Shown here in pieces: positions 1-64,000 of a stretch of DNA of 64,000 nucleotides. The stretch's first letter is position 1. Each line of letters opens with the position of its first letter. Source of the stretch: Bradymonadales bacterium (GTDB lineage Bacteria; Bdellovibrionota; UBA2394); the NCBI GenBank assembly GCA_007693605.1, contig REDG01000051.1, positions 6,255-70,254 of the forward strand, in the 5' to 3' direction. The notes beneath the pieces were generated by a model. It did no database searches. It saw nothing but the letters and a program-made list of their open reading frames with translations, and was not told the origin of the DNA. Made by a program: the position numbers and the translations under genes.

Positions 1-999
1 AAAGGCTGAAGTATAATCCTCGCTATTGGTCTTAGCCATCTGTCTAAAAAACTCTTCGAAGTCTTGAGGGCTGGAGCTTGACTTCTCTCTCTCCAAGTCT
101 CGAAAGATTCGTTGGGCCTCTCTGCGACCAGAGCTTCCAGAGTCCGAGATCAGAATGTGCAGAGCGCGAACTCGCTCCTCCGTCCATCGAGGGTCGAGGG
201 AGTCTTCCACTTGTGAACTATAGAAAGCCTGCTTCTCCTGTTCAGAGATTTCGCTTTGTCGCTTGGCTTCGACAATGTCGAAGCGAGCAATTCGTAGTCG
301 TCTTTTCTCAGGCTGAGTGAATTGAGCCGCCCTCGATTGAAAAAACTCTCGAAGTTCCTCTTCGCTGGCACTCAAATTCGCATGTCTCTCTAGGTTTTGT
401 TGGCTAAGTCGCGCCGACTGAAGTCGAAAGCGAAAGTCCTGAAGCTCCAAGGCCTCCAAGACTTCTCTCTCACTCACTCGAACACTTGAGTCTAGTAGGC
501 TCTGAAGTCTGGCGTTGGCCAGGTCTTCTGCAATGGCTCGTTCAAAAATTCTAGGCTCCAAACGATTGGATTCCAGAATGAGCCGATAAAGTCGTGGTGA
601 GAAACTCTGAGTATTCGGATCTTTGAAGGCTTCGTAGCGAGAAATCTCAGCCAAGATATCTTCAGGCCCGACCATGATTCCGAGCCGACGGGCAGCGTGA
701 GCCACCGCCTTTCGTCTGACAAGCTCTACAGCCACTTGACCCTCAATAAAATCAACCAGCTCACGGTTTCTTGGGCCTGCGGCCCCCAGAAGTTGCCCAT
801 AGCTTTCAAGGCGGCTGTTCAGCATGAACTGAAACTCCCCCTGAGAAATCCGCTCTCCATTGACGGTCGTCAGACTTCCAAGGGAGGATTGTTGTTCCGT
901 CTCGTAATAGCCCCAAAAAATGAATGTCAGGATGATGAAGCCGAAGACCACCATCGAGATCATGGAGTTTCGTCGGTTTCGAAAAAAGCGCATTGCCAT
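1..999 (-). CDS. ppiD: PpiD/SurA-type periplasmic peptidyl-prolyl isomerase chaperone (3' end runs off window)
   Basis: Not in the ORF track; translated by hand from ATG at 999: MAMRFFRNRRNSMISMVVFGFIILTFIFWG (N-terminal TM anchor), TTVNGERIS (SurA_N), later ERVRALHILI (rotamase start); open to base 1; divergent from mreB. Confidence 0.8.
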   Translation of the reverse strand, partial: MAMRFFRNRRNSMISMVVFGFIILTFIFWGYYETEQQSSLGSLTTVNGERISQGEFQFMLNSRLESYGQLLGAAGPRNRELVDFIEGQVAVELVRRKAVAHAARRLGIMVGPEDILAEISRYEAFKDPNTQSFSPRLYRLILESNRLEPRIFERAIAEDLANARLQSLLDSSVRVSEREVLEALELQDFRFRLQSARLSQQNLERHANLSASEEELREFFQSRAAQFTQPEKRRLRIARFDIVEAKRQSEISEQEKQAFYSSQVEDSLDPRWTEERVRALHILISDSGSSGRREAQRIFRDLEREKSSSSPQDFEEFFRQMAKTNSEDYTSAF

Positions 1000-1062
1000 G
1001 GTGTTTGAGTCTTCCAGAAGGCGAAAAAATCGGCAAGCGGTGATGGAGAATATCCGCCCTAA

Positions 1063-2172
<1,110 letters not shown>

Positions 2173-2250
2173 GGGCGAGCCTTGGGGGGACAGAAGAAGA
2201 CAATCATCTTGATCCTAGAGGCTTGTCTTTGTGGGGAGTGGACCTAGAGC

Positions 2251-3126
2251 GTGCTGATTCCTTCGATACAGGAAAGAAAAACATGGCTTGTTTTTCTGAT
2301 TTCTTTGCTAGTGGGTCTGAATCTTTATTTCAATTTTTCTTATACAGGTGGACTTGAGGGTCGGGCGAAGTGGATTGACCAAGCCTTTCTTCAGGTCTTC
2401 TCTCCCATTCAGTACGGAGTGGCTCAAACGAAGATTGGTTTACGATCGAGTCTTTTTGTTGTCAAAGAGATGTGGTCGGCTCGAGAGGAAAATCAGGAGT
2501 TGCGATTTCGACTTTCGGAGCTTTCTTTGCGTTTACAACAGCAGGGTGAAATTGAAGCCGAGAATACAAGGCTCCGAGAGCTTTTGGAGTTTCGAGAACG
2601 ACAACCCATGGAGTATTTGGTGGCGCGTGTGATCGCTAAAGATCCAAGCGCCTTTTTTAAGACCGTGATGATTGATCGCGGTCGAGAGAGCGGCGTTGAG
2701 GAGGGGATGCCCGTGGTCAGCGCCGAGGGCGTAGTCGGAAGAATTCAGGCGGTTGGCCCCTTGAGCTCTCGAGTTTTACTGATTAACGATGTCAATTCTC
2801 GAGTCGATGCCGTCATTCAACGATCGAGAGCGCGAACCATTGTCGCAGGCGGGCTGGGTGGAACTCTTAATCTTCGTTTCCTTCCAAGGCGACAGGATAT
2901 TCGAGTGGATGATTTGGTGGTGACTTCGGGCTTAGGCGAGAGCTTTCCTGCCGGCTTTCGAATTGGCTGGGTTTCAGAGGTGAAACGAGATCCCAATGTG
3001 GTTTTAGAGGAGGCCAAAATTCGGGCCGCTGTGAACTTTGACTCGGTGGAAGAGGTCTTTGTGATTCGAGGCAGGCAACAGAGTCAGGAGGGTTTAAATG
3101 TCGATGGAGCCGCTCCGCGGAATTGA
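2251..3126 (+). CDS. mreC: Rod shape-determining protein MreC
   Basis: N-terminal TM, coiled coil (ENTRLRELL), IDRG..GV..GMPV, GVVGRI, VVTSGLG; follows mreB. Confidence 0.95.
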   Translation: MLIPSIQERKTWLVFLISLLVGLNLYFNFSYTGGLEGRAKWIDQAFLQVFSPIQYGVAQTKIGLRSSLFVVKEMWSAREENQELRFRLSELSLRLQQQGEIEAENTRLRELLEFRERQPMEYLVARVIAKDPSAFFKTVMIDRGRESGVEEGMPVVSAEGVVGRIQAVGPLSSRVLLINDVNSRVDAVIQRSRARTIVAGGLGGTLNLRFLPRRQDIRVDDLVVTSGLGESFPAGFRIGWVSEVKRDPNVVLEEAKIRAAVNFDSVEEVFVIRGRQQSQEGLNVDGAAPRN

Positions 3127-3613
3127 ATTTGCCGGCTCCCCTTGGCCAAGAGACCTGGGCGTTTTGGCGGCATGGTTTTTGAGCCTATTGATATTTTCCG
3201 TGTTTCAGACTCCAAATTTGGTGGTGTGGAGCGGGCTCCCCTTTCTAATTCTCTACGGGGCTTGGGCCTGGCCCTTCTTAAAAGCGGCCGTTCTCTTTCT
3301 TGTCGTCGCATGGATCTATTCGAGCGTCTCGCTCACGCCCTCTGGGCTTCTCTGGCTAAGTCTCTTTGTGGCCTATCTTGTGGTTTATTTCGCTCAGTTT
3401 CGAATCATGATTCGAAATATTTGGCAGTTTATGGCGGTCGTGCTTTGTTTAAGCTGGGGTTTTGAGCTGATTCAATTGTTTCTCGTCTCTCAGCTCTATC
3501 CGGGGCATAATCTAAATTGGCAGCTGTGGGGAAGCATCGGCCTAGTGGGCTTTTCCCACTCGGTGGTGGCCTTGGTCATTTATCCTTCCGTGCAGCGCTG
3601 GGTTGTTTCGTAG
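3098..3613 (+). CDS. mreD: Rod shape-determining protein MreD (divergent)
   Basis: Hydrophobic 171-aa multi-TM protein between mreC and mrdA; call rests on synteny. Confidence 0.7.
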   Translation: MSMEPLRGIEFAGSPWPRDLGVLAAWFLSLLIFSVFQTPNLVVWSGLPFLILYGAWAWPFLKAAVLFLVVAWIYSSVSLTPSGLLWLSLFVAYLVVYFAQFRIMIRNIWQFMAVVLCLSWGFELIQLFLVSQLYPGHNLNWQLWGSIGLVGFSHSVVALVIYPSVQRWVVS

Positions 3614-3623
3614 GCTAAACTTC

Positions 3624-5525
3624 ATGAGGCTTTCAGATCCATATAACACCACAGAGCTGAAGAGCCGGGCCCAATTTGTGGCGATTGGCTTTGCTTTTCT
3701 CATTTTTCTTTTGCTCTTTCGACTTTGGTACCTTCAGATTTGGCGGGGTGAAGAGTATCGACTCTTTAGCGATCGCAATCGATTTAAGATTGAAAGAATT
3801 TCGGCGCCACGAGGTCAGATTCTAGACCGACGAGGGGCCTTGCTGGCAGATAATCGACCTCGATTTGATATTCATGTCACCCGTGCTTTTGCCACGAACC
3901 TAGATAAAGAGCTGGAAGCCTTGAAGTCGATTCTTCAATGGTCAGATGAAGAGTTTGAAGAGCGAAGCAGATTAGTGAAAGCTTTTCCTTTGTATCAATC
4001 TCGCCGAATTGCACGCGATGTCAGTTGGGATCAGTTGGCTCAAGTTGAGAATCGATCGAATGAACTCTCTAGCTTAGGCATTCAAGTGCAGTCCGTTCGT
4101 GATTATTTGTATGGTGACGCATTCTTTCATGTGATTGGCTATACCGGAGAAGTCAGTGAGATCAATTTGCAACGACTCCGCCAACGATTTCCTGATCGAA
4201 ACTATCGTTTGGGAGATTCTATCGGAGTGATTGGGGCGGAGTCGATTTATGAGCGCTTTCTGCGGGGTTCTGATGGAAGAGAGTTTGTCGTTGTGGATGT
4301 GAAGGGGCGACCCGTCCACCGAACGAACTTGAGGCTTTTTGATCAAAATACGCGCGTCGGGGCAAGAGCCGGAAACAGCTTGGAGTTGAGTCTTGATCTG
4401 GAGTTGCAGCTCACAGCCCTTCGCGCCTTTGGCGATCAGCGGGGGGCGGCGGTAGCCCTAGACCCCAACACGGGCGAGATACTCGCGATGATCTCTAGAC
4501 CTTCTCTCGATCCGAATCTCTTCACCCGAGAGTTGACGGGTCGGCAACTCAACGCTTTGAGAGAGCGGCCAGACAAGCCCTTTCTAGACCGCAGTTTAGG
4601 AGAGCATTATCCGCCAGGTTCAACTTACAAGATGTTGATGGGGGCGGCAGCGCTTGAAGAGGGGGTGGTGACGGCAGAGCAAAGCTTTCATTGCCCGGGC
4701 TTCTTTCGGTTCGGAAGAAGGATTTGGAGATGTCATCGTCGTTCTGGTCATGGACATGTCGACTTGCGGGAAGCGATCAAAGTTTCATGCGATGTTTACT
4801 TTTACAATGTGGCTCTAGCCTTGGGCCTCGATCGAATGCATCGGTGGGCTAAACAGTTTGGCTTGGGACGACGCACGAACCTGGGCCATGAGATTTTTTC
4901 GAATAGTCCCTTGGCACAGTTTTATCGTTTCAATTCTGAACAGACTGGATTCGTTCCAAACTCATCCTGGGTTAGGCGCTCAGGACATACCAGCTTAGAA
5001 GGAGAGACCATCAATGCGGGGATTGGACAGGGGGGCAATCTAATGACCGTGACCCAGCTTGCGCGCATGACGGCGGCTTTTGGAAATTCGGGCCAATTCT
5101 TTCAACCTCAGCTCGTTCGCGCTCAGAGAAGACCGGGGGGCGATTTGATTGAAGCCTACGAAAGCCTTTTAGAAAATCAGGTTCAGCTGAAGCCCGAGAC
5201 TTCTGCGCTGATTTTGGATGCGATGAAGGCGGTTGTAAATGAAAGAGACGGAACGGCCTTAGGTTCTCGAATCGCTGAGTTTTCGTGGGGGGGAAAGACG
5301 GGAACTTCTCAGGTGGTAGCGCTATCGTTGCGACCAGAAGATGAGGATGAGATTCCCTTTGAGATGGAACATCATGCTCTTTTTGTTGGCTTGGCTCCGA
5401 TCGAAAACCCCAAGATCGCCGTCGCCGTGATCGTGGAGCATGGTCGCAGCGGATCGAGAGCAGCCGCACCCATTGCGCGAGCCATGGTTCGCAATTATTT
5501 AAATCGTCAGGTGGCAGCAAGATAA
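3624..5525 (+). CDS. mrdA: Penicillin-binding protein 2
   Basis: APRGQILDR, PGSTYK (SxxK), SCD (SxN variant typical of PBP2), KTGTSQ; start taken at ATG 3624. Confidence 0.95.
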   Translation: MRLSDPYNTTELKSRAQFVAIGFAFLIFLLLFRLWYLQIWRGEEYRLFSDRNRFKIERISAPRGQILDRRGALLADNRPRFDIHVTRAFATNLDKELEALKSILQWSDEEFEERSRLVKAFPLYQSRRIARDVSWDQLAQVENRSNELSSLGIQVQSVRDYLYGDAFFHVIGYTGEVSEINLQRLRQRFPDRNYRLGDSIGVIGAESIYERFLRGSDGREFVVVDVKGRPVHRTNLRLFDQNTRVGARAGNSLELSLDLELQLTALRAFGDQRGAAVALDPNTGEILAMISRPSLDPNLFTRELTGRQLNALRERPDKPFLDRSLGEHYPPGSTYKMLMGAAALEEGVVTAEQSFHCPGFFRFGRRIWRCHRRSGHGHVDLREAIKVSCDVYFYNVALALGLDRMHRWAKQFGLGRRTNLGHEIFSNSPLAQFYRFNSEQTGFVPNSSWVRRSGHTSLEGETINAGIGQGGNLMTVTQLARMTAAFGNSGQFFQPQLVRAQRRPGGDLIEAYESLLENQVQLKPETSALILDAMKAVVNERDGTALGSRIAEFSWGGKTGTSQVVALSLRPEDEDEIPFEMEHHALFVGLAPIENPKIAVAVIVEHGRSGSRAAAPIARAMVRNYLNRQVAAR

Positions 5526-6622
5526 TGGATCAGGCAGATAAAATTTCACAGAGATACGATTGGGGTTTTTTGGGCTTAGTGGCTTTGTTGACCGGCATCG
5601 GCCTGATGACTCTCTATAGCTCCGTTTATTTAAGTGAAATCTCACTCTTTTATAAGCAGCTTAGTTTTGTCGCGTTGGGCTTGGTCATTGCAATCTTCAT
5701 GGGGCTTTTGGACTATCGGTTTCTCGAGAGATTGGCCTGGCCGTTTTACTTTTTGACGCTTTTTCTACTTCTGATGGTCGAATTCTTTGGCCGTTCTGCT
5801 GCAGGCTCGCAGCGCTGGCTCTCGCTAGGCGCCATCAACTTGCAGCCTTCGGAATTGGCGAAGCTTGCCGTGGTTCTCGTCTTAGCCAAGTTCTTTTCTC
5901 ATAAGTCGGCGCCTCCGAATGGCTATGGTCTTCGAGACTTGATTCCCGTCTTTTTGATTGTTGCAGTTCCGATGATCATGGTTTTCATGCAACCCGACTT
6001 GGGGACGGCCATGATGATTGGCTTGACGGCGGCTTCGGTCATCTTTTTGTGTCACTTGAAAATGAAGAGCTTGGTGATTTTGATGATCAGCTTTTTAACC
6101 GCGGCCCCGATTGTCTATTCCGTTGTTCTAAAGGAGTACCAGCGAGATCGAGTGCGGACTTTCTTAGATCCGCAAAGAGACCCCCTTGGGGAAGGCTATC
6201 ACAGCATTCAGAGCATGATTGCCGTGGGCAGTGGTCAGGTCTTTGGCAAGGGCTACCTGCAGGGCACACAATCTAAGCTAGAGTTTCTTCCGAAACATCA
6301 TACGGATTTTATTTTCTCTGCCTTCGGAGAGGAGTGGGGTTTTATCGGGGCACTTGTGGTCTTGGCTCTTTTTACTCTCATGGTCTTTTTGGGGGTCGAT
6401 ATAGCAAGAAAGTCGAGAGATAAATTCGGCTCTGTTTTGGCAGTGGGCTGCCTATCTCTGATTGTTTGGCATGTGATTGTGAATATCGGAATGGAGATTG
6501 GGGTCTTGCCCGTGGTGGGGGTGACTCTTCCATTCTTTTCTTACGGAGGAAGTAATCTCGTCACGAATATGCTGGCGGTGGGTGTTCTACTCAGCGTGTC
6601 TTATCGGAGGCATATCTTTTAG
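5525..6622 (+). CDS. rodA: SEDS glycosyltransferase RodA
   Basis: QRWL, LQPSELAK, QPDLGT, FLPKHHTDFIF, GVTLPFFSYGGS. Confidence 0.96.
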   Translation: MDQADKISQRYDWGFLGLVALLTGIGLMTLYSSVYLSEISLFYKQLSFVALGLVIAIFMGLLDYRFLERLAWPFYFLTLFLLLMVEFFGRSAAGSQRWLSLGAINLQPSELAKLAVVLVLAKFFSHKSAPPNGYGLRDLIPVFLIVAVPMIMVFMQPDLGTAMMIGLTAASVIFLCHLKMKSLVILMISFLTAAPIVYSVVLKEYQRDRVRTFLDPQRDPLGEGYHSIQSMIAVGSGQVFGKGYLQGTQSKLEFLPKHHTDFIFSAFGEEWGFIGALVVLALFTLMVFLGVDIARKSRDKFGSVLAVGCLSLIVWHVIVNIGMEIGVLPVVGVTLPFFSYGGSNLVTNMLAVGVLLSVSYRRHIF

Positions 6623-6641
6623 CTTCGAGTGGCGGTCATTT

Positions 6642-8054
6642 TCACTCGACTTGATATTGAATCCAAACTTCGACTTTTTCTTTCGGATTGAGGCCTTCAA
6701 AAAAAGCGGGCTTGAACTCGAGCCGCTGGTCAATCAAAGAAAGATAGTAGCTGTTCTCGGGCATCAAGACCTGATTGCGGTAGACGAGAACCGAGTTTGG
6801 CTGGGCGGGACAAGCTAAGCTTTGTGATTGTGAGCTCAAGACGATCTGATCTAAAAGATCCTGAAAGATCTCATCATAAGTGTCTTCTTGAATATTATAG
6901 ACGCCGCCTCCGGTCGCTTGGCTCAAAGCCCAATGACCGATACCGACTTCTTGCCAAAGGAAGCCCAGTTGGTTGATAAGAGCAGCATCTTTGTTAATGA
7001 TTGAATGGTAGCGATAACTCGTATTCAGTTTTTGAGCAAACTGGCGAAACATCCGATCGGCAATTTCGGGATAGGAATTGGAGTGCTCGTCGTAAGGGTG
7101 AAAGAGATGGCGATCAAAATTCACATTCAAATCATCATCAGAAAGGGCAATTAGATTCAGAGGAGCTCCCTGAATGAACAGATTGTCTCCCGTCTCGCTT
7201 TGTCCGGAGATATCAACTCTACGAAGACTTGCAACGCATGGATCGTAGTTCCAGTTGTTTGCGAAGCTCCAAGGCCAGGAGTTTTCTTGGGTAAAGCTTG
7301 CCAAACCGGTAAGGCCTGCCCAGTATGGATAGACTCGGGGGCGAAAATAACTTCCCGTCTGATTACAGTCTGAGATGGTCTTCACGGCTGCATTGCCGGC
7401 GGGTTGATCGAGAGGAATGAAGGTTGGCAAGTCTTGGAGATGGTTAGTCTGGCCGAAGACTTGAAAGAAGGCTCGATCGATCCACTTAGAGCCTGTTTCT
7501 GCTTTAAAAAAGTGGATGCGAGGATCCTTTAGCGCTCGCAGAACCAAGGGGTTGTGACTGCCAGGAATTTCTCCATCAGGATCTTGTATATCATCAATGC
7601 TATTGAAGGCAGCTTTATCGGGATCAAAAATCAATCCAATTCGCAGGCTATCACCGTCTTCAATTCGATCTAAAAGACCCTCAATCAGAGAGTCCATTTG
7701 GTCCATCACCTTTTCAATCAGAGGGCCCATCGATCCGCTATCATCCAAAAGAAAGATCACATTCGAAGCCGATACGGAGTCTACGCTGAGTTCAAAGTAT
7801 TGGTAGCCAGAATCTCCTGAAGAGCAGACTTCATGATGAGGGTGACCGAAATCTCTCTGATTGGATTCGTCAAAGGGGGGCGTTGGTGTGCCAGGGGGTG
7901 TTGTTGGGCCACCTGCTTGGCCGCCCTGAAGATTCACGGGGCTTAGAATGGGGTCGGAGGCACAGGCAGACAGAAAGAATAGAAGGCCGAGGCCAAGACA
8001 AACGAAAGGCGCACCCGAATCTCGAAAGGAAATTTTGCATTTGTGAATCATCAC
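6642..8054 (-). CDS. vWA-domain lipoprotein of unknown function
   Basis: Lipobox LFFLSA-C, Pro/Gly/Thr linker, MIDAS-like FLLDDSGSM, later ALSDDD and ATGGGVYNI. Confidence 0.7.
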   Translation of the reverse strand: MMIHKCKISFRDSGAPFVCLGLGLLFFLSACASDPILSPVNLQGGQAGGPTTPPGTPTPPFDESNQRDFGHPHHEVCSSGDSGYQYFELSVDSVSASNVIFLLDDSGSMGPLIEKVMDQMDSLIEGLLDRIEDGDSLRIGLIFDPDKAAFNSIDDIQDPDGEIPGSHNPLVLRALKDPRIHFFKAETGSKWIDRAFFQVFGQTNHLQDLPTFIPLDQPAGNAAVKTISDCNQTGSYFRPRVYPYWAGLTGLASFTQENSWPWSFANNWNYDPCVASLRRVDISGQSETGDNLFIQGAPLNLIALSDDDLNVNFDRHLFHPYDEHSNSYPEIADRMFRQFAQKLNTSYRYHSIINKDAALINQLGFLWQEVGIGHWALSQATGGGVYNIQEDTYDEIFQDLLDQIVLSSQSQSLACPAQPNSVLVYRNQVLMPENSYYLSLIDQRLEFKPAFFEGLNPKEKVEVWIQYQVE

Positions 8055-8132
8055 TGCCCTTTCAGTTCACACACTCCTCAAAAGTGGGAGTGGCTCACCG
8101 TCTCACTGAGAGACCACCACTTCAGTAGAGAA

Positions 8133-8148
8133 TGCAAATCACAGGCCA
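8133..8148 (-). promoter_or_regulatory. Putative sigma54 (-24/-12) promoter of the vWA lipoprotein gene
   Basis: Minus strand TGGCCTG-TGAT-TTGCA matches TGGCACG-N4-TTGCW, about 80 bp upstream of the start. Confidence 0.55.
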
Positions 8149-8300
8149 AAGGGCATAGGCTACGGAAAGAGGCCGACAAGGCCTTTTGGGTATTTGGGTC
8201 GGGCAATAATGCCCGAGGGCTCAGGAGAAACTGCCCCACTTCATGGGGTCGGGAGACGAAAGTGCCAGACGAGGGGGTTGTCGGGATTGTCGATATCTTA

Positions 8301-8356
8301 GGGAGAGTCGCTAATCGTCCATCTACGGCGTCCTAGAGACTACGGGGTCCTAGAGA
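8301..8356 (+). repeat. Degenerate copy of repeat family A with internal 17-bp tandem duplication
   Basis: GGGAGAGTCGCTAATCGTCCATCTAC resembles GGGAGTGTCGCTAAGGGCCCATCTGC; CTACGGCGTCCTAGAGA / CTACGGGGTCCTAGAGA in tandem at 8323-8356. Confidence 0.5.
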
Positions 8357-8403
8357 ACGCAATGAGTGAGCGGCTGATAAGGAGTACCGGTCTGCGTGGG
8401 GCG

Positions 8404-9264
8404 TTACTTTATTCCGACCACATAGGCGATCCAGACGGCAGAGTTCTCCTCTTTCTCTGTGATGTGAAACTCGCCGTTTCCGCCACCCCCCTTGGCATCT
8501 CCTTCCCAAAAGACGCAAGAATCTCGAAAGCCGGCTTCTCTCAAACACTCTCTGAGTTCAGGAATTGTCCAAGCTCGCCAGTCGTATTCAAAAGCCTTCT
8601 TCCATTCTCGAGTTCTCGGAAGCTTGAAAGAGATGCTGTAATGCCCCTCGTTCTTTACCGGATTGAATTCGTCACAGCGCCAAATATAGGTGAACTTCAT
8701 GCCTTTCACTCGATAGTTCTCTTGATCCTCGTGAGGCTCAATCATCTCGGTGCCGCCAACACTATCGAGAAAAAACAGACCGTCTGAAGCCAAGCTTTTA
8801 TAAGCTTTCTTAAAGTATTGAACGAGTTTTTGCCTGTCCTTAAAGATCCAATAGCTGAAGTTGCATGCGGCAATGAGATCCGCTTTGGGTTGAGTCAGGC
8901 TCATGACATTTTTCCGAAAGACTTGAATTCGTTCTCGAGCATGAGCAGAAAGACTCTGAAGGTGAACCTTCTTTCCATAAGCCAGGGGCTCTGAATCAAT
9001 ATCCAGACACAAGGCCCGATGCTTCGGGCCTCGCTTGACCCACTCGCAAGAAAGTTTGAATGTTCCACAAAAATCCTCACGAAAGATCTGGGGCTTCTTC
9101 TTTCGTAGTCGACGATAAAGACTCTCAAGAATCTCTGCATCATCGGCCGCCTCTTGGACGGAAGCTTCATAAAGAAGATATTTTAGTTCAGATCGGGGCA
9201 TTTTCTCGGGAGGAATTCGACCCCTTTTTGGTCTTATGTCAACTTGTCTAGCCTTGGCTCTCAT
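8404..9264 (-). CDS. Class I SAM-dependent methyltransferase
   Basis: REDFCGT motif-I variant, CLDID, ADLIAACNFSY, GLFFLD. Confidence 0.75.
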   Translation of the reverse strand: MRAKARQVDIRPKRGRIPPEKMPRSELKYLLYEASVQEAADDAEILESLYRRLRKKKPQIFREDFCGTFKLSCEWVKRGPKHRALCLDIDSEPLAYGKKVHLQSLSAHARERIQVFRKNVMSLTQPKADLIAACNFSYWIFKDRQKLVQYFKKAYKSLASDGLFFLDSVGGTEMIEPHEDQENYRVKGMKFTYIWRCDEFNPVKNEGHYSISFKLPRTREWKKAFEYDWRAWTIPELRECLREAGFRDSCVFWEGDAKGGGGNGEFHITEKEENSAVWIAYVVGIK

Positions 9265-9573
9265 GGGCTCATCAAAGAGGCTTTCTGAGTTGAAATCAAG
9301 TTGGGAGCATAAGAATAAAAATTCAAAGAAAGCAGTCAGCGGTCTGGTCGGAGTGGTCAGGCTCCCAGATGCAGAGCTGGTCGTCAGAGCTTGATGACTT
9401 CCAAAGTCTTTCTTGATTCGATGAGATGAAAGTTTTGGATGTCGCGAAGATCGAGGCAGTTCCGATTCTTCAAGCTAGTGCTTGCGTTTTTGGGCATTGG
9501 CTGACTATTTTCACAGAGTTGCCTGTTTGGCGTGTTGGGTAAAAGAATTATCAAGTAAAGGAGTGAAAAATTT

Positions 9574-11646
9574 ATGGATCCCATAGCGTTTCCTGCGATT
9601 GTGGCAGGAATTCTCGGTTTAGGAGTCGTCTTTGTCTTGTATCTTCGGGTGGTTGCTCAAGCAGCCGGTACCGACTTGATGGTGTCCATCGCCAATGAGA
9701 TTCACACCGGTGCGATGACCTTTCTAGCGAGGATGTACAGAATTTTGATCGGCTTCGTCATCATTGTCGCCATTCTGATTGGGTTCTTTATCGACTGGAA
9801 TACCGCACTGGCCTTTGTGATAGGGGCTCTCTGTTCTGGCTTGGCCGGCTTTTTTGGAATGAAGTCCGCCACCAAGGCCAATGTTCGAACGGCGGCGGCG
9901 GCGAAAGATCAAGGCGAGGCAGCGGCCCTTGCAACGGCCTTTCGAGGAGGCTCTGTGATGGGGCTTTCGGTGGCGGCTCTCGGCTTGCTGGGCCTCGGTG
10001 TTTTGACCGCGATTTACGGGTTTGATGCTCATGCGGCGTCGATTATCTCTGGATTTTCTATGGGAGCTTCTTCCATTGCTCTCTTTGCACGGGTCGGTGG
10101 AGGGATCTACACCAAGGCCGCCGATGTCGGCTCGGATTTGGTCGGAAAAGTCGAAGCGGGAATTCCTGAAGATGACCCACGAAACCCTGGGGTAATTGCA
10201 GACAATGTCGGGGATAATGTCGGGGATGTCGCCGGAATGGGTGCGGACATTTTTGAATCCTATGTTGGAGGGATGGTTGCGGCTCTAGCCATCGCGGCCA
10301 CCATGGGCGCTGATCAGCTCTTGAGACTGACGAACCAGACTGAAGTGGCTGCGCAGACGACTTTGATGTTGCTGCCCTTGCTGCTTTCAGTGATGGGTTT
10401 AGGGGCTTCCGTTCTGGGTGTATTCTCCATGCGGGTGTTTAAGGTGTGGGGAGCTTCAGAAGCTCTCAGAGCCTCTACTATTCTTGCGGCGCTGGTGTTT
10501 ATTGCGGCGGCGGTCGGCTTTGTTTACTGGCAGGGTTTAAGCTTCGGCTTGATCTGGGCTGTGATTGCCGGAACCGTGGGCGGTCTCTTCATTGGATTCG
10601 TAACCGAGTATTATACAGCCTCACGACCTGTTCGGAGAATTGCAGAGGCTTCAAAGACTGGCCCTGCGACCAATATCATCGCCGGATTTGCCGTAGGCCT
10701 TGAGTCTTGTGTCATTCCCCTTCTGATCATTGCTGGAATTATTTCAGTGGCTTTCGGTACGGCAGGTCTTTACGGAATTGCTCTTGCTTCCATTGGTATG
10801 CTTGCCACCGTGGGAATTACCATGTCGGTGGATGCTTACGGACCGATTGCTGACAATGCCGGTGGGATCTCAGAGATGTCTCGTTTGGGACCGGATGTTC
10901 GAAAAATCACTGACGGTTTGGATGCGATCGGGAACACCACCGCAGCGATTGGAAAAGGCTTTGCGATCGGCTCAGCCGCCCTCACGGCCTTGGCGCTCTT
11001 CTCGGCTTATGGGCAAACCGTCAACTCGATTCGTATCTCGATGGACCTTGAAGTGATCACCATGAGCATCACGAGTGCAACGGTTGTGATCGGTCTGCTT
11101 CTCGGCGCGGCGATTCCTCTTTTGGTGGGCGCCTTGACGATGACCAGTGTTGGCCGCGCAGCGGGGGCGATGGTGGATGAGATTCGTCGGCAGTTTAAAG
11201 AAATCCCTGGTCTTCTGTCTGGAGATTCTTCAGCCAAGCCGGATACGGCCCGATGTGTAGACATTTCTACCAACGCGGCCTTAAAGGAAATGGTGTTGCC
11301 GGGAGTGGTGGCCGTGGCCTCACCTGTTTTGGTGGGCTTTCTGCTTGGCCCTGATGCTCTGGGCGGAATGTTGGCAGGAGCCACCGTGGTGGGTGTTGTT
11401 TTGGCTCTCTTGATGTCGAATTCCGGAGGAGCTTGGGATAACGCCAAGAAGGCGATTGAGCAGGGTCATATTCCCGGAGAAAGTAAGGGAGGCGAGGCTC
11501 ACAAGGCGGCGGTCTGCGGTGATACGGTCGGAGATCCCTTCAAAGACACCTCGGGCCCTTCGATGAATATTTTGATCAAGCTGATGTCGATTGTGGCTTT
11601 GGTGATCGCCGCTCAAGTGGCAACGGGTGGTTTTTTCGGGGGTTAG
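9574..11646 (+). CDS. hppA: Membrane pyrophosphatase, K+-dependent, probably Na+-translocating
   Basis: [48 protein letters not shown]. Confidence 0.95.
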
Positions 11647-12231
11647 TTGGGGTCGCTTAAGTGGATTGTTGTGGCTTTGGCGCTGAGCGGATTGCTCAGC
11701 GCTTGCCATTTGTTTCAGAGAGAAAAGGAGTCAGAGATCATGGTGGAGCTTGTCACTTCTAAGGGAAGAATTGTGATTCAATTGAAGCCCGAACAGGCTC
11801 CTAAGACGGTGGAGAATTTTCTGCGCTATGTAGAAGATGGATTCTACGACGGACTGATTTTTCATCGCGTGATTGATGGCTTCATGATTCAGGGAGGCGG
11901 CTTCGATGTTCAGATGCAGCAAAAGCCAGTGCGCGCTCCCATTGAAAATGAGTCCAAGAGCGGATTGGCTAATAAAGCCATGAGCCTTTCAATGGCCCGA
12001 ACAGCAGATCCTCACAGTGCGACTGCTCAATTCTTTATCAATCTGGTCGATAATCCCTATCTCGATGCCCAGGGGGATCAGTGGGGCTACGCGGTCTTTG
12101 CTGAAGTCGTAGAAGGCGAAGAAGTGGTTCGAGAGATCGCCCGAGTCGAAACAGGCTCGTTGGGCTTTCATGAAAATGTCCCCTTAGAGTCCGTCATCAT
12201 TCAGTCGGCCAAGCGCCTCAAAGTAAACTGA
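11647..12231 (+). CDS. ppiA: Cyclophilin-type peptidyl-prolyl isomerase, lipoprotein
   Basis: FHRVIDGFMIQGGG, SMART, SATAQFFINL; lipobox LLSA-C. Confidence 0.9.
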   Translation: MGSLKWIVVALALSGLLSACHLFQREKESEIMVELVTSKGRIVIQLKPEQAPKTVENFLRYVEDGFYDGLIFHRVIDGFMIQGGGFDVQMQQKPVRAPIENESKSGLANKAMSLSMARTADPHSATAQFFINLVDNPYLDAQGDQWGYAVFAEVVEGEEVVREIARVETGSLGFHENVPLESVIIQSAKRLKVN

Positions 12232-12283
12232 AAGCGACAGAGTTCGGCCGGGGAGAGCAAGAAGCTTAAAAGGGCTTCAGCTT

Positions 12284-12604
12284 TTAGATATTCTCTTTAA
12301 TGAAACCTTCGAGCTGTTCCTTTGATAAGGCTCCCACAATCTGACTTTTTTCAGCCCCTCCAGAGAAAATCTTGAGGGTCGGTATGGAGCGAATTCCCAG
12401 CTGGCCTGGGGTGTTGGGGTTTTCATCTACATTCATTTTTAAGACCTTAATCTTGCCGTCCCACTCGGTGGCAATCTCCTCAACTACCGGAGCAATGGCT
12501 CGGCAGGGGCCGCACCAGCTCGCCCAGAAATCGACGAGAACCGGCGTCTGGGACTGAAGGACTTCTTCTTGAAAACTTGCATCGGACACTTCTTTTACAG
12601 CCAT
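12284..12604 (-). CDS. trxA: Thioredoxin
   Basis: [20 protein letters not shown]; start at ATG 12604. Confidence 0.96.
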
Positions 12605-12684
12605 GGAGCCCACTAAAACCAAAGTTCATGAACTTGTAAAGATCTGTTCGTGATTTCAGGGTCGAGGATGCCTTAGAATGGCCC

Positions 12685-14127
12685 ATGGCCTTTTCGTATG
12701 CGCTCTTAGAGAACAACAGAAGTCTGTGCTTTAGCATTCTAAAGATTCAGTCAGAGGCCTTGACAGGGCTTTTGGTCATTGAAATTCCTACTGCTTCTCA
12801 GAAAATGGAACGAAAGGAGATTGCCTTTGAAGGGGGAGAGCCTCTTGCGATTCGTTCCACTCGTGCAAAAGACCGCTTGCTCAGCTTTCTTCGCGACACG
12901 AAACTTTTGAGTGAGTCTGACCAAAACGAATTGGCTGAGAGTTTTTCTTCCCCTCCGAGCGATCAAGAGCTGATTTCTTGGATGCTCTCGACCGGCCGCA
13001 TCGAACAGGATGAGCTCACAAAGACCTTAGAGGCTTACTTTTTGGAGCGCTGTTTTGATTTGCTTTGCCAGGTTCGAGGTCGAGTCTCATTTCATGAGTT
13101 GAAGGAGATTCCAGAGAAAGTGAAGAGCTTAGAAGCGGTTCGACCTTCGGCAAGTATAAAGACGGTCTTCTGGTCTGAGCTTCGAAAGAGATGGGACAAA
13201 AATTATTGTTTCACTCGGCTTCAAACCCAAAATGCCACGCAGCTGCAGATTGTCGGGAAGCTTGGCTTGAATTTGGGCTCGACGGAGATGGATCGCCTCA
13301 AAGACCTAGAGGCTAAGCCGGTCGAGTGGCGGCGATTGGAGCTTGAATCTTTGATTTTGTTGGCGGTGGGCCTGGAGCTTGGGCAATTGAAAGCCGTTCA
13401 GTCCGGAAACTCAGAAATCAGCTCGAAGCTAAAGGAGATTCTATCAAGAAAGGCTTTTGAGGAGGTCTTGGGAGTCGATCTCGACGCAGACATTTCTCTT
13501 TTAAAGAAGCAGCACCAGCAATTGATTCGAGACTTTCACCCCGATCGACTGCCCAAGTCTGCGAGCCCTGAGCTTCGAAGTCTTTGCGAAGACACTTTGG
13601 CTCATATCAATGAGGCCTACTCGGTCTTATCTCATCCAGAGAAGAGAGAAGAGTATTTGGCGGAACGAGAAATTGAGAAGCTCGGCGGAAGAGGATTTAT
13701 CGAGAAGAAGATTCAAGCCGAGTTTGAGTACGAAGAGATTCGGAAGCAAGTGCTTCGAAAGAACTATCAACAAGCCTATGAAAAAATGGAGGGGCTAAAG
13801 GACTATCTGGCAGATGACCCCGGATTTATGGCCGACCTCTTGTTTTGCCAGGCCATGGTGGCCACATCAAAAACCAGAGACGAGCAGCTTTTAAGAGAAA
13901 TTCAATCGAAGATTTCTGCTCTCTCTTCTCAGCAACCCCAGATTCTCTACTACGAAGGAGTTTTGCTCAAGCTCTTGGGACAAGAGAAACAGGCGATACG
14001 GAGTTTCGAAAAGGTCTTAGCGGCAGAGCCGAATCATATGGATGCGGTCATGGAGATGCGAGTTCTCTCTGGCCGTGACGAGAAGAAGTCGAAGTCTTGG
14101 TTTGGCAAGAAGGGGTCTGAGAAGTGA
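12685..14127 (+). CDS. J-domain protein with DUF4388/PATAN-like N-terminus and C-terminal TPR
   Basis: EVLGV...FHPDRL...INEAYSVLS (J domain with HPD); C-terminal YYEGVLL..GQ..QA...FEKVL..EP TPR; N-terminal LTGLLVI..KEIAFEGGEP. Confidence 0.75.
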   Translation: MAFSYALLENNRSLCFSILKIQSEALTGLLVIEIPTASQKMERKEIAFEGGEPLAIRSTRAKDRLLSFLRDTKLLSESDQNELAESFSSPPSDQELISWMLSTGRIEQDELTKTLEAYFLERCFDLLCQVRGRVSFHELKEIPEKVKSLEAVRPSASIKTVFWSELRKRWDKNYCFTRLQTQNATQLQIVGKLGLNLGSTEMDRLKDLEAKPVEWRRLELESLILLAVGLELGQLKAVQSGNSEISSKLKEILSRKAFEEVLGVDLDADISLLKKQHQQLIRDFHPDRLPKSASPELRSLCEDTLAHINEAYSVLSHPEKREEYLAEREIEKLGGRGFIEKKIQAEFEYEEIRKQVLRKNYQQAYEKMEGLKDYLADDPGFMADLLFCQAMVATSKTRDEQLLREIQSKISALSSQQPQILYYEGVLLKLLGQEKQAIRSFEKVLAAEPNHMDAVMEMRVLSGRDEKKSKSWFGKKGSEK

Positions 14128-14990
14128 TTTTGTGGAGTGGATTGCTGCTCTTGAGTCTGCTCGCCAGCTTTTTTCTATGGAAGTATCTGAGGGAACTGCA
14201 AAATCTCTACTTAAATGTTTCTAGGATCTTCTTCTTTTTGAGCGTGATGAGTGTTGTTGGATCTCTTCTGTGGCCAAGAGATTTTCTCCCCATCGAGGGC
14301 AGCCGACTGATGATCAGCAATTTGGCCTTCTTAGGCTCAGTGAGCCTGGTTTGTTTTGTTTTATGTTGGAGAAAGAGCTTTCTGAATCTCGCTTTTTTCG
14401 GAGGGCTTGGCCAAGCCGCCCTCTTGTTGAGTTTTATGATCTGGGGGGATTTCTTTTTTCAATCCGGTGAGGCCTCCGTTTGGGTTTGGGTGCATGTGGG
14501 CTTCGTCCTAATCGGAGAGGTGCTTTTGTTTATGGCGGCCATTGCGAGTTTGGCCTATCTCTGGGGCCTTTATCAGTTGCAGGTCTTAAAGAGGTCACCC
14601 TTGTTTTTTGGAAACTCCTCTCTCTCAGGGATCGATTTCCGAATCCTCCAATTGATTCGAGTGGGTTTCATTTTTTTGAGCTTGGGAATTCTTCTCGGAA
14701 TCTTCAGTGCAAAGGAGCTTTGGCAAGGTCAGTGGTGGCTAGATTCTAAAGTCATTTTGGCTTTGGGAAGTTGGTTCATTTATGGGGCAATTCTATTGTT
14801 TCGATCTTTCGGGGCGATATCGAAGGGGCTTACGGCAGTGGCCTCGATTTTTGGGTTTATGCTGATTGTTAGCATTGCCATCGGCCTTCATCGGTGGTCC
14901 GATCTCGATCGTTGGAGAAAGTCACCCGAAGAGACCCCCACTGAGGTCGAGGTGATCGAAAGACTATTTTTGGATGAGGGGGAGCGATGA
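14124..14990 (+). CDS. CcsA/HemX-like cytochrome c assembly membrane protein
   Basis: Multi-TM; WVWVHVG, GILLGIFSAKELWQGQWWLDSK (WWD-like); directly upstream of hemA. Confidence 0.75.
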   Translation: MILWSGLLLLSLLASFFLWKYLRELQNLYLNVSRIFFFLSVMSVVGSLLWPRDFLPIEGSRLMISNLAFLGSVSLVCFVLCWRKSFLNLAFFGGLGQAALLLSFMIWGDFFFQSGEASVWVWVHVGFVLIGEVLLFMAAIASLAYLWGLYQLQVLKRSPLFFGNSSLSGIDFRILQLIRVGFIFLSLGILLGIFSAKELWQGQWWLDSKVILALGSWFIYGAILLFRSFGAISKGLTAVASIFGFMLIVSIAIGLHRWSDLDRWRKSPEETPTEVEVIERLFLDEGER

Positions 14991-16213
14991 GTTTGTGGGT
15001 GGTCGGGACCGACCATCATCGCGCAAGTTTAGATTTGAGAGTTAAGGCATCTATGGGCGGCAAGCTGGATGAGCTGCAGGCCTTGAAAGATTTTTCTCAC
15101 CATGTCTTTTTGTCGACTTGCAACCGAGTGGAGGTCTATAGCTCAGACCCCCGAGGGCCCTCTGAGTTTCTAGCTCGCTGGAAGCAAGAGGCCTCACTGA
15201 CGACAGAGGAGGCCAAGATCTTTTTTAGTTATGAAGGTGAAGAAGCTCTTCATCATCTGTTTCGAGTTGGGGCGAGTTTAGAGTCGATGGTTCTTGGCGA
15301 GAATCAGATTACCGGTCAAGTGAAGCGGGCCTATCAACGGGCTTTAGATTCTTCTTCGTTGAGTGCGGCACTTCACCGAGGCTTTCAGTCCAGCTTTCGA
15401 GTGGCCAAAAGAATAAAGGCCGAGACAGAGATCAGTCAGTTCTCCATTAGTATTCCCTCAGTAGGATTACGACTAGCAGAAAAGGTGTTGGGAGATCTCA
15501 GCCGACGGGTGGTGGGGGTGGCGGGCCTCGGGGAGATCGGGAGGTTGGCCGCCGAACACTTTGCAGCGGTCTTTCCGAAAAGGCTTCTTCTCTACAATCG
15601 AACTCAAGAGACGGCAGAAAACTTGAAGCTTCAGCTTCAGAGTCAGGGAGTCGAAGTCGAAGTTGTGAGAGATCTAGACCAATTGCTGTCAGAGTCTGAT
15701 GTCCTTGTCTCTGGAATGGCTGCAACTGCCCTGAAGGTTGAAGACTGGCAGTTGAAGCTCCGAAACTCTTCGCTTCAGTTTATTCTCGATCTTGCCGTAC
15801 CCCCACAGATCCCTCCCCAGCTCTCAGAACGGGCTTTTATCTATTTTGTCGACGATCTAAAGAGGATTTCTGAGGAAAATAACAAACTTCGACATCAAGA
15901 GTTGATCAAAGCCGAATCAATCATCGAAGATGAACTCAAAAGGGCTTGGTCACAGTTTGAGCCTCTAGATGTTCAGCAAACACTTCATCTGCTTTCTTCA
16001 AAGGTGGATGAAACCCGTCGCATCGAACTCGAGGCTCTGAGGCAAAGGTTGGGGGCGGTTACAGAAGAGGATTGGAAAGAGATTGAAAAGATGAGTGAGC
16101 GATTGAGTTCAAAGATTTTGCAAGATCCGATGCGAGAGTTGAGATCTCGCTTAGAGGGTGGGGTCGAAAAGGAAGGATTGATTCAAGCCTTTCGTAACTT
16201 TTTTGGAATCTAG
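14987..16213 (+). CDS. hemA: Glutamyl-tRNA reductase
   Basis: LSTCNRVEVY, HLFRVGASLESMVLGENQITGQVK, GLGEIG, DLAVP. Confidence 0.93.
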   Translation: MSLWVVGTDHHRASLDLRVKASMGGKLDELQALKDFSHHVFLSTCNRVEVYSSDPRGPSEFLARWKQEASLTTEEAKIFFSYEGEEALHHLFRVGASLESMVLGENQITGQVKRAYQRALDSSSLSAALHRGFQSSFRVAKRIKAETEISQFSISIPSVGLRLAEKVLGDLSRRVVGVAGLGEIGRLAAEHFAAVFPKRLLLYNRTQETAENLKLQLQSQGVEVEVVRDLDQLLSESDVLVSGMAATALKVEDWQLKLRNSSLQFILDLAVPPQIPPQLSERAFIYFVDDLKRISEENNKLRHQELIKAESIIEDELKRAWSQFEPLDVQQTLHLLSSKVDETRRIELEALRQRLGAVTEEDWKEIEKMSERLSSKILQDPMRELRSRLEGGVEKEGLIQAFRNFFGI

Positions 16214-16230
16214 CAGGGTGAGGAAGCAGT

Positions 16231-17151
16231 ATGTCTAAAATCTATCGAATCGGGACTCGAAAGTCAGAACTCGCGATGTGGCAAGCCCAGTATGTAGAGT
16301 GGTTGATGCGGGAGCAGTGGCCAGAGGAAAAGTTTGAGATTGTGGCCCTCTCTGTGAAAGGGGATGACTCTGATCTTCGAATCTCGGATTCTGGAGGGAA
16401 AGACCTCTATTGCAAAGATCTAGAGAAGGCCCTGATCGCTGGGGAGGTTGACCTCTGTGTGCACAGTCTTAAAGATTTGCCGGTGACTTTGCCGGAGGAA
16501 TGTAATTTGGCGGCTGTAATTGAAAGGGGGGAGGTTCGGGATGTCGTGATTACTCGTGACAAGAAAGTTCTTCATGAACTTCCAGAGGGTTCTAAGATTG
16601 GTACTTCCAGTTTGCGTCGAAGAGCACAACTACGAGCTCAAGGAGTTTCGTTAGAAATTGTCGACATTCGGGGCAATGTCGACACCCGTATAAAGAAACT
16701 TCATGAGGGGGAAGTGGATGCCTTGATTCTGGCAGCGGCGGGAGTATTGCGCTTGGGAAGAGAGAATGAGATTTCAGAGTATTTAGAGCCTTATACATTC
16801 GTGCCTGCTCCTGGCCAGGGGGCGATTGCCATTGAGTGTCGAACCCAAGATGAGGATCTTCGATTTAAATTGAGAACGCTTCATCATGATGAGTCAGGTC
16901 AGGCGATTGAGGCCGAGAGAAGTTTTTTGAAGAGGCTCGGAGGGAGTTGTGTTTTGCCCTTGGGCGCCTGGTGCCAGATTGAGCAGTTTCAAATGCGACT
17001 GAGGGCTTTTTTGGCAGATGTGCAGGCAGAGACGGTCATGATGGAATCGGCCGTAGGTCCTGTCGGTCATGCTCAAGAGCTTGGGGAAAAACTAGCGGAT
17101 CGCTTTCTTTCTCAAGGTGCGAGGCGAGTTCTTGAAAAAGTCTCGACCTAG
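16231..17151 (+). CDS. hemC: Hydroxymethylbilane synthase (porphobilinogen deaminase)
   Basis: IGTRKSELAMWQA, VHSLKD, GTSSLRR, IRGNVDTR, PAPGQGA, GGSC. Confidence 0.95.
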   Translation: MSKIYRIGTRKSELAMWQAQYVEWLMREQWPEEKFEIVALSVKGDDSDLRISDSGGKDLYCKDLEKALIAGEVDLCVHSLKDLPVTLPEECNLAAVIERGEVRDVVITRDKKVLHELPEGSKIGTSSLRRRAQLRAQGVSLEIVDIRGNVDTRIKKLHEGEVDALILAAAGVLRLGRENEISEYLEPYTFVPAPGQGAIAIECRTQDEDLRFKLRTLHHDESGQAIEAERSFLKRLGGSCVLPLGAWCQIEQFQMRLRAFLADVQAETVMMESAVGPVGHAQELGEKLADRFLSQGARRVLEKVST

Positions 17152-17800
17152 AATTCTGGCTCTTGGTTCGGCGGCCACACTCGCTCGGCTAAAGACGGAA
17201 GCCTCTTTGACCCAGTGGACTCTGCAGCGGGTTCTGAACATCGTTCCGGTAGTGCAGAAAGCGCTGCCTCGTAGGGAGTTTGACTACACTTTGCTCAGCT
17301 CGCAGTACGCCTTAAGGGGTTTGCAAAAGTGGCCTCCAACAAAACAGTGGCTTTGTATTGGCGAGGCGACTGCTCAGGCTTTGAAACGAAAGGCGCCAGA
17401 ACTAAAGCCAAAAATTCTGAAGCCCTCTGACCGTCGAGGGATATTCAAGTTCTTTCAGGGCCAGACCCATCGAAAGAAGGGGGCTCGGGTGTTCTATCCT
17501 TGCTCGTCTCGTTCTGATCCTAGACTTGCTCAGAAGATCAGAGAGATGGGCTTTCGGGTGGTCGTTCGGAAAGTCTATCGAACGGAACTTCTGAAACTTT
17601 CTCGATCAAACCGATCTCGGCTGCTGGCGGGTGAATTTGATGCCGTCTTATGCCTCAGCCCGTCGAGTTTTCTAGCCCTCCGAAAGTCCTTCGGCATCAG
17701 CCTGATTCGCCGCCTGTCGGTTGAATTTTTAGTTCTCGGGTCTACCACACAGCAGGCCCTCAGGGCCTGGGGCATTGAGGCCAGGCGAATTCGCGGCTAG
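17117..17800 (+). CDS. hemD: Uroporphyrinogen-III synthase (divergent)
   Basis: CIGEATAQAL, VYRT, LSPS, LGSTTQQALRAWG; follows hemC; start uncertain. Confidence 0.75.
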   Translation: MRGEFLKKSRPRILALGSAATLARLKTEASLTQWTLQRVLNIVPVVQKALPRREFDYTLLSSQYALRGLQKWPPTKQWLCIGEATAQALKRKAPELKPKILKPSDRRGIFKFFQGQTHRKKGARVFYPCSSRSDPRLAQKIREMGFRVVVRKVYRTELLKLSRSNRSRLLAGEFDAVLCLSPSSFLALRKSFGISLIRRLSVEFLVLGSTTQQALRAWGIEARRIRG

Positions 17801-17859
17801 ATTCTAAGGGATTTCTTGAATTGACAGGGCTTGGAAAGCTTTTTAACAGGCTGTAGCAG

Positions 17860-18294
17860 ATGCAAGATCCTGACGGAAATTACGGGCAAAGACAGATCTC
17901 AGAGAACCGACTCGAGGCGATTCCCTTTTCGTTTTCAGAGCCTCCCACTTTGATTTATTTCACTTGCCCCGAGGGGACGAGCTTGTGTCCTCGGTCTGGA
18001 TTTCCTGATTTCTGGACGGCTCATATCTGGTTCGTTCCAAAGGAGAAGATTGTTGAGCTAAAGAGCTTGAAGCTTTATCTGAACTCCTACCGAGAGCGGG
18101 CGTGTTACCACGAAGAATTGGCGCATCGATTGTTGAATGATTTGGATCAAACACTCGAGCCTCGGTATCTGAAAGTGGTTCTGGATTTTACACGAAGAGG
18201 AAATATTCAGACGGATGTTCAGGTCGAGAAAGCTCAAAGTGACTATCAGGGCCCAAGGGCTCCCGAATGGAAAACTCGCTACGACTTTCGCTGA
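17860..18294 (+). CDS. queF: PreQ0 reductase QueF (type I)
   Basis: TSLCP..GFPDF, VELKSLKLYL, YHEE, RGNI. Confidence 0.92.
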   Translation: MQDPDGNYGQRQISENRLEAIPFSFSEPPTLIYFTCPEGTSLCPRSGFPDFWTAHIWFVPKEKIVELKSLKLYLNSYRERACYHEELAHRLLNDLDQTLEPRYLKVVLDFTRRGNIQTDVQVEKAQSDYQGPRAPEWKTRYDFR

Positions 18295-19199
18295 CTCGTG
18301 TCTTTTCCATCTTTTGCTCTTTGGATCCAGTCCAGATTTCGTTTCCAGTTTTCCTTTGGGACATAGGAGATTGCCTTTGATTCGATTCGTTGGGGCCAGT
18401 TTGGATCTTCGATGTCTGAGCCTTGCAGCTTCTGAAAGGAGAGGGCTTCGGAGTCTTCGAGAGGAATCAACTTTCGGTTCCAAGGGCAGACCTCTTGGCA
18501 GATGTCGCAGCCCGCAATCCAGTTGTGAAAGTTTGGAGTGTCGTCAGAAAACTCCGTCCGATGTTCTAAAGTCCAATAAGAAATGCATTTCTTAGCGTCC
18601 AAGACATAGGCTTGAAGAGCGTCGGTGGGGCAGGCGTCGAGGCATCGACGGCAGCTTCCGCAATGGTCTGTCATCACGGGCTTTCGTTTAAAAGTTTCGG
18701 GGCTGAGATTGATGAGGATTTCTCCTAAAAACAGGCTGGATCCATGACGAGGATGTAGAAGGAGAGTGTTCTTTCCCTGCCAACCTAAGCCCGCTCTCTG
18801 GGCCCAGAACTTTTCTAAGACCGGGGCCGTGTCGACACAGAGCTTCGATTCAAGCTCTGGAAATTGATCTCTGAGAGCCCTCTCTGTTTTTTGGAGTTTC
18901 TCTTTGAGTACGCGATGATAGTCCTCTCCCCAGCTATAGTTGGAGACTTTCACTGGGCCTTCCGCCCAGCCGGGGAAGTAATAGAGCCCGAAGCAGAGGA
19001 TCGCCTTGGCTTTAGGAAAATACCGAAGAGGATCTAGTCTCTCTTCCATTCGCCTCTCAAGGTACTGCATTTGAGGGCCCTTGTACTTTCTCAACCACTC
19101 TTGGTATTGGTCTTTCAGCTCGATGGGAACATGAAGGTCACTGACGCCAGAGATCGTCCAACCCAGATCTTTTGAGAATGAATCTAAATCAAAGCTCAC
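18279..19199 (-). CDS. queG: Epoxyqueuosine reductase QueG
   Basis: GEDYH, VDTAPVLEK, AGLGWQGKN, CGSCRRCLDACPT, CISY, GCDICQEVCPWN. Confidence 0.94.
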   Translation of the reverse strand: MSFDLDSFSKDLGWTISGVSDLHVPIELKDQYQEWLRKYKGPQMQYLERRMEERLDPLRYFPKAKAILCFGLYYFPGWAEGPVKVSNYSWGEDYHRVLKEKLQKTERALRDQFPELESKLCVDTAPVLEKFWAQRAGLGWQGKNTLLLHPRHGSSLFLGEILINLSPETFKRKPVMTDHCGSCRRCLDACPTDALQAYVLDAKKCISYWTLEHRTEFSDDTPNFHNWIAGCDICQEVCPWNRKLIPLEDSEALSFQKLQGSDIEDPNWPQRIESKAISYVPKENWKRNLDWIQRAKDGKDTSQRKS

Positions 19200-19221
19200 A
19201 CCGAAGCTCTAGCGAAGCTTT

Positions 19222-19791
19222 TCAAGCTCCGCGAGCGTTAAGGGGCCTTTTCTTCTTTTGCTTTTGACGGCTTTTTACGATCTTTCTGAGCCGGTTCTTG
19301 TCTCGGGGTGACAAATCGACGAATTCAACGCCCATTCCTTTCGGATGGGTCGGAGATTCCTCTCCCTGAACCCAGCGAACGAGGGCAATGCCTTCAAGGG
19401 GGGGCTCAGGGTCGAGCAGCAGCCTGAACTGAAAGCTCGACGACAGGGGATAGGGCTGAGGGGTTTTGATGTACATCCCGCCACGACTGATATCCACCGT
19501 ATGACTTCGGTGACTGGGTCTCGCAGCGGCCGCCGTGACGATTAGAACGGGAATCTGCAAATCTCTTCTAAAACTTTCGCTTTGAGTTCGACCTCTCATT
19601 CGACGCCAGAGGTAGTAAACATTTCGACGAATTCGGTAGCGCTTCTGGTAGGTCCAAGAGATCAGGAGCCCTCCTCCAATACAGGCCCCCATAATCAAAA
19701 CCAGCAGAAACAGGTCCTCTTGGCTAAAGCCCCGAACCATCGCATCTCGAACCGAATCGACGAAAGAGTCCATTCTCTGATTTTGACTCAT
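19222..19791 (-). CDS. Membrane-anchored PilZ-domain protein
   Basis: N-terminal TM; DISRGGMYI (D/NxSxxG), VRWV, GMGVEFVDL. Confidence 0.8.
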   Translation of the reverse strand: MSQNQRMDSFVDSVRDAMVRGFSQEDLFLLVLIMGACIGGGLLISWTYQKRYRIRRNVYYLWRRMRGRTQSESFRRDLQIPVLIVTAAAARPSHRSHTVDISRGGMYIKTPQPYPLSSSFQFRLLLDPEPPLEGIALVRWVQGEESPTHPKGMGVEFVDLSPRDKNRLRKIVKSRQKQKKKRPLNARGA

Positions 19792-19815
19792 TTCATTATT
19801 GTCCCACAGGAGGGA

Positions 19816-20973
19816 TCAAAGCGCCAAAGGATCTCGTCCATCGAGGCGGACCACTGACTCCAGATGCCTTGTTTGAGGAAAAAGGTCGATTAGTGTCCAG
19901 CTTTGAATTCGATACCCGCCCTTCTTGACCAAAGGGGTGAGGTCTCGAATGAGAGACCCGAGCGAGCAAGAAACATAAATCACTCGGGGCAGGGGCCGAC
20001 CCATAAGGGATCGACAGAGTTTCAGAGATCCCCCTCGGGGTGGATCCATCACGACGCAGTCGGGCGCTTGATCTAAAAGAGAGATCAGGTTCTCTGCTTC
20101 CCCTTCAATCCATTCAATCTTTGAAGAGTTTTTCTTCGCCCAAGCGATGCTCTCAGAATGGGACTCTACTCCAATCACTCGTTCAAAAACTTCCGAGAGG
20201 GGAAGACTCAAATTTCCTACGCCCGAAAAGAAATCGATAGCGAGTTTCTTTCGAGGCAAATCTTTTAGTTCGTTCAAAACCTGTTCAACCAAAAGCTCAT
20301 TCGCAAACAAATTTCCCTGAGTGAAGGAGTTGGCTCCCACGCCCAGCTTGTGAGATCGCAGTGAATAAGTGGCATCCTGTTCCAGCAGTTGACCATTAAA
20401 GAAGCCGAAGCTTCTCGATGGAAAGCTCTTCAGTTCCTTCGCCTTTCTTTCAAGGGCTTCAAAGAAGCCCTTCACAAGAACAGGACAATCTTGAATGGGA
20501 TGAAGTTCATGACTCTTTTCTTTGGTAAAGTGGAGCTGAGAGTCTTTCGCATGAATTCTCACGCGGTGCCGATACTCATAAGCTTTTGGGCTCTCGATGT
20601 ATTGAAAGTGCTCTGGATCGAAATAGGGGGCCAGAGGTGAGCGCTTCAACCAATGAGAAGCCCATGAAATCTTCCACTCTCTTTGTTCTTTGGGTGAAAG
20701 GTGTTGGAGTTGACAGCCACCACAGTCGTAAAAGTGCGTGCAACGCACATGAGCATGGGCATCGCTCCGTTTGATCCAGCGAAGCACTCTTGCCTGATAT
20801 CGACTCTTTTCTCGAGCCACCAGTTCAATCTCGACCACATCACCCGACCGAGTCTTCGGAACGAAGACGACAGCTTGGCCAAGAGAGGCCAACCCTTCGC
20901 CCCGACTTCCCAAGCCCTCGATCTCGACTTGATGCCGAGTATAAATTTCTAACTTTGATGATGCAGTGTGCAT
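19816..20973 (-). CDS. rlmD: RNA (uracil-5)-methyltransferase RlmD/RumA family with TRAM domain
   Basis: CTHFYDCGGCQLQH Fe-S motif, SFTQGN, DFFSGVG, DPPRGG, YVSC, DLFPQTRHLE. Confidence 0.85.
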   Translation of the reverse strand: MHTASSKLEIYTRHQVEIEGLGSRGEGLASLGQAVVFVPKTRSGDVVEIELVAREKSRYQARVLRWIKRSDAHAHVRCTHFYDCGGCQLQHLSPKEQREWKISWASHWLKRSPLAPYFDPEHFQYIESPKAYEYRHRVRIHAKDSQLHFTKEKSHELHPIQDCPVLVKGFFEALERKAKELKSFPSRSFGFFNGQLLEQDATYSLRSHKLGVGANSFTQGNLFANELLVEQVLNELKDLPRKKLAIDFFSGVGNLSLPLSEVFERVIGVESHSESIAWAKKNSSKIEWIEGEAENLISLLDQAPDCVVMDPPRGGSLKLCRSLMGRPLPRVIYVSCSLGSLIRDLTPLVKKGGYRIQSWTLIDLFPQTRHLESVVRLDGRDPLAL

Positions 20974-21113
20974 AACTAAAAAAATGATTCCTTTTCAAGA
21001 GCTTGGAGTTCTTTGCCGGACTTAGACGGATTCACCGAACTGCGTCAATTGGAAAAGCCTGGGTAAGTTCGGGTGCACCTGTGTTAGTCTGTAGGGGTCA
21101 GAGGAGGGAGAGC

Positions 21114-21482
21114 ATGGAGGCTTGGATCCACAAAAAATCTCTAGTCATAGAGAATTTATTCTCAGTTACCGCCAATCTTATTGAATCCGTCGAGGCGGAA
21201 GATTGGTCTCAATTTGACATCACCCTTAATCGGCGATCTCAGCTTTTTTCAGAGCTTCAACGAATCGACCAGAAATTTGGAACCCAGATTTGCGGAGAAG
21301 AGGCAAAATGGTTGAATCAGCTCAAGCAAATTGATGAGATGGGTCGAGTGCTTCAATCCAAAATGTTTGAGAAGAAAGACTCTTCAAAAGAGGCTTTAAA
21401 ACGGGCTCGCCATGAAAAAGTGGAGTGGGTTCGAGAAAATATGTTGCAGGCGCAAGGAAACAGCCTAGAAATCAAAGGATAG
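21114..21482 (+). CDS. Helical protein, possibly FliT-like
   Basis: SD GAGGAG before ATG 21114; EAEDWSQFDITLNRRSQLF resembles the FliT helix pattern. Confidence 0.45.
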   Translation: MEAWIHKKSLVIENLFSVTANLIESVEAEDWSQFDITLNRRSQLFSELQRIDQKFGTQICGEEAKWLNQLKQIDEMGRVLQSKMFEKKDSSKEALKRARHEKVEWVRENMLQAQGNSLEIKG

Positions 21483-21493
21483 TTGGAGGAGTG

Positions 21494-22135
21494 ATGACAG
21501 TGGAGCAGATACCGGTACAAGTAGACGGCAATCCCTTAATGTTTGATTCGAATGTTTCGTTCGAGAATCTCACTGAACGACTAAAGCTAGAGATCGGCCC
21601 TCAGAGAGTGATCGCAGAAGTGAAGTTGGGGACTGATTTCTTAGGATTGGATGACGAGGCGAAGATTGCTCAACAGCCGCTGAGCAAGCTTGGGCCTCTA
21701 GAGTTTTTCACCAAAGAGGTGACTGATTTGTTGAAGGACAGTTTGCAATTGGCCCCACGGATTTGTGAGTCGCTGGCTTTGGATTGTCAGGATGTTTTGG
21801 CGTTTTTCGAAAAAGAGGAGTTTGAGGCGGCTCACGAACGAATCGGAGAGATCAGCTCTCTCGTCGACTGGCTCTTGCAGTGTATTGTCTCCCTTCAAAG
21901 CTATGGAGATGAAAGCTTTAAGACTTTGGCGGTGGAAGAGGGAACTTTGGTAGACTCTGTTCGTGCGATGGAGAAAATCTTAAAGGAGCTTCACGGTCAC
22001 CTTTCAAGCCAGAACTACGGGCCCTTTCTCAGAATTCTCTTAGGAGAGTTCAAGCCACAGATCATTTTGTGGAAGGCTTTATTTGAGAAAGCTGCCACAA
22101 GCTGGACTCCTCGATCTTCAAAGAGCGAGACATAA
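21494..22135 (+). CDS. Hypothetical protein
   Basis: SD GGAGGA then ATG 21494; 213-aa ORF co-oriented with the FliT-like gene. Confidence 0.65.
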   Translation: MTVEQIPVQVDGNPLMFDSNVSFENLTERLKLEIGPQRVIAEVKLGTDFLGLDDEAKIAQQPLSKLGPLEFFTKEVTDLLKDSLQLAPRICESLALDCQDVLAFFEKEEFEAAHERIGEISSLVDWLLQCIVSLQSYGDESFKTLAVEEGTLVDSVRAMEKILKELHGHLSSQNYGPFLRILLGEFKPQIILWKALFEKAATSWTPRSSKSET

Positions 22136-23021
22136 GCCGTTGTAACTCAAGTTCGGGTTTTGCTGACTCGTAGCAAATTCGATAAACAGCTTGGCTGATC
22201 GGCAAGTCTAAGGCCTGCCGCTTCGAGATTTCAAAGACCTGTTGGGCCGTGTAGTAGCCTTCTACCGTCTTGAGTTCCCTTAGGGCTTCTTGAATGTTCT
22301 TTCCTGCTCCCAGTGCCAGCCCGAGTCTTCGATTGCGGCTAAGATCGCCGGTGGCAGTCAGCCAAAGGTCCCCCACTCCCGCCAGGCCTAAAGCTGTGGC
22401 GGGCCGACCTCCAAGAGCTTCGACCAGTTGAAACATTTCGACCAGAGCTCGACTCAGAAGTGCGGCTCGGGCGTTCAGTCCAAGCTTTAAGGCATCTGAG
22501 ATGCCGCAAGCAATCGCTAGAACATTCTTTAGGCTCCCACAGAGCTCTACCCCAACGGGGTCGCTGTGGGCGTAGAGTCGAAACCATGCCGTTCCTAACG
22601 AATCGCACAAACTGGAAACAAATTCCGCATCGCGACCAGCGATCACACAGGCGGTCGGCTTTTTTTGAATCAACTCTGCTGCAAAGCTGGGGCCAGAGAG
22701 GGTCGCAATGGGCGCAGAGATCTTCTGTTCAGCAAGAGGGCTGAAGGTTTTCATGCTCTTTCGATCGATTCCCTTGCTCGCATTCAGAACGCCGCTCAAT
22801 TTGCGAACTTTAGAGAGCTGGTCGATGACAGATTCAACCGCGGGGAAGGGGCAGGAGACCAGAGCCAGACACTCCTCTGAAAAGGCCTCATCCCAGTCGG
22901 TCTTCGAGGCGTTTCGGTCTAAGCTCACGACCTTATGGGACGCCGCCTCAAAGCTCTCTTTAAGGGCTGTTCCCCAGTTTCCTGGGCCGATAATGCAAAT
23001 GCGGCGCTGTTCCAAGTCCAA
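22062..23021 (-). CDS. gpsA: NAD(P)H-dependent glycerol-3-phosphate dehydrogenase
   Basis: GPGNWGTAL, SKGI, LSGPSFA, GSLKNVLAIACG, GLAGVGDL, SRNR. Confidence 0.94.
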   Translation of the reverse strand: MDLEQRRICIIGPGNWGTALKESFEAASHKVVSLDRNASKTDWDEAFSEECLALVSCPFPAVESVIDQLSKVRKLSGVLNASKGIDRKSMKTFSPLAEQKISAPIATLSGPSFAAELIQKKPTACVIAGRDAEFVSSLCDSLGTAWFRLYAHSDPVGVELCGSLKNVLAIACGISDALKLGLNARAALLSRALVEMFQLVEALGGRPATALGLAGVGDLWLTATGDLSRNRRLGLALGAGKNIQEALRELKTVEGYYTAQQVFEISKRQALDLPISQAVYRICYESAKPELELQRLMSRSLKIEESSLWQLSQIKPSTK

Positions 23022-23055
23022 CTCTCTTTCGATTCCATGGCATAATTAAAGAAGC

Positions 23056-23253
23056 GTGAGAGATGCACAAGTAAAAACTAAAGGCCGTCCTTTTTTAGGC
23101 ATTTTCTTCGAGTGTTGTCAGGTTTATCAGCGAATCTATCGTGAACCGGATGCCACGCGCTATCAGGGGCATTGTCCTCGCTGCTATCGATCCATTCGCT
23201 TGCGGGTTGACCCCACGGAGGGGTCGAATTGTAGATTTTGGAGGGCCCTATGA
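23056..23253 (+). CDS. Small Cys-rich (zinc-ribbon-like) hypothetical protein
   Basis: RPFLGIFFECCQVY.RIY...YQGHCPRC; stop overlaps start of the next gene (ATGA). Confidence 0.65.
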   Translation: MRDAQVKTKGRPFLGIFFECCQVYQRIYREPDATRYQGHCPRCYRSIRLRVDPTEGSNCRFWRAL

Positions 23254-24515
23254 ATCCGGCTCGATCGCCACTCCGCTGGCCTTCGGAGTTGTGTGAGACT
23301 TTAGCGAAAGAAGGGGATTGGCGGGCGCTCAATCAGGAGTTGAATCGCATCCTGTCGGAAGATCTCGATCGATCTCAGCTCGAGCTGGTCACTTCCGTTC
23401 TTCAGTATCTCGGAGAGCAAAGGCTCAGCCCCCCAGAGAATCAAAAAATTCAAAGACTTTCTCAGGTGATTTTTGAGCTTCACCTTCAAAATGAAGATTG
23501 GTCGGCAGCCCTCATCCAGTGGCTGCAGTGGCGGTCTCAATCGGTTGAGATGCAAAAGCTTCAGCTTCGTTTGAGGCAAATGGCTCGCAGAATTTCTCAA
23601 GCCAGAAGTCTGCGAAACAAGCCTGGTGAAGATCTTCCTCCGCCTACGCCTTTCTCTAAGTTGAACGCCAAAGTGAGCGTAGAAGACGCCTTTCCTGAAG
23701 ATGACTTTCGGGATCAATGGATTGGAAAGACCGAAGTTCGTGTGCCTTACCTGTCTGAAATGAATGTGAATGAGGTTTACCGACTCTTGCCCCTGTTTTC
23801 TTGGGCTAGCTTCGAGCCAGGAGAGAGAATCTATGAGAAGTCCGGAGACTCTGACTTCTTGTATATTCTTGCAAAGGGAAAGGTGCTTCTCGACAATCTC
23901 TTAGACGGGCAGCGAGAGATTGGCCGAAACGAGATTTTTGGAGATTTGAGTTTGTTCGGGGAGGCTCGGCATTCGGCTCGGGCCTTTGCGCAAGAGCCCT
24001 CAGATGTTCTGATGATTCGTCGTGAGGACTTGATGCAAGCTTTGAATAGGCTGCCTCAATTGAAGGCACAGGTTCTTCTAGAGTCTCAGCAGCGATTGTT
24101 TCGTCATGTTCAGAAGCACAGTTTTGTCTTTCGAGATTTCCCCGCCAGCGATATTGATTTGCTTTGGGAATACCTTATTCCCCTGCACATTGCGCCGGGA
24201 CAGGTCTTGATGGAGCCTGAGCGGGAAGCCGATCGATTTTTTGTGGTCTTGAGTGGGCGGTTAGAAGTCATTCGCCCGGGGATTAAGAGCTTGCAGTTGG
24301 GTGCCGGACATTTTGTGGGTGAGAGAGGCTTTCTGATGGGTAGCAAGAGAACAGCTCAAGTGAAGAGTTTGTCTCACTGTCATGTTCTGGAATGTGATCG
24401 ATTGAGCTTCGAGGAGCTCTGTGAGGCCTACCCAGACTTGAGTTTACGGTCGGAGCGCCTGCGGCCAGAGTTGGAAAGACCGACTTTTCGCTCAAAAGAC
24501 CCTGTAATTGATTGA
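23250..24515 (+). CDS. Tandem cyclic-nucleotide-binding domain protein
   Basis: Two CAP-type domains: LYILAKGKV...FGDLSL...RHSARA and FFVVLSGRL...VGERGF...RTAQV. Confidence 0.8.
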   Translation: MNPARSPLRWPSELCETLAKEGDWRALNQELNRILSEDLDRSQLELVTSVLQYLGEQRLSPPENQKIQRLSQVIFELHLQNEDWSAALIQWLQWRSQSVEMQKLQLRLRQMARRISQARSLRNKPGEDLPPPTPFSKLNAKVSVEDAFPEDDFRDQWIGKTEVRVPYLSEMNVNEVYRLLPLFSWASFEPGERIYEKSGDSDFLYILAKGKVLLDNLLDGQREIGRNEIFGDLSLFGEARHSARAFAQEPSDVLMIRREDLMQALNRLPQLKAQVLLESQQRLFRHVQKHSFVFRDFPASDIDLLWEYLIPLHIAPGQVLMEPEREADRFFVVLSGRLEVIRPGIKSLQLGAGHFVGERGFLMGSKRTAQVKSLSHCHVLECDRLSFEELCEAYPDLSLRSERLRPELERPTFRSKDPVID

Positions 24516-24546
24516 CATTCAATAGGGCTTTGGCGAATTCGGAAGC

Positions 24547-25314
24547 ATGAATCTTAATGGAAAAAAGGCTTTGGTCTTAGGCCTTGCCAATCAGCGAAGT
24601 ATAGCCTGGGGAATCTGTCAGAAATTGAAAGAGGCGGGGGCCGAGTTAATCTTGAGCTATTTGCCGGTTTTAGAGAAACGAGTTTTGCCCTTAGCAGAAG
24701 AATTGGGGGTTAAGCATCTTTTCCCCTGTGATGTCGGTTCAGACGATGAGATTAAGCAGCTGGCGAAACAAGTTCAAGAGGTTGCCGGAGAGGGCTTAGA
24801 GGCTTTGGTTCACTCTTTGGCTTATGCAGAGAGAGAAGATCTAGAGAGAGATTTTGTTTATACGACAAGACAGGGTTTTCTGAAGGCGATGGATGTGTCG
24901 GCCTATTCCTTGGTGGCCCTGTGTCGGGAGCTTTTGCCCTGTCTTGAGAAGAAAGGGGGTAGTGTTCTTTGCCTTACTTACTACGGCTCTGAAAAGGTAG
25001 TTAAAAACTACAATGTGATGGGAGTGGCAAAGGCCGCTCTAGAGGCGAGCGTTCGATATTTGGCAAACGATCTCGGCCCCAAGAAAATTCGGGTCAATGC
25101 GATTTCGGCAGGGCCCATTCGGACTCTTGCGGCGAGCGGGGTGAAAGACTTCAAATCCATTCTTTCTCATATCGAAGAGGTCGCCCCCCTTCGAAGAAAT
25201 ATCAGCATCGAAGAAGTGGGTAATCTCGCTCGCTTTTTGTGCAGCGACGAAGCCTCCGCTATTACGGGGGAGCTTGTTCATATTGATTCGGGCTTTCACA
25301 TCCTAAGCGCCTAG
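24547..25314 (+). CDS. fabI: Enoyl-ACP reductase FabI
   Basis: GLANQRSIAWGI, DVSAYSL, YNVMGVAKAALE, RVNAISAGPIRTLAA. Confidence 0.96.
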   Translation: MNLNGKKALVLGLANQRSIAWGICQKLKEAGAELILSYLPVLEKRVLPLAEELGVKHLFPCDVGSDDEIKQLAKQVQEVAGEGLEALVHSLAYAEREDLERDFVYTTRQGFLKAMDVSAYSLVALCRELLPCLEKKGGSVLCLTYYGSEKVVKNYNVMGVAKAALEASVRYLANDLGPKKIRVNAISAGPIRTLAASGVKDFKSILSHIEEVAPLRRNISIEEVGNLARFLCSDEASAITGELVHIDSGFHILSA

Positions 25315-25351
25315 GGAGACTGTCGCTAAGGGCCCATCTGCTCTTTTAGCT
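25314..25351 (+). repeat. Repeat family A, left end
   Basis: GGGAGACTGTCGCTAAGGGCCCATCTGC starting in the fabI TAG stop. Confidence 0.75.
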
Positions 25352-25390
25352 TTGCAAGTCTGGGTGGTTCGTCTCCAAGCCTGTCCGCCT

Positions 25391-26797
25391 CTAGCTACTG
25401 ATTCTGGTTCTCTCCAAAATGGCCAGAAAGAGCCCGTTACAGCCGTGAAGGTCTGGGGCCAGGACCAAAAAGGGGTCGAATTCCAGTAGGCCCGCTAGCT
25501 TGTCTTCCTTCCACTCAAGGCCATAATGATTCTGAACAAAGGGCAAGACATACTGACGAAGGTGCTCTGAAGCCGCCACCAGGCGGTAGGAATTGTGCGC
25601 TGACTTCAAAAAGTTCTCAATCTGCGCCTCATTTTCTGATCGATTCAGGCTCGATGTGGCATAAATCAGATGGCCGCCTAGCTTCAATTTCCTGGCGGCC
25701 TCTCTTAAAAGCGCGGCTTGAAGTCGCTGAATCTTCGGAAGATCTTCTCGCTTAAAACGCCACTTCAGCTCGGGTTGCCGAGCCACCATGCCGCTACTTG
25801 AGCTGGGGGAGTCTACCAAGACCACATCGAGGCTCTTCACCTCAGCGACCTGAGCGTCGGAAAGAATCCGAATGTTTTCAACACCAGCTCGTTGGGCGCG
25901 GGCCTTAAGTACCTTCAGTTTGCTCGGATCCGCATCATAGACAAACAAAGAGCCTTTGTTTTTCATCATACAGGCGAGATTGAGAGTGTGATCGCCTTCT
26001 CTTGCACAAAGATCCAGTACCCGGTGGCCTGGCCGAGCGTTGGTCATCAAAGCCATGATTTGAGAGGCCTCGTCTTCAATCTCAAAAAAACCTCTCTCAT
26101 AAAGCGGATGTTGAATCGGGTTCAGGCCGCTGCCCACATCAAAACCCCAAGGGCTGAACTGGCATCGTTTTACTTTCAAGTCAGCGCCCGCTTTACTGTG
26201 AGCAAAGCCCTGAATGTCCACCCGAAGACTGTTCACTCGAATGCTGGAGCGAGGCTTCAATGAACATATGGAAGCAATCTGTCTCACTCGCTGCTCTGGA
26301 AATCGCTCAGCAAGCTCCTTTAGAATTTCATCCGGCACGGGCTCTTTTCTGAGTCCCGATTCGATCTTTTCGATAATCATAGCCGAATTCTTTTCCTTTT
26401 CTTCTGCTGACTTTCCAGGGGCCTCGTAGAGGCTAAAGAGTTTCTTGAGCCCGGCGATAAAGTTCTCTGAAGAGGGATTCCAAACCTCCTGAAACTGTTT
26501 ATAGGCCTGAGTCATTGAGAGAGCGGGTCTGGCCGCCTCTTGGGCCTTAGCGGCCTTCTGAGGGCTTGCGACTGCTGGTTTCTTTACCGAGGCCGTTTTC
26601 TTGAGCTTCTTCTGACTGCTGAGTCTGGCTTTTGTCGGACTAGTTTTTTTCTTCTTCTTTTGAGAACTTTGACGAGAGGGGCTCTTTTTCTTCTTTGAAC
26701 TACGACGAAGGGGCTTCTTTTTGATCGCCGTTTTCTTCTTTTTCGTTGAGCCGCGTTTCTTTTTGGAGGTCTTTGTCCTTGTTTTCTTTTTTGCCAT
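25391..26797 (-). CDS. RsmB/NOL1/NOP2-family RNA m5C methyltransferase homologue, catalytic Cys residues absent, Lys-rich N-terminus
   Basis: IRVN, GFFEIEDEASQ, VLDLCA, VLVDSPSS (normally DAPCS), IYATSS (normally YATCS), ENE. Confidence 0.85.
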   Translation of the reverse strand: MAKKKTRTKTSKKKRGSTKKKKTAIKKKPLRRSSKKKKSPSRQSSQKKKKKTSPTKARLSSQKKLKKTASVKKPAVASPQKAAKAQEAARPALSMTQAYKQFQEVWNPSSENFIAGLKKLFSLYEAPGKSAEEKEKNSAMIIEKIESGLRKEPVPDEILKELAERFPEQRVRQIASICSLKPRSSIRVNSLRVDIQGFAHSKAGADLKVKRCQFSPWGFDVGSGLNPIQHPLYERGFFEIEDEASQIMALMTNARPGHRVLDLCAREGDHTLNLACMMKNKGSLFVYDADPSKLKVLKARAQRAGVENIRILSDAQVAEVKSLDVVLVDSPSSSSGMVARQPELKWRFKREDLPKIQRLQAALLREAARKLKLGGHLIYATSSLNRSENEAQIENFLKSAHNSYRLVAASEHLRQYVLPFVQNHYGLEWKEDKLAGLLEFDPFLVLAPDLHGCNGLFLAILERTRISS

Positions 26798-26913
26798 TCT
26801 GAGCTGAACTCCTTCAGGGAAGGTTAGGAAGATTTGAAAGTTTTGATCAAGCTACAAATTGGTTCTTTTCCGTAGCTTTAAGCTTGGGGGCTTGTTAGCC
26901 TTCAGCTCGATTC

Positions 26914-28668
26914 ATGAAAAACGACTTGTCAACTGAGAAATCTCCGTATTTGCAAAGAGCTTCTCGGTCGGCTGTTCGCTGGCAAAGATGGGGACAAGAG
27001 GCCTTTTCCAGGGCCATGAGTGAACGAAAGCCTATTTTTTTGAGCGTGGGCTACAGCAACTCGCATTGGTGTCAGGTGATGGAGGCCGAAAGTTTTTCGA
27101 ATCCTGAAATCGCTCGTCGGCTGAACCAAAACTTTATTCCTCTTAAGGTCGATCGAGAGGAGAGGCCTGATTTGGACAGATTGTATTCCAAGGTTCAGGC
27201 TTGGGCGACTGGCCAAGAGTCCTCTCCCCTGCATTTGTTTCTGAGCCCTCATTTAAAGGCCTTCTTTGCTGGAGCATACTTTCCGCCTGAAGCTCGCTAT
27301 GGGCTACCCCCATTTGCTGAACTCTTAGACAAGATGGCCGAGCTTTGGAATCAGGGCGACCCCAGACTAGAGTCTCAAGCGGCAGAGGCGATGCAACTTT
27401 TGGCTCAGGATGCTTTGAGTTGGGCTCAGCCACGAATGGAGACAGAGGACGGCCTCAAGCTTTGCGAAAAAAACCTCTTAAGCCTTCAAGATAAAAAAGG
27501 GGGGGGCTTTGGAACGGCTCCGAAATTCTTTTATTTCGAGGCTCTTCGATTTCTTCTTCGCTTGCCAGAGCAGCGAGCTTGGGTTGAGAAAAGCCTCAAA
27601 GAAATGGCCAAGGGCGCTGTTTTTGATCTGGTTTCGGGGGGGCTTCATCGCTTTTCAGAAGATGGAGAATGGCGTCGGCCTCATTTTGAAAAGAGACTCG
27701 TTGAAAATGCTCAATTCTGTCTCTTGTTAGCCGAGTCGATTCGTTTTCAAGATTCTCCAGTTCTTCGATGGATTCTACAGCGAAATCTCAACTGGATAGA
27801 GTCCGAGTTAAAAAAGCCAAATGGCTTGTATGCGACGGCCTTGCTTTCTTTTGGAAGCTCCAAAGACGAGGAGTTTTATTCATGGCGCAAGTCAGACTTG
27901 CCCACCCAAGGCCCGCTTTCGATCGACTCGCTCGGGGGCCTTCTTGATCTTTCACAGCCAGAGAATGAGTTCTTGATTCGATTGAAGGCTTGGCCTCAGA
28001 CTTCTTCGACTCTTGAGAGTGTGACAGAGCTTTGCGAGGCCTTGCATACACAGCGAAGCTCTGAAAAGCAAAGCCCAGGGGCGAGCCCTCTGTCGGTTGT
28101 GAGTGAGAATGCGATTTTGATTCAGGCTTGGATTGAGGCGTCGAGGGTCTTCTCAGAAGTAGTTTGGATGGAAAGGGCCAAAGCGCTTGGTGAACGACTA
28201 TGGAGTGCGGCTTGGCAAGGGGGGCGACTCAGTCATGGGGTCTACTCCGACCTGGTCTTGGCAGAAGGCTTTCTAGAAGATGCCGCTCAGCTTGGATTGG
28301 CCTTTGTCGGTCTTTACCAACGGACGAAAGAAGAGAAGTGGAGGTCACGATCTGAAGAACTTGCCCGATGGATCTTGGAGAGTTTTTATGATTCCGAACG
28401 AGGCTTTCTCTGGTACGCCCCCAAAGATCAAGAAGACCTTCTGATGAACTTTCAAGATGTTTTGGATTCTCACCAGCCAGCTTCGAGTGCGGTGGCTTTC
28501 GAGTTTTTAAGTCGCTCTCAGGAGCTTGAGCTTCGCCTTAACTTAGAAGAGCCCACTCAAAGGCTTGAAAAACATCTCAGGGCTCTGGCCGAAAAGCAAA
28601 TCGGTGGTTTTACGCGATTTTCTGTGGTGCTTGCTGATAAAACTGCTGAATCTCATTCCGCTTGTTAA
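26914..28668 (+). CDS. YyaL/SPATA20-like thioredoxin-domain (DUF255) protein
   Basis: EKSPYLQ, KPIFLSVGY..HWC.VMEAESF, KVDREERPDLD, GGFGTAPKF, PHFEK. Confidence 0.85.
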   Translation: MKNDLSTEKSPYLQRASRSAVRWQRWGQEAFSRAMSERKPIFLSVGYSNSHWCQVMEAESFSNPEIARRLNQNFIPLKVDREERPDLDRLYSKVQAWATGQESSPLHLFLSPHLKAFFAGAYFPPEARYGLPPFAELLDKMAELWNQGDPRLESQAAEAMQLLAQDALSWAQPRMETEDGLKLCEKNLLSLQDKKGGGFGTAPKFFYFEALRFLLRLPEQRAWVEKSLKEMAKGAVFDLVSGGLHRFSEDGEWRRPHFEKRLVENAQFCLLLAESIRFQDSPVLRWILQRNLNWIESELKKPNGLYATALLSFGSSKDEEFYSWRKSDLPTQGPLSIDSLGGLLDLSQPENEFLIRLKAWPQTSSTLESVTELCEALHTQRSSEKQSPGASPLSVVSENAILIQAWIEASRVFSEVVWMERAKALGERLWSAAWQGGRLSHGVYSDLVLAEGFLEDAAQLGLAFVGLYQRTKEEKWRSRSEELARWILESFYDSERGFLWYAPKDQEDLLMNFQDVLDSHQPASSAVAFEFLSRSQELELRLNLEEPTQRLEKHLRALAEKQIGGFTRFSVVLADKTAESHSAC

Positions 28669-28990
28669 AGATGGCGACCTTGGGTCCGTCAAACTTCAGG
28701 ATCTCCTGTTCGTTCAGACGGCAGTAGCAGGCAACAATCACTCGATCGCCCTTTTTGATCAAATGCGCCGCCGCGCCATTGCTCTGAAACTCTCGACTGC
28801 CTCGGGCCAAGGGGATGGCGTAAGTCTTTAACCTTTGCCCGGAGCTGATATTGTAAATCTCCACCGCTTCGAAGGGCAAAATCTCCAGTCGCTCCATAAT
28901 ATCTTGGTCAATGCCAAAACTCCCCTCGTACTCGAGGTCAGCTTTGGTCACAGTCAGTCCGTGAAGCTTGGCTCGCAGAAACTCTCTCAA
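28610..28990 (-). CDS. panD: Aspartate 1-decarboxylase
   Basis: AKLH, YEGS cleavage site, TYAI, NGAAA; TTG start at 28990 gives 126 aa. Confidence 0.9.
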   Translation of the reverse strand: MREFLRAKLHGLTVTKADLEYEGSFGIDQDIMERLEILPFEAVEIYNISSGQRLKTYAIPLARGSREFQSNGAAAHLIKKGDRVIVACYCRLNEQEILKFDGPKVAIFNKRNEIQQFYQQAPQKIA

Positions 28991-29245
28991 GAGTCGAATG
29001 ATAAGACACTGGGCTCTGTCTGACAAATGGAATTTCCTATTGCGGCAGGTCTCTTTGGCTCCTGGCCGCAAGGGGGGAGTGGCGTCTTCACGCCTCTGGA
29101 CCTCAATCGTCACCGCCGGTGAAGTCAACAAGGCCCATCGGCTTAAGGCTTTGCTGAGTGTTTTCTAGTCTGGCACTTTCGTCTCCCGACCCTGTCCCTT
29201 TCCGGATTGATTTCAAGCTGAATTCGTTCGTAGAATCGGTTTAGT

Positions 29246-29794
29246 GTGATTTTTCTTCTTCAAAGCTTTTTTAGACTACTGAGGCTGTTGAACTCGGAGA
29301 CCAAGCCCTCGCAGCTTGCGGCGGGCTTCTGTGCGGGCATGGTCTTTGGCTTCATTCCCTTCTTTTCGCTTACCAGCCTAAGCTTGTTTCTATTGGTTTG
29401 CCTGTTTCGGGTCAATTTGACGGCTTTCTTCTTGAGCTCCGCGCTGTTTAGTTTGATGGCCTGGGGTTTAGATCCCGTTTTTGATCGTTTGGGCTTCTGG
29501 CTGTTGGTTGAACTGCCGATTCTCACGGCCTTCTGGGCGGATTTGTTTCGTCAGCCACTGCTTCCTTTCTTCCAGCTCAACAACACCCTCTATTTAGGCT
29601 CCCTGGTGCTTGGCCTTGTTCTTAGTTTGCCTGTCTTTGTGGGCTTGATTTTTTTGATTCGGGCCTACAGAAAGCGATGGAGAGAAAAGATAAAGACTTC
29701 TTCTTGGTTTAAGGCCCTCAAGACCTCTAAAATTTATTCTCTCTATCAAAAGTTTAGAGCTCTTGAGGCTCGCTGGGGGCAAATCTCTTCATGA
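29246..29794 (+). CDS. TIGR03546/DUF2062-family membrane protein
   Basis: LNSETKPSQLAAG, FRVN, NNTLYLGSLV; paired with a TIGR03545-like gene. Confidence 0.8.
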   Translation: MIFLLQSFFRLLRLLNSETKPSQLAAGFCAGMVFGFIPFFSLTSLSLFLLVCLFRVNLTAFFLSSALFSLMAWGLDPVFDRLGFWLLVELPILTAFWADLFRQPLLPFFQLNNTLYLGSLVLGLVLSLPVFVGLIFLIRAYRKRWREKIKTSSWFKALKTSKIYSLYQKFRALEARWGQISS

Positions 29795-31689
29795 TTCGAT
29801 TCAAGGTCTTCCTTCCTGTCTTTGCTCTTTGCGTTTTGGTCTTCTGGTTCTTTAGTCTTCGATTTGACGCATGGCTCGCCCGCAGCATTGAGTCGGGAAT
29901 CAGTTCATTAACTCAAACGAAAACGGATGTTCGTCGATTGCAAACTCGCTTCTTCCCTCCGAAGCTTCAAATCGCCGGGCTTGAGCTGGCCTCTCGGTCA
30001 GAGCCTTTTAAGAATGTGATTGAGTTTGAAGAGATTCTGATGGAAATCGAACTTTGGCCACTTCTTAGCCGAAGGCTGGTCATTCGCGAGTTCTCCATCC
30101 GAGGGGTGGATTGGGGAACCGATAGAAAAACTTCGGGGCGTTTGGTCCGGCCAGAGAGAAGCCCGTCTTGGCTTTCCCCTTGGGTCACACAAGCAATGGG
30201 CGTACTACGGGAAGAGTTTGAAGAGCTACCAGTCGCCCGATTGGCCGACTTTCGCATTCCAGAAAACCCCCAAGAAATTCTTAACCTTCTATCGCTTGAG
30301 TCCGAATCCGCCTTTCGAGAAGCGGGGGCAAAGTTTGAAGACGCAGAGACTCGATGGCGGGGGCGCTTTAGCGAATTGCGCGATTTACGGGATTATCAGC
30401 GATTCACGGGACAGTTTAGAGAGGCCACTCAAGATATTCCGAGAGATCCTCAGGGCATTGCCGAAAGACTGCGACTGGTTCAATCATCTATTGATTTTTT
30501 TCAAAGTGAGCGAGCCAGGGTTTCGGGTCTGATCTCAGAGCTACAAGAAGCCGCTGATGAGCTCGACGGAACTTACCGAGCGGCTCAATCGGCCTTTCGA
30601 ACGGATCTTGAGCGGGCAAAGGCTCAGATAAGCCTAGATCAGCTTCGCGTAGATAATTTAAGTCGATTGATTTTCGGGGCTCACTGGTTGGATCGGGCGG
30701 AGGCCGTGATTCAATATCAGCAGCTTCTTCGGCGGGCTTTGGCTTGGCGAGCGAGCGAGCAAAGACCAAATAGGCAGGTTCGTCCAAGGCAGAGGGGACG
30801 GGTGGTTCAGATTTTTTCTCCGAAAGCAGAGCCTGGCTTTGTTTGGGAGTTCTCTGAGTTCAGTGTTCGAGGTTTAGAGAGAGAGGAGGGCGATCGAGTC
30901 AGTCAAAGTTATGAGCTTCGTGTTCAAGGAGTGAATTCTTCGCCAAAGCTCTACGGAAAGCCCACCGAGATTGAGGTTCTGGGCCGCTTTCGCGAGAGTT
31001 TTTTGTCTTCGGCCAAACTCGAATTGTTTTTTGACTATACGACAGAGTCTTTAAAGGACCGCTATGAACTTTCTGCCGAGAACCTCAAAGCCTCGTTGAT
31101 TCCGGTTGGGGTGTCTCCAGTTTTTCCTCTGGCCATTCGAGAGGGTTCGGTCAGTGTTCGAACCGGATTTCATCGAGTGGGGGAGTCTTTGAGTTGGGTG
31201 AATCGTTTAGAGTTCTCCGGGGTGAGCTGGGACCTTCGAGAAGTGCCGCAGGTGGGCGCGGTGATTCCAAGCCTGTCTAGAATTTTGGAGTCGGTCGGCC
31301 GTTTTTGGCTAGAGCTTCGGTTTGAAATCCTGGATGGGAAGCTTCGATTTCTCGTGAGTAGTGATCTGGATGAACTGATCAAGCAAGGCGTTTTTCGAGA
31401 GTTAGAGCAGCAGCTTCAGGCCTTTTATCGGCGCCTTGAGCGCAACTTGGGCGAAAGAGTCGCTCGGGTGCGGGATCACGCAGAGACGCAAAAGAAGGAG
31501 TTTGAGAGAGAGATCGTTCAGGAGATTCAAAACCGAGAGCGTCTATTGCGATCAAGACTCGAAGAGGCTGAAAAGGCAAAGCAAAGGCTTGAAAGAGAGG
31601 CGCGAGCTCAGGCCGATCGTTTGCGTGAGGGGGTCGAAGATCGAGTTCGAGGGGCTGGCGAAGACCTGCTTCGGCGACTGCCTCGGTAG
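29791..31689 (+). CDS. TIGR03545-family (AsmA-like) protein
   Basis: N-terminal TM, EPFKNVIEF, WPLL..RLVI, GTDRKTSG, SSDLD, C-terminal coiled coil; follows the TIGR03546-like gene. Confidence 0.75.
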   Translation: MIRFKVFLPVFALCVLVFWFFSLRFDAWLARSIESGISSLTQTKTDVRRLQTRFFPPKLQIAGLELASRSEPFKNVIEFEEILMEIELWPLLSRRLVIREFSIRGVDWGTDRKTSGRLVRPERSPSWLSPWVTQAMGVLREEFEELPVARLADFRIPENPQEILNLLSLESESAFREAGAKFEDAETRWRGRFSELRDLRDYQRFTGQFREATQDIPRDPQGIAERLRLVQSSIDFFQSERARVSGLISELQEAADELDGTYRAAQSAFRTDLERAKAQISLDQLRVDNLSRLIFGAHWLDRAEAVIQYQQLLRRALAWRASEQRPNRQVRPRQRGRVVQIFSPKAEPGFVWEFSEFSVRGLEREEGDRVSQSYELRVQGVNSSPKLYGKPTEIEVLGRFRESFLSSAKLELFFDYTTESLKDRYELSAENLKASLIPVGVSPVFPLAIREGSVSVRTGFHRVGESLSWVNRLEFSGVSWDLREVPQVGAVIPSLSRILESVGRFWLELRFEILDGKLRFLVSSDLDELIKQGVFRELEQQLQAFYRRLERNLGERVARVRDHAETQKKEFEREIVQEIQNRERLLRSRLEEAEKAKQRLEREARAQADRLREGVEDRVRGAGEDLLRRLPR

Positions 31690-31720
31690 GACTTTTCTGG
31701 TTTATGGGCTCTTTCTCGCT

Positions 31721-31770
31721 TAGGGGCTTTAGTGACAATCCCCAATCAAGACTTGGGCGACAATCTCCTT
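31721..31770 (+). repeat. Degenerate right end of repeat family A
   Basis: TAGTGACAATCCCCAATCAAGACTTGGGCGACAATCTCCT resembles TATCGCCACTCCCGAATGCAGAGTTTGGCGACAGTCCCCT (48981-49020). Confidence 0.5.
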
Positions 31771-31815
31771 TGTGAAGTTGACATTCGACGCATTTCAGGC
31801 TGAAAGAGTTGGGTT

Positions 31816-31968
31816 ATGCCATCACCTACCTCAATTTCAGAGAATGTTCGTAAGCGAAAAAGAGCGATTCAGGGCCGTCGTCGCAAAAAAGAGAATGCGA
31901 AGAGGGGAACGATTAACTTTTATAAGGCTTTCGAGACTCCAGCGGCGGACGAAGCAGCAAAGGGCTAA
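31816..31968 (+). CDS. Small highly basic protein (50 aa)
   Basis: Translated by hand: MPSPTSISENVRKRKRAIQGRRRKKENAKRGTINFYKAFETPAADEAAKG; TTGACA at 31778; fills an otherwise empty gap. Confidence 0.6.
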   Translation: MPSPTSISENVRKRKRAIQGRRRKKENAKRGTINFYKAFETPAADEAAKG

Positions 31969-32000
31969 AAGCCGTACGGAGAAGTGGGCAGCGACTGCCC

Positions 32001-33332
32001 TCAGGTTTTCAGCGCGAAGTTTCTTTCCACAAAATCAAGAGCCTCGTCTTTGGTCTTGAGTTGTCCGTCTAGTTGTAGGCTTTCTACTTCAGTTAAGATT
32101 TCCTTAAATTTTGGTCCTGGCGAAAAGCCCATGGCGATAAGGTCTTGGCCTGAGATCAGGGCCGGGGGCCGCAGGTCTTCGACTTTGAGCTCACTGAGAG
32201 CGGCTTGGCAGAAGTGGTAAAGATCTAAGTTCTGATGAGAGGCGAGGCAGTCGATTCGGTGAAGTTCTAAATGCCAATCAAAGTGCTCTTGTCGCAGAAA
32301 CCTTTTCAGAGTGGAGGGTCGCATTTTCTTCACATCCGCAAATTTCAAATGATCTCGAACCAGAGCGTGGACGATTTCTCGAAATCGATTCGGGGCCTTC
32401 AGTCGTCTCAAGATCTGGTCGCTCATTTCAGCCCCTAAAGAGGCGTGGCCATTAAACCGAATTCGGTCGCCCTCCGCATGACTAAATGTCTGAGGCTTGG
32501 CAATGTCATGAAGCAAGCAGGCCCAGCCCAACTCTGGCGAGTGACCTTCTCGAATCTGCTTGAGAAGCAGCAAGGTGTGAACCCAAACATCGCCCTCGGG
32601 GTGATACTCAGGGGGCTGTTCCACTCCCTTCATCAAAAGAAGTTCTGGCAGAATTTCTGACAATAGATTCAAGTCGTCTAGCTGCTCGATCGCTCGATCG
32701 GCTCCCTGGCGAGAGAGCATTCGGCAGCATTCGTCAAAAATTCTTTCCTTCGAAATCTGGTGAATCTGAGGGGCCAGTTGTTGAATAGCCTGCTCCAGTT
32801 TCTTCTCTATTTTAAAGTCAAAACGAGCGCTGAATCGAACCGCTCGAAGCATTCGAAGATAGTCTTCCTTCAGTCGAGCCTCAGGCTCTCCAATCGCCCG
32901 AATCATTTTTGCGGCAAGATCCTTTTGGCCGCCCACCCAGTCGTGAACCTCATTGGAAAGGGGGTCCCAAAGCATTCCGTTGATACTAAAGTCGCGTCGT
33001 TGAACATCTTCTTGAGCCGTGGCGCGTTCCACCCGTTCGGGTCGCCGACCGTCTTTGATGCCCAGATCCTTTCGAAATGTTGCCGCCTCCACTTGGTAGG
33101 GCTTTTGGGGGTGCTCAGAGAGCAAAATCAAAACATTGAAGGCTTCTCCCACCAGCACGGTTCTCGGAAACAGGGCTTCCAGTTCGACGGGAAGAGCGCT
33201 GGTCGCAATATCATAATCGATGGCCTCGTTCCCCATAAGATGATCTCGAACACAGCCCCCCGCAAAATAGGCTTCAAAGCCTGCCTCTCGAATTCGCTTT
33301 AGGCAGTCGATGGCAAAGTCCAATTTGGTCAT
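32001..33332 (-). CDS. cca: CCA tRNA nucleotidyltransferase / poly(A) polymerase family with HD domain
   Basis: AGGCVRD, DYDIAT, RRDFSING, EDYLRMLRAVRF, YHPEGDVWVH, LLHDIAK; start ATG 33332. Confidence 0.88.
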   Translation of the reverse strand: MTKLDFAIDCLKRIREAGFEAYFAGGCVRDHLMGNEAIDYDIATSALPVELEALFPRTVLVGEAFNVLILLSEHPQKPYQVEAATFRKDLGIKDGRRPERVERATAQEDVQRRDFSINGMLWDPLSNEVHDWVGGQKDLAAKMIRAIGEPEARLKEDYLRMLRAVRFSARFDFKIEKKLEQAIQQLAPQIHQISKERIFDECCRMLSRQGADRAIEQLDDLNLLSEILPELLLMKGVEQPPEYHPEGDVWVHTLLLLKQIREGHSPELGWACLLHDIAKPQTFSHAEGDRIRFNGHASLGAEMSDQILRRLKAPNRFREIVHALVRDHLKFADVKKMRPSTLKRFLRQEHFDWHLELHRIDCLASHQNLDLYHFCQAALSELKVEDLRPPALISGQDLIAMGFSPGPKFKEILTEVESLQLDGQLKTKDEALDFVERNFALKT

Positions 33333-33418
33333 CGAAATGAGGCTAGGCCCGATCGGCATAAACTGCAAGGCGGTCTCGGTAAACACTCTGTCGGTTTTGT
33401 CCCTCCGCCGCTTGAAGC

Positions 33419-33454
33419 TGGCGACACTCCCGAATCGAGAGTTGGACCATTTAG
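33419..33454 (-). repeat. Adjacent inverted fragments of repeat families A and B
   Basis: TGGCGACACTCCC (reverse complement GGGAGTGTCGCCA) followed by GTTGGACCATTTAG (reverse complement CTAAATGGTCCAAC). Confidence 0.5.
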
Positions 33455-33548
33455 TCAGAAATTTGGCGAGAATCTGATAATCTCCAGTTCTCAGAAGTTC
33501 GGCTCCGGAAGTGTGGCCATGGAATCCATTTTGGTTTAGCGTTCAGGC

Positions 33549-34706
33549 ATGAAAGACTGCTATATTTTTACAGCGAAACGAACCCCCATCGGGAGCTTTC
33601 TCGGTCAGCTCTCTTCGGTCTCTGCCCCTCAGTTGGGGGCCGTGGCGGCCAAGGCGGCCATCGGCTCCCTTCGTCCTGAAGAGATTCAAGAATGCATTAT
33701 GGGCTGTGTGCTGACGGCGGGACTGGGCCAGGCTCCGGCTCGGCAGGTGGCGATTTTTTCGGGCCTTCCAAATTCCGTTCCTGCGATCACCCTGAACAAA
33801 GTTTGTGGGTCAGGCTTGAAGGCGGTGACTCTGGCAGCTGATCGCTTGGCTCTTGATCGGTCTCAGGTGATTTTAGCGGGGGGAATGGAGTCGATGTCTC
33901 AAGCTCCCTTTCTTGTAAAAAATGCTCGTTCTGGCTTCAAGATGGGACATCAAGAGATGGTGGACGGCATGATTCATGACGGGCTGTGGGATGTTTACAA
34001 TCAATTTCATATGGGGGTGGCCGCTGAACTTTGCGTGAAGGAGTATCGCTTTAGTCGTGAAGAACAAGATCAGTTTGCAAAAGAGTCTTATGAGAGAGCG
34101 CTTCGAGCCATCCAGTCAGGAGAGTTTAAGCCAGAGATTGCGGAAGTTCCTGTCAAAAGCCGAAAGCAAGAGCTTTTGGTCTCTGAAGACGAAGAGCCCT
34201 TTCGAGCGGATCTTGAAAAAATGAGTAGTCTCAAGCCCGTCTTTGATAAAAGTGGAAGCGTTACGGCAGCGAATGCCAGCTCCTTAAATGACGGGGCGGC
34301 AGCACTGATTTTGTCAAACAAAGAGAGCCTTGGGGGTTTAAAGCCGATGGCTAAGATTCTTCATCAAGCGGAGTTTGCTCAGAAGCCCGAGGCCTTCACG
34401 ACAGCTCCCGTCTTTTGTGTAAAGAAGCTGCTTGAAGAGGCGAGCTTGAAGGTGAGTGATATTAAAGTTTTTGAAATTAACGAAGCTTTTGCGGCTGTAG
34501 CGATGGCCGCACAAAAGGATTTGGAGATTTCAAGAGACCAGTTGAACCCGAGAGGGGGGGCGGTGGCCTTGGGGCATCCGATCGGGGCCAGTGGCGCTCG
34601 GTTGTTGACCAGCTTGCTGTATCAGTTGGAACCGGGCGAAAAAGGAGTTGTTAGCCTTTGTATCGGAGGCGGCGAAGCCATCGCCGTTTTGGTCGAGAGG
34701 CTTTGA
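33549..34706 (+). CDS. atoB: Acetyl-CoA C-acetyltransferase (thiolase)
   Basis: RTPIG, NKVCGSG, GGMESMS, NDGAAA, EINEAF, GHPIGASG, CIGGG. Confidence 0.93.
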   Translation: MKDCYIFTAKRTPIGSFLGQLSSVSAPQLGAVAAKAAIGSLRPEEIQECIMGCVLTAGLGQAPARQVAIFSGLPNSVPAITLNKVCGSGLKAVTLAADRLALDRSQVILAGGMESMSQAPFLVKNARSGFKMGHQEMVDGMIHDGLWDVYNQFHMGVAAELCVKEYRFSREEQDQFAKESYERALRAIQSGEFKPEIAEVPVKSRKQELLVSEDEEPFRADLEKMSSLKPVFDKSGSVTAANASSLNDGAAALILSNKESLGGLKPMAKILHQAEFAQKPEAFTTAPVFCVKKLLEEASLKVSDIKVFEINEAFAAVAMAAQKDLEISRDQLNPRGGAVALGHPIGASGARLLTSLLYQLEPGEKGVVSLCIGGGEAIAVLVERL

Positions 34707-34717
34707 GAGGAGAAGTT

Positions 34718-35584
34718 GTGGCACTAGCGTTCAAAGAGATTGGAGTTGTGGGAGCGGGGCAAATGGGAAGCGGAATTGCTCAAGTCTGCGCCACTTATGG
34801 GGCAAATCTGAAGCTCTACGATGTTTCTGCAGAGGCCCTCGAGAAGGCTCGGGCCAGTATCGAGAAGAGTTTGGGCAAGCTCGCTGAGAAGGGAAAGATT
34901 AGCGCATCCCCCTCAGAAGTCCTTTCAAGAATCTCGCTCGTAAAAGACTTGAAAGATTTCTCTGAAGTCGGTCTCGCCATCGAGGCCGCAACGGAAAATC
35001 TCAGTTTGAAAGAGAAGATTTTCTCTGATTTAGACCGCATCTTAGATTCGAAGAGCATTCTCGCCACCAATACCTCGTCTATTAGCATTACTCGATTGGC
35101 GGCCAAGACGATAAGGCCAGAGAAGGTCGTTGGGCTTCACTTTATGAATCCGGTTCCCATCATGAAACTCGTGGAGCTGATTTCCGGTCAAAGAACTTCG
35201 CGGGAGACTCTGAAGGCCGTTGAGGATTTGGTTCGAAGCATGGATAAAATCGAGATTCACTCGAAGGACTATCCTGGCTTTATCGTGAATCGAATTTTGA
35301 TGCCCATGATCAACGAAGCCTGCTTTGCTTTGTTTGAGGGCGTGGGGACGGCAGCAGACATTGATCAAGGTATGAAGCTTGGCACCAATCATCCGATGGG
35401 ACCTCTCGAGTTGGCGGACTTTATTGGGCTAGACACTTGTTTGGCAATTATGGAAGTTCTTTACCAGGGCTTCGGAGATAGCAAGTACCGAGCCTGTCCA
35501 CTCTTAAGAAACTTGGTGGAGGCGGGCTGCTTGGGCCGCAAGTCCGGTCGGGGTTTCTATGATTATTCCGGAGGAAAAGCATGA
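34718..35584 (+). CDS. hbd: 3-hydroxybutyryl-CoA dehydrogenase
   Basis: GAGQMGSGIAQ, EAATE, TNTSS, HFMNP, PGFIVNR, HPMGPL; GTG start after AGGAG. Confidence 0.92.
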   Translation: MALAFKEIGVVGAGQMGSGIAQVCATYGANLKLYDVSAEALEKARASIEKSLGKLAEKGKISASPSEVLSRISLVKDLKDFSEVGLAIEAATENLSLKEKIFSDLDRILDSKSILATNTSSISITRLAAKTIRPEKVVGLHFMNPVPIMKLVELISGQRTSRETLKAVEDLVRSMDKIEIHSKDYPGFIVNRILMPMINEACFALFEGVGTAADIDQGMKLGTNHPMGPLELADFIGLDTCLAIMEVLYQGFGDSKYRACPLLRNLVEAGCLGRKSGRGFYDYSGGKA

Positions 35585-36339
35585 GTTTGGTGGGCGTCAG
35601 GCAAGAAGCTTCCATTGCCTATTTAGAAATTCAACGACCGGAGGCTTTGAATGCCCTGAATCGAGAAGTCTTGCTGGCTCTTCAAGAGGCTATCTTGAAG
35701 CTGGAGTCTGTGAAGGTCGTTTGTTTGACGGGTTCCGGCGACAAAGCCTTTGTGGCCGGGGCCGACATCAAAGCGATGCAGAAAATGCGACCCAGAGAGG
35801 CGAGGGCCTTTGCTGCTTTGGGGCAGGGAATTTTTCGTCTCTTGCAAGACGCTCCATTTTTGTCTGTGGCTGGGGTGAATGGCTTTGCCTTAGGAGGGGG
35901 CTTGGAATTGGCCTTGGCCTGTGACTTGATCTACGCGACTCCTAAATCAAAGTTTGCACTGCCCGAGATCAATCTCGGTTTGGTGCCGGGCTTTGGAGGG
36001 ACTTCCACTCTATTGCAGCGGGTCGGCTTTCACTACGCCATGGAGATGATTTGCGGCGGAGAGATGATCTCTGCCGAGGAGGCTTACCGAAGGGGTCTTG
36101 TTCTGGACTTGCTGTCTGAGACCGACTGGAAGCAAGATTTAGATCAAAAACTTCGTGTCTTTGCCGAGAAGGGACCCGAGTCTTTGTTTCTGGCGCGGTC
36201 TTTGGTTCGTGCTCATTCTCAAACGGATCGAGATCGAGCTCAACAGTTAGAGAGAGAGAGTTTCGGAACTTTGTTTGATACGGGTGAGCCGCAAGAGGGG
36301 ATGACCGCCTTTCTTGAAAAAAGAAAGCCAAAGTTTTAG
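35581..36339 (+). CDS. crt: Enoyl-CoA hydratase (crotonase)
   Basis: ALNAL, AFVAGADI, NGFALGGGLE, PEINLG..PGFGG. Confidence 0.9.
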   Translation: MSLVGVRQEASIAYLEIQRPEALNALNREVLLALQEAILKLESVKVVCLTGSGDKAFVAGADIKAMQKMRPREARAFAALGQGIFRLLQDAPFLSVAGVNGFALGGGLELALACDLIYATPKSKFALPEINLGLVPGFGGTSTLLQRVGFHYAMEMICGGEMISAEEAYRRGLVLDLLSETDWKQDLDQKLRVFAEKGPESLFLARSLVRAHSQTDRDRAQQLERESFGTLFDTGEPQEGMTAFLEKRKPKF

Positions 36340-36410
36340 GGACGAGCCCGGCGATGGGGATTCTGGGCTGAGGGCATCTGTTTAGATCTATTTAGAGAGT
36401 GAGGAGAGTG

Positions 36411-37556
36411 ATGGATTTTGACTTAACCAACGAGCAGCAAGCGGTTCAGGAAATGGCGAGAGACTTCGCCAAACGAAAAGTGGCCCCTATTGCCGAGAAA
36501 CTAGATCGAGAGTCTCTCTATCCCAAAGAGCTGGTGTCAGAAATGGCCGGGCTGCAGCTGATGGGGATGTGTGTCGCCGAGGAGTATGGTGGCGCGGGTC
36601 TTGATATGCTGTCCTATGTATTGGCCCTCGAGGAAGTCTCGACCGCCTGCGCCTCGACAGGCGTCATTATGTCGGTGAACAACTCCCTCGTGTGCGAACC
36701 TATCGAGAAATTTGGAACAGAAGATCAGAAGAAACAGTTTCTAACGCCTTTGGCTAAGGGAGAAAAGTTGGGTTGCTATGCACTGACAGAACCTAATGCC
36801 GGCACTGACGCAGCCAATCAGCAAAGTCGTGCTGAGAAGAAGGGCTCGTCTTATCGAATCAGTGGGACCAAGCAGTTTATCACCAACGGAGCTGAAGCAG
36901 ACTTGGCCATCGTTTATGCCAGCACAGACCCGAGCAAGGGAAGCAAGGGAATCTCTGCCTTCATCGTTGAGGCGGATCGAAAAGGCTATAAGGTCGCGAA
37001 AAAAGAAAAGAAGTTGGGGATTCGAGGAAGTTCCTGTGTTCAGCTTGTTTTGGATGAAGTGGAAGTTCCAGAAGAGAACTTACTTCATCAAGAAGGTGAA
37101 GGATTTAAGGTGGCACTGAGCACTTTAGAGGTGGGTCGAATCGGAATTGCTGCCCAGGCTTTGGGCATTGGCTCTGCGGCCTTAAGCTGTGCGCTGGCTT
37201 ATAGTCAAGAGCGAGAACAGTTTGGTCAGAGAATTTCAAACTTTCAGGCTCTTCAGTTTATGATGGCTGATATGGCCACACGGCTGGAGGCGGCTCGGCT
37301 TTTGACCTATCGGGCAGCCCTTTTGAAATCAGAGGGCAAGCGAACGGCGAGAGAGTCGTCACAAGCGAAGCTCTATGCTTCTGAAATGTGCATGTACAAC
37401 GCCTGGGCGGCGCTTCAAATTCATGGTGGTTACGGTTATGTGGAAGACTATCTACCTGAGCGCTTGTTTCGTGATGCCAAAATATGTGAAATTTATGAGG
37501 GAACCAGTGAAGTTCAAAGGCTATTGATTGCAAGGACTTTGCTTAAAGAAGTTTGA
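36411..37556 (+). CDS. Short-chain acyl-CoA dehydrogenase
   Basis: [50 protein letters not shown]. Confidence 0.93.
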   Translation: MDFDLTNEQQAVQEMARDFAKRKVAPIAEKLDRESLYPKELVSEMAGLQLMGMCVAEEYGGAGLDMLSYVLALEEVSTACASTGVIMSVNNSLVCEPIEKFGTEDQKKQFLTPLAKGEKLGCYALTEPNAGTDAANQQSRAEKKGSSYRISGTKQFITNGAEADLAIVYASTDPSKGSKGISAFIVEADRKGYKVAKKEKKLGIRGSSCVQLVLDEVEVPEENLLHQEGEGFKVALSTLEVGRIGIAAQALGIGSAALSCALAYSQEREQFGQRISNFQALQFMMADMATRLEAARLLTYRAALLKSEGKRTARESSQAKLYASEMCMYNAWAALQIHGGYGYVEDYLPERLFRDAKICEIYEGTSEVQRLLIARTLLKEV

Positions 37557-37606
37557 GCCTTTTTGGTTGAGAGCCCTGAATTTTTTAAGAAGAAAGATCT
37601 GACCTG

Positions 37607-38755
37607 ATGAGAATCTCTCTTAGCGATGAGCAGCAGCAGTTTCAAGACTGGGCTAAGAAGTTTGCGGAGTCTTGCGTGAAGCCTCATGTCGAGCGCCATC
37701 AAACAGAGAGAATTCAGCCCGAGCTGTTGAAAGAGCTTTCATCGCAGGGCTGGATGGCCTTGACAGTCCCTGAAACTGAAGGGGGAGGGGGCTTAGACCC
37801 ACTTTCCTTTTCAGTCTGCATTCGAGAGTTGTCTCGAGTCTGTGCTTCAACCGCCATCACGGTGGCGGTCACCAATATGATTGCTGAGACTCTGGCCCGT
37901 GATGGAACAGCGGCTCAGAAGAAGAAATTTCTATCCTCCATTGTAAGCGGCAGTTCTTTGACGGCGAGCTTTTGCCTGACGGAGAACTCCAGTGGATCAG
38001 ACGCCGCCGCCCTGCGAACAAGGGCAGAGAAAAAATCTCGGCATTATGTCCTCAATGGAGAGAAGATCTATGTCACCAATGGGGCTTACTCAGGGGTTTT
38101 TTTGGTAATGGCCCGAACCTCTGAAACGCCAGGGGCCCAGGGAATTTCGGCCTTCATCGTCGAGAGAGATCAAAAGGGGCTTCATCTCGGAAAAGAAGAA
38201 GATAAGATGGGTTTGACGGCCAGTAGTACGATTCAACTGAGTTTAGATCAGGTGGAGGTGCCTGAAGAGAATCGACTTCTTGAAGAAGGGGAGGGCTTTA
38301 AGATTGCGATGCGCTCGCTGGATTCCGGCCGAATCTCGGTCGCCTCTCAGAGTTTAGGCACCGCCGAGGCTGCGTTGGCGGCTGGTTTGCGCTATGTGAA
38401 GGAGCGAGAACAGTTTGGGAAGACTCTGTCGGAGTTTCAGGCCATTCAATGGAAGCTCGCGAATGCAGCGACAGAGCTTTCTGCGGCGGAGCTTCTGATC
38501 GCAAAGGCTTGTGACCTCAAGAGGAAGGGACGATCGTATACTCGAGCCGCCAGTATGGCGAAATTGTTCGCCACGGAGTCAGCCACGAGGGTTTGCAATG
38601 AGATGATTCAAATTTTTGGAGGCTATGGTTACATCAAGGAATATCCCGTAGAGAGATTTTATCGCGATGTTCGGGTGACCAAGCTTTACGAGGGTACGAG
38701 TGAGATCCAGAGGCTGGTGATCGCTAAAGATCTTTTGAAGGGAGCAGAGCTTTGA
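37607..38755 (+). CDS. Acyl-CoA dehydrogenase
   Basis: [43 protein letters not shown]. Confidence 0.92.
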
Positions 38756-39270
38756 GACCGATTCGGGTGCTGATGGCGAAGTTGGGTTTAGACGGGCATG
38801 ATCGCGGGGCCAAAGTGGTGATGGCGGCATTAAGAGACGCGGGCATGGAGGTGATTTATTCGGGGCTTCATCAGACCCCCGCGGCTGTGGCCCGAGCCGC
38901 GGTGGAAGAAGATGTGGATGTGATCGGTTTAAGCATTCTTTCAGGGGCTCACAAAGACCTGGTGCCTCGTCTGGTTCAAGAGCTAGCTCAATTGGAGGCG
39001 GACTCCATACCCATTGCCCTGGGCGGCATTATTCCGGACTCCGATCGGAATCTTCTGAAGAAAATGGGGGTTCGGGCGGTATTCAGTCCGGGAACGCGGC
39101 TCGATGAGATTGTAGACTCGATTCGATCGCTTCGCGAAAAAAAGTCTGCGAAGTCCGGCTTAAAAAAGAGCGGGTCAAAGACGGGGAAAAAACCCCTCAA
39201 AAGCCTGAAAGCTAAAAAGAAAAGCCCGCCCAAAAACTCCAGGACTCTGAAGAAAGGAAAGCCGAAATGA
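38752..39270 (+). CDS. Stand-alone cobalamin-binding subunit of an acyl-CoA mutase, with Lys-rich C-tail
   Basis: [10 protein letters not shown] (DxHxxG), [20 protein letters not shown]. Confidence 0.88.
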
Positions 39271-40412
39271 ACTTTGAGTTGTCAGACGATCAAAAGGCCA
39301 TTCGAGACATGGCGAGGAGTTTTGCCGAAAGTCGATTGCGAGACAAAGCGGCTCAGTGGGATCAGACGAAGGAGTTTCCGCGCGAGATCATTCCAGAAAT
39401 GGCCGAGCTTGGCTTTATGGGGATGGGCATTCCTGAAGACTATGCGGGGGCGGGGCTCGATCTCCTCTCCTGCGCGTTGATCATGGAGGAAGTGGCGCGA
39501 CACTGCGGCTCAACTGCTCTTACTTTAGCCTCTCACAACGGTCTGGGTTCGAAGCATATTCTGCTGTTTGGATCAGAGGCTCAGAAGAAAAAATACCTTC
39601 CGGATATTGCCCAGGGTAAGAAGCTTTCAGCCTGGGCGTTGACAGAGCCCGGCAGCGGGAGTGACGCGAGTGGGCTGAAAACGACCGCCGTTTTAGAAGG
39701 CAATGAGTGGGTGTTAAATGGCTCGAAGGCCTTTATTACTCAGGGGTCGGTGGGGGATATCTATGTGGTGTTGGCGCTGACAACTCCTGAAAAAAAACAG
39801 AAGGGCATTTCTGCTTTTGTCATTGAGAGAGGCGCGAAGGGCTTTGTCGCCGGAAAGCCTGAAGACAAATTGGGTTGTCGGGCGAGTGATACTTCGACTC
39901 TGAGCCTTGAGAATGTGCGCATTCCCAAAGAGAATCTTTTGGGAGAGAAAGATCAGGGTTTTATCGACACCCTGAAGATTCTCGACCAAGGTCGAGTGAT
40001 TATCGGAGCGATGGCTTTGGGATTAGGGAGAGGGGCTTTAGAGGAGAGCCTAAAGTACGCCAAAGAGCGAGAGCAGTTTGGGAAGCCCATTGCAGATTTT
40101 CAGGCCATTCAGTGGAAGTTGGCCGATATGGCAACGGAGTTGGAGGCGGCAAGACTTCTGTTGTACAAGGCTTGCGCCAAACATGCAGCCGGCCAGCCCA
40201 TGAATACGGAAGCTTCGATGGCGAAACTTTTTGCTTCAGAGGCAGCCTTAAAGGCCTGTGACGAAGCGATACAGATTCACGGGGGCTATGGTTATATCAA
40301 AGACTATCCGGTGGAGCGCTACTGGCGAGACGCCCGCCTTTGCACCATCGGTGAAGGAACGAGTGAGGTTCAGCGCATGGTGATTTCAAGAAATATCTTG
40401 AGAGAGGCTTGA
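39267..40412 (+). CDS. Acyl-CoA dehydrogenase
   Basis: [47 protein letters not shown]. Confidence 0.93.
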
Positions 40413-40436
40413 GCTTTCTGGAATTCAAATCCATCA

Positions 40437-40471
40437 CTAGTGGTTCAACCGGTAAATTTTTTCATGTTCTG
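40437..40471 (+). repeat. Repeat family B (IS-end-like)
   Basis: CTAGTGGTTCAACCGGTAAATTTTTTCATGTTCTG; related copies at 49944 and 63547. Confidence 0.65.
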
Positions 40472-40502
40472 AATCAAGATTTTGCTTCGAATCAAGGCGG
40501 GG

Positions 40503-41024
40503 CTAGCCGTCGACCAGAGCCTTTTCAAAAATTTCGTCAATGAAGAACTGGGTCTTTGCGGGTATCCTCGCCTTTGGATAGTATTCCTGAATCACTTGGT
40601 AAACTTTCTCTGGCGACCGTAGGCCTAGAAACGAAATCAGGAAAATGACATCATCTCGATCAGAAGTGTCCCATCTCGCACTAATTGTCTTCATGGCCAA
40701 AAGATAGTCTGCCTCAGGCGTCCAAACCAGAAGATGATCAAACTCAAAGAGAATTCGTTTTTTCGGCACTGGGACCATAAAGGCTTTTGCGGCGTCATTC
40801 AGCCAATCATCGGACAAAGAGTTCTCTTCAGCAACTTCCTTCGCGGCAAGACGCACTTCACTGCTTGGCTCAAAAACGCCATCAACATCTTTTGTTGAGG
40901 CCCTGGCTTTAAAGGCTAGGCACATGGCTGCCCCGCCAACGATCCCCAGTTCTCCCCGAATGTTTTTTCTCTTTAGGATATTCGAAAGCTGTCTCAGATA
41001 ATTCTTTATCTCATCCCTTTCCAT
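40503..41024 (-). CDS. DUF6036-like nucleotidyltransferase (candidate toxin)
   Basis: IVGGAAM...RASTKDVD (Pol-beta NTase GG/DxD), WLNDAAK, YLLAMK..SAR...DRDD. Confidence 0.8.
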   Translation of the reverse strand: MERDEIKNYLRQLSNILKRKNIRGELGIVGGAAMCLAFKARASTKDVDGVFEPSSEVRLAAKEVAEENSLSDDWLNDAAKAFMVPVPKKRILFEFDHLLVWTPEADYLLAMKTISARWDTSDRDDVIFLISFLGLRSPEKVYQVIQEYYPKARIPAKTQFFIDEIFEKALVDG

Positions 41025-41026
41025 GT

Positions 41027-41590
41027 TTAGGCCCTTTCAAAAAAGTTTTCTAAAATGAAAACATTCTTCATCTTAAAGCGAGCAGGGGATTCTAAAATGG
41101 CTGAAGCCTTCAAAGATTCGATGCCAGAAACAAACCAGGGCTGAGAAAGCGGTGCTGCATCTAAAGCCCATGCTGGCGGGGAAAATTCACTGCGATGACA
41201 GAGCTCTAGAACAATGGCAGAAATCAAGGCTTGGAGGCGTGGATTCAAAGCTCGGACAGGCGGAGTGATAAGAAGCCTTGCATCTTTGGTTCTTAGAAAC
41301 TCATCAATGAGATTGAAGAAATGCAGCTTCCATGAGTCTTCCCCCTCTTGTGAAACGGCCAGGGAAACCACGGGCACGGAGTATCGGAAATCGGCCTTTG
41401 AATTCTTCAAATATTCAAAAAGCTCCAGCTCCCGATGAGAAGCCTGTGCTATCTTTTTCAAAGTCTTCAGGCTGGCATTTCGTTCCCCTTCCTTGATGTG
41501 ACGAAGGGTCGTTCGAGAGATGCCCGCCAGTCGAGCCAGCTCCCTTTCCGAGACCTGATGCAAATTTTTGTTATTGTTCAAGTTTCTCAT
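41027..41590 (-). CDS. XRE-family HTH protein with C-terminal putative antitoxin domain
   Basis: SERELARLAGISRTTLRHIKEG..NASLKTL; C-terminal PPAW....PLSQPWF...ESPARFK.KNVF. Confidence 0.8.
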   Translation of the reverse strand: MRNLNNNKNLHQVSERELARLAGISRTTLRHIKEGERNASLKTLKKIAQASHRELELFEYLKNSKADFRYSVPVVSLAVSQEGEDSWKLHFFNLIDEFLRTKDARLLITPPVRALNPRLQALISAIVLELCHRSEFSPPAWALDAAPLSQPWFVSGIESLKASAILESPARFKMKNVFILENFFERA

Positions 41591-41629
41591 GGTACAATAT
41601 ATTGTACCATTTTATGGCTTAGGGCACAA
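41589..41629 (-). promoter_or_regulatory. sigma70 promoter overlapped by a perfect 22-bp palindromic operator
   Basis: Minus strand TTGTGC-17bp-TACAAT (with TG extension); ATGGTACAATATATTGTACCAT at 41589-41610 covers the -10 box and part of the start codon. Confidence 0.75.
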
Positions 41630-41655
41630 GGCTGTCGAAACTGTCCGCCATGCAA

Positions 41656-41670
41656 GGGGAGTGTCGCCAA
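41656..41670 (+). repeat. Short fragment of repeat family A
   Basis: GGGGAGTGTCGCCAA. Confidence 0.4.
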
Positions 41671-41678
41671 TGGCTCCC

Positions 41679-42479
41679 TTAAGCTCGGCGGCTTGGGTGC
41701 TGGTACCAAGCTCGAACCTTCCGGTCTTTCGGATACTTCTTTTGGAGTAGGTTTTCGACGGCCTCCATTTTGCCGTCTGAGGGAATCCACTCTGCTAGGT
41801 CGGGAAAGTCCACTCGACAGTTTTCACAATGTTTATTTTCGTAAAACCGAATGGGACACCAGAAGCTTTCATTGTTGCGAACCATTTCTCCCCCCAGAGA
41901 GTAAACACCGGCAGCCCACTCGCAGTACAAACACCAAAGGAGATCAATCCCAACCAGACCTTGAAACTTATGCCGAGAAACTTGAATGAAGTCAGAGTGT
42001 ATGTAGCGAGGAAAGCCCAGAGAAAATTGCAATAGGGGATACAGGAAGATTTGTCCGAAACGGACCACTAAAAAACAGGGAAGGGCCAAGAGGGTAAAGT
42101 AGAAGCCTGCGAGAACTTTGACGGTGCCGACCGATGAGCCAAGCACCTTGAGCAAGCGACCCCCTTGAGAGCCTGACCGAAGATAAGCCAGCCAAGAATG
42201 AATGCGGCAAAAGATCGCCAGATAGATCGACTGAGTGACAACAGACACGAGAAATCCGGCGATGCCCATATACAATGCGCTGAACAAAGGCGGCAGCCAA
42301 ACAAAGACAGCGACCCAGAAGTCTAGAATGGGCACTTTACGAAATCTTTCAGCTAACGAATTGGATTGAAGACCGAGATAGAGGGCGAGCGTATTCCCCA
42401 ACAGCCACAAAAAAATCCACAGCGCCCACTCGACCTGGTCTGACCATAATGAATGCAATGCTTCCAAGAACACCCCCAA
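41679..42479 (-). CDS. Hypothetical membrane protein with Cys-rich C-terminal domain
   Basis: 4-5 TM segments then WCLYCEW, ESFWCPIRF, KHCENC; start uncertain. Confidence 0.7.
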   Translation of the reverse strand: MGVFLEALHSLWSDQVEWALWIFLWLLGNTLALYLGLQSNSLAERFRKVPILDFWVAVFVWLPPLFSALYMGIAGFLVSVVTQSIYLAIFCRIHSWLAYLRSGSQGGRLLKVLGSSVGTVKVLAGFYFTLLALPCFLVVRFGQIFLYPLLQFSLGFPRYIHSDFIQVSRHKFQGLVGIDLLWCLYCEWAAGVYSLGGEMVRNNESFWCPIRFYENKHCENCRVDFPDLAEWIPSDGKMEAVENLLQKKYPKDRKVRAWYQHPSRRA

Positions 42480-42577
42480 AGCTCATTTGAGCAGAAAACT
42501 GAGAAATGTAAATCTTAAGTCTGTGATGAGTCGGGTTTCATTGGGGGTGTTAAAGAGATGCTTTGAATGAGCCCCCA

Positions 42578-43384
42578 TCACTGGTGATTTTCGAGTTCCT
42601 GCTTCAGAAAGCTGCGGATCTGCTCTTGATAAGTCTCTTGTAGAAGAAACTGATTGTGACCCATGGATTTAAATGCGACCAGTTTCTTGAGGTGAGGAAG
42701 CTGAGCGGCCAGTCTTTTGCTGGAGCTTGGGGGGACCACTTCATCTGTCTCGCTGAACAAAACAAGGCTTGGGGCTTGAACTCGCGGGGCCCAATCAATT
42801 GAGGGGAATGGGTGCCGAAGCAGGAGTTTCACCGGAAGCCAGGGGTAGTGTCTTCGAGCGATGTCGACCAGACTCGCGGCAGGGGCTTGTAGAATGAGGC
42901 CCGCACTTTGAATTCGTTGCGCAGCCACCCAAACGGCCACCGAACTTCCGATCGATTCTCCAAACAAAAAAATGGGCCCTGGCGATTCAGACTCGATGAG
43001 GTCGAAAACCTCCAGTCCGGCTCGAAGAAAAGCTTCTTGAGAGGCCTTTCGACGAGGCTCTCCGCCATAGCCCGGGTATTCAAGAAATATGAGATTGAGG
43101 GGAAGCCCTTCCAGGACTTCCGAAAAGAAGAGTCGATCGCAGGCAGAGCCCGCATTTCCGTGAAAATAGATCAGGCTTCCCTCAGCGCCTGCTTGCTGTC
43201 GATGATAGAAACGAACTTCATTCTGTTCGACAGCCACAAAGGAGTAGCTCTTGGCCTCCGAGCAGTTTCCAAATGTGGAACCAAAGCTCTGAAAAATGAG
43301 AAACTTCTGAAGCAGGAACAGCAGCAAGCATAGCCCCAGCCAAACAGAAAAAATCAAAACGGCAACTCGAAGGATTGAATTCAT
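42578..43384 (-). CDS. Alpha/beta hydrolase (ABHD13/17-like), membrane anchored
   Basis: YFHGNAG, EYPGYG, GESIG nucleophile elbow, DEVVP, GHN. Confidence 0.88.
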   Translation of the reverse strand: MNSILRVAVLIFSVWLGLCLLLFLLQKFLIFQSFGSTFGNCSEAKSYSFVAVEQNEVRFYHRQQAGAEGSLIYFHGNAGSACDRLFFSEVLEGLPLNLIFLEYPGYGGEPRRKASQEAFLRAGLEVFDLIESESPGPIFLFGESIGSSVAVWVAAQRIQSAGLILQAPAASLVDIARRHYPWLPVKLLLRHPFPSIDWAPRVQAPSLVLFSETDEVVPPSSSKRLAAQLPHLKKLVAFKSMGHNQFLLQETYQEQIRSFLKQELENHQ

Positions 43385-43576
43385 TGAAGCTTTTCTATCA
43401 CTTTTGGGTGTTTCGGCGAAAGGCCGGAGCGGGACTTCGGTGACCGCCGTTGCGACAGCCCGTGGGCAAGCGATCGCTGTGCCCCCCTCGGGCTGGACTG
43501 AGCCAGCTCCTTGAAATGATTGATGATTAGGCTCTTATATTGGACTTGCCAGAGGGGCTAAAACTCGGCTTGGGTC

Positions 43577-43592
43577 AGGTACGATTCTTGCG
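43577..43592 (+). promoter_or_regulatory. Putative sigma54 promoter
   Basis: AGGTACG-ATTC-TTGCG: GG-N10-GC spacing, about 13 bp before the start of the sigma-like gene. Confidence 0.45.
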
Positions 43593-43604
43593 AATCTCAT
43601 AGGG

Positions 43605-45155
43605 GTGATGGTGGTCAGGCGTTTCCATATCGCGATTTTTGCTCTCGCTTTGGGTCTATCGACTTTTTTGGCGCCAGCTTCTTTGCGTGCTGATATCTGC
43701 AGGACAGTGACCGAGATATTGGCAAACAAGCTGACGGCGGATGCCTCGCCAGGAAATAAAGGAAGATTGCGGTTCATGGATTTGTTCAGAGCTTTGGGCC
43801 TGGAAGGCTCTGACACTCTTCACGAAGCTAAAAATAAAAGTCCTAAAGCGGTCAATCAGGAAGTCGAGAGCATTCAAAGCTCGGAGATTGCTCCCCGGAT
43901 TTTAAGGATGGAGGCTCTTGAAGAGCAGATGCTGAGGGAGATTTCAAACGCGTACAATTCATTGTCAAAGTCAGAGAAGGAGAGGCTGAAGGCTTCTAAA
44001 GAGAAGGAGGCTTCTAATCTTCAAAAGGGTCTTTCGCTCGAAGCTTCACGAAAGGAGCGAGTGCGGGCGATCATGGCGGCAAACCTTGAGTTTCCGAATT
44101 GGTTTCAAAGTAAAGAAATGAGCGAAGCCTTTGATGAGTGGAGAACTTTAGAAACGGAGCTGCTGGACTTGATGATGGGCTATGTCACCACCCTGGCGGC
44201 CAGGTCCGTCAGACCAAACCGACCGGATGATTTTGCAGACGCTCTTCAAGAGGGAGCGATGGCGGCCGTAGAGGCGATTCGAGCTTATGAAGTTTCAAGT
44301 GGCTTCAATCTAACCACCCTTCTGCACCCATATGTTTCAAAAAAGTTGGAGAGTTTAGGGGTCTCAGGACTGAGACAACGAGAGGCAGGCTATCTTAAAG
44401 CCCCTGAGCTAGAGTGGCTGGCAGGCTTTCATGAGGAGTACGGGCGCGACCCATCTTTTGAAGAAATCCGCTTCGAGTTTCCGAAGCCTGTTCAACACAA
44501 CAGAATGTGGGACCAAATCAGGACGGGTCAGCAGCGAAACTCTCGTTCTCTCTTTGTGCCCGATCCCGATGGGGGATTTCGACTTCGGCCCTTGAGCGAT
44601 CCTTCCGTGGAATCTCCTGGCGTTCAACGGGAGAGAATCGAGCTTCTCGATCGTTTACTCAGTGAGATCACCAAGCACGAAGAGGCCAATCAATTTGTCA
44701 TGTACTATCGATTGAAGTGGGGCGAAAGACTGCAAGAAAATAGTCGAGGGGAAATCATCCCGCAATCCCTTTTGACCGATGAGCAAATTCAAGAACAACT
44801 AGGTTTTAACAATCGACAAAACCTTGAGCACTTTTTAGATCGAATGCAGTACAAACTTTTGGTCGTCTCTGCCTTTGACTCTCGCCCCGATCTGTTTAAC
44901 GAAGTGGATAAACAGGTAGTTTCTCGAAAGTATGGTCTCTTTGGTGTGGGTGCGATTCAGGCGAGAGCTAATCCCAAGTCTCTGGCAAAGGAGTTGGGAT
45001 TAACAGAAGAACAAGTGAAAGAGAGTTTACTGAAAGTCCAGTCTTGGATCATTGCCGAAGGTCATTTGTTTTCTAGAAAGCAGCTTTTGAGTTTTCTTCC
45101 CGACGATCTGAAGGAAGCCTTCGAGACTCTCTCGGGGCCTTCGATCAGGGAGTGA
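43605..45155 (+). CDS. Signal-peptide-bearing, degenerate sigma70-family-like protein
   Basis: Sec signal (RR, hydrophobic core, SLRA cleavage) then DALQEGAMAAVEAIRAYE..SGF (region 2), EEYGRDPSFEEI (region 3), SLAKELGLTEEQVK (region-4-like HTH). Confidence 0.7.
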   Translation: MMVVRRFHIAIFALALGLSTFLAPASLRADICRTVTEILANKLTADASPGNKGRLRFMDLFRALGLEGSDTLHEAKNKSPKAVNQEVESIQSSEIAPRILRMEALEEQMLREISNAYNSLSKSEKERLKASKEKEASNLQKGLSLEASRKERVRAIMAANLEFPNWFQSKEMSEAFDEWRTLETELLDLMMGYVTTLAARSVRPNRPDDFADALQEGAMAAVEAIRAYEVSSGFNLTTLLHPYVSKKLESLGVSGLRQREAGYLKAPELEWLAGFHEEYGRDPSFEEIRFEFPKPVQHNRMWDQIRTGQQRNSRSLFVPDPDGGFRLRPLSDPSVESPGVQRERIELLDRLLSEITKHEEANQFVMYYRLKWGERLQENSRGEIIPQSLLTDEQIQEQLGFNNRQNLEHFLDRMQYKLLVVSAFDSRPDLFNEVDKQVVSRKYGLFGVGAIQARANPKSLAKELGLTEEQVKESLLKVQSWIIAEGHLFSRKQLLSFLPDDLKEAFETLSGPSIRE

Positions 45156-46227
45156 ATATTTTCTGATCGAGTTTAAAGCCTGAACGACGAGCCTCCTCTA
45201 GAAAGCTTGGGAGCTCGCCCGTTGGCCGGTGCTTGACTCGGGCTTTGGCGCCTTCCTTTTGTTCCAGAATTTCTAAAACAAAGAGATCTCGGATGTCGTA
45301 GTTTCCTGACTCATCCAGGCCCACCAGTTCTGAAACATGAGTCAATCGGCGGCTGCCGTCGCGAAGCCTTGAGGCCTGAACAATAATTTGAATGGCATTG
45401 GCAATTTGACTTCGAATGGCAATCAGAGGCATTTCGAGTCGGTTCATCATAATTAAAGTTTCAATTCGTGAGATCGCTTGCCGAGGGTTGTTGGCGTGAA
45501 GGGTGGACATACTTCCGGAATGGCCGGTAGTCATGGCCTGTAGGAGGTCCAGAGCCTCGGGGCCCCGAACCTCTCCAATCACAATCCGATCGGGTCGCAG
45601 TCGCAGCGAGCTTTTAACGAGATCTCGAATATCGACCGTCAACTTGTCACTATGAACGCTCTCCATGCGGAGAACATGTTCTTGCTGAAGTTGAAGCTCT
45701 GAGGCGTCTTCAATCACCACGATTCTTTGGTCGGAGGGAATAAAACTTGAGATCGCGTTGAGCAGAGTGGTCTTTCCGGAGCTGGTGGAGCCTGAAACGA
45801 TTAGGTTTTTCTTCAGTTGAACACAGACATGAAGAAAGCGAGCCATGTCGACTGACATCGCGCCCACCTTCACCAAGTCTTTAACTTCTAAGGGCACATC
45901 GCCAAACTTTCGAATGGCCATATACACCCCATCTTTGGCGCAAGGCGGGACGACAATATGAATTCGACTGCCGTCGGGCAATCGAGCGTCCATGACGGGG
46001 TTGAGTTCATCAATTCGCCGGCCCACAAACTGGGCCACATTTCTCGCTGCTGCAAACAAAGCGTCTTCATCGGCGAAGGCTGTTTCGGCTCGAATCAGCT
46101 TTCCCTTGCGCTCGATATAAATCTCGTCGGGTGAATTGATAAGGATTTCGGTTACACTGTCGTCGTCCAAGAAGTCCAAAATAGGACCCAAAAAGCTCCG
46201 AGTCGTGTCGTTTTCGATCAAGGCCAC
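45145..46227 (-). CDS. cpaF: CpaF/TadA family secretion ATPase
   Basis: VTEILIN, DARLPDGSRI, IRKF, GSTSSGKTTLLN, IEDASEL, RLRPDRIVIGEVRG, TGHSGSMSTLHAN; GTG start 46227. Confidence 0.93.
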   Translation of the reverse strand: MALIENDTTRSFLGPILDFLDDDSVTEILINSPDEIYIERKGKLIRAETAFADEDALFAAARNVAQFVGRRIDELNPVMDARLPDGSRIHIVVPPCAKDGVYMAIRKFGDVPLEVKDLVKVGAMSVDMARFLHVCVQLKKNLIVSGSTSSGKTTLLNAISSFIPSDQRIVVIEDASELQLQQEHVLRMESVHSDKLTVDIRDLVKSSLRLRPDRIVIGEVRGPEALDLLQAMTTGHSGSMSTLHANNPRQAISRIETLIMMNRLEMPLIAIRSQIANAIQIIVQASRLRDGSRRLTHVSELVGLDESGNYDIRDLFVLEILEQKEGAKARVKHRPTGELPSFLEEARRSGFKLDQKIFTP

Positions 46228-46262
46228 AAGCCCATTATAACCCCTTTTCTGGGCCTGACGCT

Positions 46263-46278
46263 TGGCACAGGCTTTGCA
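46263..46278 (+). promoter_or_regulatory. sigma54 (-24/-12) promoter of the TPR/Glt-like gene
   Basis: TGGCACA-GGCT-TTGCA, near-perfect consensus, about 30 bp before ATG 46307. Confidence 0.7.
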
Positions 46279-46306
46279 TTTCTTAAGGAATGCCCTGGGG
46301 GCCATT

Positions 46307-48868
46307 ATGCCAAAAAACAGTCTAAGTTATTTAATTCACTCACTTTTTAGCTCTTTTGCGTCTGGGCTCAAATGGGGGCTCTGTGTCGCAGTTGGGGCCT
46401 TGATGGGTCTTGAGCTCTCTGCCTCAGAAATCTCTGAACTAGAGCGTCGAGAGCGACTGCACGAGCTCTATCAGCGGCAAATTCCTCTTCTGGAACAATT
46501 TGTTCGCAATCACGAACGATCAGAGCAAACGCCTGCGAACCTCTTTCGCTTGGGCGAGGCCTATTTCGAGTCGGCCAAATACTATCAGTTGAAAGGGAAT
46601 CAATCTCGAACTACGGTCTTCTTTCAAAGAGCCATTCAAGCGCTTGAGAAACTTCGTACAGATTTTCCTCTTTACGAACGAGCGGATGAAGCCTTGTTTG
46701 TTTTGTCCTCGGCCTATCTTGAGACTTCTCGAAATGCTGAAGCAGGCGGCGTTTTGGCAGAGATCGCCAGGCGATTCCCTCAATCTCCCATCATGACCCA
46801 AGCCGCCTATCTTTTAGGGGATCACTTTTATTCTCAGGACAATATGACAGAAGCCAAAAAATATTATGAGATGGCTTCTCAAATTGAGGAATCGAAAGTC
46901 TATGGGCACTACCGATTGGCTTGGGTGGCCCTTCGTCAAGGGCAAGCCGCCGTGTCTCTCAGGCATTTTGTGGAAAGCATTCGTCTGAGCTCCGAAGGCT
47001 CCAGCTCTAATTACGACTATTCAAAAGATGCTGCGCGAGAGATGGTCTGGCCAGCCCTAGAGGTTCATCGCCCTCAACAAGTGATTCGCTACTTGCAAAG
47101 CACTTTGCCCAACAAGGAACTTTTAGAGATTTCTTTGAACGCTCTAGCCATGGGATCGATGACCAAAGAGGATTATCGTCTTGCTAGTCAAATTTTTGAT
47201 GTTTTGACTCAAGACTTTCAGGACTCTGCCCGCTTTGATAGTTGGATGAAGGCTCAACTAGAGGCCGAAGAAAAACTCGGTCGTTCGGATCGTATTGTTG
47301 ATTTGGTTTCTCGCTTGAGCGAGCGAGAGGGGAATTCGACCGAAATTCGCACTCAAATCTATACAAACGCCAAAAAGTATCATGCTTTGGCCCAAGCAGA
47401 GAAAGATCCGAAAGTCAGAGACTCGAACTACGATCAAGCCATCGCGTATTATCAGGCCTTTGTAAAGATGGGGGAAGATCTCAAAACTCAAGAGACCCAG
47501 TTCTACCTGGGTGAGGCGCTCTACACTCGGGGGCGATATGAAGAGGCGGTTCGAGCCTACCAAGCTTCTGTTCAGGGGCAACACGAAAAGCAGCAAGACG
47601 CCGCTTGGAACTGGTATCACACCGCAGAAAAGCTGGCCCCGGGCTTTCGCTATGAAGGTGAATCTGCAAGGCCCCTGCAGGCCAAGGATGAAGAGTTTTT
47701 AACGGCCGCCCGCTTTGTGGCTTCCGCCGATTTTATGCCTGAAGAAAGGCGTCGAACGGCGAGTTATCAGTCTGCCCGACTTCTGTATCAACTCAATCAA
47801 CACGATCAAGCACTGCCCCTCTTTCAGCAGCTGGCAGAGCGCTTTCCTCAGACCAAAGAAGGCCAGATGAGTGCTCAGCTTGTACTCGATATTCATAATT
47901 TGAAGGGAGATTATCGAGCGGTGGCCCAATACGCGCGAGACCTCAGGCAACAATCGGCTCCGGCTGAGGCTGGAAAGTTGGCGGAGCTCGAAGCTCAGGC
48001 CCTCTTTAAAAGCCTTCAAGCCGAAGAACGGCAGGCGAGAGAATTTCCAGAACGCCAAAGGATTTCAGCCTTTCGGCAGATGTCTCAACGCTATCTTCAG
48101 TATGCAAGACAGTATCCAGAAGCCGAGCTGGCCCCCGCCGGGCTTTGGGCGGCTCTTCAGTTGTCTGCCACGGTGGCCACTTTTGAGGGAGACCGGCGAT
48201 TTACCTCCGTTCGCGAGCTGTTTGATCTCTTGAGGGCCAGATATTCTAACACCGAGTTTATGCCTCGGGCGGTCGATTTGATGGGAGAGTTTTTGGCGCA
48301 CCAACAGCCTGAAGTTTCAGCCCTTCATGGCTTAGAAATTTATCGAGAGGCCTGGCTTAAACAAATGAGACAACAGCCAGCGGCTGAGCGAGGTCTTTGG
48401 GGGAGCTATCTCTATGAACTTTCAAGTGAGAGCCAAAAGAAGGCCCTTCTCAAAGAGTTCTCAACTTTTCCGGTGAGCGCAGAGAATCGAAAGTTAATTG
48501 CGAAGTATCGGTTCTCAGAAGTAGAAGAGCAGTTAGTGTCTTATCGGGATGTGAGCTTGAACCAACTTTCGAGTTTAGCCAAAAATACACAGGAGAAGTT
48601 AAAGAGATTGGAGCGCCTCGAGTCCTCGGTGAAAGCTATGGTCGAACTCGGAGACCCAAAGTCTGCCGTGGCTTCTTTGGATCTGTTGGCGGTTGCCTAT
48701 GCCGAGATGGGTCAGGCCTTTCGAGAGGCCCCAGTGCCAGACTCGCTCGAGCCTGAGCAGCTTCAGCAATATCGACAAGCCGTCGAAGAAAAGGCTCGAG
48801 ATTACGACCTAGAAGCTCGCAAGACTCGAGAGCTGTCTAGGCAAACAGCAAGAAGGCTTGGAATCTAA
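46307..48868 (+). CDS. Exported multi-TPR protein, GltD/AgmU-like
   Basis: Hydrophobic N-terminus; repeated TPRs (LFRLGEAY, ADEALFVL, FPQSP...AAYLLGDHFY, YRLAW); C-terminal APVP..L...Q..QYRQ.VEE; upstream of gltF/gltG-like genes. Confidence 0.7.
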   Translation: MPKNSLSYLIHSLFSSFASGLKWGLCVAVGALMGLELSASEISELERRERLHELYQRQIPLLEQFVRNHERSEQTPANLFRLGEAYFESAKYYQLKGNQSRTTVFFQRAIQALEKLRTDFPLYERADEALFVLSSAYLETSRNAEAGGVLAEIARRFPQSPIMTQAAYLLGDHFYSQDNMTEAKKYYEMASQIEESKVYGHYRLAWVALRQGQAAVSLRHFVESIRLSSEGSSSNYDYSKDAAREMVWPALEVHRPQQVIRYLQSTLPNKELLEISLNALAMGSMTKEDYRLASQIFDVLTQDFQDSARFDSWMKAQLEAEEKLGRSDRIVDLVSRLSEREGNSTEIRTQIYTNAKKYHALAQAEKDPKVRDSNYDQAIAYYQAFVKMGEDLKTQETQFYLGEALYTRGRYEEAVRAYQASVQGQHEKQQDAAWNWYHTAEKLAPGFRYEGESARPLQAKDEEFLTAARFVASADFMPEERRRTASYQSARLLYQLNQHDQALPLFQQLAERFPQTKEGQMSAQLVLDIHNLKGDYRAVAQYARDLRQQSAPAEAGKLAELEAQALFKSLQAEERQAREFPERQRISAFRQMSQRYLQYARQYPEAELAPAGLWAALQLSATVATFEGDRRFTSVRELFDLLRARYSNTEFMPRAVDLMGEFLAHQQPEVSALHGLEIYREAWLKQMRQQPAAERGLWGSYLYELSSESQKKALLKEFSTFPVSAENRKLIAKYRFSEVEEQLVSYRDVSLNQLSSLAKNTQEKLKRLERLESSVKAMVELGDPKSAVASLDLLAVAYAEMGQAFREAPVPDSLEPEQLQQYRQAVEEKARDYDLEARKTRELSRQTARRLGI

Positions 48869-48869
48869 A

Positions 48870-49021
48870 GGGAGTGTCGCTAAGGGCCCATCTGCTTTGT
48901 CGGCTGCGTCGCTGCGCTTCTCGAGTGGCATTTTAACCACACTGCGATGCTCGCTCCTTGCCTTCTCGCATCTGGACCCCTATCGCCACTCCCGAATGCA
49001 GAGTTTGGCGACAGTCCCCTA
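48870..49021. mobile_element. MITE/REP-like element (repeat family A, most complete copy)
   Basis: Imperfect 26-bp terminal inverted repeats GGGAGTGTCGCTAAGGGCCCATCTGC (48870-48895) and GCATCTGGACCCCTATCGCCACTCCC (48968-48993), plus an extra GGCGACAGTCCCCTA end; non-coding. Confidence 0.65.
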
Positions 49022-49077
49022 AAGTTTCTTCGTTGGAAGGACTTTTCGGATGTAAGAAAGGAGGGTAGGCTTAGGCT

Positions 49078-49359
49078 ATGGTCATCTTTCGTTGCATTCT
49101 TTGCCTGATTTTTGGGGCCCTAATGTTTTCGGTCGTTCAGGTTTTTGCCCAGCAATCCAGTGAATCTGAGGTTCAGAGGCGAGTGGTTTATCGAGAACGC
49201 TCTTACTTTGAGTTTGAGGACAGCTTGATTCGAGGAGATCAACCCTCTCCGGACGGCTCCAGTTTGTTTAGAAAAGAACGAGTTCCCTTTCGAAGCGCTT
49301 TAAATCTGAAGCGCTCCTTTATGCCAGAGCTTCGAGAGAGCGCCAAGGATACTCGCTAG
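49078..49359 (+). CDS. CglF/GltF-like small exported gliding protein
   Basis: Signal peptide; FEFEDSLIRGD..SPDG....F.S.L..K.SF.PEL..S pattern of the CglF family. Confidence 0.75.
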   Translation: MVIFRCILCLIFGALMFSVVQVFAQQSSESEVQRRVVYRERSYFEFEDSLIRGDQPSPDGSSLFRKERVPFRSALNLKRSFMPELRESAKDTR

Positions 49360-49947
49360 TTGATCCGGACGATGTGTAGAAGCTTTTGCCTGAGTTTAAG
49401 TTTGTATTTTTTGAGTCTGTCGGTCGCAGAAGCCGAAGAGGCGTGGTCTCGTTTGCAGAGTCACTTTCAAGATTTTGTGGGTTTTCAAGTTCAGTTTGAG
49501 CAAGAGGTGCTCCCATCCGAGGAGAACGGGATGCGGGGGATTTTTGCCGAGTTGCCTCCAAAGCCTCGGGGCCAGATTAGATTTCGTCGTGATCCCAAGT
49601 TGAGTTTGGTCTGGCAGTATGAGTTCCCCGAAGAGCGGAAATGGTCTTTCGATGGGAAGGACTGGTGGGTGATTGACTCAGAACGACACGATCGAGTCCC
49701 TCAAGGAGATTTTTTGAGTCTAGACGAGAGTTTTTCGTTCTTATGGGGAGGAGAACATCCGGAGCTTCGACTCGAAGCGATCGATGAAGACCGATTTAGA
49801 CTTCTGCCGCTGAATCCCCAACGGGCGGGTTTCAAGCAAATTGAGGTTCGTTTAGAGGCGGCCCTAGTCGCAGAGGCCGTGCTTTACGACCATCTTGAGG
49901 GGCGAACTCGTTATGAGTTTAAGAACTGGAAGATTGAGAGACCCTAG
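49360..49947 (+). CDS. LolA-like outer-membrane lipoprotein carrier
   Basis: Signal peptide; FQVQFEQE...GQIRF.R....WQYEFPE....FDGK..W; C-terminal D.L..RTRYEF.N. Confidence 0.65.
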   Translation: MIRTMCRSFCLSLSLYFLSLSVAEAEEAWSRLQSHFQDFVGFQVQFEQEVLPSEENGMRGIFAELPPKPRGQIRFRRDPKLSLVWQYEFPEERKWSFDGKDWWVIDSERHDRVPQGDFLSLDESFSFLWGGEHPELRLEAIDEDRFRLLPLNPQRAGFKQIEVRLEAALVAEAVLYDHLEGRTRYEFKNWKIERP

Positions 49948-50098
49948 TGGTCCAACCGGTAAATTGTTTCCGTGTTGTGCTGAGGCCGGCTCTCGGTTCT
50001 TCGCTGCAGGCTGTCAAAGTTTAGGGAGTGTCGCGAAAGGCTCACTCCCCTCTGTCGCTCCCTTCTCTGCTTCCTGCATTTGGGCCCTGATCGTCTCT
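49944..50098 (+). repeat. Composite of repeat B (49944-49979) and degenerate repeat A (50022-50098)
   Basis: CTAGTGGTCCAACCGGTAAATTGTTTCCGTGTTGTG, then TAGGGAGTGTCGCGAAA...GCATTTGGGCCCTGATCGTCTCT. Confidence 0.6.
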
Positions 50099-50191
50099 TC
50101 TGAATGGGGGTTATAGCGACCCTCGAGTTTTCAAAAAATTAGTCATTTTGAGGGCCTTCAGATATTCTGAAGGGGCTGTGGGAGGCCTGAT

Positions 50192-52471
50192 TTGAAGATC
50201 GTTTTGCGAATGACTCAGCTCTCGTCGAAGATCGAGACGGAGGTCGTTTTTGATCGGCTTCCGGTCTTGATTGGTCGTTCGAAGATCTGTGATCTTAGCC
50301 TCGAAGACGCTCTGAGTTCTCGACAGCATTGTGTCATTGAGAGCGCCGATTCTCAGAGCTTGCGGGTGGTGGATTTAAAGTCAGCCAACGGCAGCTTAGT
50401 GAATGGAGAGAAAGTCAAAGAAGCCCCCTTTCGAGTGGGCGACAGTCTGCAAATTGGTGAGACTGTGATCTCCTTAGAGCGAGTGACCCGAATTCAGAAG
50501 GAGGAGACGACGGTTCATGAACTAGAGCCCTGGAGTCCAGAGGATGTGCCTGAGACGACCGGAACCGTCTTGCGTACAGAAGACGGAAATCTGCTCTCTG
50601 TAGACGAACTCGTTGAGAAGGAGCCTGAGCCTGAACCCGAGCCTTCAGAGGTTTCTGCTCCAGCCAAGGAGAAGGCTCTCAAGATCCCGCCCGCCGAAGA
50701 AGTTTCTGCCAAGGCCGAGCCAAAGGAGCCGTCGAAAGCCAAGGAGTCTAAACAGACTCAGTCGACCTCAGGGTCGAAAGGGGCAGCCGCCAAACGGGCT
50801 CAGAAAAAAGCAAAGGCAGAAGCGCCCGAAGAAGTGGTGACCGAAGCGGATGAGGCTCCAGAAGTTTCTGTCTCCGGCGACGACGAGATGAGTTTCAAAA
50901 CGCCGAGTGTCTTTCGACCCCAGGCTCCCGCCTCTCATCTCAAGGCGAAAGATTGGGTTCAGGTTTCTCTCTTTTGGAAGAACTCTTTGATTGATGTTCA
51001 ATGTTTTGAAAGAGGCCAAATTGTCAAAGTCGGAAAGGGAGTGGAAAATGATTTTCAAGTTGATCTTCCTTCCATGCCTGAACGAATCTCCTTTCTTAAG
51101 ATTCTAAACGAAGGCATTGAGCTGAACTTGGGGATGCCTGCCACCGGCGTGGTGGAGACCCGCGGCAAAGTGAGAGAGTTAGACGAGCTTCGTGCCTTTG
51201 CTCGGCAAACGGATTTGGGTCTTAGCGCACAGATTCCCTTTCGAGACCGCTGCCTGATTGAGATTGGTCCCTTCAGTTTTTTTATTCAATCCGTTCGGCT
51301 TCGGCTAGCCCAAGCCCTTGAGAGACCTTTGGTGAAAGAGCCTCTGTTTAGCGGAGTGCTTGTCAGTGTTTCTGTGGCTTTCATTTTGTTTTTTACGAGC
51401 ATTCATCAGTTGCAGCCCAGTCCGGTGGAGCCCGAGGAGCTGGCGGAAGAATTGATTTTGGAGATTGCTCTGCCAGAGGAGCCTCAAGTGAGGCCACCAC
51501 CGCCACCACCACCTCCGCCTCGACAGCCACGGGCGCGCGACGGTCAACGGAGGGAGCAGGCTCGGCGAGATGTTGGAGCGGGCGGAGAGGGAGCCCGAGC
51601 TAGTGGGGCTGAAGGCGCAAGAGGTCAAGAGACGGGTCGACAGCAAACAGAGGCGCGCAGTATTGGCTTTGAAACTCGAGAGGCGCCACCCACCCGAACA
51701 CCGCCTCGCGGCGCGATGGGAGATCAAACCAGAGCGCAGGCGCAAAGAGGAAGCCGGCCCGCCGAAGGCACAGGAACGGCTCGACCCCGCCCGGAGGCTC
51801 AACAACAAGCCCCCAGTCCGACCCCTCGGCCTCAGGTACGAGTCGAGGAGCAAGGTCTACTGGGAGTTTTGGGTCAGAGTGGTGGGGGTGGACAGGCGCG
51901 GCAAGGCGGTCGGGCTGAAGGTCGAGGCTTGGGCGGAGAGATTGAAGGCGCCGTCCGCGGGCTTGAACAGGGCTCCACGATTGATCAGCGAGGTTCAGGG
52001 GGTCGAGGTCGTGAGGGTCGAGAGTTCGGCGGCGGGGGCAGCGAGATTGAAGTGGGCGGCTTGGGCACCGCGGGTCGCGGCGGAGGTCGAGCGGGTTTTG
52101 GCTTGGGTTCCTCGGGCCGAGATGGGGAAGCGGAAGTTTCTTTTGTGATGGAAGAGGTCGAGGTTCGAGACGGCTTGACTCGCGAAGAAATCGCCAGAGT
52201 GGTTCGTGCTCACGAACATGAGATTCGAGCTTGTTATGATCGAGCCTTGATTCAAGCCGGAAATCGCGAGATCGCTGGTCGGTTAGAGGTGGCGTGGTTC
52301 GTGAATGCGCAGGGGAGGGCGGTCAATATCGAGAGACAGTCTGCCTTTGGTTCAGACGGGGGACTGTTCGATTGTGTGGCGGGTCGAATTCGGTCTTGGC
52401 AGTTTCCCAGACCCAGAGGCGGTCAAGGAGCTCAGGTTACCTATCCCTGGCTATTAAGAAGAGGAGCTTAA
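50192..52471 (+). CDS. GltG/PglI (AgmX-type) protein: FHA + TM + Pro/Gly linker + TonB-like C-terminus
   Basis: IGRSK..D..L....SSRQHC...DLKSANG (FHA); one TM; PPPPPPPP; GLTREEIARVV..H..EIRACY...C....IRSWQFPRP.GG..V.YP. Confidence 0.85.
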   Translation: MKIVLRMTQLSSKIETEVVFDRLPVLIGRSKICDLSLEDALSSRQHCVIESADSQSLRVVDLKSANGSLVNGEKVKEAPFRVGDSLQIGETVISLERVTRIQKEETTVHELEPWSPEDVPETTGTVLRTEDGNLLSVDELVEKEPEPEPEPSEVSAPAKEKALKIPPAEEVSAKAEPKEPSKAKESKQTQSTSGSKGAAAKRAQKKAKAEAPEEVVTEADEAPEVSVSGDDEMSFKTPSVFRPQAPASHLKAKDWVQVSLFWKNSLIDVQCFERGQIVKVGKGVENDFQVDLPSMPERISFLKILNEGIELNLGMPATGVVETRGKVRELDELRAFARQTDLGLSAQIPFRDRCLIEIGPFSFFIQSVRLRLAQALERPLVKEPLFSGVLVSVSVAFILFFTSIHQLQPSPVEPEELAEELILEIALPEEPQVRPPPPPPPPPRQPRARDGQRREQARRDVGAGGEGARASGAEGARGQETGRQQTEARSIGFETREAPPTRTPPRGAMGDQTRAQAQRGSRPAEGTGTARPRPEAQQQAPSPTPRPQVRVEEQGLLGVLGQSGGGGQARQGGRAEGRGLGGEIEGAVRGLEQGSTIDQRGSGGRGREGREFGGGGSEIEVGGLGTAGRGGGRAGFGLGSSGRDGEAEVSFVMEEVEVRDGLTREEIARVVRAHEHEIRACYDRALIQAGNREIAGRLEVAWFVNAQGRAVNIERQSAFGSDGGLFDCVAGRIRSWQFPRPRGGQGAQVTYPWLLRRGA

Positions 52472-52474
52472 CGG

Positions 52475-53044
52475 ATGAGATGGAAATTCCTAATCGCAGC
52501 GGCCTTCTTTGCTTGTGTGAGCGCCGAAACTCGAGGGGCAAACCAAGAGCCTCCACCCAGAGGGATTTATCTGGGAATGACCACCGGGCCGATTTACTTT
52601 ATGGGCGCGTCTGACCGACGACTATACGGAGATTCATGGGTGGTCGGCCTGCGGGCGGGCTACGATTTTTTTCCCTACTTGGGCTTAGAGGCTCAAGTTC
52701 GATTTTCTGGGCATGATACATCGAGGCAACTTTCTGAAGGTCCTGATCAGATTCCCACAAGCTTTTGGGCTATTCAAGGCCTGGCAATTCTGCGGGGATC
52801 TTATCCATTCACTCGAAGACTTTCTGTGTCCGCCGAAGTGGGTGGGGGAACTTGGTACACGAACCCCAATCAAAATCCCAGATTACGGGGCAGCTATCGA
52901 CTGATGGCCACCGGAGGCTTGGGTCTGCAGTACTTCTTGCGAATTCGGTCTTTGGCCATGGGCCTGGATCCACAACTGAGTATTGTTCAAGATCTGGAGG
53001 CGCCGGTGCTGCAGGCAACCGCCTATATTCGCTATACATTTTAG
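52475..53044 (+). CDS. OmpA-like outer-membrane beta-barrel, CglE/GltH-like
   Basis: Signal peptide, RGIY..., GLRAGYD, GGLGLQYF, terminal YIRYTF; follows gltG. Confidence 0.65.
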   Translation: MRWKFLIAAAFFACVSAETRGANQEPPPRGIYLGMTTGPIYFMGASDRRLYGDSWVVGLRAGYDFFPYLGLEAQVRFSGHDTSRQLSEGPDQIPTSFWAIQGLAILRGSYPFTRRLSVSAEVGGGTWYTNPNQNPRLRGSYRLMATGGLGLQYFLRIRSLAMGLDPQLSIVQDLEAPVLQATAYIRYTF

Positions 53045-53083
53045 GTCGACGACCGGCTTTTGAGGCGCTAGAGAGGAGCCTCC

Positions 53084-53974
53084 ATGCTTTTGAGTATGAC
53101 AGGCTTTTGTACGGCTTCGACCGAGATTCAGCTTCCAAGCTCTGAACTCTCTCTGCGTATTGAACTCAAGGCCTTCAATTCTCGTTATCTCGACCTCCAT
53201 TGGAAGATTCCCAAAGCCTACCAGGCTTGGGAGTCTCGACTGGCAGAACTTTTGAAGAAGCATGTCAGCCGAGGTCGTATTGAGATTTCAATTCAAAGGC
53301 AGATTTTGCAGGGAGGGCTGAGCCCTCTAAGGCTGAATCTGGAGCGGGCTCGAGCCTATGCGACAAGCTTGCGAGGGATTCAAGAGGAACTTGGGCTTTC
53401 GGCTGAACTTTCACTTCAAAATCTTCTCAGTTTCAGCGACTGGCTAGAGGTTCAAGAAGAGAGATCCCCTTGTGATGTCGAGTGGAAGGCTCTCTCAGAG
53501 GCCTTTGACAATGCCGGAACTTCCCTAAGGGATTCTCGTCAGCTTGAGGGAAGCTCGCTGCTCAAAGTTCTTCAAAGCCATCATCAAGAGCTCTGTCGCT
53601 TTGTTGAGATTTTTCAGGCGGCAAAAGACCAGCTAGTAAGAGAGCTTCGAGATCGTTGGAGGCTCCGCTGGCAGGAGTTGTCTAAAGATCAAAAACTAGA
53701 TTCAACTCGTATGGAGCAAGAGTTGGTCTATTTTGTGGGTCGGAGTGACTTCACCGAAGAGGTCGATCGGCTTCTTCATTTGGTACAGAGCTTTGGAAAG
53801 TTGTTAGAGGCTCCAGCTGAAAAGGGCCGTCGACTGGAGTTTACTGCACAGGAAATGCTTCGAGAGGCCAATACTCTTGGCTCGAAGTGTAGCTCTGGGC
53901 TCCTCCTTCAAGAAGTCATTGAGATGAAGTCCGTGATTGAAAAGATTCGCGAACAAGTTTTGAATGTAGAATAA
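53084..53974 (+). CDS. yicC: YicC/YloC family endoribonuclease
   Basis: SMTGF, NSRYLD, RGRIE, EEVDRL, GRRLEF..QEM.REANTLGSK, EKIREQVLNVE. Confidence 0.92.
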   Translation: MLLSMTGFCTASTEIQLPSSELSLRIELKAFNSRYLDLHWKIPKAYQAWESRLAELLKKHVSRGRIEISIQRQILQGGLSPLRLNLERARAYATSLRGIQEELGLSAELSLQNLLSFSDWLEVQEERSPCDVEWKALSEAFDNAGTSLRDSRQLEGSSLLKVLQSHHQELCRFVEIFQAAKDQLVRELRDRWRLRWQELSKDQKLDSTRMEQELVYFVGRSDFTEEVDRLLHLVQSFGKLLEAPAEKGRRLEFTAQEMLREANTLGSKCSSGLLLQEVIEMKSVIEKIREQVLNVE

Positions 53975-53975
53975 G

Positions 53976-54569
53976 TTGAATACCTCAGAAGTCAGATCTT
54001 TTGTTCTTTGTGTTGCGGGTCCTTCCGGAAGCGGAAAGACCAGTTTGTGCGATCAACTGGCCTTGAAGCTCCCCTTCGCCAAGCGCTCGATCTCGTTCAC
54101 CACCAGACCCCAACGCCCTGGGGAGAATGCTGGAGGGGACTATCATTTTGTGACAAAGGCGGAGTTTGAGAAGATGCGAGATGAGGGGAAGTTCTTGGAA
54201 ACAGCGGAGGTTTTCGGAAATCTCTACGGCACCCCTCTCGAGCCCGTCGAGGAGGCCTTGCAGGCGGGCCAGGTCATGATTATGGATGTCGATACGGTCG
54301 GAGCGGACGCCGTAAAGAAGAAGCTCACCGGTCGCTGCGTTCGAGTTTTTATTATGCCCCCTTCGATGGAAGAGCTTGAGCGGAGATTACGAACTCGACA
54401 GCAGAACAACTCAGAAGATCTAGAGCGGCGATTGGCTGAGGCAAGACGGGAAATGAAGGAAGGGGAGTCTTACGAATATGTCGTTGAGAATCGGGACTTT
54501 GATGAGGCCTTCGATCAGCTTCGCTATATTGTCGATCGAGAGCGAATCTCCCCTAGCCACAAGTCTTGA
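53976..54569 (+). CDS. gmk: Guanylate kinase
   Basis: GPSGSGKT, TTRPQRPGE..G.DYHFV, FLE.AEVFGNLYGT, FIMPPS. Confidence 0.95.
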   Translation: MNTSEVRSFVLCVAGPSGSGKTSLCDQLALKLPFAKRSISFTTRPQRPGENAGGDYHFVTKAEFEKMRDEGKFLETAEVFGNLYGTPLEPVEEALQAGQVMIMDVDTVGADAVKKKLTGRCVRVFIMPPSMEELERRLRTRQQNNSEDLERRLAEARREMKEGESYEYVVENRDFDEAFDQLRYIVDRERISPSHKS

Positions 54570-54616
54570 TCGAAAGCCCTTGAGTTTTAGCTGAAAACTG
54601 AGTAGCAAAAGGCTCT

Positions 54617-54829
54617 ATGGCGCGAATTACTGTCGAAGACTGTTTAGAGCATGTGGATAATCGCTTCGAGCTGGTCCATCTGGCGAGTCGAAGGACTCGG
54701 CAACTCATGAAGGGGGCAAGACCCTTGGTGGACAATACTTTTTCACAAAATCGTTTGGTGGTGGTCGGTCTAAGAGAAATTGCCGCCGGCTTTGTAAAAT
54801 CAGTCAAAAAGCTACCTTCTGAAGCCTGA
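54617..54829 (+). CDS. rpoZ: RNA polymerase omega subunit
   Basis: [31 protein letters not shown]. Confidence 0.95.
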
Positions 54830-54902
54830 ATTTATCTCTAAATTTGTATAAGAAGTTCTAGGCTGCTCGCCCGTAAAAGACTCTCGTGCTAATCTGTGAA
54901 CG

Positions 54903-57071
54903 GTGAGCATTTCTCAGTCATTGATCGAAGAAGTTCAAGAAAAGCACCCAAGCTTTCCGGTTGAGCCCCTAAAGCGGGCTTTTGAGTTGGCGAACCGTTC
55001 TCATGGCGAACAAAAACGGCGCAGCGGAGAGCCTTATATCATTCATCCCGTCGAGGTGGTTCGGATTCTGCTTCAAATGAGAGTGGACCTTCCCTCACTC
55101 ATTGCAGGGCTTTTGCATGACACCGTTGAAGACACATTTTTAAGCCTCGAAGAAATTGAACAAAGTTTTGGAAAAGAAGTGAGTTTTTTGGTCGACGGCG
55201 TGACGAAGCTCTCGAAGCTTTCGTTTCGATCGAAACATACGGCTCAAGCTGAAAATTTTCGAAAAATGATCATGGCGATGGGGCGAGATGTTCGCGTGAT
55301 TCTCATAAAGCTTGCAGACCGTCTCCACAATATGCGCACGCTGCAACATATGCCACCCACCAAGCAACAAGAGATCGCGAGTGAAACTGAAGAAGTCTAC
55401 GCCCCCCTCGCTCATCGTTTGGGAATCAATTGGGTGAAGACAGAACTTCAAGACCTTTCCCTTCGTTATCTCAAGCCGGATGTTTACTTTAAGTTGGTCG
55501 AGTTGGTGGCTCAAAGTCGGGCGGGTCGAGAGAAGTACATTCAAGAAATTTCAAAAGTGACTTCAGAGCGCCTGGATGAGGCGGGCTTTGGGCAATACGA
55601 GATTCAAGGGCGACCCAAACACTTTTACTCGATTTACAAGAAAATGGAGAAAGCTCAGCTCACCTTTGAAGAGATTCATGACCTTCTTGCTGTTCGGATT
55701 GTTTGCGAAGACATTCGCTCTTGTTATCAGTCTTTAGGGATTTTGCACTCGATGTGGAAGCCCGTTCCGGGACGCTTCAAAGACTACATCGCAATGCCGA
55801 AAGCCAACCTCTACCAGAGCCTTCATACGACCGTCATTGGCCCCGGAGGTCAACGAGTGGAGTTTCAGATTCGAACCTTCGAGATGCATCGAATTGCCGA
55901 AGAGGGGATTGCGGCTCATTGGACTTATAAGGAAGACGGCAGCGTGGTGGCGAAGGATGCTGAAAAGTTTTCTTGGATTCGAAAGCTGGTTGAAGATCAA
56001 GAGGCGGTTGAAGATCCTTCGGAATTCATGAGTAGCCTAAAGATTGACCTCTTTGAAGAGGAGGTATTTGTCTTTACTCCTCGTGGTGATGTGATTTCTT
56101 TGCCTAGAAAGTCTTGCCCTGTGGATTTTGCTTATAGCATTCACTCCGCGGTCGGGGAGCGCTGCGTGGGAGCGAAGGTGAATGGTCGACTGGTGCCCTT
56201 GAGGCATCAGCTAGAGAGCGGAGATCATATTGAGATTATCACGAGCGAGTCTCAGTTTCCTCGAAAGGATTGGCTCGACTTTTGTGTGACTAGCAAGGCC
56301 CGTTCAAAGATCAGAGCCTATGTCAAAAAGGCGCAAAGAGATCAATCAAAAGACCTGGGTCTAAAACTCTTAGACCGAGAGTTTCGAAAGTCGAAGTTCA
56401 ATTTCTCTCGCTTGGTCAAGGAGGAGCGAGAGAAATTCGAAGAGGCTGTGCGCTCGATTGGTGCGGCCAACGAAGAAGATCTTCTAATTAAGGTGGGCTA
56501 CGGAAAGATAACGGCTGAAGAGGCCTTTAAGGCGGTCATGAAGAGTCTTCACCCTGAGGGCGCTGAGGCAGAGACAGCCTCTCAGGAGCAAGATCTCGTG
56601 GCGGCGACCAAGTTCAAAACCAAGTCAGGCCCTGACTCTAGCCCCATTATTGTCGATGGCGTTGACAATATTTTGGTTCGCTTTGCTCGCTGCTGTCAGC
56701 CGATTCCGGGCGAAGCCATTGTGGGATTTGTATCGCGAGGGAAGGGGATTTCTGTGCATCGAGCCGATTGTTCCAAGGCCCTCGAGCTGGATCCGGCTAG
56801 AAAGTTTGACCTGACTTGGGACCCCAAAAAGGGGCAAGACTTTCCGGTCAGCATCAAGGTGACGACCATGGATCGACCCGGGATGTTGGCCGACATTTCT
56901 CAGGTCATTTCGGCACAGGGAGCCAATATTTCGAATGCGAGGGTTCAGCTCCTACCGAACCAACGAGCCAGTATCATCTTTGATTTGAAGATTCAGAATC
57001 TTTCTCAGGTGCGATTATTGATTTCAAAAATCGAAGCCATCGAAGGGGTTATTCACGCCGAGCGGCATTAA
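54903..57071 (+). CDS. spoT: Bifunctional (p)ppGpp synthetase/hydrolase
   Basis: RRSGEPYIIHP, LLHDTVED, KLADRLHNMRT, GRPKHFYSI, YQSLHT, TGS, CC, ACT domains. Confidence 0.95.
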   Translation: MSISQSLIEEVQEKHPSFPVEPLKRAFELANRSHGEQKRRSGEPYIIHPVEVVRILLQMRVDLPSLIAGLLHDTVEDTFLSLEEIEQSFGKEVSFLVDGVTKLSKLSFRSKHTAQAENFRKMIMAMGRDVRVILIKLADRLHNMRTLQHMPPTKQQEIASETEEVYAPLAHRLGINWVKTELQDLSLRYLKPDVYFKLVELVAQSRAGREKYIQEISKVTSERLDEAGFGQYEIQGRPKHFYSIYKKMEKAQLTFEEIHDLLAVRIVCEDIRSCYQSLGILHSMWKPVPGRFKDYIAMPKANLYQSLHTTVIGPGGQRVEFQIRTFEMHRIAEEGIAAHWTYKEDGSVVAKDAEKFSWIRKLVEDQEAVEDPSEFMSSLKIDLFEEEVFVFTPRGDVISLPRKSCPVDFAYSIHSAVGERCVGAKVNGRLVPLRHQLESGDHIEIITSESQFPRKDWLDFCVTSKARSKIRAYVKKAQRDQSKDLGLKLLDREFRKSKFNFSRLVKEEREKFEEAVRSIGAANEEDLLIKVGYGKITAEEAFKAVMKSLHPEGAEAETASQEQDLVAATKFKTKSGPDSSPIIVDGVDNILVRFARCCQPIPGEAIVGFVSRGKGISVHRADCSKALELDPARKFDLTWDPKKGQDFPVSIKVTTMDRPGMLADISQVISAQGANISNARVQLLPNQRASIIFDLKIQNLSQVRLLISKIEAIEGVIHAERH

Positions 57072-58451
57072 TCAATCCTCTGAGTCGTCCCCATTTCCTT
57101 CAGAGATTCCGTATTTTTTCATGAGCCTTTGAACACTCTTACGATCAATTCCCGCTTCTTTTGCCGCCGCTGAGATATTGTACTTGCTCTTCTTTAAGAT
57201 ATCTTCGAGATACTGTTTTTCAAAAGCCCCAATCCACTGCTCTTTCGCATCTTTGAAGCCGAGATCATCCCGAATCTCGAGCTCTGCTCGGGCAATGGGA
57301 ACTCGAACCCTTTCGGGAATGTCATCGGGTTCGATGAGTTTTCCATCCATCAAGGAGAGAGCGCGACTGATGGTGTTTCTGAGTTCACGGACATTGCCCG
57401 GCCACTCGTGACTCATTAAAATCTCCATCGCACTCGATGTGATCCCCTCAATCGCTTGGTCAGGCTGGCTCTCGTTGTGGATTTGAATGAAGTGCTCGAC
57501 GAGCATCGGGATGTCCTCTTTTCTCTTTCTTAGAGGAGGTAGATAGATCGGCACGACATTGAGTCGATAAAACAAATCTTCTCGAAAACTGCCCTTTTTC
57601 ACTTCACTCTCTAGGTTTCGGTTTGTGGCAGCAACCACTCGAACATCTACCGGGAGCACTCGATCTCCTCCGACCCTTCGAATGCTTCGAGACTCCAGTG
57701 CCCGAAGAAGCTTTGGCTGAAGATCGAGCACGAGCTCGCCAATCTCGTCGAGGAAAATACTTCCAGAATCGGCCAGTTCAAAGGCTCCATGGCGAAGTCC
57801 GGTCGCTCCGGTAAAGGAGCCCTTTTCGTGACCGAAAAGTTCGCTCTCGATGAGGTTTTCCGCTACAGAAGAGCAGTCAAATACTACGAAGGGTCGCTTC
57901 GATCGCTTGCTCTTTTCATGAATGGCAGCGGCTACCAGCTCCTTACCCGTTCCCGATTCTCCTTCAATAATCACGGTGACATCGGTTGGCGCAATCTTTT
58001 CAATGATGGTGTAGATCTTTCTCATGGCGGTGCTTCCACCAATCAATTGAGCGTATCGATTCTTGTTGCTTGGAACGACTTCAAAGGTTTCGTCCTCAGG
58101 AGAGAATTTCAATTCGGTTTTTCCCGCCCGAATGACAGCACCGGGAGAAAGGAAGGCCTCTTTAATTCTGACCCCGTTGATGAACACTCCATTTCGAGAA
58201 TCTTTGTCCGATAGAAGGTAACCCTCTTTGGTCTGCTTAATCTCGAAGTGGTTTCGACTCATGGTGTCGTCTTTGATCACGATTTCATTGTCTGATTTGG
58301 TGCCAACTCGGATGACGGGTCGAGAGAGAGTGTAGTCTTTTGACTTCTGGTCTCCAGAAAGAACACTGAGTTTGCATTTGGCTAAGCGCAGGTGGGTGGG
58401 CTGTTCTTCCCATCGAATCACCTTGGTTGCTTGTGTTCGGTCTTTGCTCAT
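57072..58451 (-). CDS. FHA-domain sigma54-dependent enhancer-binding activator
   Basis: FHA (MSRNH, SRNG), [38 protein letters not shown]-terminal Fis HTH. Confidence 0.93.
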
Positions 58452-60709
58452 AGTTCTCCCCCTTGACTTGAATTGGCGATCTCTTTGACTCTCTCGCCAT
58501 AGAGTAAGTAATAGATATAGGCCGACTGTAAAACTCGTTTGACATAGTTGCGGGTCTCGGTGAACGGAATCGACTCAACAAAGAGGTCAAGTCGATCGGT
58601 GTTGAGTTCTCGAATCCAGCGGCGCACCGGGCCGATTCCCGCATTGTAAGAGGCGACGACAAGTGCGGTGCGAAACTCGGGCGGAACCTGTAGTCGGTCG
58701 ACCTGTTGAAAAAGCTCTCTAAGGTGATAGGTGCCGTAGCGGATATTTTTCTTTGGGTCGGTGAGGCCCAGCCGTTCAACTCGGCCTTCTCGAAGGCTAC
58801 GAGCGATTTGAGAACCCAAGTTCGGCATCAATTGCATCAGACCCACCGCTCCGGCTGGAGAAATCACATCACTCTGAAATCGACTCTCTTCTCGCATCAC
58901 TCCCCAAATCAAAAAAGGTGAGACTTCAAACTCAGCGGCAGCGGCGAGAATGTCTTCTGCATAGGCCTGTGGATAGAAGAGCCGAGCAATCGGATCTTCA
59001 GGTTGAAGTCCCTTTAGGTTGAAGGGGAAGTTGTTTTGAGCGTATCGAATCAGATCACTCCAATCTCCAAGGCTTTGAAGCCGTCGAGCAACGGCATTTC
59101 TTAGACCCTGATTTTTAGAACCCGTTTGAGTCAAAAAGACCTGTAGTTCGTGCTGAGCCCAAGACGAGAGTTGAGCTGAAACAAAAGCTTCAAGTCGTTT
59201 CCAGCCCGGCTGTTGAAAAGCAGGATCGGCCACTCGATATTTTTGAGGTTCGGGCTCAATCAACTTCGGATTCACAAAGTGAGGCTGATAAACCGAAAAA
59301 CGCATCTTCTCAGGTCTCACCAAGAGGCTATGAAAAGAGGCCTGCCAGTCTGAGAGAAGTTTCTGTCGAGTCCTCTCGGCCTTGGTCTTCTCGTTGGCGA
59401 GGTTCTCGAGTTCTGACTTCCAATAAAGAGCCTGAGCACTCAATCTCTCTCCTTCAGGCAGCCGAGGCAGTCGATCTAGAAGCCGGGTAGCGTGATTGAT
59501 CTCTGCCCGATTCACCCCAACATCTTCCTGAGCGGATTTCAGCCGATTCTTCTGAAAAATCGACCAAGCTTCAAACCAGTGAGAACTCTCTTGGTAGATT
59601 CCGTTCGGAAAGCCCTCACGGAGTTTTTGAAAGTTCTCTCTGGCGGCCTCGAAATTCTGATCGTCTACCGCCATTAAGCCAAGCCGAAAGAGAATCACCT
59701 GTCGGTCTCTGGGGCTCAGTCTCTTTTCCAGAATCTGAGCGTACTCCACTCGAGCGAGATCATATTTTCCCTGTCGAACGAGAGAAAACGCCAGAAGTTG
59801 ATGCCAGTCGAGCCTTAAAGACTCGTCGAGTTCTTCATTCGACAAGGCCGAGCGCGCCAAAGCCTCTGAGCGCTGATAATGTCTTCGAGCGAACTCAAAG
59901 TTTGCCAAAGCCAAATCAATTCGTCGCTGTTCTGGTGCTTCGAGTCGCCGTCTCAACTGAGTAAGTTCTCTCACTCCCTTTTCAAAGAGGGCCGCCCTTC
60001 TTAAGCGATCGGCCCGACTTAAGTGAGTATCAAGGCTCACACTTTCAAGCGCCCCTCGTTGCTGAAGTTCATGAAGGGCGGTATCTGCTCGAGATGAAAT
60101 ATCATTTTCATAGACCTCTCGATAGAGTTGAAGGGCTTCGTAATGATTTTCTAACTCCCATTCAATGCTAGCGAGTTCCAGCTGAGCTTCAGTTTTTCGA
60201 GAGCTGCGGGGAAAGCGAGAGAGAAAGTTTCGAAAGGCAGCCTTGGCCTCAATCCATTTCTTTAGAGCCGCTAAGCTCTGAGCTTTCGCGTATGTCACAT
60301 CCTCTTGAAGTCGAGTTGGAAGGCTGTCTCCGGGCTGGAGTTCGAGGGTCTTCTCATGATCGGATCGAGCGAATGCCGCCAAAACTCTGAGATAAAGATC
60401 GTAGTCGCTAAACAGAGGGTCTTCAATTGGAGGCGCCGCCAAAACTTGATCCCAATTCTGAAGCTCGTAGCGAGCTCTTTGAATCAAGAGTTGAGCAAAG
60501 GGCTCTGAAGGCCAATCGGCCTTGGCAAGAGACTTCCAGTCCCCAGCCCTGGCCTTTTGTGCAAGGCTCTCAGCCGTCGGCAAAGGGCTCGTATCGTCTG
60601 CCCATGTCTCAAGCAGGCGAAAGCTTAATGAGACAAAAATACCCATAATGAAACAGCGGCGCATATTCCCCAGTCCTACACTTCCCATTTTGAGGCAAAT
60701 TTGTCTCAT
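58448..60709 (-). CDS. slt: Soluble lytic transglycosylase with TPR region
   Basis: MREESRF, SPAGAVGLMQLMP, ASYNAG, FVESIPFTETRNYVKRV; start uncertain. Confidence 0.88.
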   Translation of the reverse strand: MRQICLKMGSVGLGNMRRCFIMGIFVSLSFRLLETWADDTSPLPTAESLAQKARAGDWKSLAKADWPSEPFAQLLIQRARYELQNWDQVLAAPPIEDPLFSDYDLYLRVLAAFARSDHEKTLELQPGDSLPTRLQEDVTYAKAQSLAALKKWIEAKAAFRNFLSRFPRSSRKTEAQLELASIEWELENHYEALQLYREVYENDISSRADTALHELQQRGALESVSLDTHLSRADRLRRAALFEKGVRELTQLRRRLEAPEQRRIDLALANFEFARRHYQRSEALARSALSNEELDESLRLDWHQLLAFSLVRQGKYDLARVEYAQILEKRLSPRDRQVILFRLGLMAVDDQNFEAARENFQKLREGFPNGIYQESSHWFEAWSIFQKNRLKSAQEDVGVNRAEINHATRLLDRLPRLPEGERLSAQALYWKSELENLANEKTKAERTRQKLLSDWQASFHSLLVRPEKMRFSVYQPHFVNPKLIEPEPQKYRVADPAFQQPGWKRLEAFVSAQLSSWAQHELQVFLTQTGSKNQGLRNAVARRLQSLGDWSDLIRYAQNNFPFNLKGLQPEDPIARLFYPQAYAEDILAAAAEFEVSPFLIWGVMREESRFQSDVISPAGAVGLMQLMPNLGSQIARSLREGRVERLGLTDPKKNIRYGTYHLRELFQQVDRLQVPPEFRTALVVASYNAGIGPVRRWIRELNTDRLDLFVESIPFTETRNYVKRVLQSAYIYYLLYGERVKEIANSSQGGEL

Positions 60710-60804
60710 CGTCTAGGCCGTAAGTTCTGGACCTTCCTTTTGGGGAGAAAGTCACAGAAAAACCGTGAGTTTTTAGGCTCTTAGGGCTTAACTCTCAGCT
60801 GAAT

Positions 60805-61905
60805 ATGAGCGCTTTGAAGTTTAAGGCGGAGCACCCCATGTTTCAGTACAGGCTGGAGGAGGTTCCTCCAGACTTGACGGAATGGATTTCATCTTTTGAA
60901 AGACTGCTTGTTTTGGGCTTTGGTGGGAGCGTTTTGCCCCTTCGGATCTTTGTCGAGTCGGCGGGCCTGGGGGAGAAAATCATTTGTTGGGATCGTCTGA
61001 GTCGCCCGCCCTTCTTCGCCCAGAAAACTCTCTATTGTGTGGTGAGTAAGTCGGGAGAGACTCTCGAGGTCAAGGCCTTGCTGAGAGATCTTTTGCCAGA
61101 CCTAGGTCCGGACAATCTTCTTTGCGTAACCGATCCTGAGAGAGGAGCCCTACGGGAGTGGCAAACTCAGAACAGCTTTCGGAGCTTGCCCATTCCTCAG
61201 GAGATTGGTGGAAGGTTTACGCACTTCTCAGTTTTTCACCGAGCTCTTTTGGAGTCTCAAGGGATCTCGATGTCTGCTCTTCTAGATCGGGCCAAGAAGA
61301 AGCGAGATGCCTTGATGAAAGATTCTTCTGAGCTGGAAGAGATTGCGGATATTTTTTTTAAGCCCCAAGCCCCGCCCTGCTTTGCACTCTGGGCCTACGG
61401 AGCTGCGCACGAAGCTTTTGCGGCTTGGGCGCAACAGGCTCTGGCTGAGAGTTTAGGCAAGAAAGACTCGGCGGGACGGCGATACGGAAAGCTTCCGTTT
61501 CTGCTGAAGGGGCCACAAGATCAGCATTCGGTTTTGCAGTATTTGGTCGATGGTCCACAGAATCAAGGCTTGTGGCTGATGGCGCCTAAGCCAGAAGTGG
61601 AGCCGCCTTGGGAGTCCTCTTCAAAGATTCCAAAATTTTTGCAGACTCTTTCGGGGCAGTCTCTATCGAAGATCGAGTGGATCTTGGCTGAGAGCACCTA
61701 CCGATCCTTTTTGGAGTCCAACGAGAGTGGCGACACCCATTCCCCCTTATTGCGCTGGAGTTTTTCAAGAAGCCTAGAAGAAATGACAGAGAAGATCGTT
61801 GTGATTCAAGCCTTTGTCGAGGCCATGGGTCAGTCATGGGGAATCGATGCCTTCAATCAGCCGGGAGTGGAGCGGGGTAAAGGGATTGCCCGAAAACTTC
61901 TATAG
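60805..61905 (+). CDS. pgi: Glucose-6-phosphate isomerase (short, divergent)
   Basis: GFGGS, SKSGETLE, IGGRF, QALAESLGK, DQHS, AFNQPGVE.GK. Confidence 0.85.
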   Translation: MSALKFKAEHPMFQYRLEEVPPDLTEWISSFERLLVLGFGGSVLPLRIFVESAGLGEKIICWDRLSRPPFFAQKTLYCVVSKSGETLEVKALLRDLLPDLGPDNLLCVTDPERGALREWQTQNSFRSLPIPQEIGGRFTHFSVFHRALLESQGISMSALLDRAKKKRDALMKDSSELEEIADIFFKPQAPPCFALWAYGAAHEAFAAWAQQALAESLGKKDSAGRRYGKLPFLLKGPQDQHSVLQYLVDGPQNQGLWLMAPKPEVEPPWESSSKIPKFLQTLSGQSLSKIEWILAESTYRSFLESNESGDTHSPLLRWSFSRSLEEMTEKIVVIQAFVEAMGQSWGIDAFNQPGVERGKGIARKLL

Positions 61906-61907
61906 GG

Positions 61908-61933
61908 GGGAGTGGCGCTAAGGGCCCATCTGC
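61908..61933 (+). repeat. Repeat family A, left end
   Basis: GGGAGTGGCGCTAAGGGCCCATCTGC just after the pgi TAG stop. Confidence 0.75.
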
Positions 61934-62068
61934 TCCTGCTTTCTGGTCGACGGAGCCTTGCAGTGTCGGCACCTCTGATTAAGCGTCGCTGCGATGAAGA
62001 AAATTGGCATTTGATCACTTGCCAAAGTCGCTCGGCCCGCTAGTTTCGCATTGAAAGGTGTGTTGAGT

Positions 62069-63517
62069 ATGAACCAGAAGAAAAAAATTACGGTGGCCTA
62101 CGGAGATGGAATCGGGCCAGAAATTATGCAAGCCTCCCTCCGAATCTTGGAGGCGGCGGGTGCTCAATTAGACTATGAGAAAATTGAAATCGGCGAAGCC
62201 GTATACAAGCGGGGCATTTCTGCGGGCATTGAGCCGAGCGCTTGGGAGTCTCTCAGGAATACTCGCTGTTTCTACAAAGCCCCGATTACCACCCCTCAGG
62301 GCGGCGGCTTTAAGAGTTTGAATGTGACCGTCCGCAAGACCCTGGGTCTTTATGCGAATGTTCGACCATGTGTTTCGTATCACCCCTTCGTGAAGACCAA
62401 GCATCCGGTCATGGATGTGGTGATTGTGCGAGAAAACGAAGAAGATCTTTATGCAGGAATTGAGCATCGGCAAACAGAGCAAGTTTATCAGTGCCTGAAG
62501 CTGATCTCGAAACCGGGTTGTGAAAAGATCGTTCGCTATGCCTTTGAGTACGCAAAGGCTTACAACCGCAAGCGAGTGACCTGTTTCACGAAAGACAACA
62601 TTATGAAGCTCACTGACGGTTTGTTTCATAAAACTTTTGACGAAATTGCCAAAGAATATCCCGACATCGAGAATGAACATTGGATCGTGGATATTGGAGC
62701 GGCGAAGTTGGCGGATAGCCCTGAGAATTTTGATGTCATCGTAATGCCCAATTTGTATGGGGACATTCTTTCGGATGTGGCTGCTCAAATCACCGGTTCT
62801 GTCGGTTTGGCGGGTTCTGCCAATATCGGAGAGGGCTTTGCGATGTTCGAAGCGATTCACGGTTCCGCTCCTCGAAGGGCAGGTCAAAATTTGGCGAACC
62901 CCTCAGGACTTCTTCTCGGAGGAATTCAAATGCTCGTGCACTTGGGTCAGGCCGACGCCGCGACTCAGGCGCATAACGCCTGGATGAAAACGATGGAAGA
63001 CGGAATTCACACCTATGATATTTTTCAAGAGGGCACCAGCAAACAGAAAGTAGGGACCAAAGAGTTTGCCGACGCGGTGATCGAACGAATGGGTCAAAAA
63101 CCGGCTCAGTTGAAGGCCGTGAACTATCAAGGATCGAGTGTGCCCGCTTCTACCGCCTACCAGTTTAAGTCGACATCACCGAAGAAAGAACTGGTCGGAG
63201 TGGATGTGTTTTTAGATTGGAAGTCTGGCACTCCAAACGATTTAGGGGCCATGCTCGGAAAAATCCAACATGAAAGCCTAAAGCTTTCTATGATTTCTAA
63301 TCGAGGAGTAAAGGTGTGGCCCGACGGAGCCGCTGAGACCTTTTGCACCGATCATTGGCGCTGTCGATTTGTGGCAAGAGAAGGAAAAAAGCTCGCTCAC
63401 AAAAATGTCATTGAGATTCTGGCAGAAGTAGAGGCTTTGGGACTTGATTTCATCAAAACCGAGCATCTTTGCAATTTCGACGGGGAGCCTGGCTACAGCC
63501 TGGGTCAAGGCCAGTAG
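62069..63517 (+). CDS. icd: NADP-dependent isocitrate dehydrogenase with C-terminal extension
   Basis: GDGIGPEI, KAPITTPQGGGFKSLNV, RENEEDLY, NLYGDILSD, EAIHGSAP, C-terminal SNRG..VWP...DHWRCRF. Confidence 0.95.
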   Translation: MNQKKKITVAYGDGIGPEIMQASLRILEAAGAQLDYEKIEIGEAVYKRGISAGIEPSAWESLRNTRCFYKAPITTPQGGGFKSLNVTVRKTLGLYANVRPCVSYHPFVKTKHPVMDVVIVRENEEDLYAGIEHRQTEQVYQCLKLISKPGCEKIVRYAFEYAKAYNRKRVTCFTKDNIMKLTDGLFHKTFDEIAKEYPDIENEHWIVDIGAAKLADSPENFDVIVMPNLYGDILSDVAAQITGSVGLAGSANIGEGFAMFEAIHGSAPRRAGQNLANPSGLLLGGIQMLVHLGQADAATQAHNAWMKTMEDGIHTYDIFQEGTSKQKVGTKEFADAVIERMGQKPAQLKAVNYQGSSVPASTAYQFKSTSPKKELVGVDVFLDWKSGTPNDLGAMLGKIQHESLKLSMISNRGVKVWPDGAAETFCTDHWRCRFVAREGKKLAHKNVIEILAEVEALGLDFIKTEHLCNFDGEPGYSLGQGQ

Positions 63518-63546
63518 GGCCTCGGGTTGATCTGGCTATTTTGAAA

Positions 63547-63584
63547 CCAGTGGTCCAACCGGGATAGATTGATTCCGTGTTGTG
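63547..63584 (+). repeat. Repeat family B copy
   Basis: CCAGTGGTCCAACCGGGATAGATTGATTCCGTGTTGTG. Confidence 0.6.
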
Positions 63585-63657
63585 TAGCCTAATCGACAGT
63601 GATTCGTCGTGCCGATTTTTTTCAAGTGGTTCATGATCAGAAAGGCATCGGGCCAAG

Positions 63658-63999
63658 TTAGCCGAGCGCCGCCTCGGCTGGTTCAGCATGAGCCGCTTGA
63701 AGCTCAGTCTCGCTGGCAAGCTGCTTGGCCAAAGCTCGGCCCTCTCGGATCGCATAGTTTGTGCCTCTGTCTTCTGGGTAGATCTGAGCCATCGAGCAAA
63801 CATAGAAGCCTTTGAGGGGGCCTTGGGTGGATGGGATGAGACTGCTGTAGCGCTTTTCTACAATGGGCTGAGCCCAGCGGGCCTTCCATAGGTGAAAATC
63901 TTGAATCCAGTCTCTGCTGAACTCCGGGAACATCCGCTGTAGGTGAGGGAGTGTAAACTCCAAGATCTCGTCCTTGGACATTTGATAGAGCTCATCGGT
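63658..63999 (-). CDS. FAD-dependent oxidoreductase (protoporphyrinogen-oxidase-like), C-terminal part; 5' end outside window
   Basis: Frame open to the window edge; AQPIV, QIYPEDRGTNYAIREG. Confidence 0.7.
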   Translation of the reverse strand, partial: TDELYQMSKDEILEFTLPHLQRMFPEFSRDWIQDFHLWKARWAQPIVEKRYSSLIPSTQGPLKGFYVCSMAQIYPEDRGTNYAIREGRALAKQLASETELQAAHAEPAEAALG

Positions 64000-64000
64000 G

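What the first reader, a model, noticed from the sequence alone, without database searches (positions are those of the whole stretch)
43605..45155. A sigma factor with a signal peptide: candidate secreted RNA-polymerase-hijacking effector
Seen: residues 1-29 form a classic Sec signal (VRRFH-IAIFALALGLSTFLAPA-SLRA|DIC). The rest is collinear with sigma70: region 2.1-2.2 ELLDLMMGYVTTLAARS...FADALQEGAMAAVEAIRAYEVSSGF (compare DLIQEGNIGLMKAVDKF..RGY), region 3 FHEEYGRDPSFEEI (compare LGREPTPEEL), region 3.2 SRSLFVP...LSDPSVESP, then two region-4-like HTH units (LTDEQIQEQLGFNNRQNL and VVSRKYGL...SLAKELGLTEEQVK). The core-binding QEG is kept, but the promoter-melting aromatic stretch (FSTYATWWI) is replaced by LTTLLHPYV. 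Established: sigma factors act in the cytoplasm and are not exported. Inference: in a probably predatory or host-associated bacterium this could be exported and delivered to a prey/host cell to sequester or redirect RNA polymerase core. It has its own sigma54-like promoter and abuts a CpaF ATPase. I know of no description of such a system, but I cannot search the literature here.
Basis: partly seen in the sequence, partly recalled or inferred. Interest (0 to 1): 0.88.

Follow-up and report, generated by a model that had tools for sequence, protein, structure and literature searches.

The report
Sigma factors carrying a secretion signal
This gene encodes an RNA-polymerase sigma factor that starts with a secretion signal and a single cysteine, and dozens of related genes share that layout, so these sigma factors probably do not simply stay in their maker's cytoplasm.

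Summary
The ORF (43605-45155, +, 516 aa) is real and is a very divergent sigma-70-family protein. On its own it is a sequence ORFan. The public gene call starts at M58, which would remove the signal-like N-terminus, and composition tests could not settle which start is used.

The comparative evidence did. Atypical sigma-like genes in related Bdellovibrionota genomes show the same layout. It runs: positive n-region, short hydrophobic core, AXA-type site, one Cys 0-8 residues later that opens a C-x-x-Φ-Φ-[KR]-x-Φ helix, a variable linker, then σ2-σ4. I found 29 such proteins in 13 genomes of three families, and none among 14 canonical sigma controls. The Cys is the only invariant alignment column. 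Many members pass Pfam's sigma thresholds.

The same leader-Cys module also heads a PrkA-type AAA+ kinase paralogue, an HTH-phosphoesterase family and an ATP-grasp enzyme.

Export is likely but unproven, and prey RNA polymerase as the target remains a hypothesis (about 0.4). The σ54 promoter and the CpaF link are not supported. Structure and complex predictions could not be run.

The parts
43601..43608 (+). Shine-Dalgarno-like AGGGGTGA upstream of the clustered start codons
   Evidence: pairing energy to the anti-SD probe is -6.5 for GTG 43611 and -5.2 for ATG 43608. Only 9% of internal start codons reach -6.5. The genome uses SD motifs.
43605..43613 (+). Three adjacent candidate start codons (GTG 43605, ATG 43608, GTG 43611); GTG 43611 or ATG 43608 is the likeliest start
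   Evidence: The frame is open for 26 further codons upstream.
43605..43691 (+). Sec-type leader, residues 1-29: n-region with RR, hydrophobic core IAIFALALGLSTFLA, AXA-type sites APA|S or LRA|D
   Evidence: Conserved in kind across 29 family members.
43698..43733 (+). Signature Cys32 heading the amphipathic motif C-x-x-Φ-Φ-[KR]-x-Φ (CRTVTEILANKL)
   Evidence: It is the only invariant column of alignment A1. It is the only Cys in the protein.
43734..44156 (+). Charged, probably helical linker (residues 44-184); no family assigned; weak region-1.2-like signal from about residue 108
   Evidence: Linker length in the family varies from about 40 to about 1000 residues.
43776..43778 (+). Internal ATG (M58), the start used by the public gene call (459-aa form)
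   Evidence: SD-like GGAAG lies 10 nt upstream, ΔG -5.6.
44157..44348 (+). σ2 domain: region 2.1 (ELLDLMMGYV), 2.2 with QEG (ALQEGAMAAVEAIRAYE), degenerate 2.3 (FNLTTLLHPYVSKKL)
44427..44561 (+). σ3-like stretch (FHEEYGRDPSFEEI ... SRSLFVP)
   Evidence: Seen only in the PDB SigA alignments. The sub-segment alone has no family hit.
44637..44861 (+). σ4 unit 1 (residues 345-419), with an insertion before the HTH
   Evidence: Aligns with σ4 of family members. hhalign to a σ4-bearing paralogue gives probability 93.8.
44922..45047 (+). Second σ4-like HTH unit (SRKYGLFG ... SLAKELGLTEEQVKESLLKVQSW)
   Evidence: Weak HTH and Sigma70 hits at residues 454-485. Shared by 6 of 13 aligned members.
45153..45155 (+). 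Stop codon; the 3' end overlaps the convergent CpaF-like gene (45145-46305, -) by 11 bp
40413..45144 (.). Variable islet between the conserved acyl-CoA dehydrogenase and CpaF genes. It holds the DUF6036 nucleotidyltransferase, an HTH_3 protein, a membrane protein, an α/β-hydrolase and the sigma-like gene

Best explanation
SHOWN. This is a genuine gene for a very divergent sigma-70-family protein. Its N-terminus is a Sec-type signal peptide followed by one invariant cysteine.
- It belongs to a previously unremarked set of at least 29 such sigma-like proteins, found in 13 Bdellovibrionota genomes from three families.
- The same leader-AXA-Cys-helix module also precedes other cytoplasm-type cargo in this order: a divergent PrkA AAA+/kinase paralogue, an HTH-phosphoesterase family and an ATP-grasp enzyme.

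INFERRED.
- Translation starts at GTG 43611 or ATG 43608.
- The leader takes the chain through SecYEG and signal peptidase I removes it.
- The lone Cys, which lies 2-6 residues from the predicted new N-terminus in this protein and 0-8 across the family, does something that needs the oxidising periplasm. That could be a disulfide to a carrier or to a second copy.
- Sigma domains (and ATP-dependent enzymes) are useless in the periplasm, so the cargo is passed on to a compartment that has RNA polymerase and ATP. The likeliest such compartment is the cytoplasm of a prey cell.
- There σ2 (QEG helix) and the σ4 units would occupy RNAP core. This copy has lost the promoter-melting aromatics, so it would more likely block or sequester core than direct transcription.

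LIKELIHOODS.
- Leader translated and functional: about 0.93.
- Sigma homology: about 0.95.
- Export across the inner membrane: about 0.7.
- The whole chain, ending at prey RNAP: about 0.4.
For: SIGMA HOMOLOGY.
- This protein.
- The family profile A1 retrieves canonical sigma-70s down to E 4e-33.
- Members pass Pfam cut-offs, e.g. L088 r2 55 bits, L128 r4 61 bits, L133 r4 61 / r2 39 / r3 28 bits.

ARCHITECTURE RECURS.
- I fetched 44 atypical Sigma70_r2 hits, picked by score and length, not by N-terminus. 27 have the leader plus Cys. With 2 in the window's own genome that makes 29.
- 0 of 14 canonical controls have it: 8, 3, 3.
- The Cys is the only invariant column of A1.
- A Cys near the end of the leader occurs in 27 of 29 members by the automated parse, against 9 of 101 non-lipobox signal-peptide proteins of this genome (Fisher p 5e-18).
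- Lipobox: 0 of 29.
- AXA-like site within 14 residues upstream of the Cys: 24 of 29.
- Mean n-region charge is +1.56. Mean charge of the 15 residues after the core is -0.31 (16 members).
- No second TM-like segment in 0 of 29.

LEADERS BEHAVE AS CODING SEQUENCE.
- In orthologue pairs pN is below pS: 0.50 vs 0.73 and 0.35 vs 0.52. The third pair has an identical leader.
- 11 of 15 leader-including sequences exist exactly in public gene calls.

MODULE ON OTHER CARGO.
-.
- PrkA paralogue: 4 of 4 full-length copies carry leader plus Cys and no other mature Cys. 9 of 9 canonical PrkA have no leader and 2-10 Cys.
- HTH-phosphoesterase family: 5 of 5.
- These cargoes are not sigma-like.

OTHER SUPPORT.
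- DsbA-type and VKOR genes are present.
- Leader-bearing sigmas sit on long branches, in variable islets and in tandem arrays.
- E. coli prey transcription stops 20-25 min after invasion by B. bacteriovorus (PMC13689555, passage read).
Against: - No export, cleavage, RNAP binding or delivery was tested. SignalP or DeepTMHMM were not available. My signal-peptide calls are a home-made heuristic.
- For this gene alone the evidence on the start is ambiguous. The public call starts at M58. Both starts have SD pairing. Coding scores for codons 1-57 sit at the 16th-17th percentile of real signal-peptide N-termini and near the middle of stop-free non-coding windows. The gene has no orthologue.
- No exported sigma factor is on record in my literature searches.
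- No route across the producer's outer membrane and a prey inner membrane is known for such cargo.
- Several members keep canonical promoter-melting residues, for example L088 FSTYATWWIRQAI. That fits an ordinary sigma acting in its own cell just as well.
- Cys poverty of the sigma bodies is not diagnostic. Canonical sigmas here are also Cys-poor, and 12.7% of ORFs of 700 aa or more have no Cys beyond residue 45.
- Predation by this uncultured lineage is assumed from its phylum, not shown.
- Related genomes are not independent samples.
Confidence: 0.4

Rival explanations
1. Membrane-gated pro-sigma. The hydrophobic leader holds the sigma (and the other cargo enzymes) at the cytoplasmic face of the producer's inner membrane, or inserts it N-out. 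A protease or a thiol switch at the conserved Cys then releases an active sigma into the producer's own cytoplasm. This would replace the anti-sigma factors that these bacteria largely lack.
For: - Precedents. BldN's cleaved N-terminal extension (PMC7826278, passage read). IutY, ECF48/52/53 with C-terminal TM parts, and some ECF36 with 3-4 N-terminal TM helices (PMC8999054, passage read). Pro-σE and pro-σK of Bacillus (recalled, not from a call).
- The second member in this genome, P0003, scores best against the SigE and SigK models (E 5.4e-15 and 1.5e-10).
- Sigma factors, AAA+ kinases and ATP-grasp enzymes all need the cytoplasm.
- Some members keep full promoter-melting motifs.
- B. bacteriovorus ECF-type sigma genes lack adjacent anti-sigma genes (PMC3464611, passage read).
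Against: - Flanking charges predict N-in/C-out (+1.56 before the core, -0.31 after it).
- Hydrophobic cores are as short as 9-13 residues, too short to span a bilayer.
- A membrane anchor has no reason to keep an AXA-type site (24 of 29).
- There is no second TM segment to stop translocation (0 of 29).
- The PrkA paralogue has lost every Cys that its canonical relatives carry, which a cytoplasmic protein has no need to do.
- No conserved neighbouring protease or partner among 16 loci.
Confidence: 0.25
2. Exported, but not to act on another cell's RNA polymerase. Either export is a way of removing or storing the sigma, in the way FlgM export removes an anti-sigma. Or the sigma fold has been re-used for a non-transcriptional role in the envelope.
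For: - The same signal-peptide evidence as for the best explanation.
- This copy has lost the region 2.3 aromatics.
- Long branches suggest relaxed or altered constraint.
- FlgM export as a regulatory principle is recalled, not from a call.
Against: - The σ2.2 core-binding motif and the σ4 HTH stay conserved across a family that is only about 17% identical. That points to continued use with RNAP and DNA.
- ATP-dependent co-cargo (PrkA AAA+, ATP-grasp) cannot work in the envelope.
- Disposal would not need 29 diverging paralogues.
Confidence: 0.2
3. Annotation artefact for this gene. Translation starts at ATG 43776 (M58), the hydrophobic stretch is untranslated leader DNA that looks like a signal peptide by chance, and the protein is an ordinary cytoplasmic alternative sigma factor acquired in a variable islet.
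For: - The public gene call and the ESM Atlas hold the 459-aa form.
- ATG 43776 has SD pairing of -5.6.
- Codons 1-57 score like stop-free non-coding DNA (-0.034 against a non-coding mean of -0.032 and a coding mean of +0.104).
- No orthologue exists to show conservation of this particular leader.
Against: - An open run of 57 or more codons upstream of a non-coding ATG occurs in 7.7% of cases.
- A signal-peptide-like start occurs in 0.44% of spurious ORFs.
- SD pairing of -6.5 is reached by 9% of internal start codons.
- The exact family signature is present: AXA, a Cys 2-6 residues later, Φ at +3/+4, and a single Cys. It closely matches L106 (…AISRADSCIRSL…).
- 28 other sigma-like proteins carry the signature.
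- Against matched signal-peptide N-termini the coding score is unremarkable (16th-17th percentile; density ratio 1.5 in favour of coding).
Confidence: 0.04

Closest known systems
Sigma-70 family alternative sigma factors (groups 1-3, e.g. SigA/RpoD, RpoS/RpoH, FliA)
   Same: Collinear σ2 (2.1-2.2 with QEG), a σ3-like stretch and a σ4 HTH. The family profile retrieves canonical sigma-70s.
   Different: - Carries an N-terminal Sec-type leader, an invariant Cys and a long linker.
- This copy is below the curated thresholds.
- It lacks the 2.3 aromatics.
- It has a second σ4-like unit.
- Canonical sigmas in the same genomes have no leader (0 of 14).
Pro-σE / pro-σK of Bacillus and BldN of Streptomyces (sigma factors made with a removable N-terminal extension)
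   Same: A sigma is synthesised with an N-terminal sequence that must be removed and, for pro-σE/K, associates with the membrane. P0003 scores best against the SigE and SigK models. BldN is from PMC7826278 (passage read). Pro-σE/K are recalled.
   Different: - Those prosequences are not Sec signal peptides.
- They have no AXA site or conserved Cys.
- They come with dedicated proteases. No conserved partner was found here.
ECF sigma factors fused to transmembrane anti-sigma parts (IutY; ECF48/52/53; some ECF36 with 3-4 N-terminal TM helices)
   Same: A sigma factor is physically tied to the membrane and thought to be freed by proteolysis (PMC8999054, passage read).
   Different: - Those have true TM helices, mostly C-terminal, that keep the sigma domain in the cytoplasm.
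- Here there is one short N-terminal core with signal-peptide features and no other TM segment (0 of 29).
- Most members are not ECF-type.
FlgM export through the flagellar type III apparatus
   Same: A component of the sigma regulatory circuit leaves the cytoplasm (recalled, not from a call).
   Different: There it is the anti-sigma factor that leaves, it has no Sec signal, and it goes by a different secretion route.
Phage proteins that take over host RNA polymerase (phage-encoded sigma factors and sigma appropriators)
   Same: Foreign sigma-like proteins engage another organism's RNAP core (recalled). PHROG 351 'RNA polymerase sigma factor' matches σ2 at E 2.3e-4, and Atlas feature neighbours include viral clusters.
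   Different: Phage proteins are made inside the host and need no export signal. There is no phage context here.
Sec-dependent prey-directed enzymes of Bdellovibrio
   Same: Predator proteins with ordinary signal peptides end up acting on prey components (the search listings include secreted wall-modifying enzymes; detail recalled).
   Different: The known examples are hydrolases acting on envelope or released contents. They are not transcription factors or ATP-dependent enzymes, and no leader-Cys signature has been described for them.

Membership tests
Sigma-70 family (Pfam Sigma70_r2/r3/r4; NCBIfam TIGR02937) | σ2 domain with the region 2.1-2.2 core-binding helix | tested here: met
   TIGR02937 E 7.2e-8. 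SigA alignments. DALQEGAMAAVEAIRAYE aligns with DLIQEGNIGLMKAVDKFE of this genome's own RpoD.
Sigma-70 family (Pfam Sigma70_r2/r3/r4; NCBIfam TIGR02937) | Score above the curated family cut-offs | tested here: not met
   This protein scores r2 17.2-19.5 bits against 24, and TIGR02937 32.2 against 42.9. Other members of the leader family do pass. The family profile finds canonical sigma-70s at E 4e-33.
Sigma-70 family (Pfam Sigma70_r2/r3/r4; NCBIfam TIGR02937) | σ4 helix-turn-helix | tested here: met
   Weak HTH and Sigma70 hits at residues 454-485. Unit 1 aligns with σ4 of relatives. hhalign probability 93.8.
Sigma-70 family (Pfam Sigma70_r2/r3/r4; NCBIfam TIGR02937) | Region 2.3 aromatic residues for promoter melting | tested here: not met
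   The target has FNLTTLLHPYVSKKL where RpoD has FSTYATWWIRQAI. Some relatives (L088, L090, L133) keep the motif.
Sigma-70 family (Pfam Sigma70_r2/r3/r4; NCBIfam TIGR02937) | Sigma fold and binding to RNAP core (β' clamp helices) | not testable with these tools
The only structural hint is the Atlas model of the 459-aa form (pTM 0.40), whose neighbours are all sigma-70.
Sec signal peptide cleaved by signal peptidase I | Positively charged n-region, and neutral or acidic residues after the core | tested here: met
   The target has RR. Family mean is +1.56 before the core and -0.31 after it.
Sec signal peptide cleaved by signal peptidase I | Short hydrophobic core and no further TM segment | tested here: met
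   Uncharged run median 16 residues, range 9-24, c-region included. 0 of 29 have a second TM-like window.
Sec signal peptide cleaved by signal peptidase I | AXA-type (-3, -1) cleavage site | tested here: met
   The target has APA|S and LRA|D. 24 of 29 members have such a site within 14 residues before the Cys. In the other 5 the script locked onto a Cys inside the leader.
Sec signal peptide cleaved by signal peptidase I | Call by a trained predictor; actual export and cleavage | not testable with these tools
   No SignalP or DeepTMHMM was available here. No proteomic data. RNA runs gave no reads.
Bacterial lipoprotein (signal peptidase II) | Lipobox [LVI][ASTVI][GAS]C at the end of the core | tested here: not met
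   0 of 29 members have one. The genome's ordinary lipoproteins use L-S-A-C. In the family, charged residues precede the Cys.
Tat signal peptide | Conserved twin-arginine motif | tested here: not met
   The target has RR. Of the other members, only L111 has adjacent arginines in its n-region (…GSRR), so the motif is not conserved. No Tat-signal model appears among the NCBIfam hits. TatC is present in the genome.
Pro-sigma E/K type | Dedicated membrane protease or partner encoded with the pro-sigma | tested here: not met
   No ORF is shared between any two of 16 family loci (103 neighbouring ORFs, BLASTP at 1e-5). A partner encoded elsewhere in the genome was not sought.
ECF sigma fused to a TM anti-sigma part | True TM helices that keep the sigma domain in the cytoplasm | tested here: not met
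   There is a single short N-terminal core only. Most members carry σ3 and group 1-3 or FliA-like σ2.

The most novel reading that the evidence does not exclude
The leader-AXA-Cys-helix module is the address tag of a predator-to-prey delivery route for cytoplasm-type effectors. These include sigma factors, an AAA+ PrkA-type kinase, an ATP-grasp enzyme and an HTH-phosphoesterase. The cargo crosses the producer's inner membrane by Sec. It is handled through its single cysteine in the oxidising periplasm, for example disulfide-linked to a carrier and released on reduction. It then enters the prey cytoplasm. The sigma-like cargoes seize prey RNA polymerase core. Copies that keep the melting residues would redirect it, and copies like this one, which have lost them, would silence it.
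Probability: 0.35. Interest if true: 0.95.

Novelty: new variant of a known kind. Interest (0 to 1): 0.85.

Why it matters
Sigma factors are the textbook example of proteins that work only in the cytoplasm. This is a conserved, multi-copy, fast-evolving set of sigma-70 proteins that all begin with a secretion signal and a lone cysteine. The same module sits on ATP-dependent enzymes. None of this is described in the literature I could search.

- If the cargo is exported, it points to a way for one bacterium to reach another bacterium's transcription machinery. It would also give a testable lead on how predators shut down prey transcription within minutes.
- If the cargo is not exported, it is a new way to hold sigma factors and kinases inactive at the membrane, in a phylum that largely lacks classical anti-sigma partners.

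Either outcome is directly testable with reporter fusions, a Cys-to-Ser mutant and RNAP pull-downs. The signature also gives a simple rule for finding the whole cargo set in these genomes.

Tried and rejected
- RNA evidence: no RNA holder was listed. Two metatranscriptome runs of the same study gave 0 reads on 42500-46400, neighbours included, so this was no test. The DNA run is probably the source assembly and shows no variants.
- Complex of σ2 with this genome's own β' clamp helices: never queued.
- Direct homologues of the target: none in the word-based search, the exhaustive HMMER search, 40 relatives by protein, 20 relatives by DNA or its own genome.
- Leader BLAST within the genome: nothing.
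- Coding potential of codons 1-57: three models, all neutral. One search had an off-by-one frame error and is superseded.
- Sigma-70-type promoter scan: 0 sites.
- Sigma54 site: not above chance.
- Defence-system models: none for the sigma gene.
- The filler ORF at the same slot in L002 is unrelated.
- Conserved neighbours: none.
- Linker region in the ESM Atlas: scores below 0.9.
- Long N-terminal regions of the 777-1257-aa members: no Pfam domain.
- Cys poverty of the sigma bodies as evidence for export: dropped after the control with canonical sigmas.
- Phylum-wide scan: 97 low-scoring rows were not shown, so the spread outside the order rests on 10 genomes listed in full.
- ECF-sized hits were mostly not examined. 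Only L107, L118 and L119 were, plus the FliA-like L134.
- The careful tree did not finish, so only the quick tree is reported.
- Supplements of the papers were not opened.
Full report
1. WHAT IS AT THE COORDINATES.

The window is G000:C19:6255-70254, from a 2.19-Mb, 79-contig, 90%-complete genome. The ORF 43605..45155 (+) encodes 516 residues. The first 29 residues are hydrophobic and signal-like, and Cys32 is the only Cys.

The nearest public relatives of the neighbouring CpaF-like gene are MAGs whose record titles name Bacteriovoracaceae, Oligoflexia or 'Deltaproteobacteria'. That places the organism in Bdellovibrionota.

The gene lies in a roughly 4.7-kb variable islet between a conserved acyl-CoA dehydrogenase gene and the CpaF-TPR pair. 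In L002 that slot holds one unrelated 363-aa ORF. In L003 it holds a two-component system. The islet also carries a DUF6036 nucleotidyltransferase, an HTH_3 protein, a membrane protein and an α/β-hydrolase.

2. IS IT A SIGMA FACTOR?

Taken alone the protein is an ORFan. The word-based search, the exhaustive HMMER search of 1.84 billion representatives, 40 related genomes and its own genome return only itself.

Family libraries give weak but concordant sigma-70 signals:
- TIGR02937: E 7.2e-8, 32.2 bits, below the 42.9 cut-off.
- Pfam Sigma70_r2: 17-19.5 bits against 24.
- PHROG 351: E 2.3e-4.
- SigA chains of the PDB: E 0.05-0.13 over regions 2 to 3.2.
- ESM Atlas: all 10 structural neighbour rows are sigma-70 clusters, at TM about 0.4 on a mediocre model.

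QEG is kept, the 2.3 aromatics are lost, and there are two σ4-like units.

3. IS THE LEADER TRANSLATED? EVIDENCE FROM THE GENE ALONE.

The public call (459 aa) starts at ATG 43776 (M58). Both GTG 43611 (ΔG -6.5) and ATG 43776 (ΔG -5.6) have SD pairing typical of real starts.

Codon-usage and 3-periodic Markov scores for codons 1-57 are uninformative. They sit at the 16th-17th percentile of real signal-peptide N-termini and near the middle of stop-free non-coding windows, with a density ratio of 1.5.

Three observations favour the long form:
- Only 7.7% of non-coding ATGs have 57 or more open codons upstream.
- Only 15 of 3439 spurious ORFs look signal-like, against 135 of 967 long ORFs.
- The SD motif at 43601-43608 pairs well.

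In a scan of very many windows, about one such coincidence on a sigma gene is expected. So this alone would not have been convincing.

RNA runs gave no reads.

4. THE TURN: THE ARCHITECTURE RECURS.

A second sub-threshold sigma-like ORF in the same genome (C59; P0003) also begins with a hydrophobic leader and then a Cys. There the public gene call includes the leader. It passes TIGR02937 and scores best against the SigE and SigK models. It shares no BLASTP similarity with the target.

I then listed lenient Sigma70_r2 hits in relatives. I fetched 44 hits that were atypical in score or length, without regard to their N-termini. 27 carry a leader followed by a Cys. The other 17 were:
- two RpoD pieces;
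- three ORFs cut by contig ends;
- five false r2 hits;
- two ECF-sized proteins;
- two ECFs with C-terminal extensions;
- three canonical-type sigmas.

None of 14 canonical sigmas has a leader: 8 fetched as controls, 3 and 3 in this genome.

With the two in G000 this makes 29 proteins in 13 of the 24 genomes whose hit lists I saw in full. That is 11 of the 14 genomes of the order (which consists of a single family), plus G021 (six, three in tandem, and a probable seventh) and G040, from two other families.

Limits: ECF-sized hits were mostly not examined, and the tail of the 45-genome phylum scan was not shown.

5. THE SIGNATURE.

In the 13-sequence alignment (about 17% identity) the only invariant column is the Cys.

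Around the Cys:
- Mostly acidic or polar residues precede it.
- Position +4 is L/F/V/I in 22 of 29 members.
- Position +5 is K or R in 12 of 29.
- Position +7 is L/V/A/I in 19 of 29.
- 23 of 29 have no Cys downstream.

Further features:
- An AXA-type site lies within 14 residues upstream in 24 of 29.
- The n-region is positive and the stretch after the core neutral to acidic.
- No member has a lipobox or a second TM-like segment.
- A Cys this close to the leader occurs in 9 of 101 non-lipoprotein signal-peptide proteins of the genome, against 27 of 29 here (Fisher p 5e-18).

Leaders behave as coding sequence in three orthologue pairs. 11 of 15 leader-including sequences are present letter for letter in public gene calls. 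They are annotated only as hypothetical protein, 'polymerase subunit sigma-24' or 'sigma-70 family RNA polymerase sigma factor'.

The target fits the signature closely: …APASLRADICRTVTEIL… beside L106 …KPAISRADSCIRSL….

6. THEY ARE REAL SIGMA PROTEINS, OF MORE THAN ONE KIND.

Members pass Pfam cut-offs for r2, r3 and r4. The family profile retrieves canonical sigma-70s at E down to 4e-33.

The σ2 cores are RpoD-like (L088 keeps FSTYATWWIRQAI), FliA-like (…DW-VPR) or ECF-like (L118).

A quick tree does not make the leader-bearing proteins one clade. The careful search did not finish. Starred branches force at least three changes of the label. The tree puts the leader-bearing proteins on long branches, about 1-2.8 against 0.1-0.5 for canonical sigmas of the same genomes. 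Long branches make the placements unsure.

7. THE MODULE IS NOT CONFINED TO SIGMA FACTORS.

In G000 the same leader, single Cys and Φ at +3/+4 precede:
- an 825-aa PrkA-type AAA+/kinase (L138);
- a 782-aa protein with a σ3-type HTH and a calcineurin-like phosphoesterase domain (L139);
- an ATP-grasp enzyme (L141, which has 4 Cys);
- two long proteins without known domains (L137, L140).

L137, L139 and L140 are not sigma-like by hhalign.

The PrkA-like protein is a divergent paralogue. 4 of 4 full-length copies (G000, G003, G007, G008) have the leader and Cys, and no other mature Cys. 9 of 9 canonical PrkA proteins have no leader and 2-10 Cys. For a single ancestral event the chance of zero Cys is about 0.005 at the canonical rate. 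The proteome background is less striking, because 12.7% of ORFs of 700 aa or more have none.

The phosphoesterase family shows the module in 5 of 5 orthologues.

The genome has DsbA-type proteins and a VKOR domain, so its periplasm should be oxidising.

8. READING.

Shown: a conserved N-terminal module with all the sequence hallmarks of a cleavable Sec signal, plus an invariant Cys, on sigma factors and on other cytoplasm-type cargo.

Inferred: the cargo crosses the inner membrane (about 0.7). Sigma domains and ATP-dependent enzymes cannot work in the periplasm.

Topology rules, core lengths, the AXA sites, the absence of a stop-transfer segment and the Cys purge in the PrkA paralogue favour export. 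The lack of any precedent, the lack of a known route, and the full promoter-melting motifs in some members favour caution.

9. LITERATURE.

Six phrases for exported or membrane-bound sigma factors found 3 papers, none relevant by their listing. Searches that combined sigma factor, signal peptide and Bdellovibrio or prey transcription and ECF extensions gave nothing on leader-bearing sigmas.

I read passages only in five papers:
- PMC7826278;
- PMC8999054;
- PMC12452194;
- PMC13689555;
- PMC3464611.

Supplements were not opened. Subscription journals are largely outside the library.

10. VERDICT.

What is shown is a new variant of the sigma-70 family and a new N-terminal module. Where the cargo goes is the open question, and it is testable.

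Noticed in passing
G000 contigs C42:130053-132530 (L138), C71:11999-14347 (L139), C42:11523-13016 (L141), C9:19417-21651 (L137), C73:5849-9610 (L140); orthologues L143, L144, L146, L157-L160: The same leader-AXA-Cys-helix module precedes non-sigma cargo. This includes a divergent PrkA AAA+/kinase paralogue, an HTH plus calcineurin-like phosphoesterase family, an ATP-grasp enzyme and two long domain-less proteins. The canonical PrkA genes of the same genomes have no leader.
   Followed up: partly
L129 (G021:C35:23000-29500) and L128 (G021:C14:7500-12500): Tandem arrays of leader-Cys sigma-like genes in a genome of another family. Three or four lie in a row on C35 (34-1260, 1260-2465, 2465-3643, 3648-4811 in L129) and two on C14.
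   Followed up: partly
window 40437-40499: A roughly 63-bp intergenic element at the left edge of the islet recurs at 87-96% identity in at least 13 other places on other contigs of this genome.
   Followed up: no
window 46263-46278 (+): TGGCACAGGCTTTGCA is a near-perfect sigma54 -24/-12 match with one mismatch. It lies at the head of the TPR ORF, divergent from the CpaF-like gene. rpoN is present in the genome.
   Followed up: no
window 40503-41590 (-): Adjacent DUF6036 nucleotidyltransferase (173 aa) and HTH_3 (187 aa) genes, a toxin-antitoxin-like pair, in the same islet. The DUF6036 gene has DNA-level relatives in G004, G005 and G010.
   Followed up: no
L087 (G000:C59) 12620-13114 (-): A 164-aa sigma-like ORF at a contig end. 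It shares with P0003 an unusual insertion inside the σ4 HTH, and its best NCBIfam hit is the MzaA anti-phage-system sigma model (E 1.2e-7, far below cut-off). It is possibly a truncated paralogue.
   Followed up: partly
G000:C61:29102-30139 (-): A VKOR domain and a DsbA-type thioredoxin domain lie in one 385-aa frame. No DsbB was found.
   Followed up: no
window 41679-42479 (-): A 266-aa membrane protein in the islet with a Cys-rich C-terminal part (C-x2-C … C-x10-C-x2-C) and no family assignment. A 199-bp stretch has a 74% DNA match in G010.
   Followed up: no
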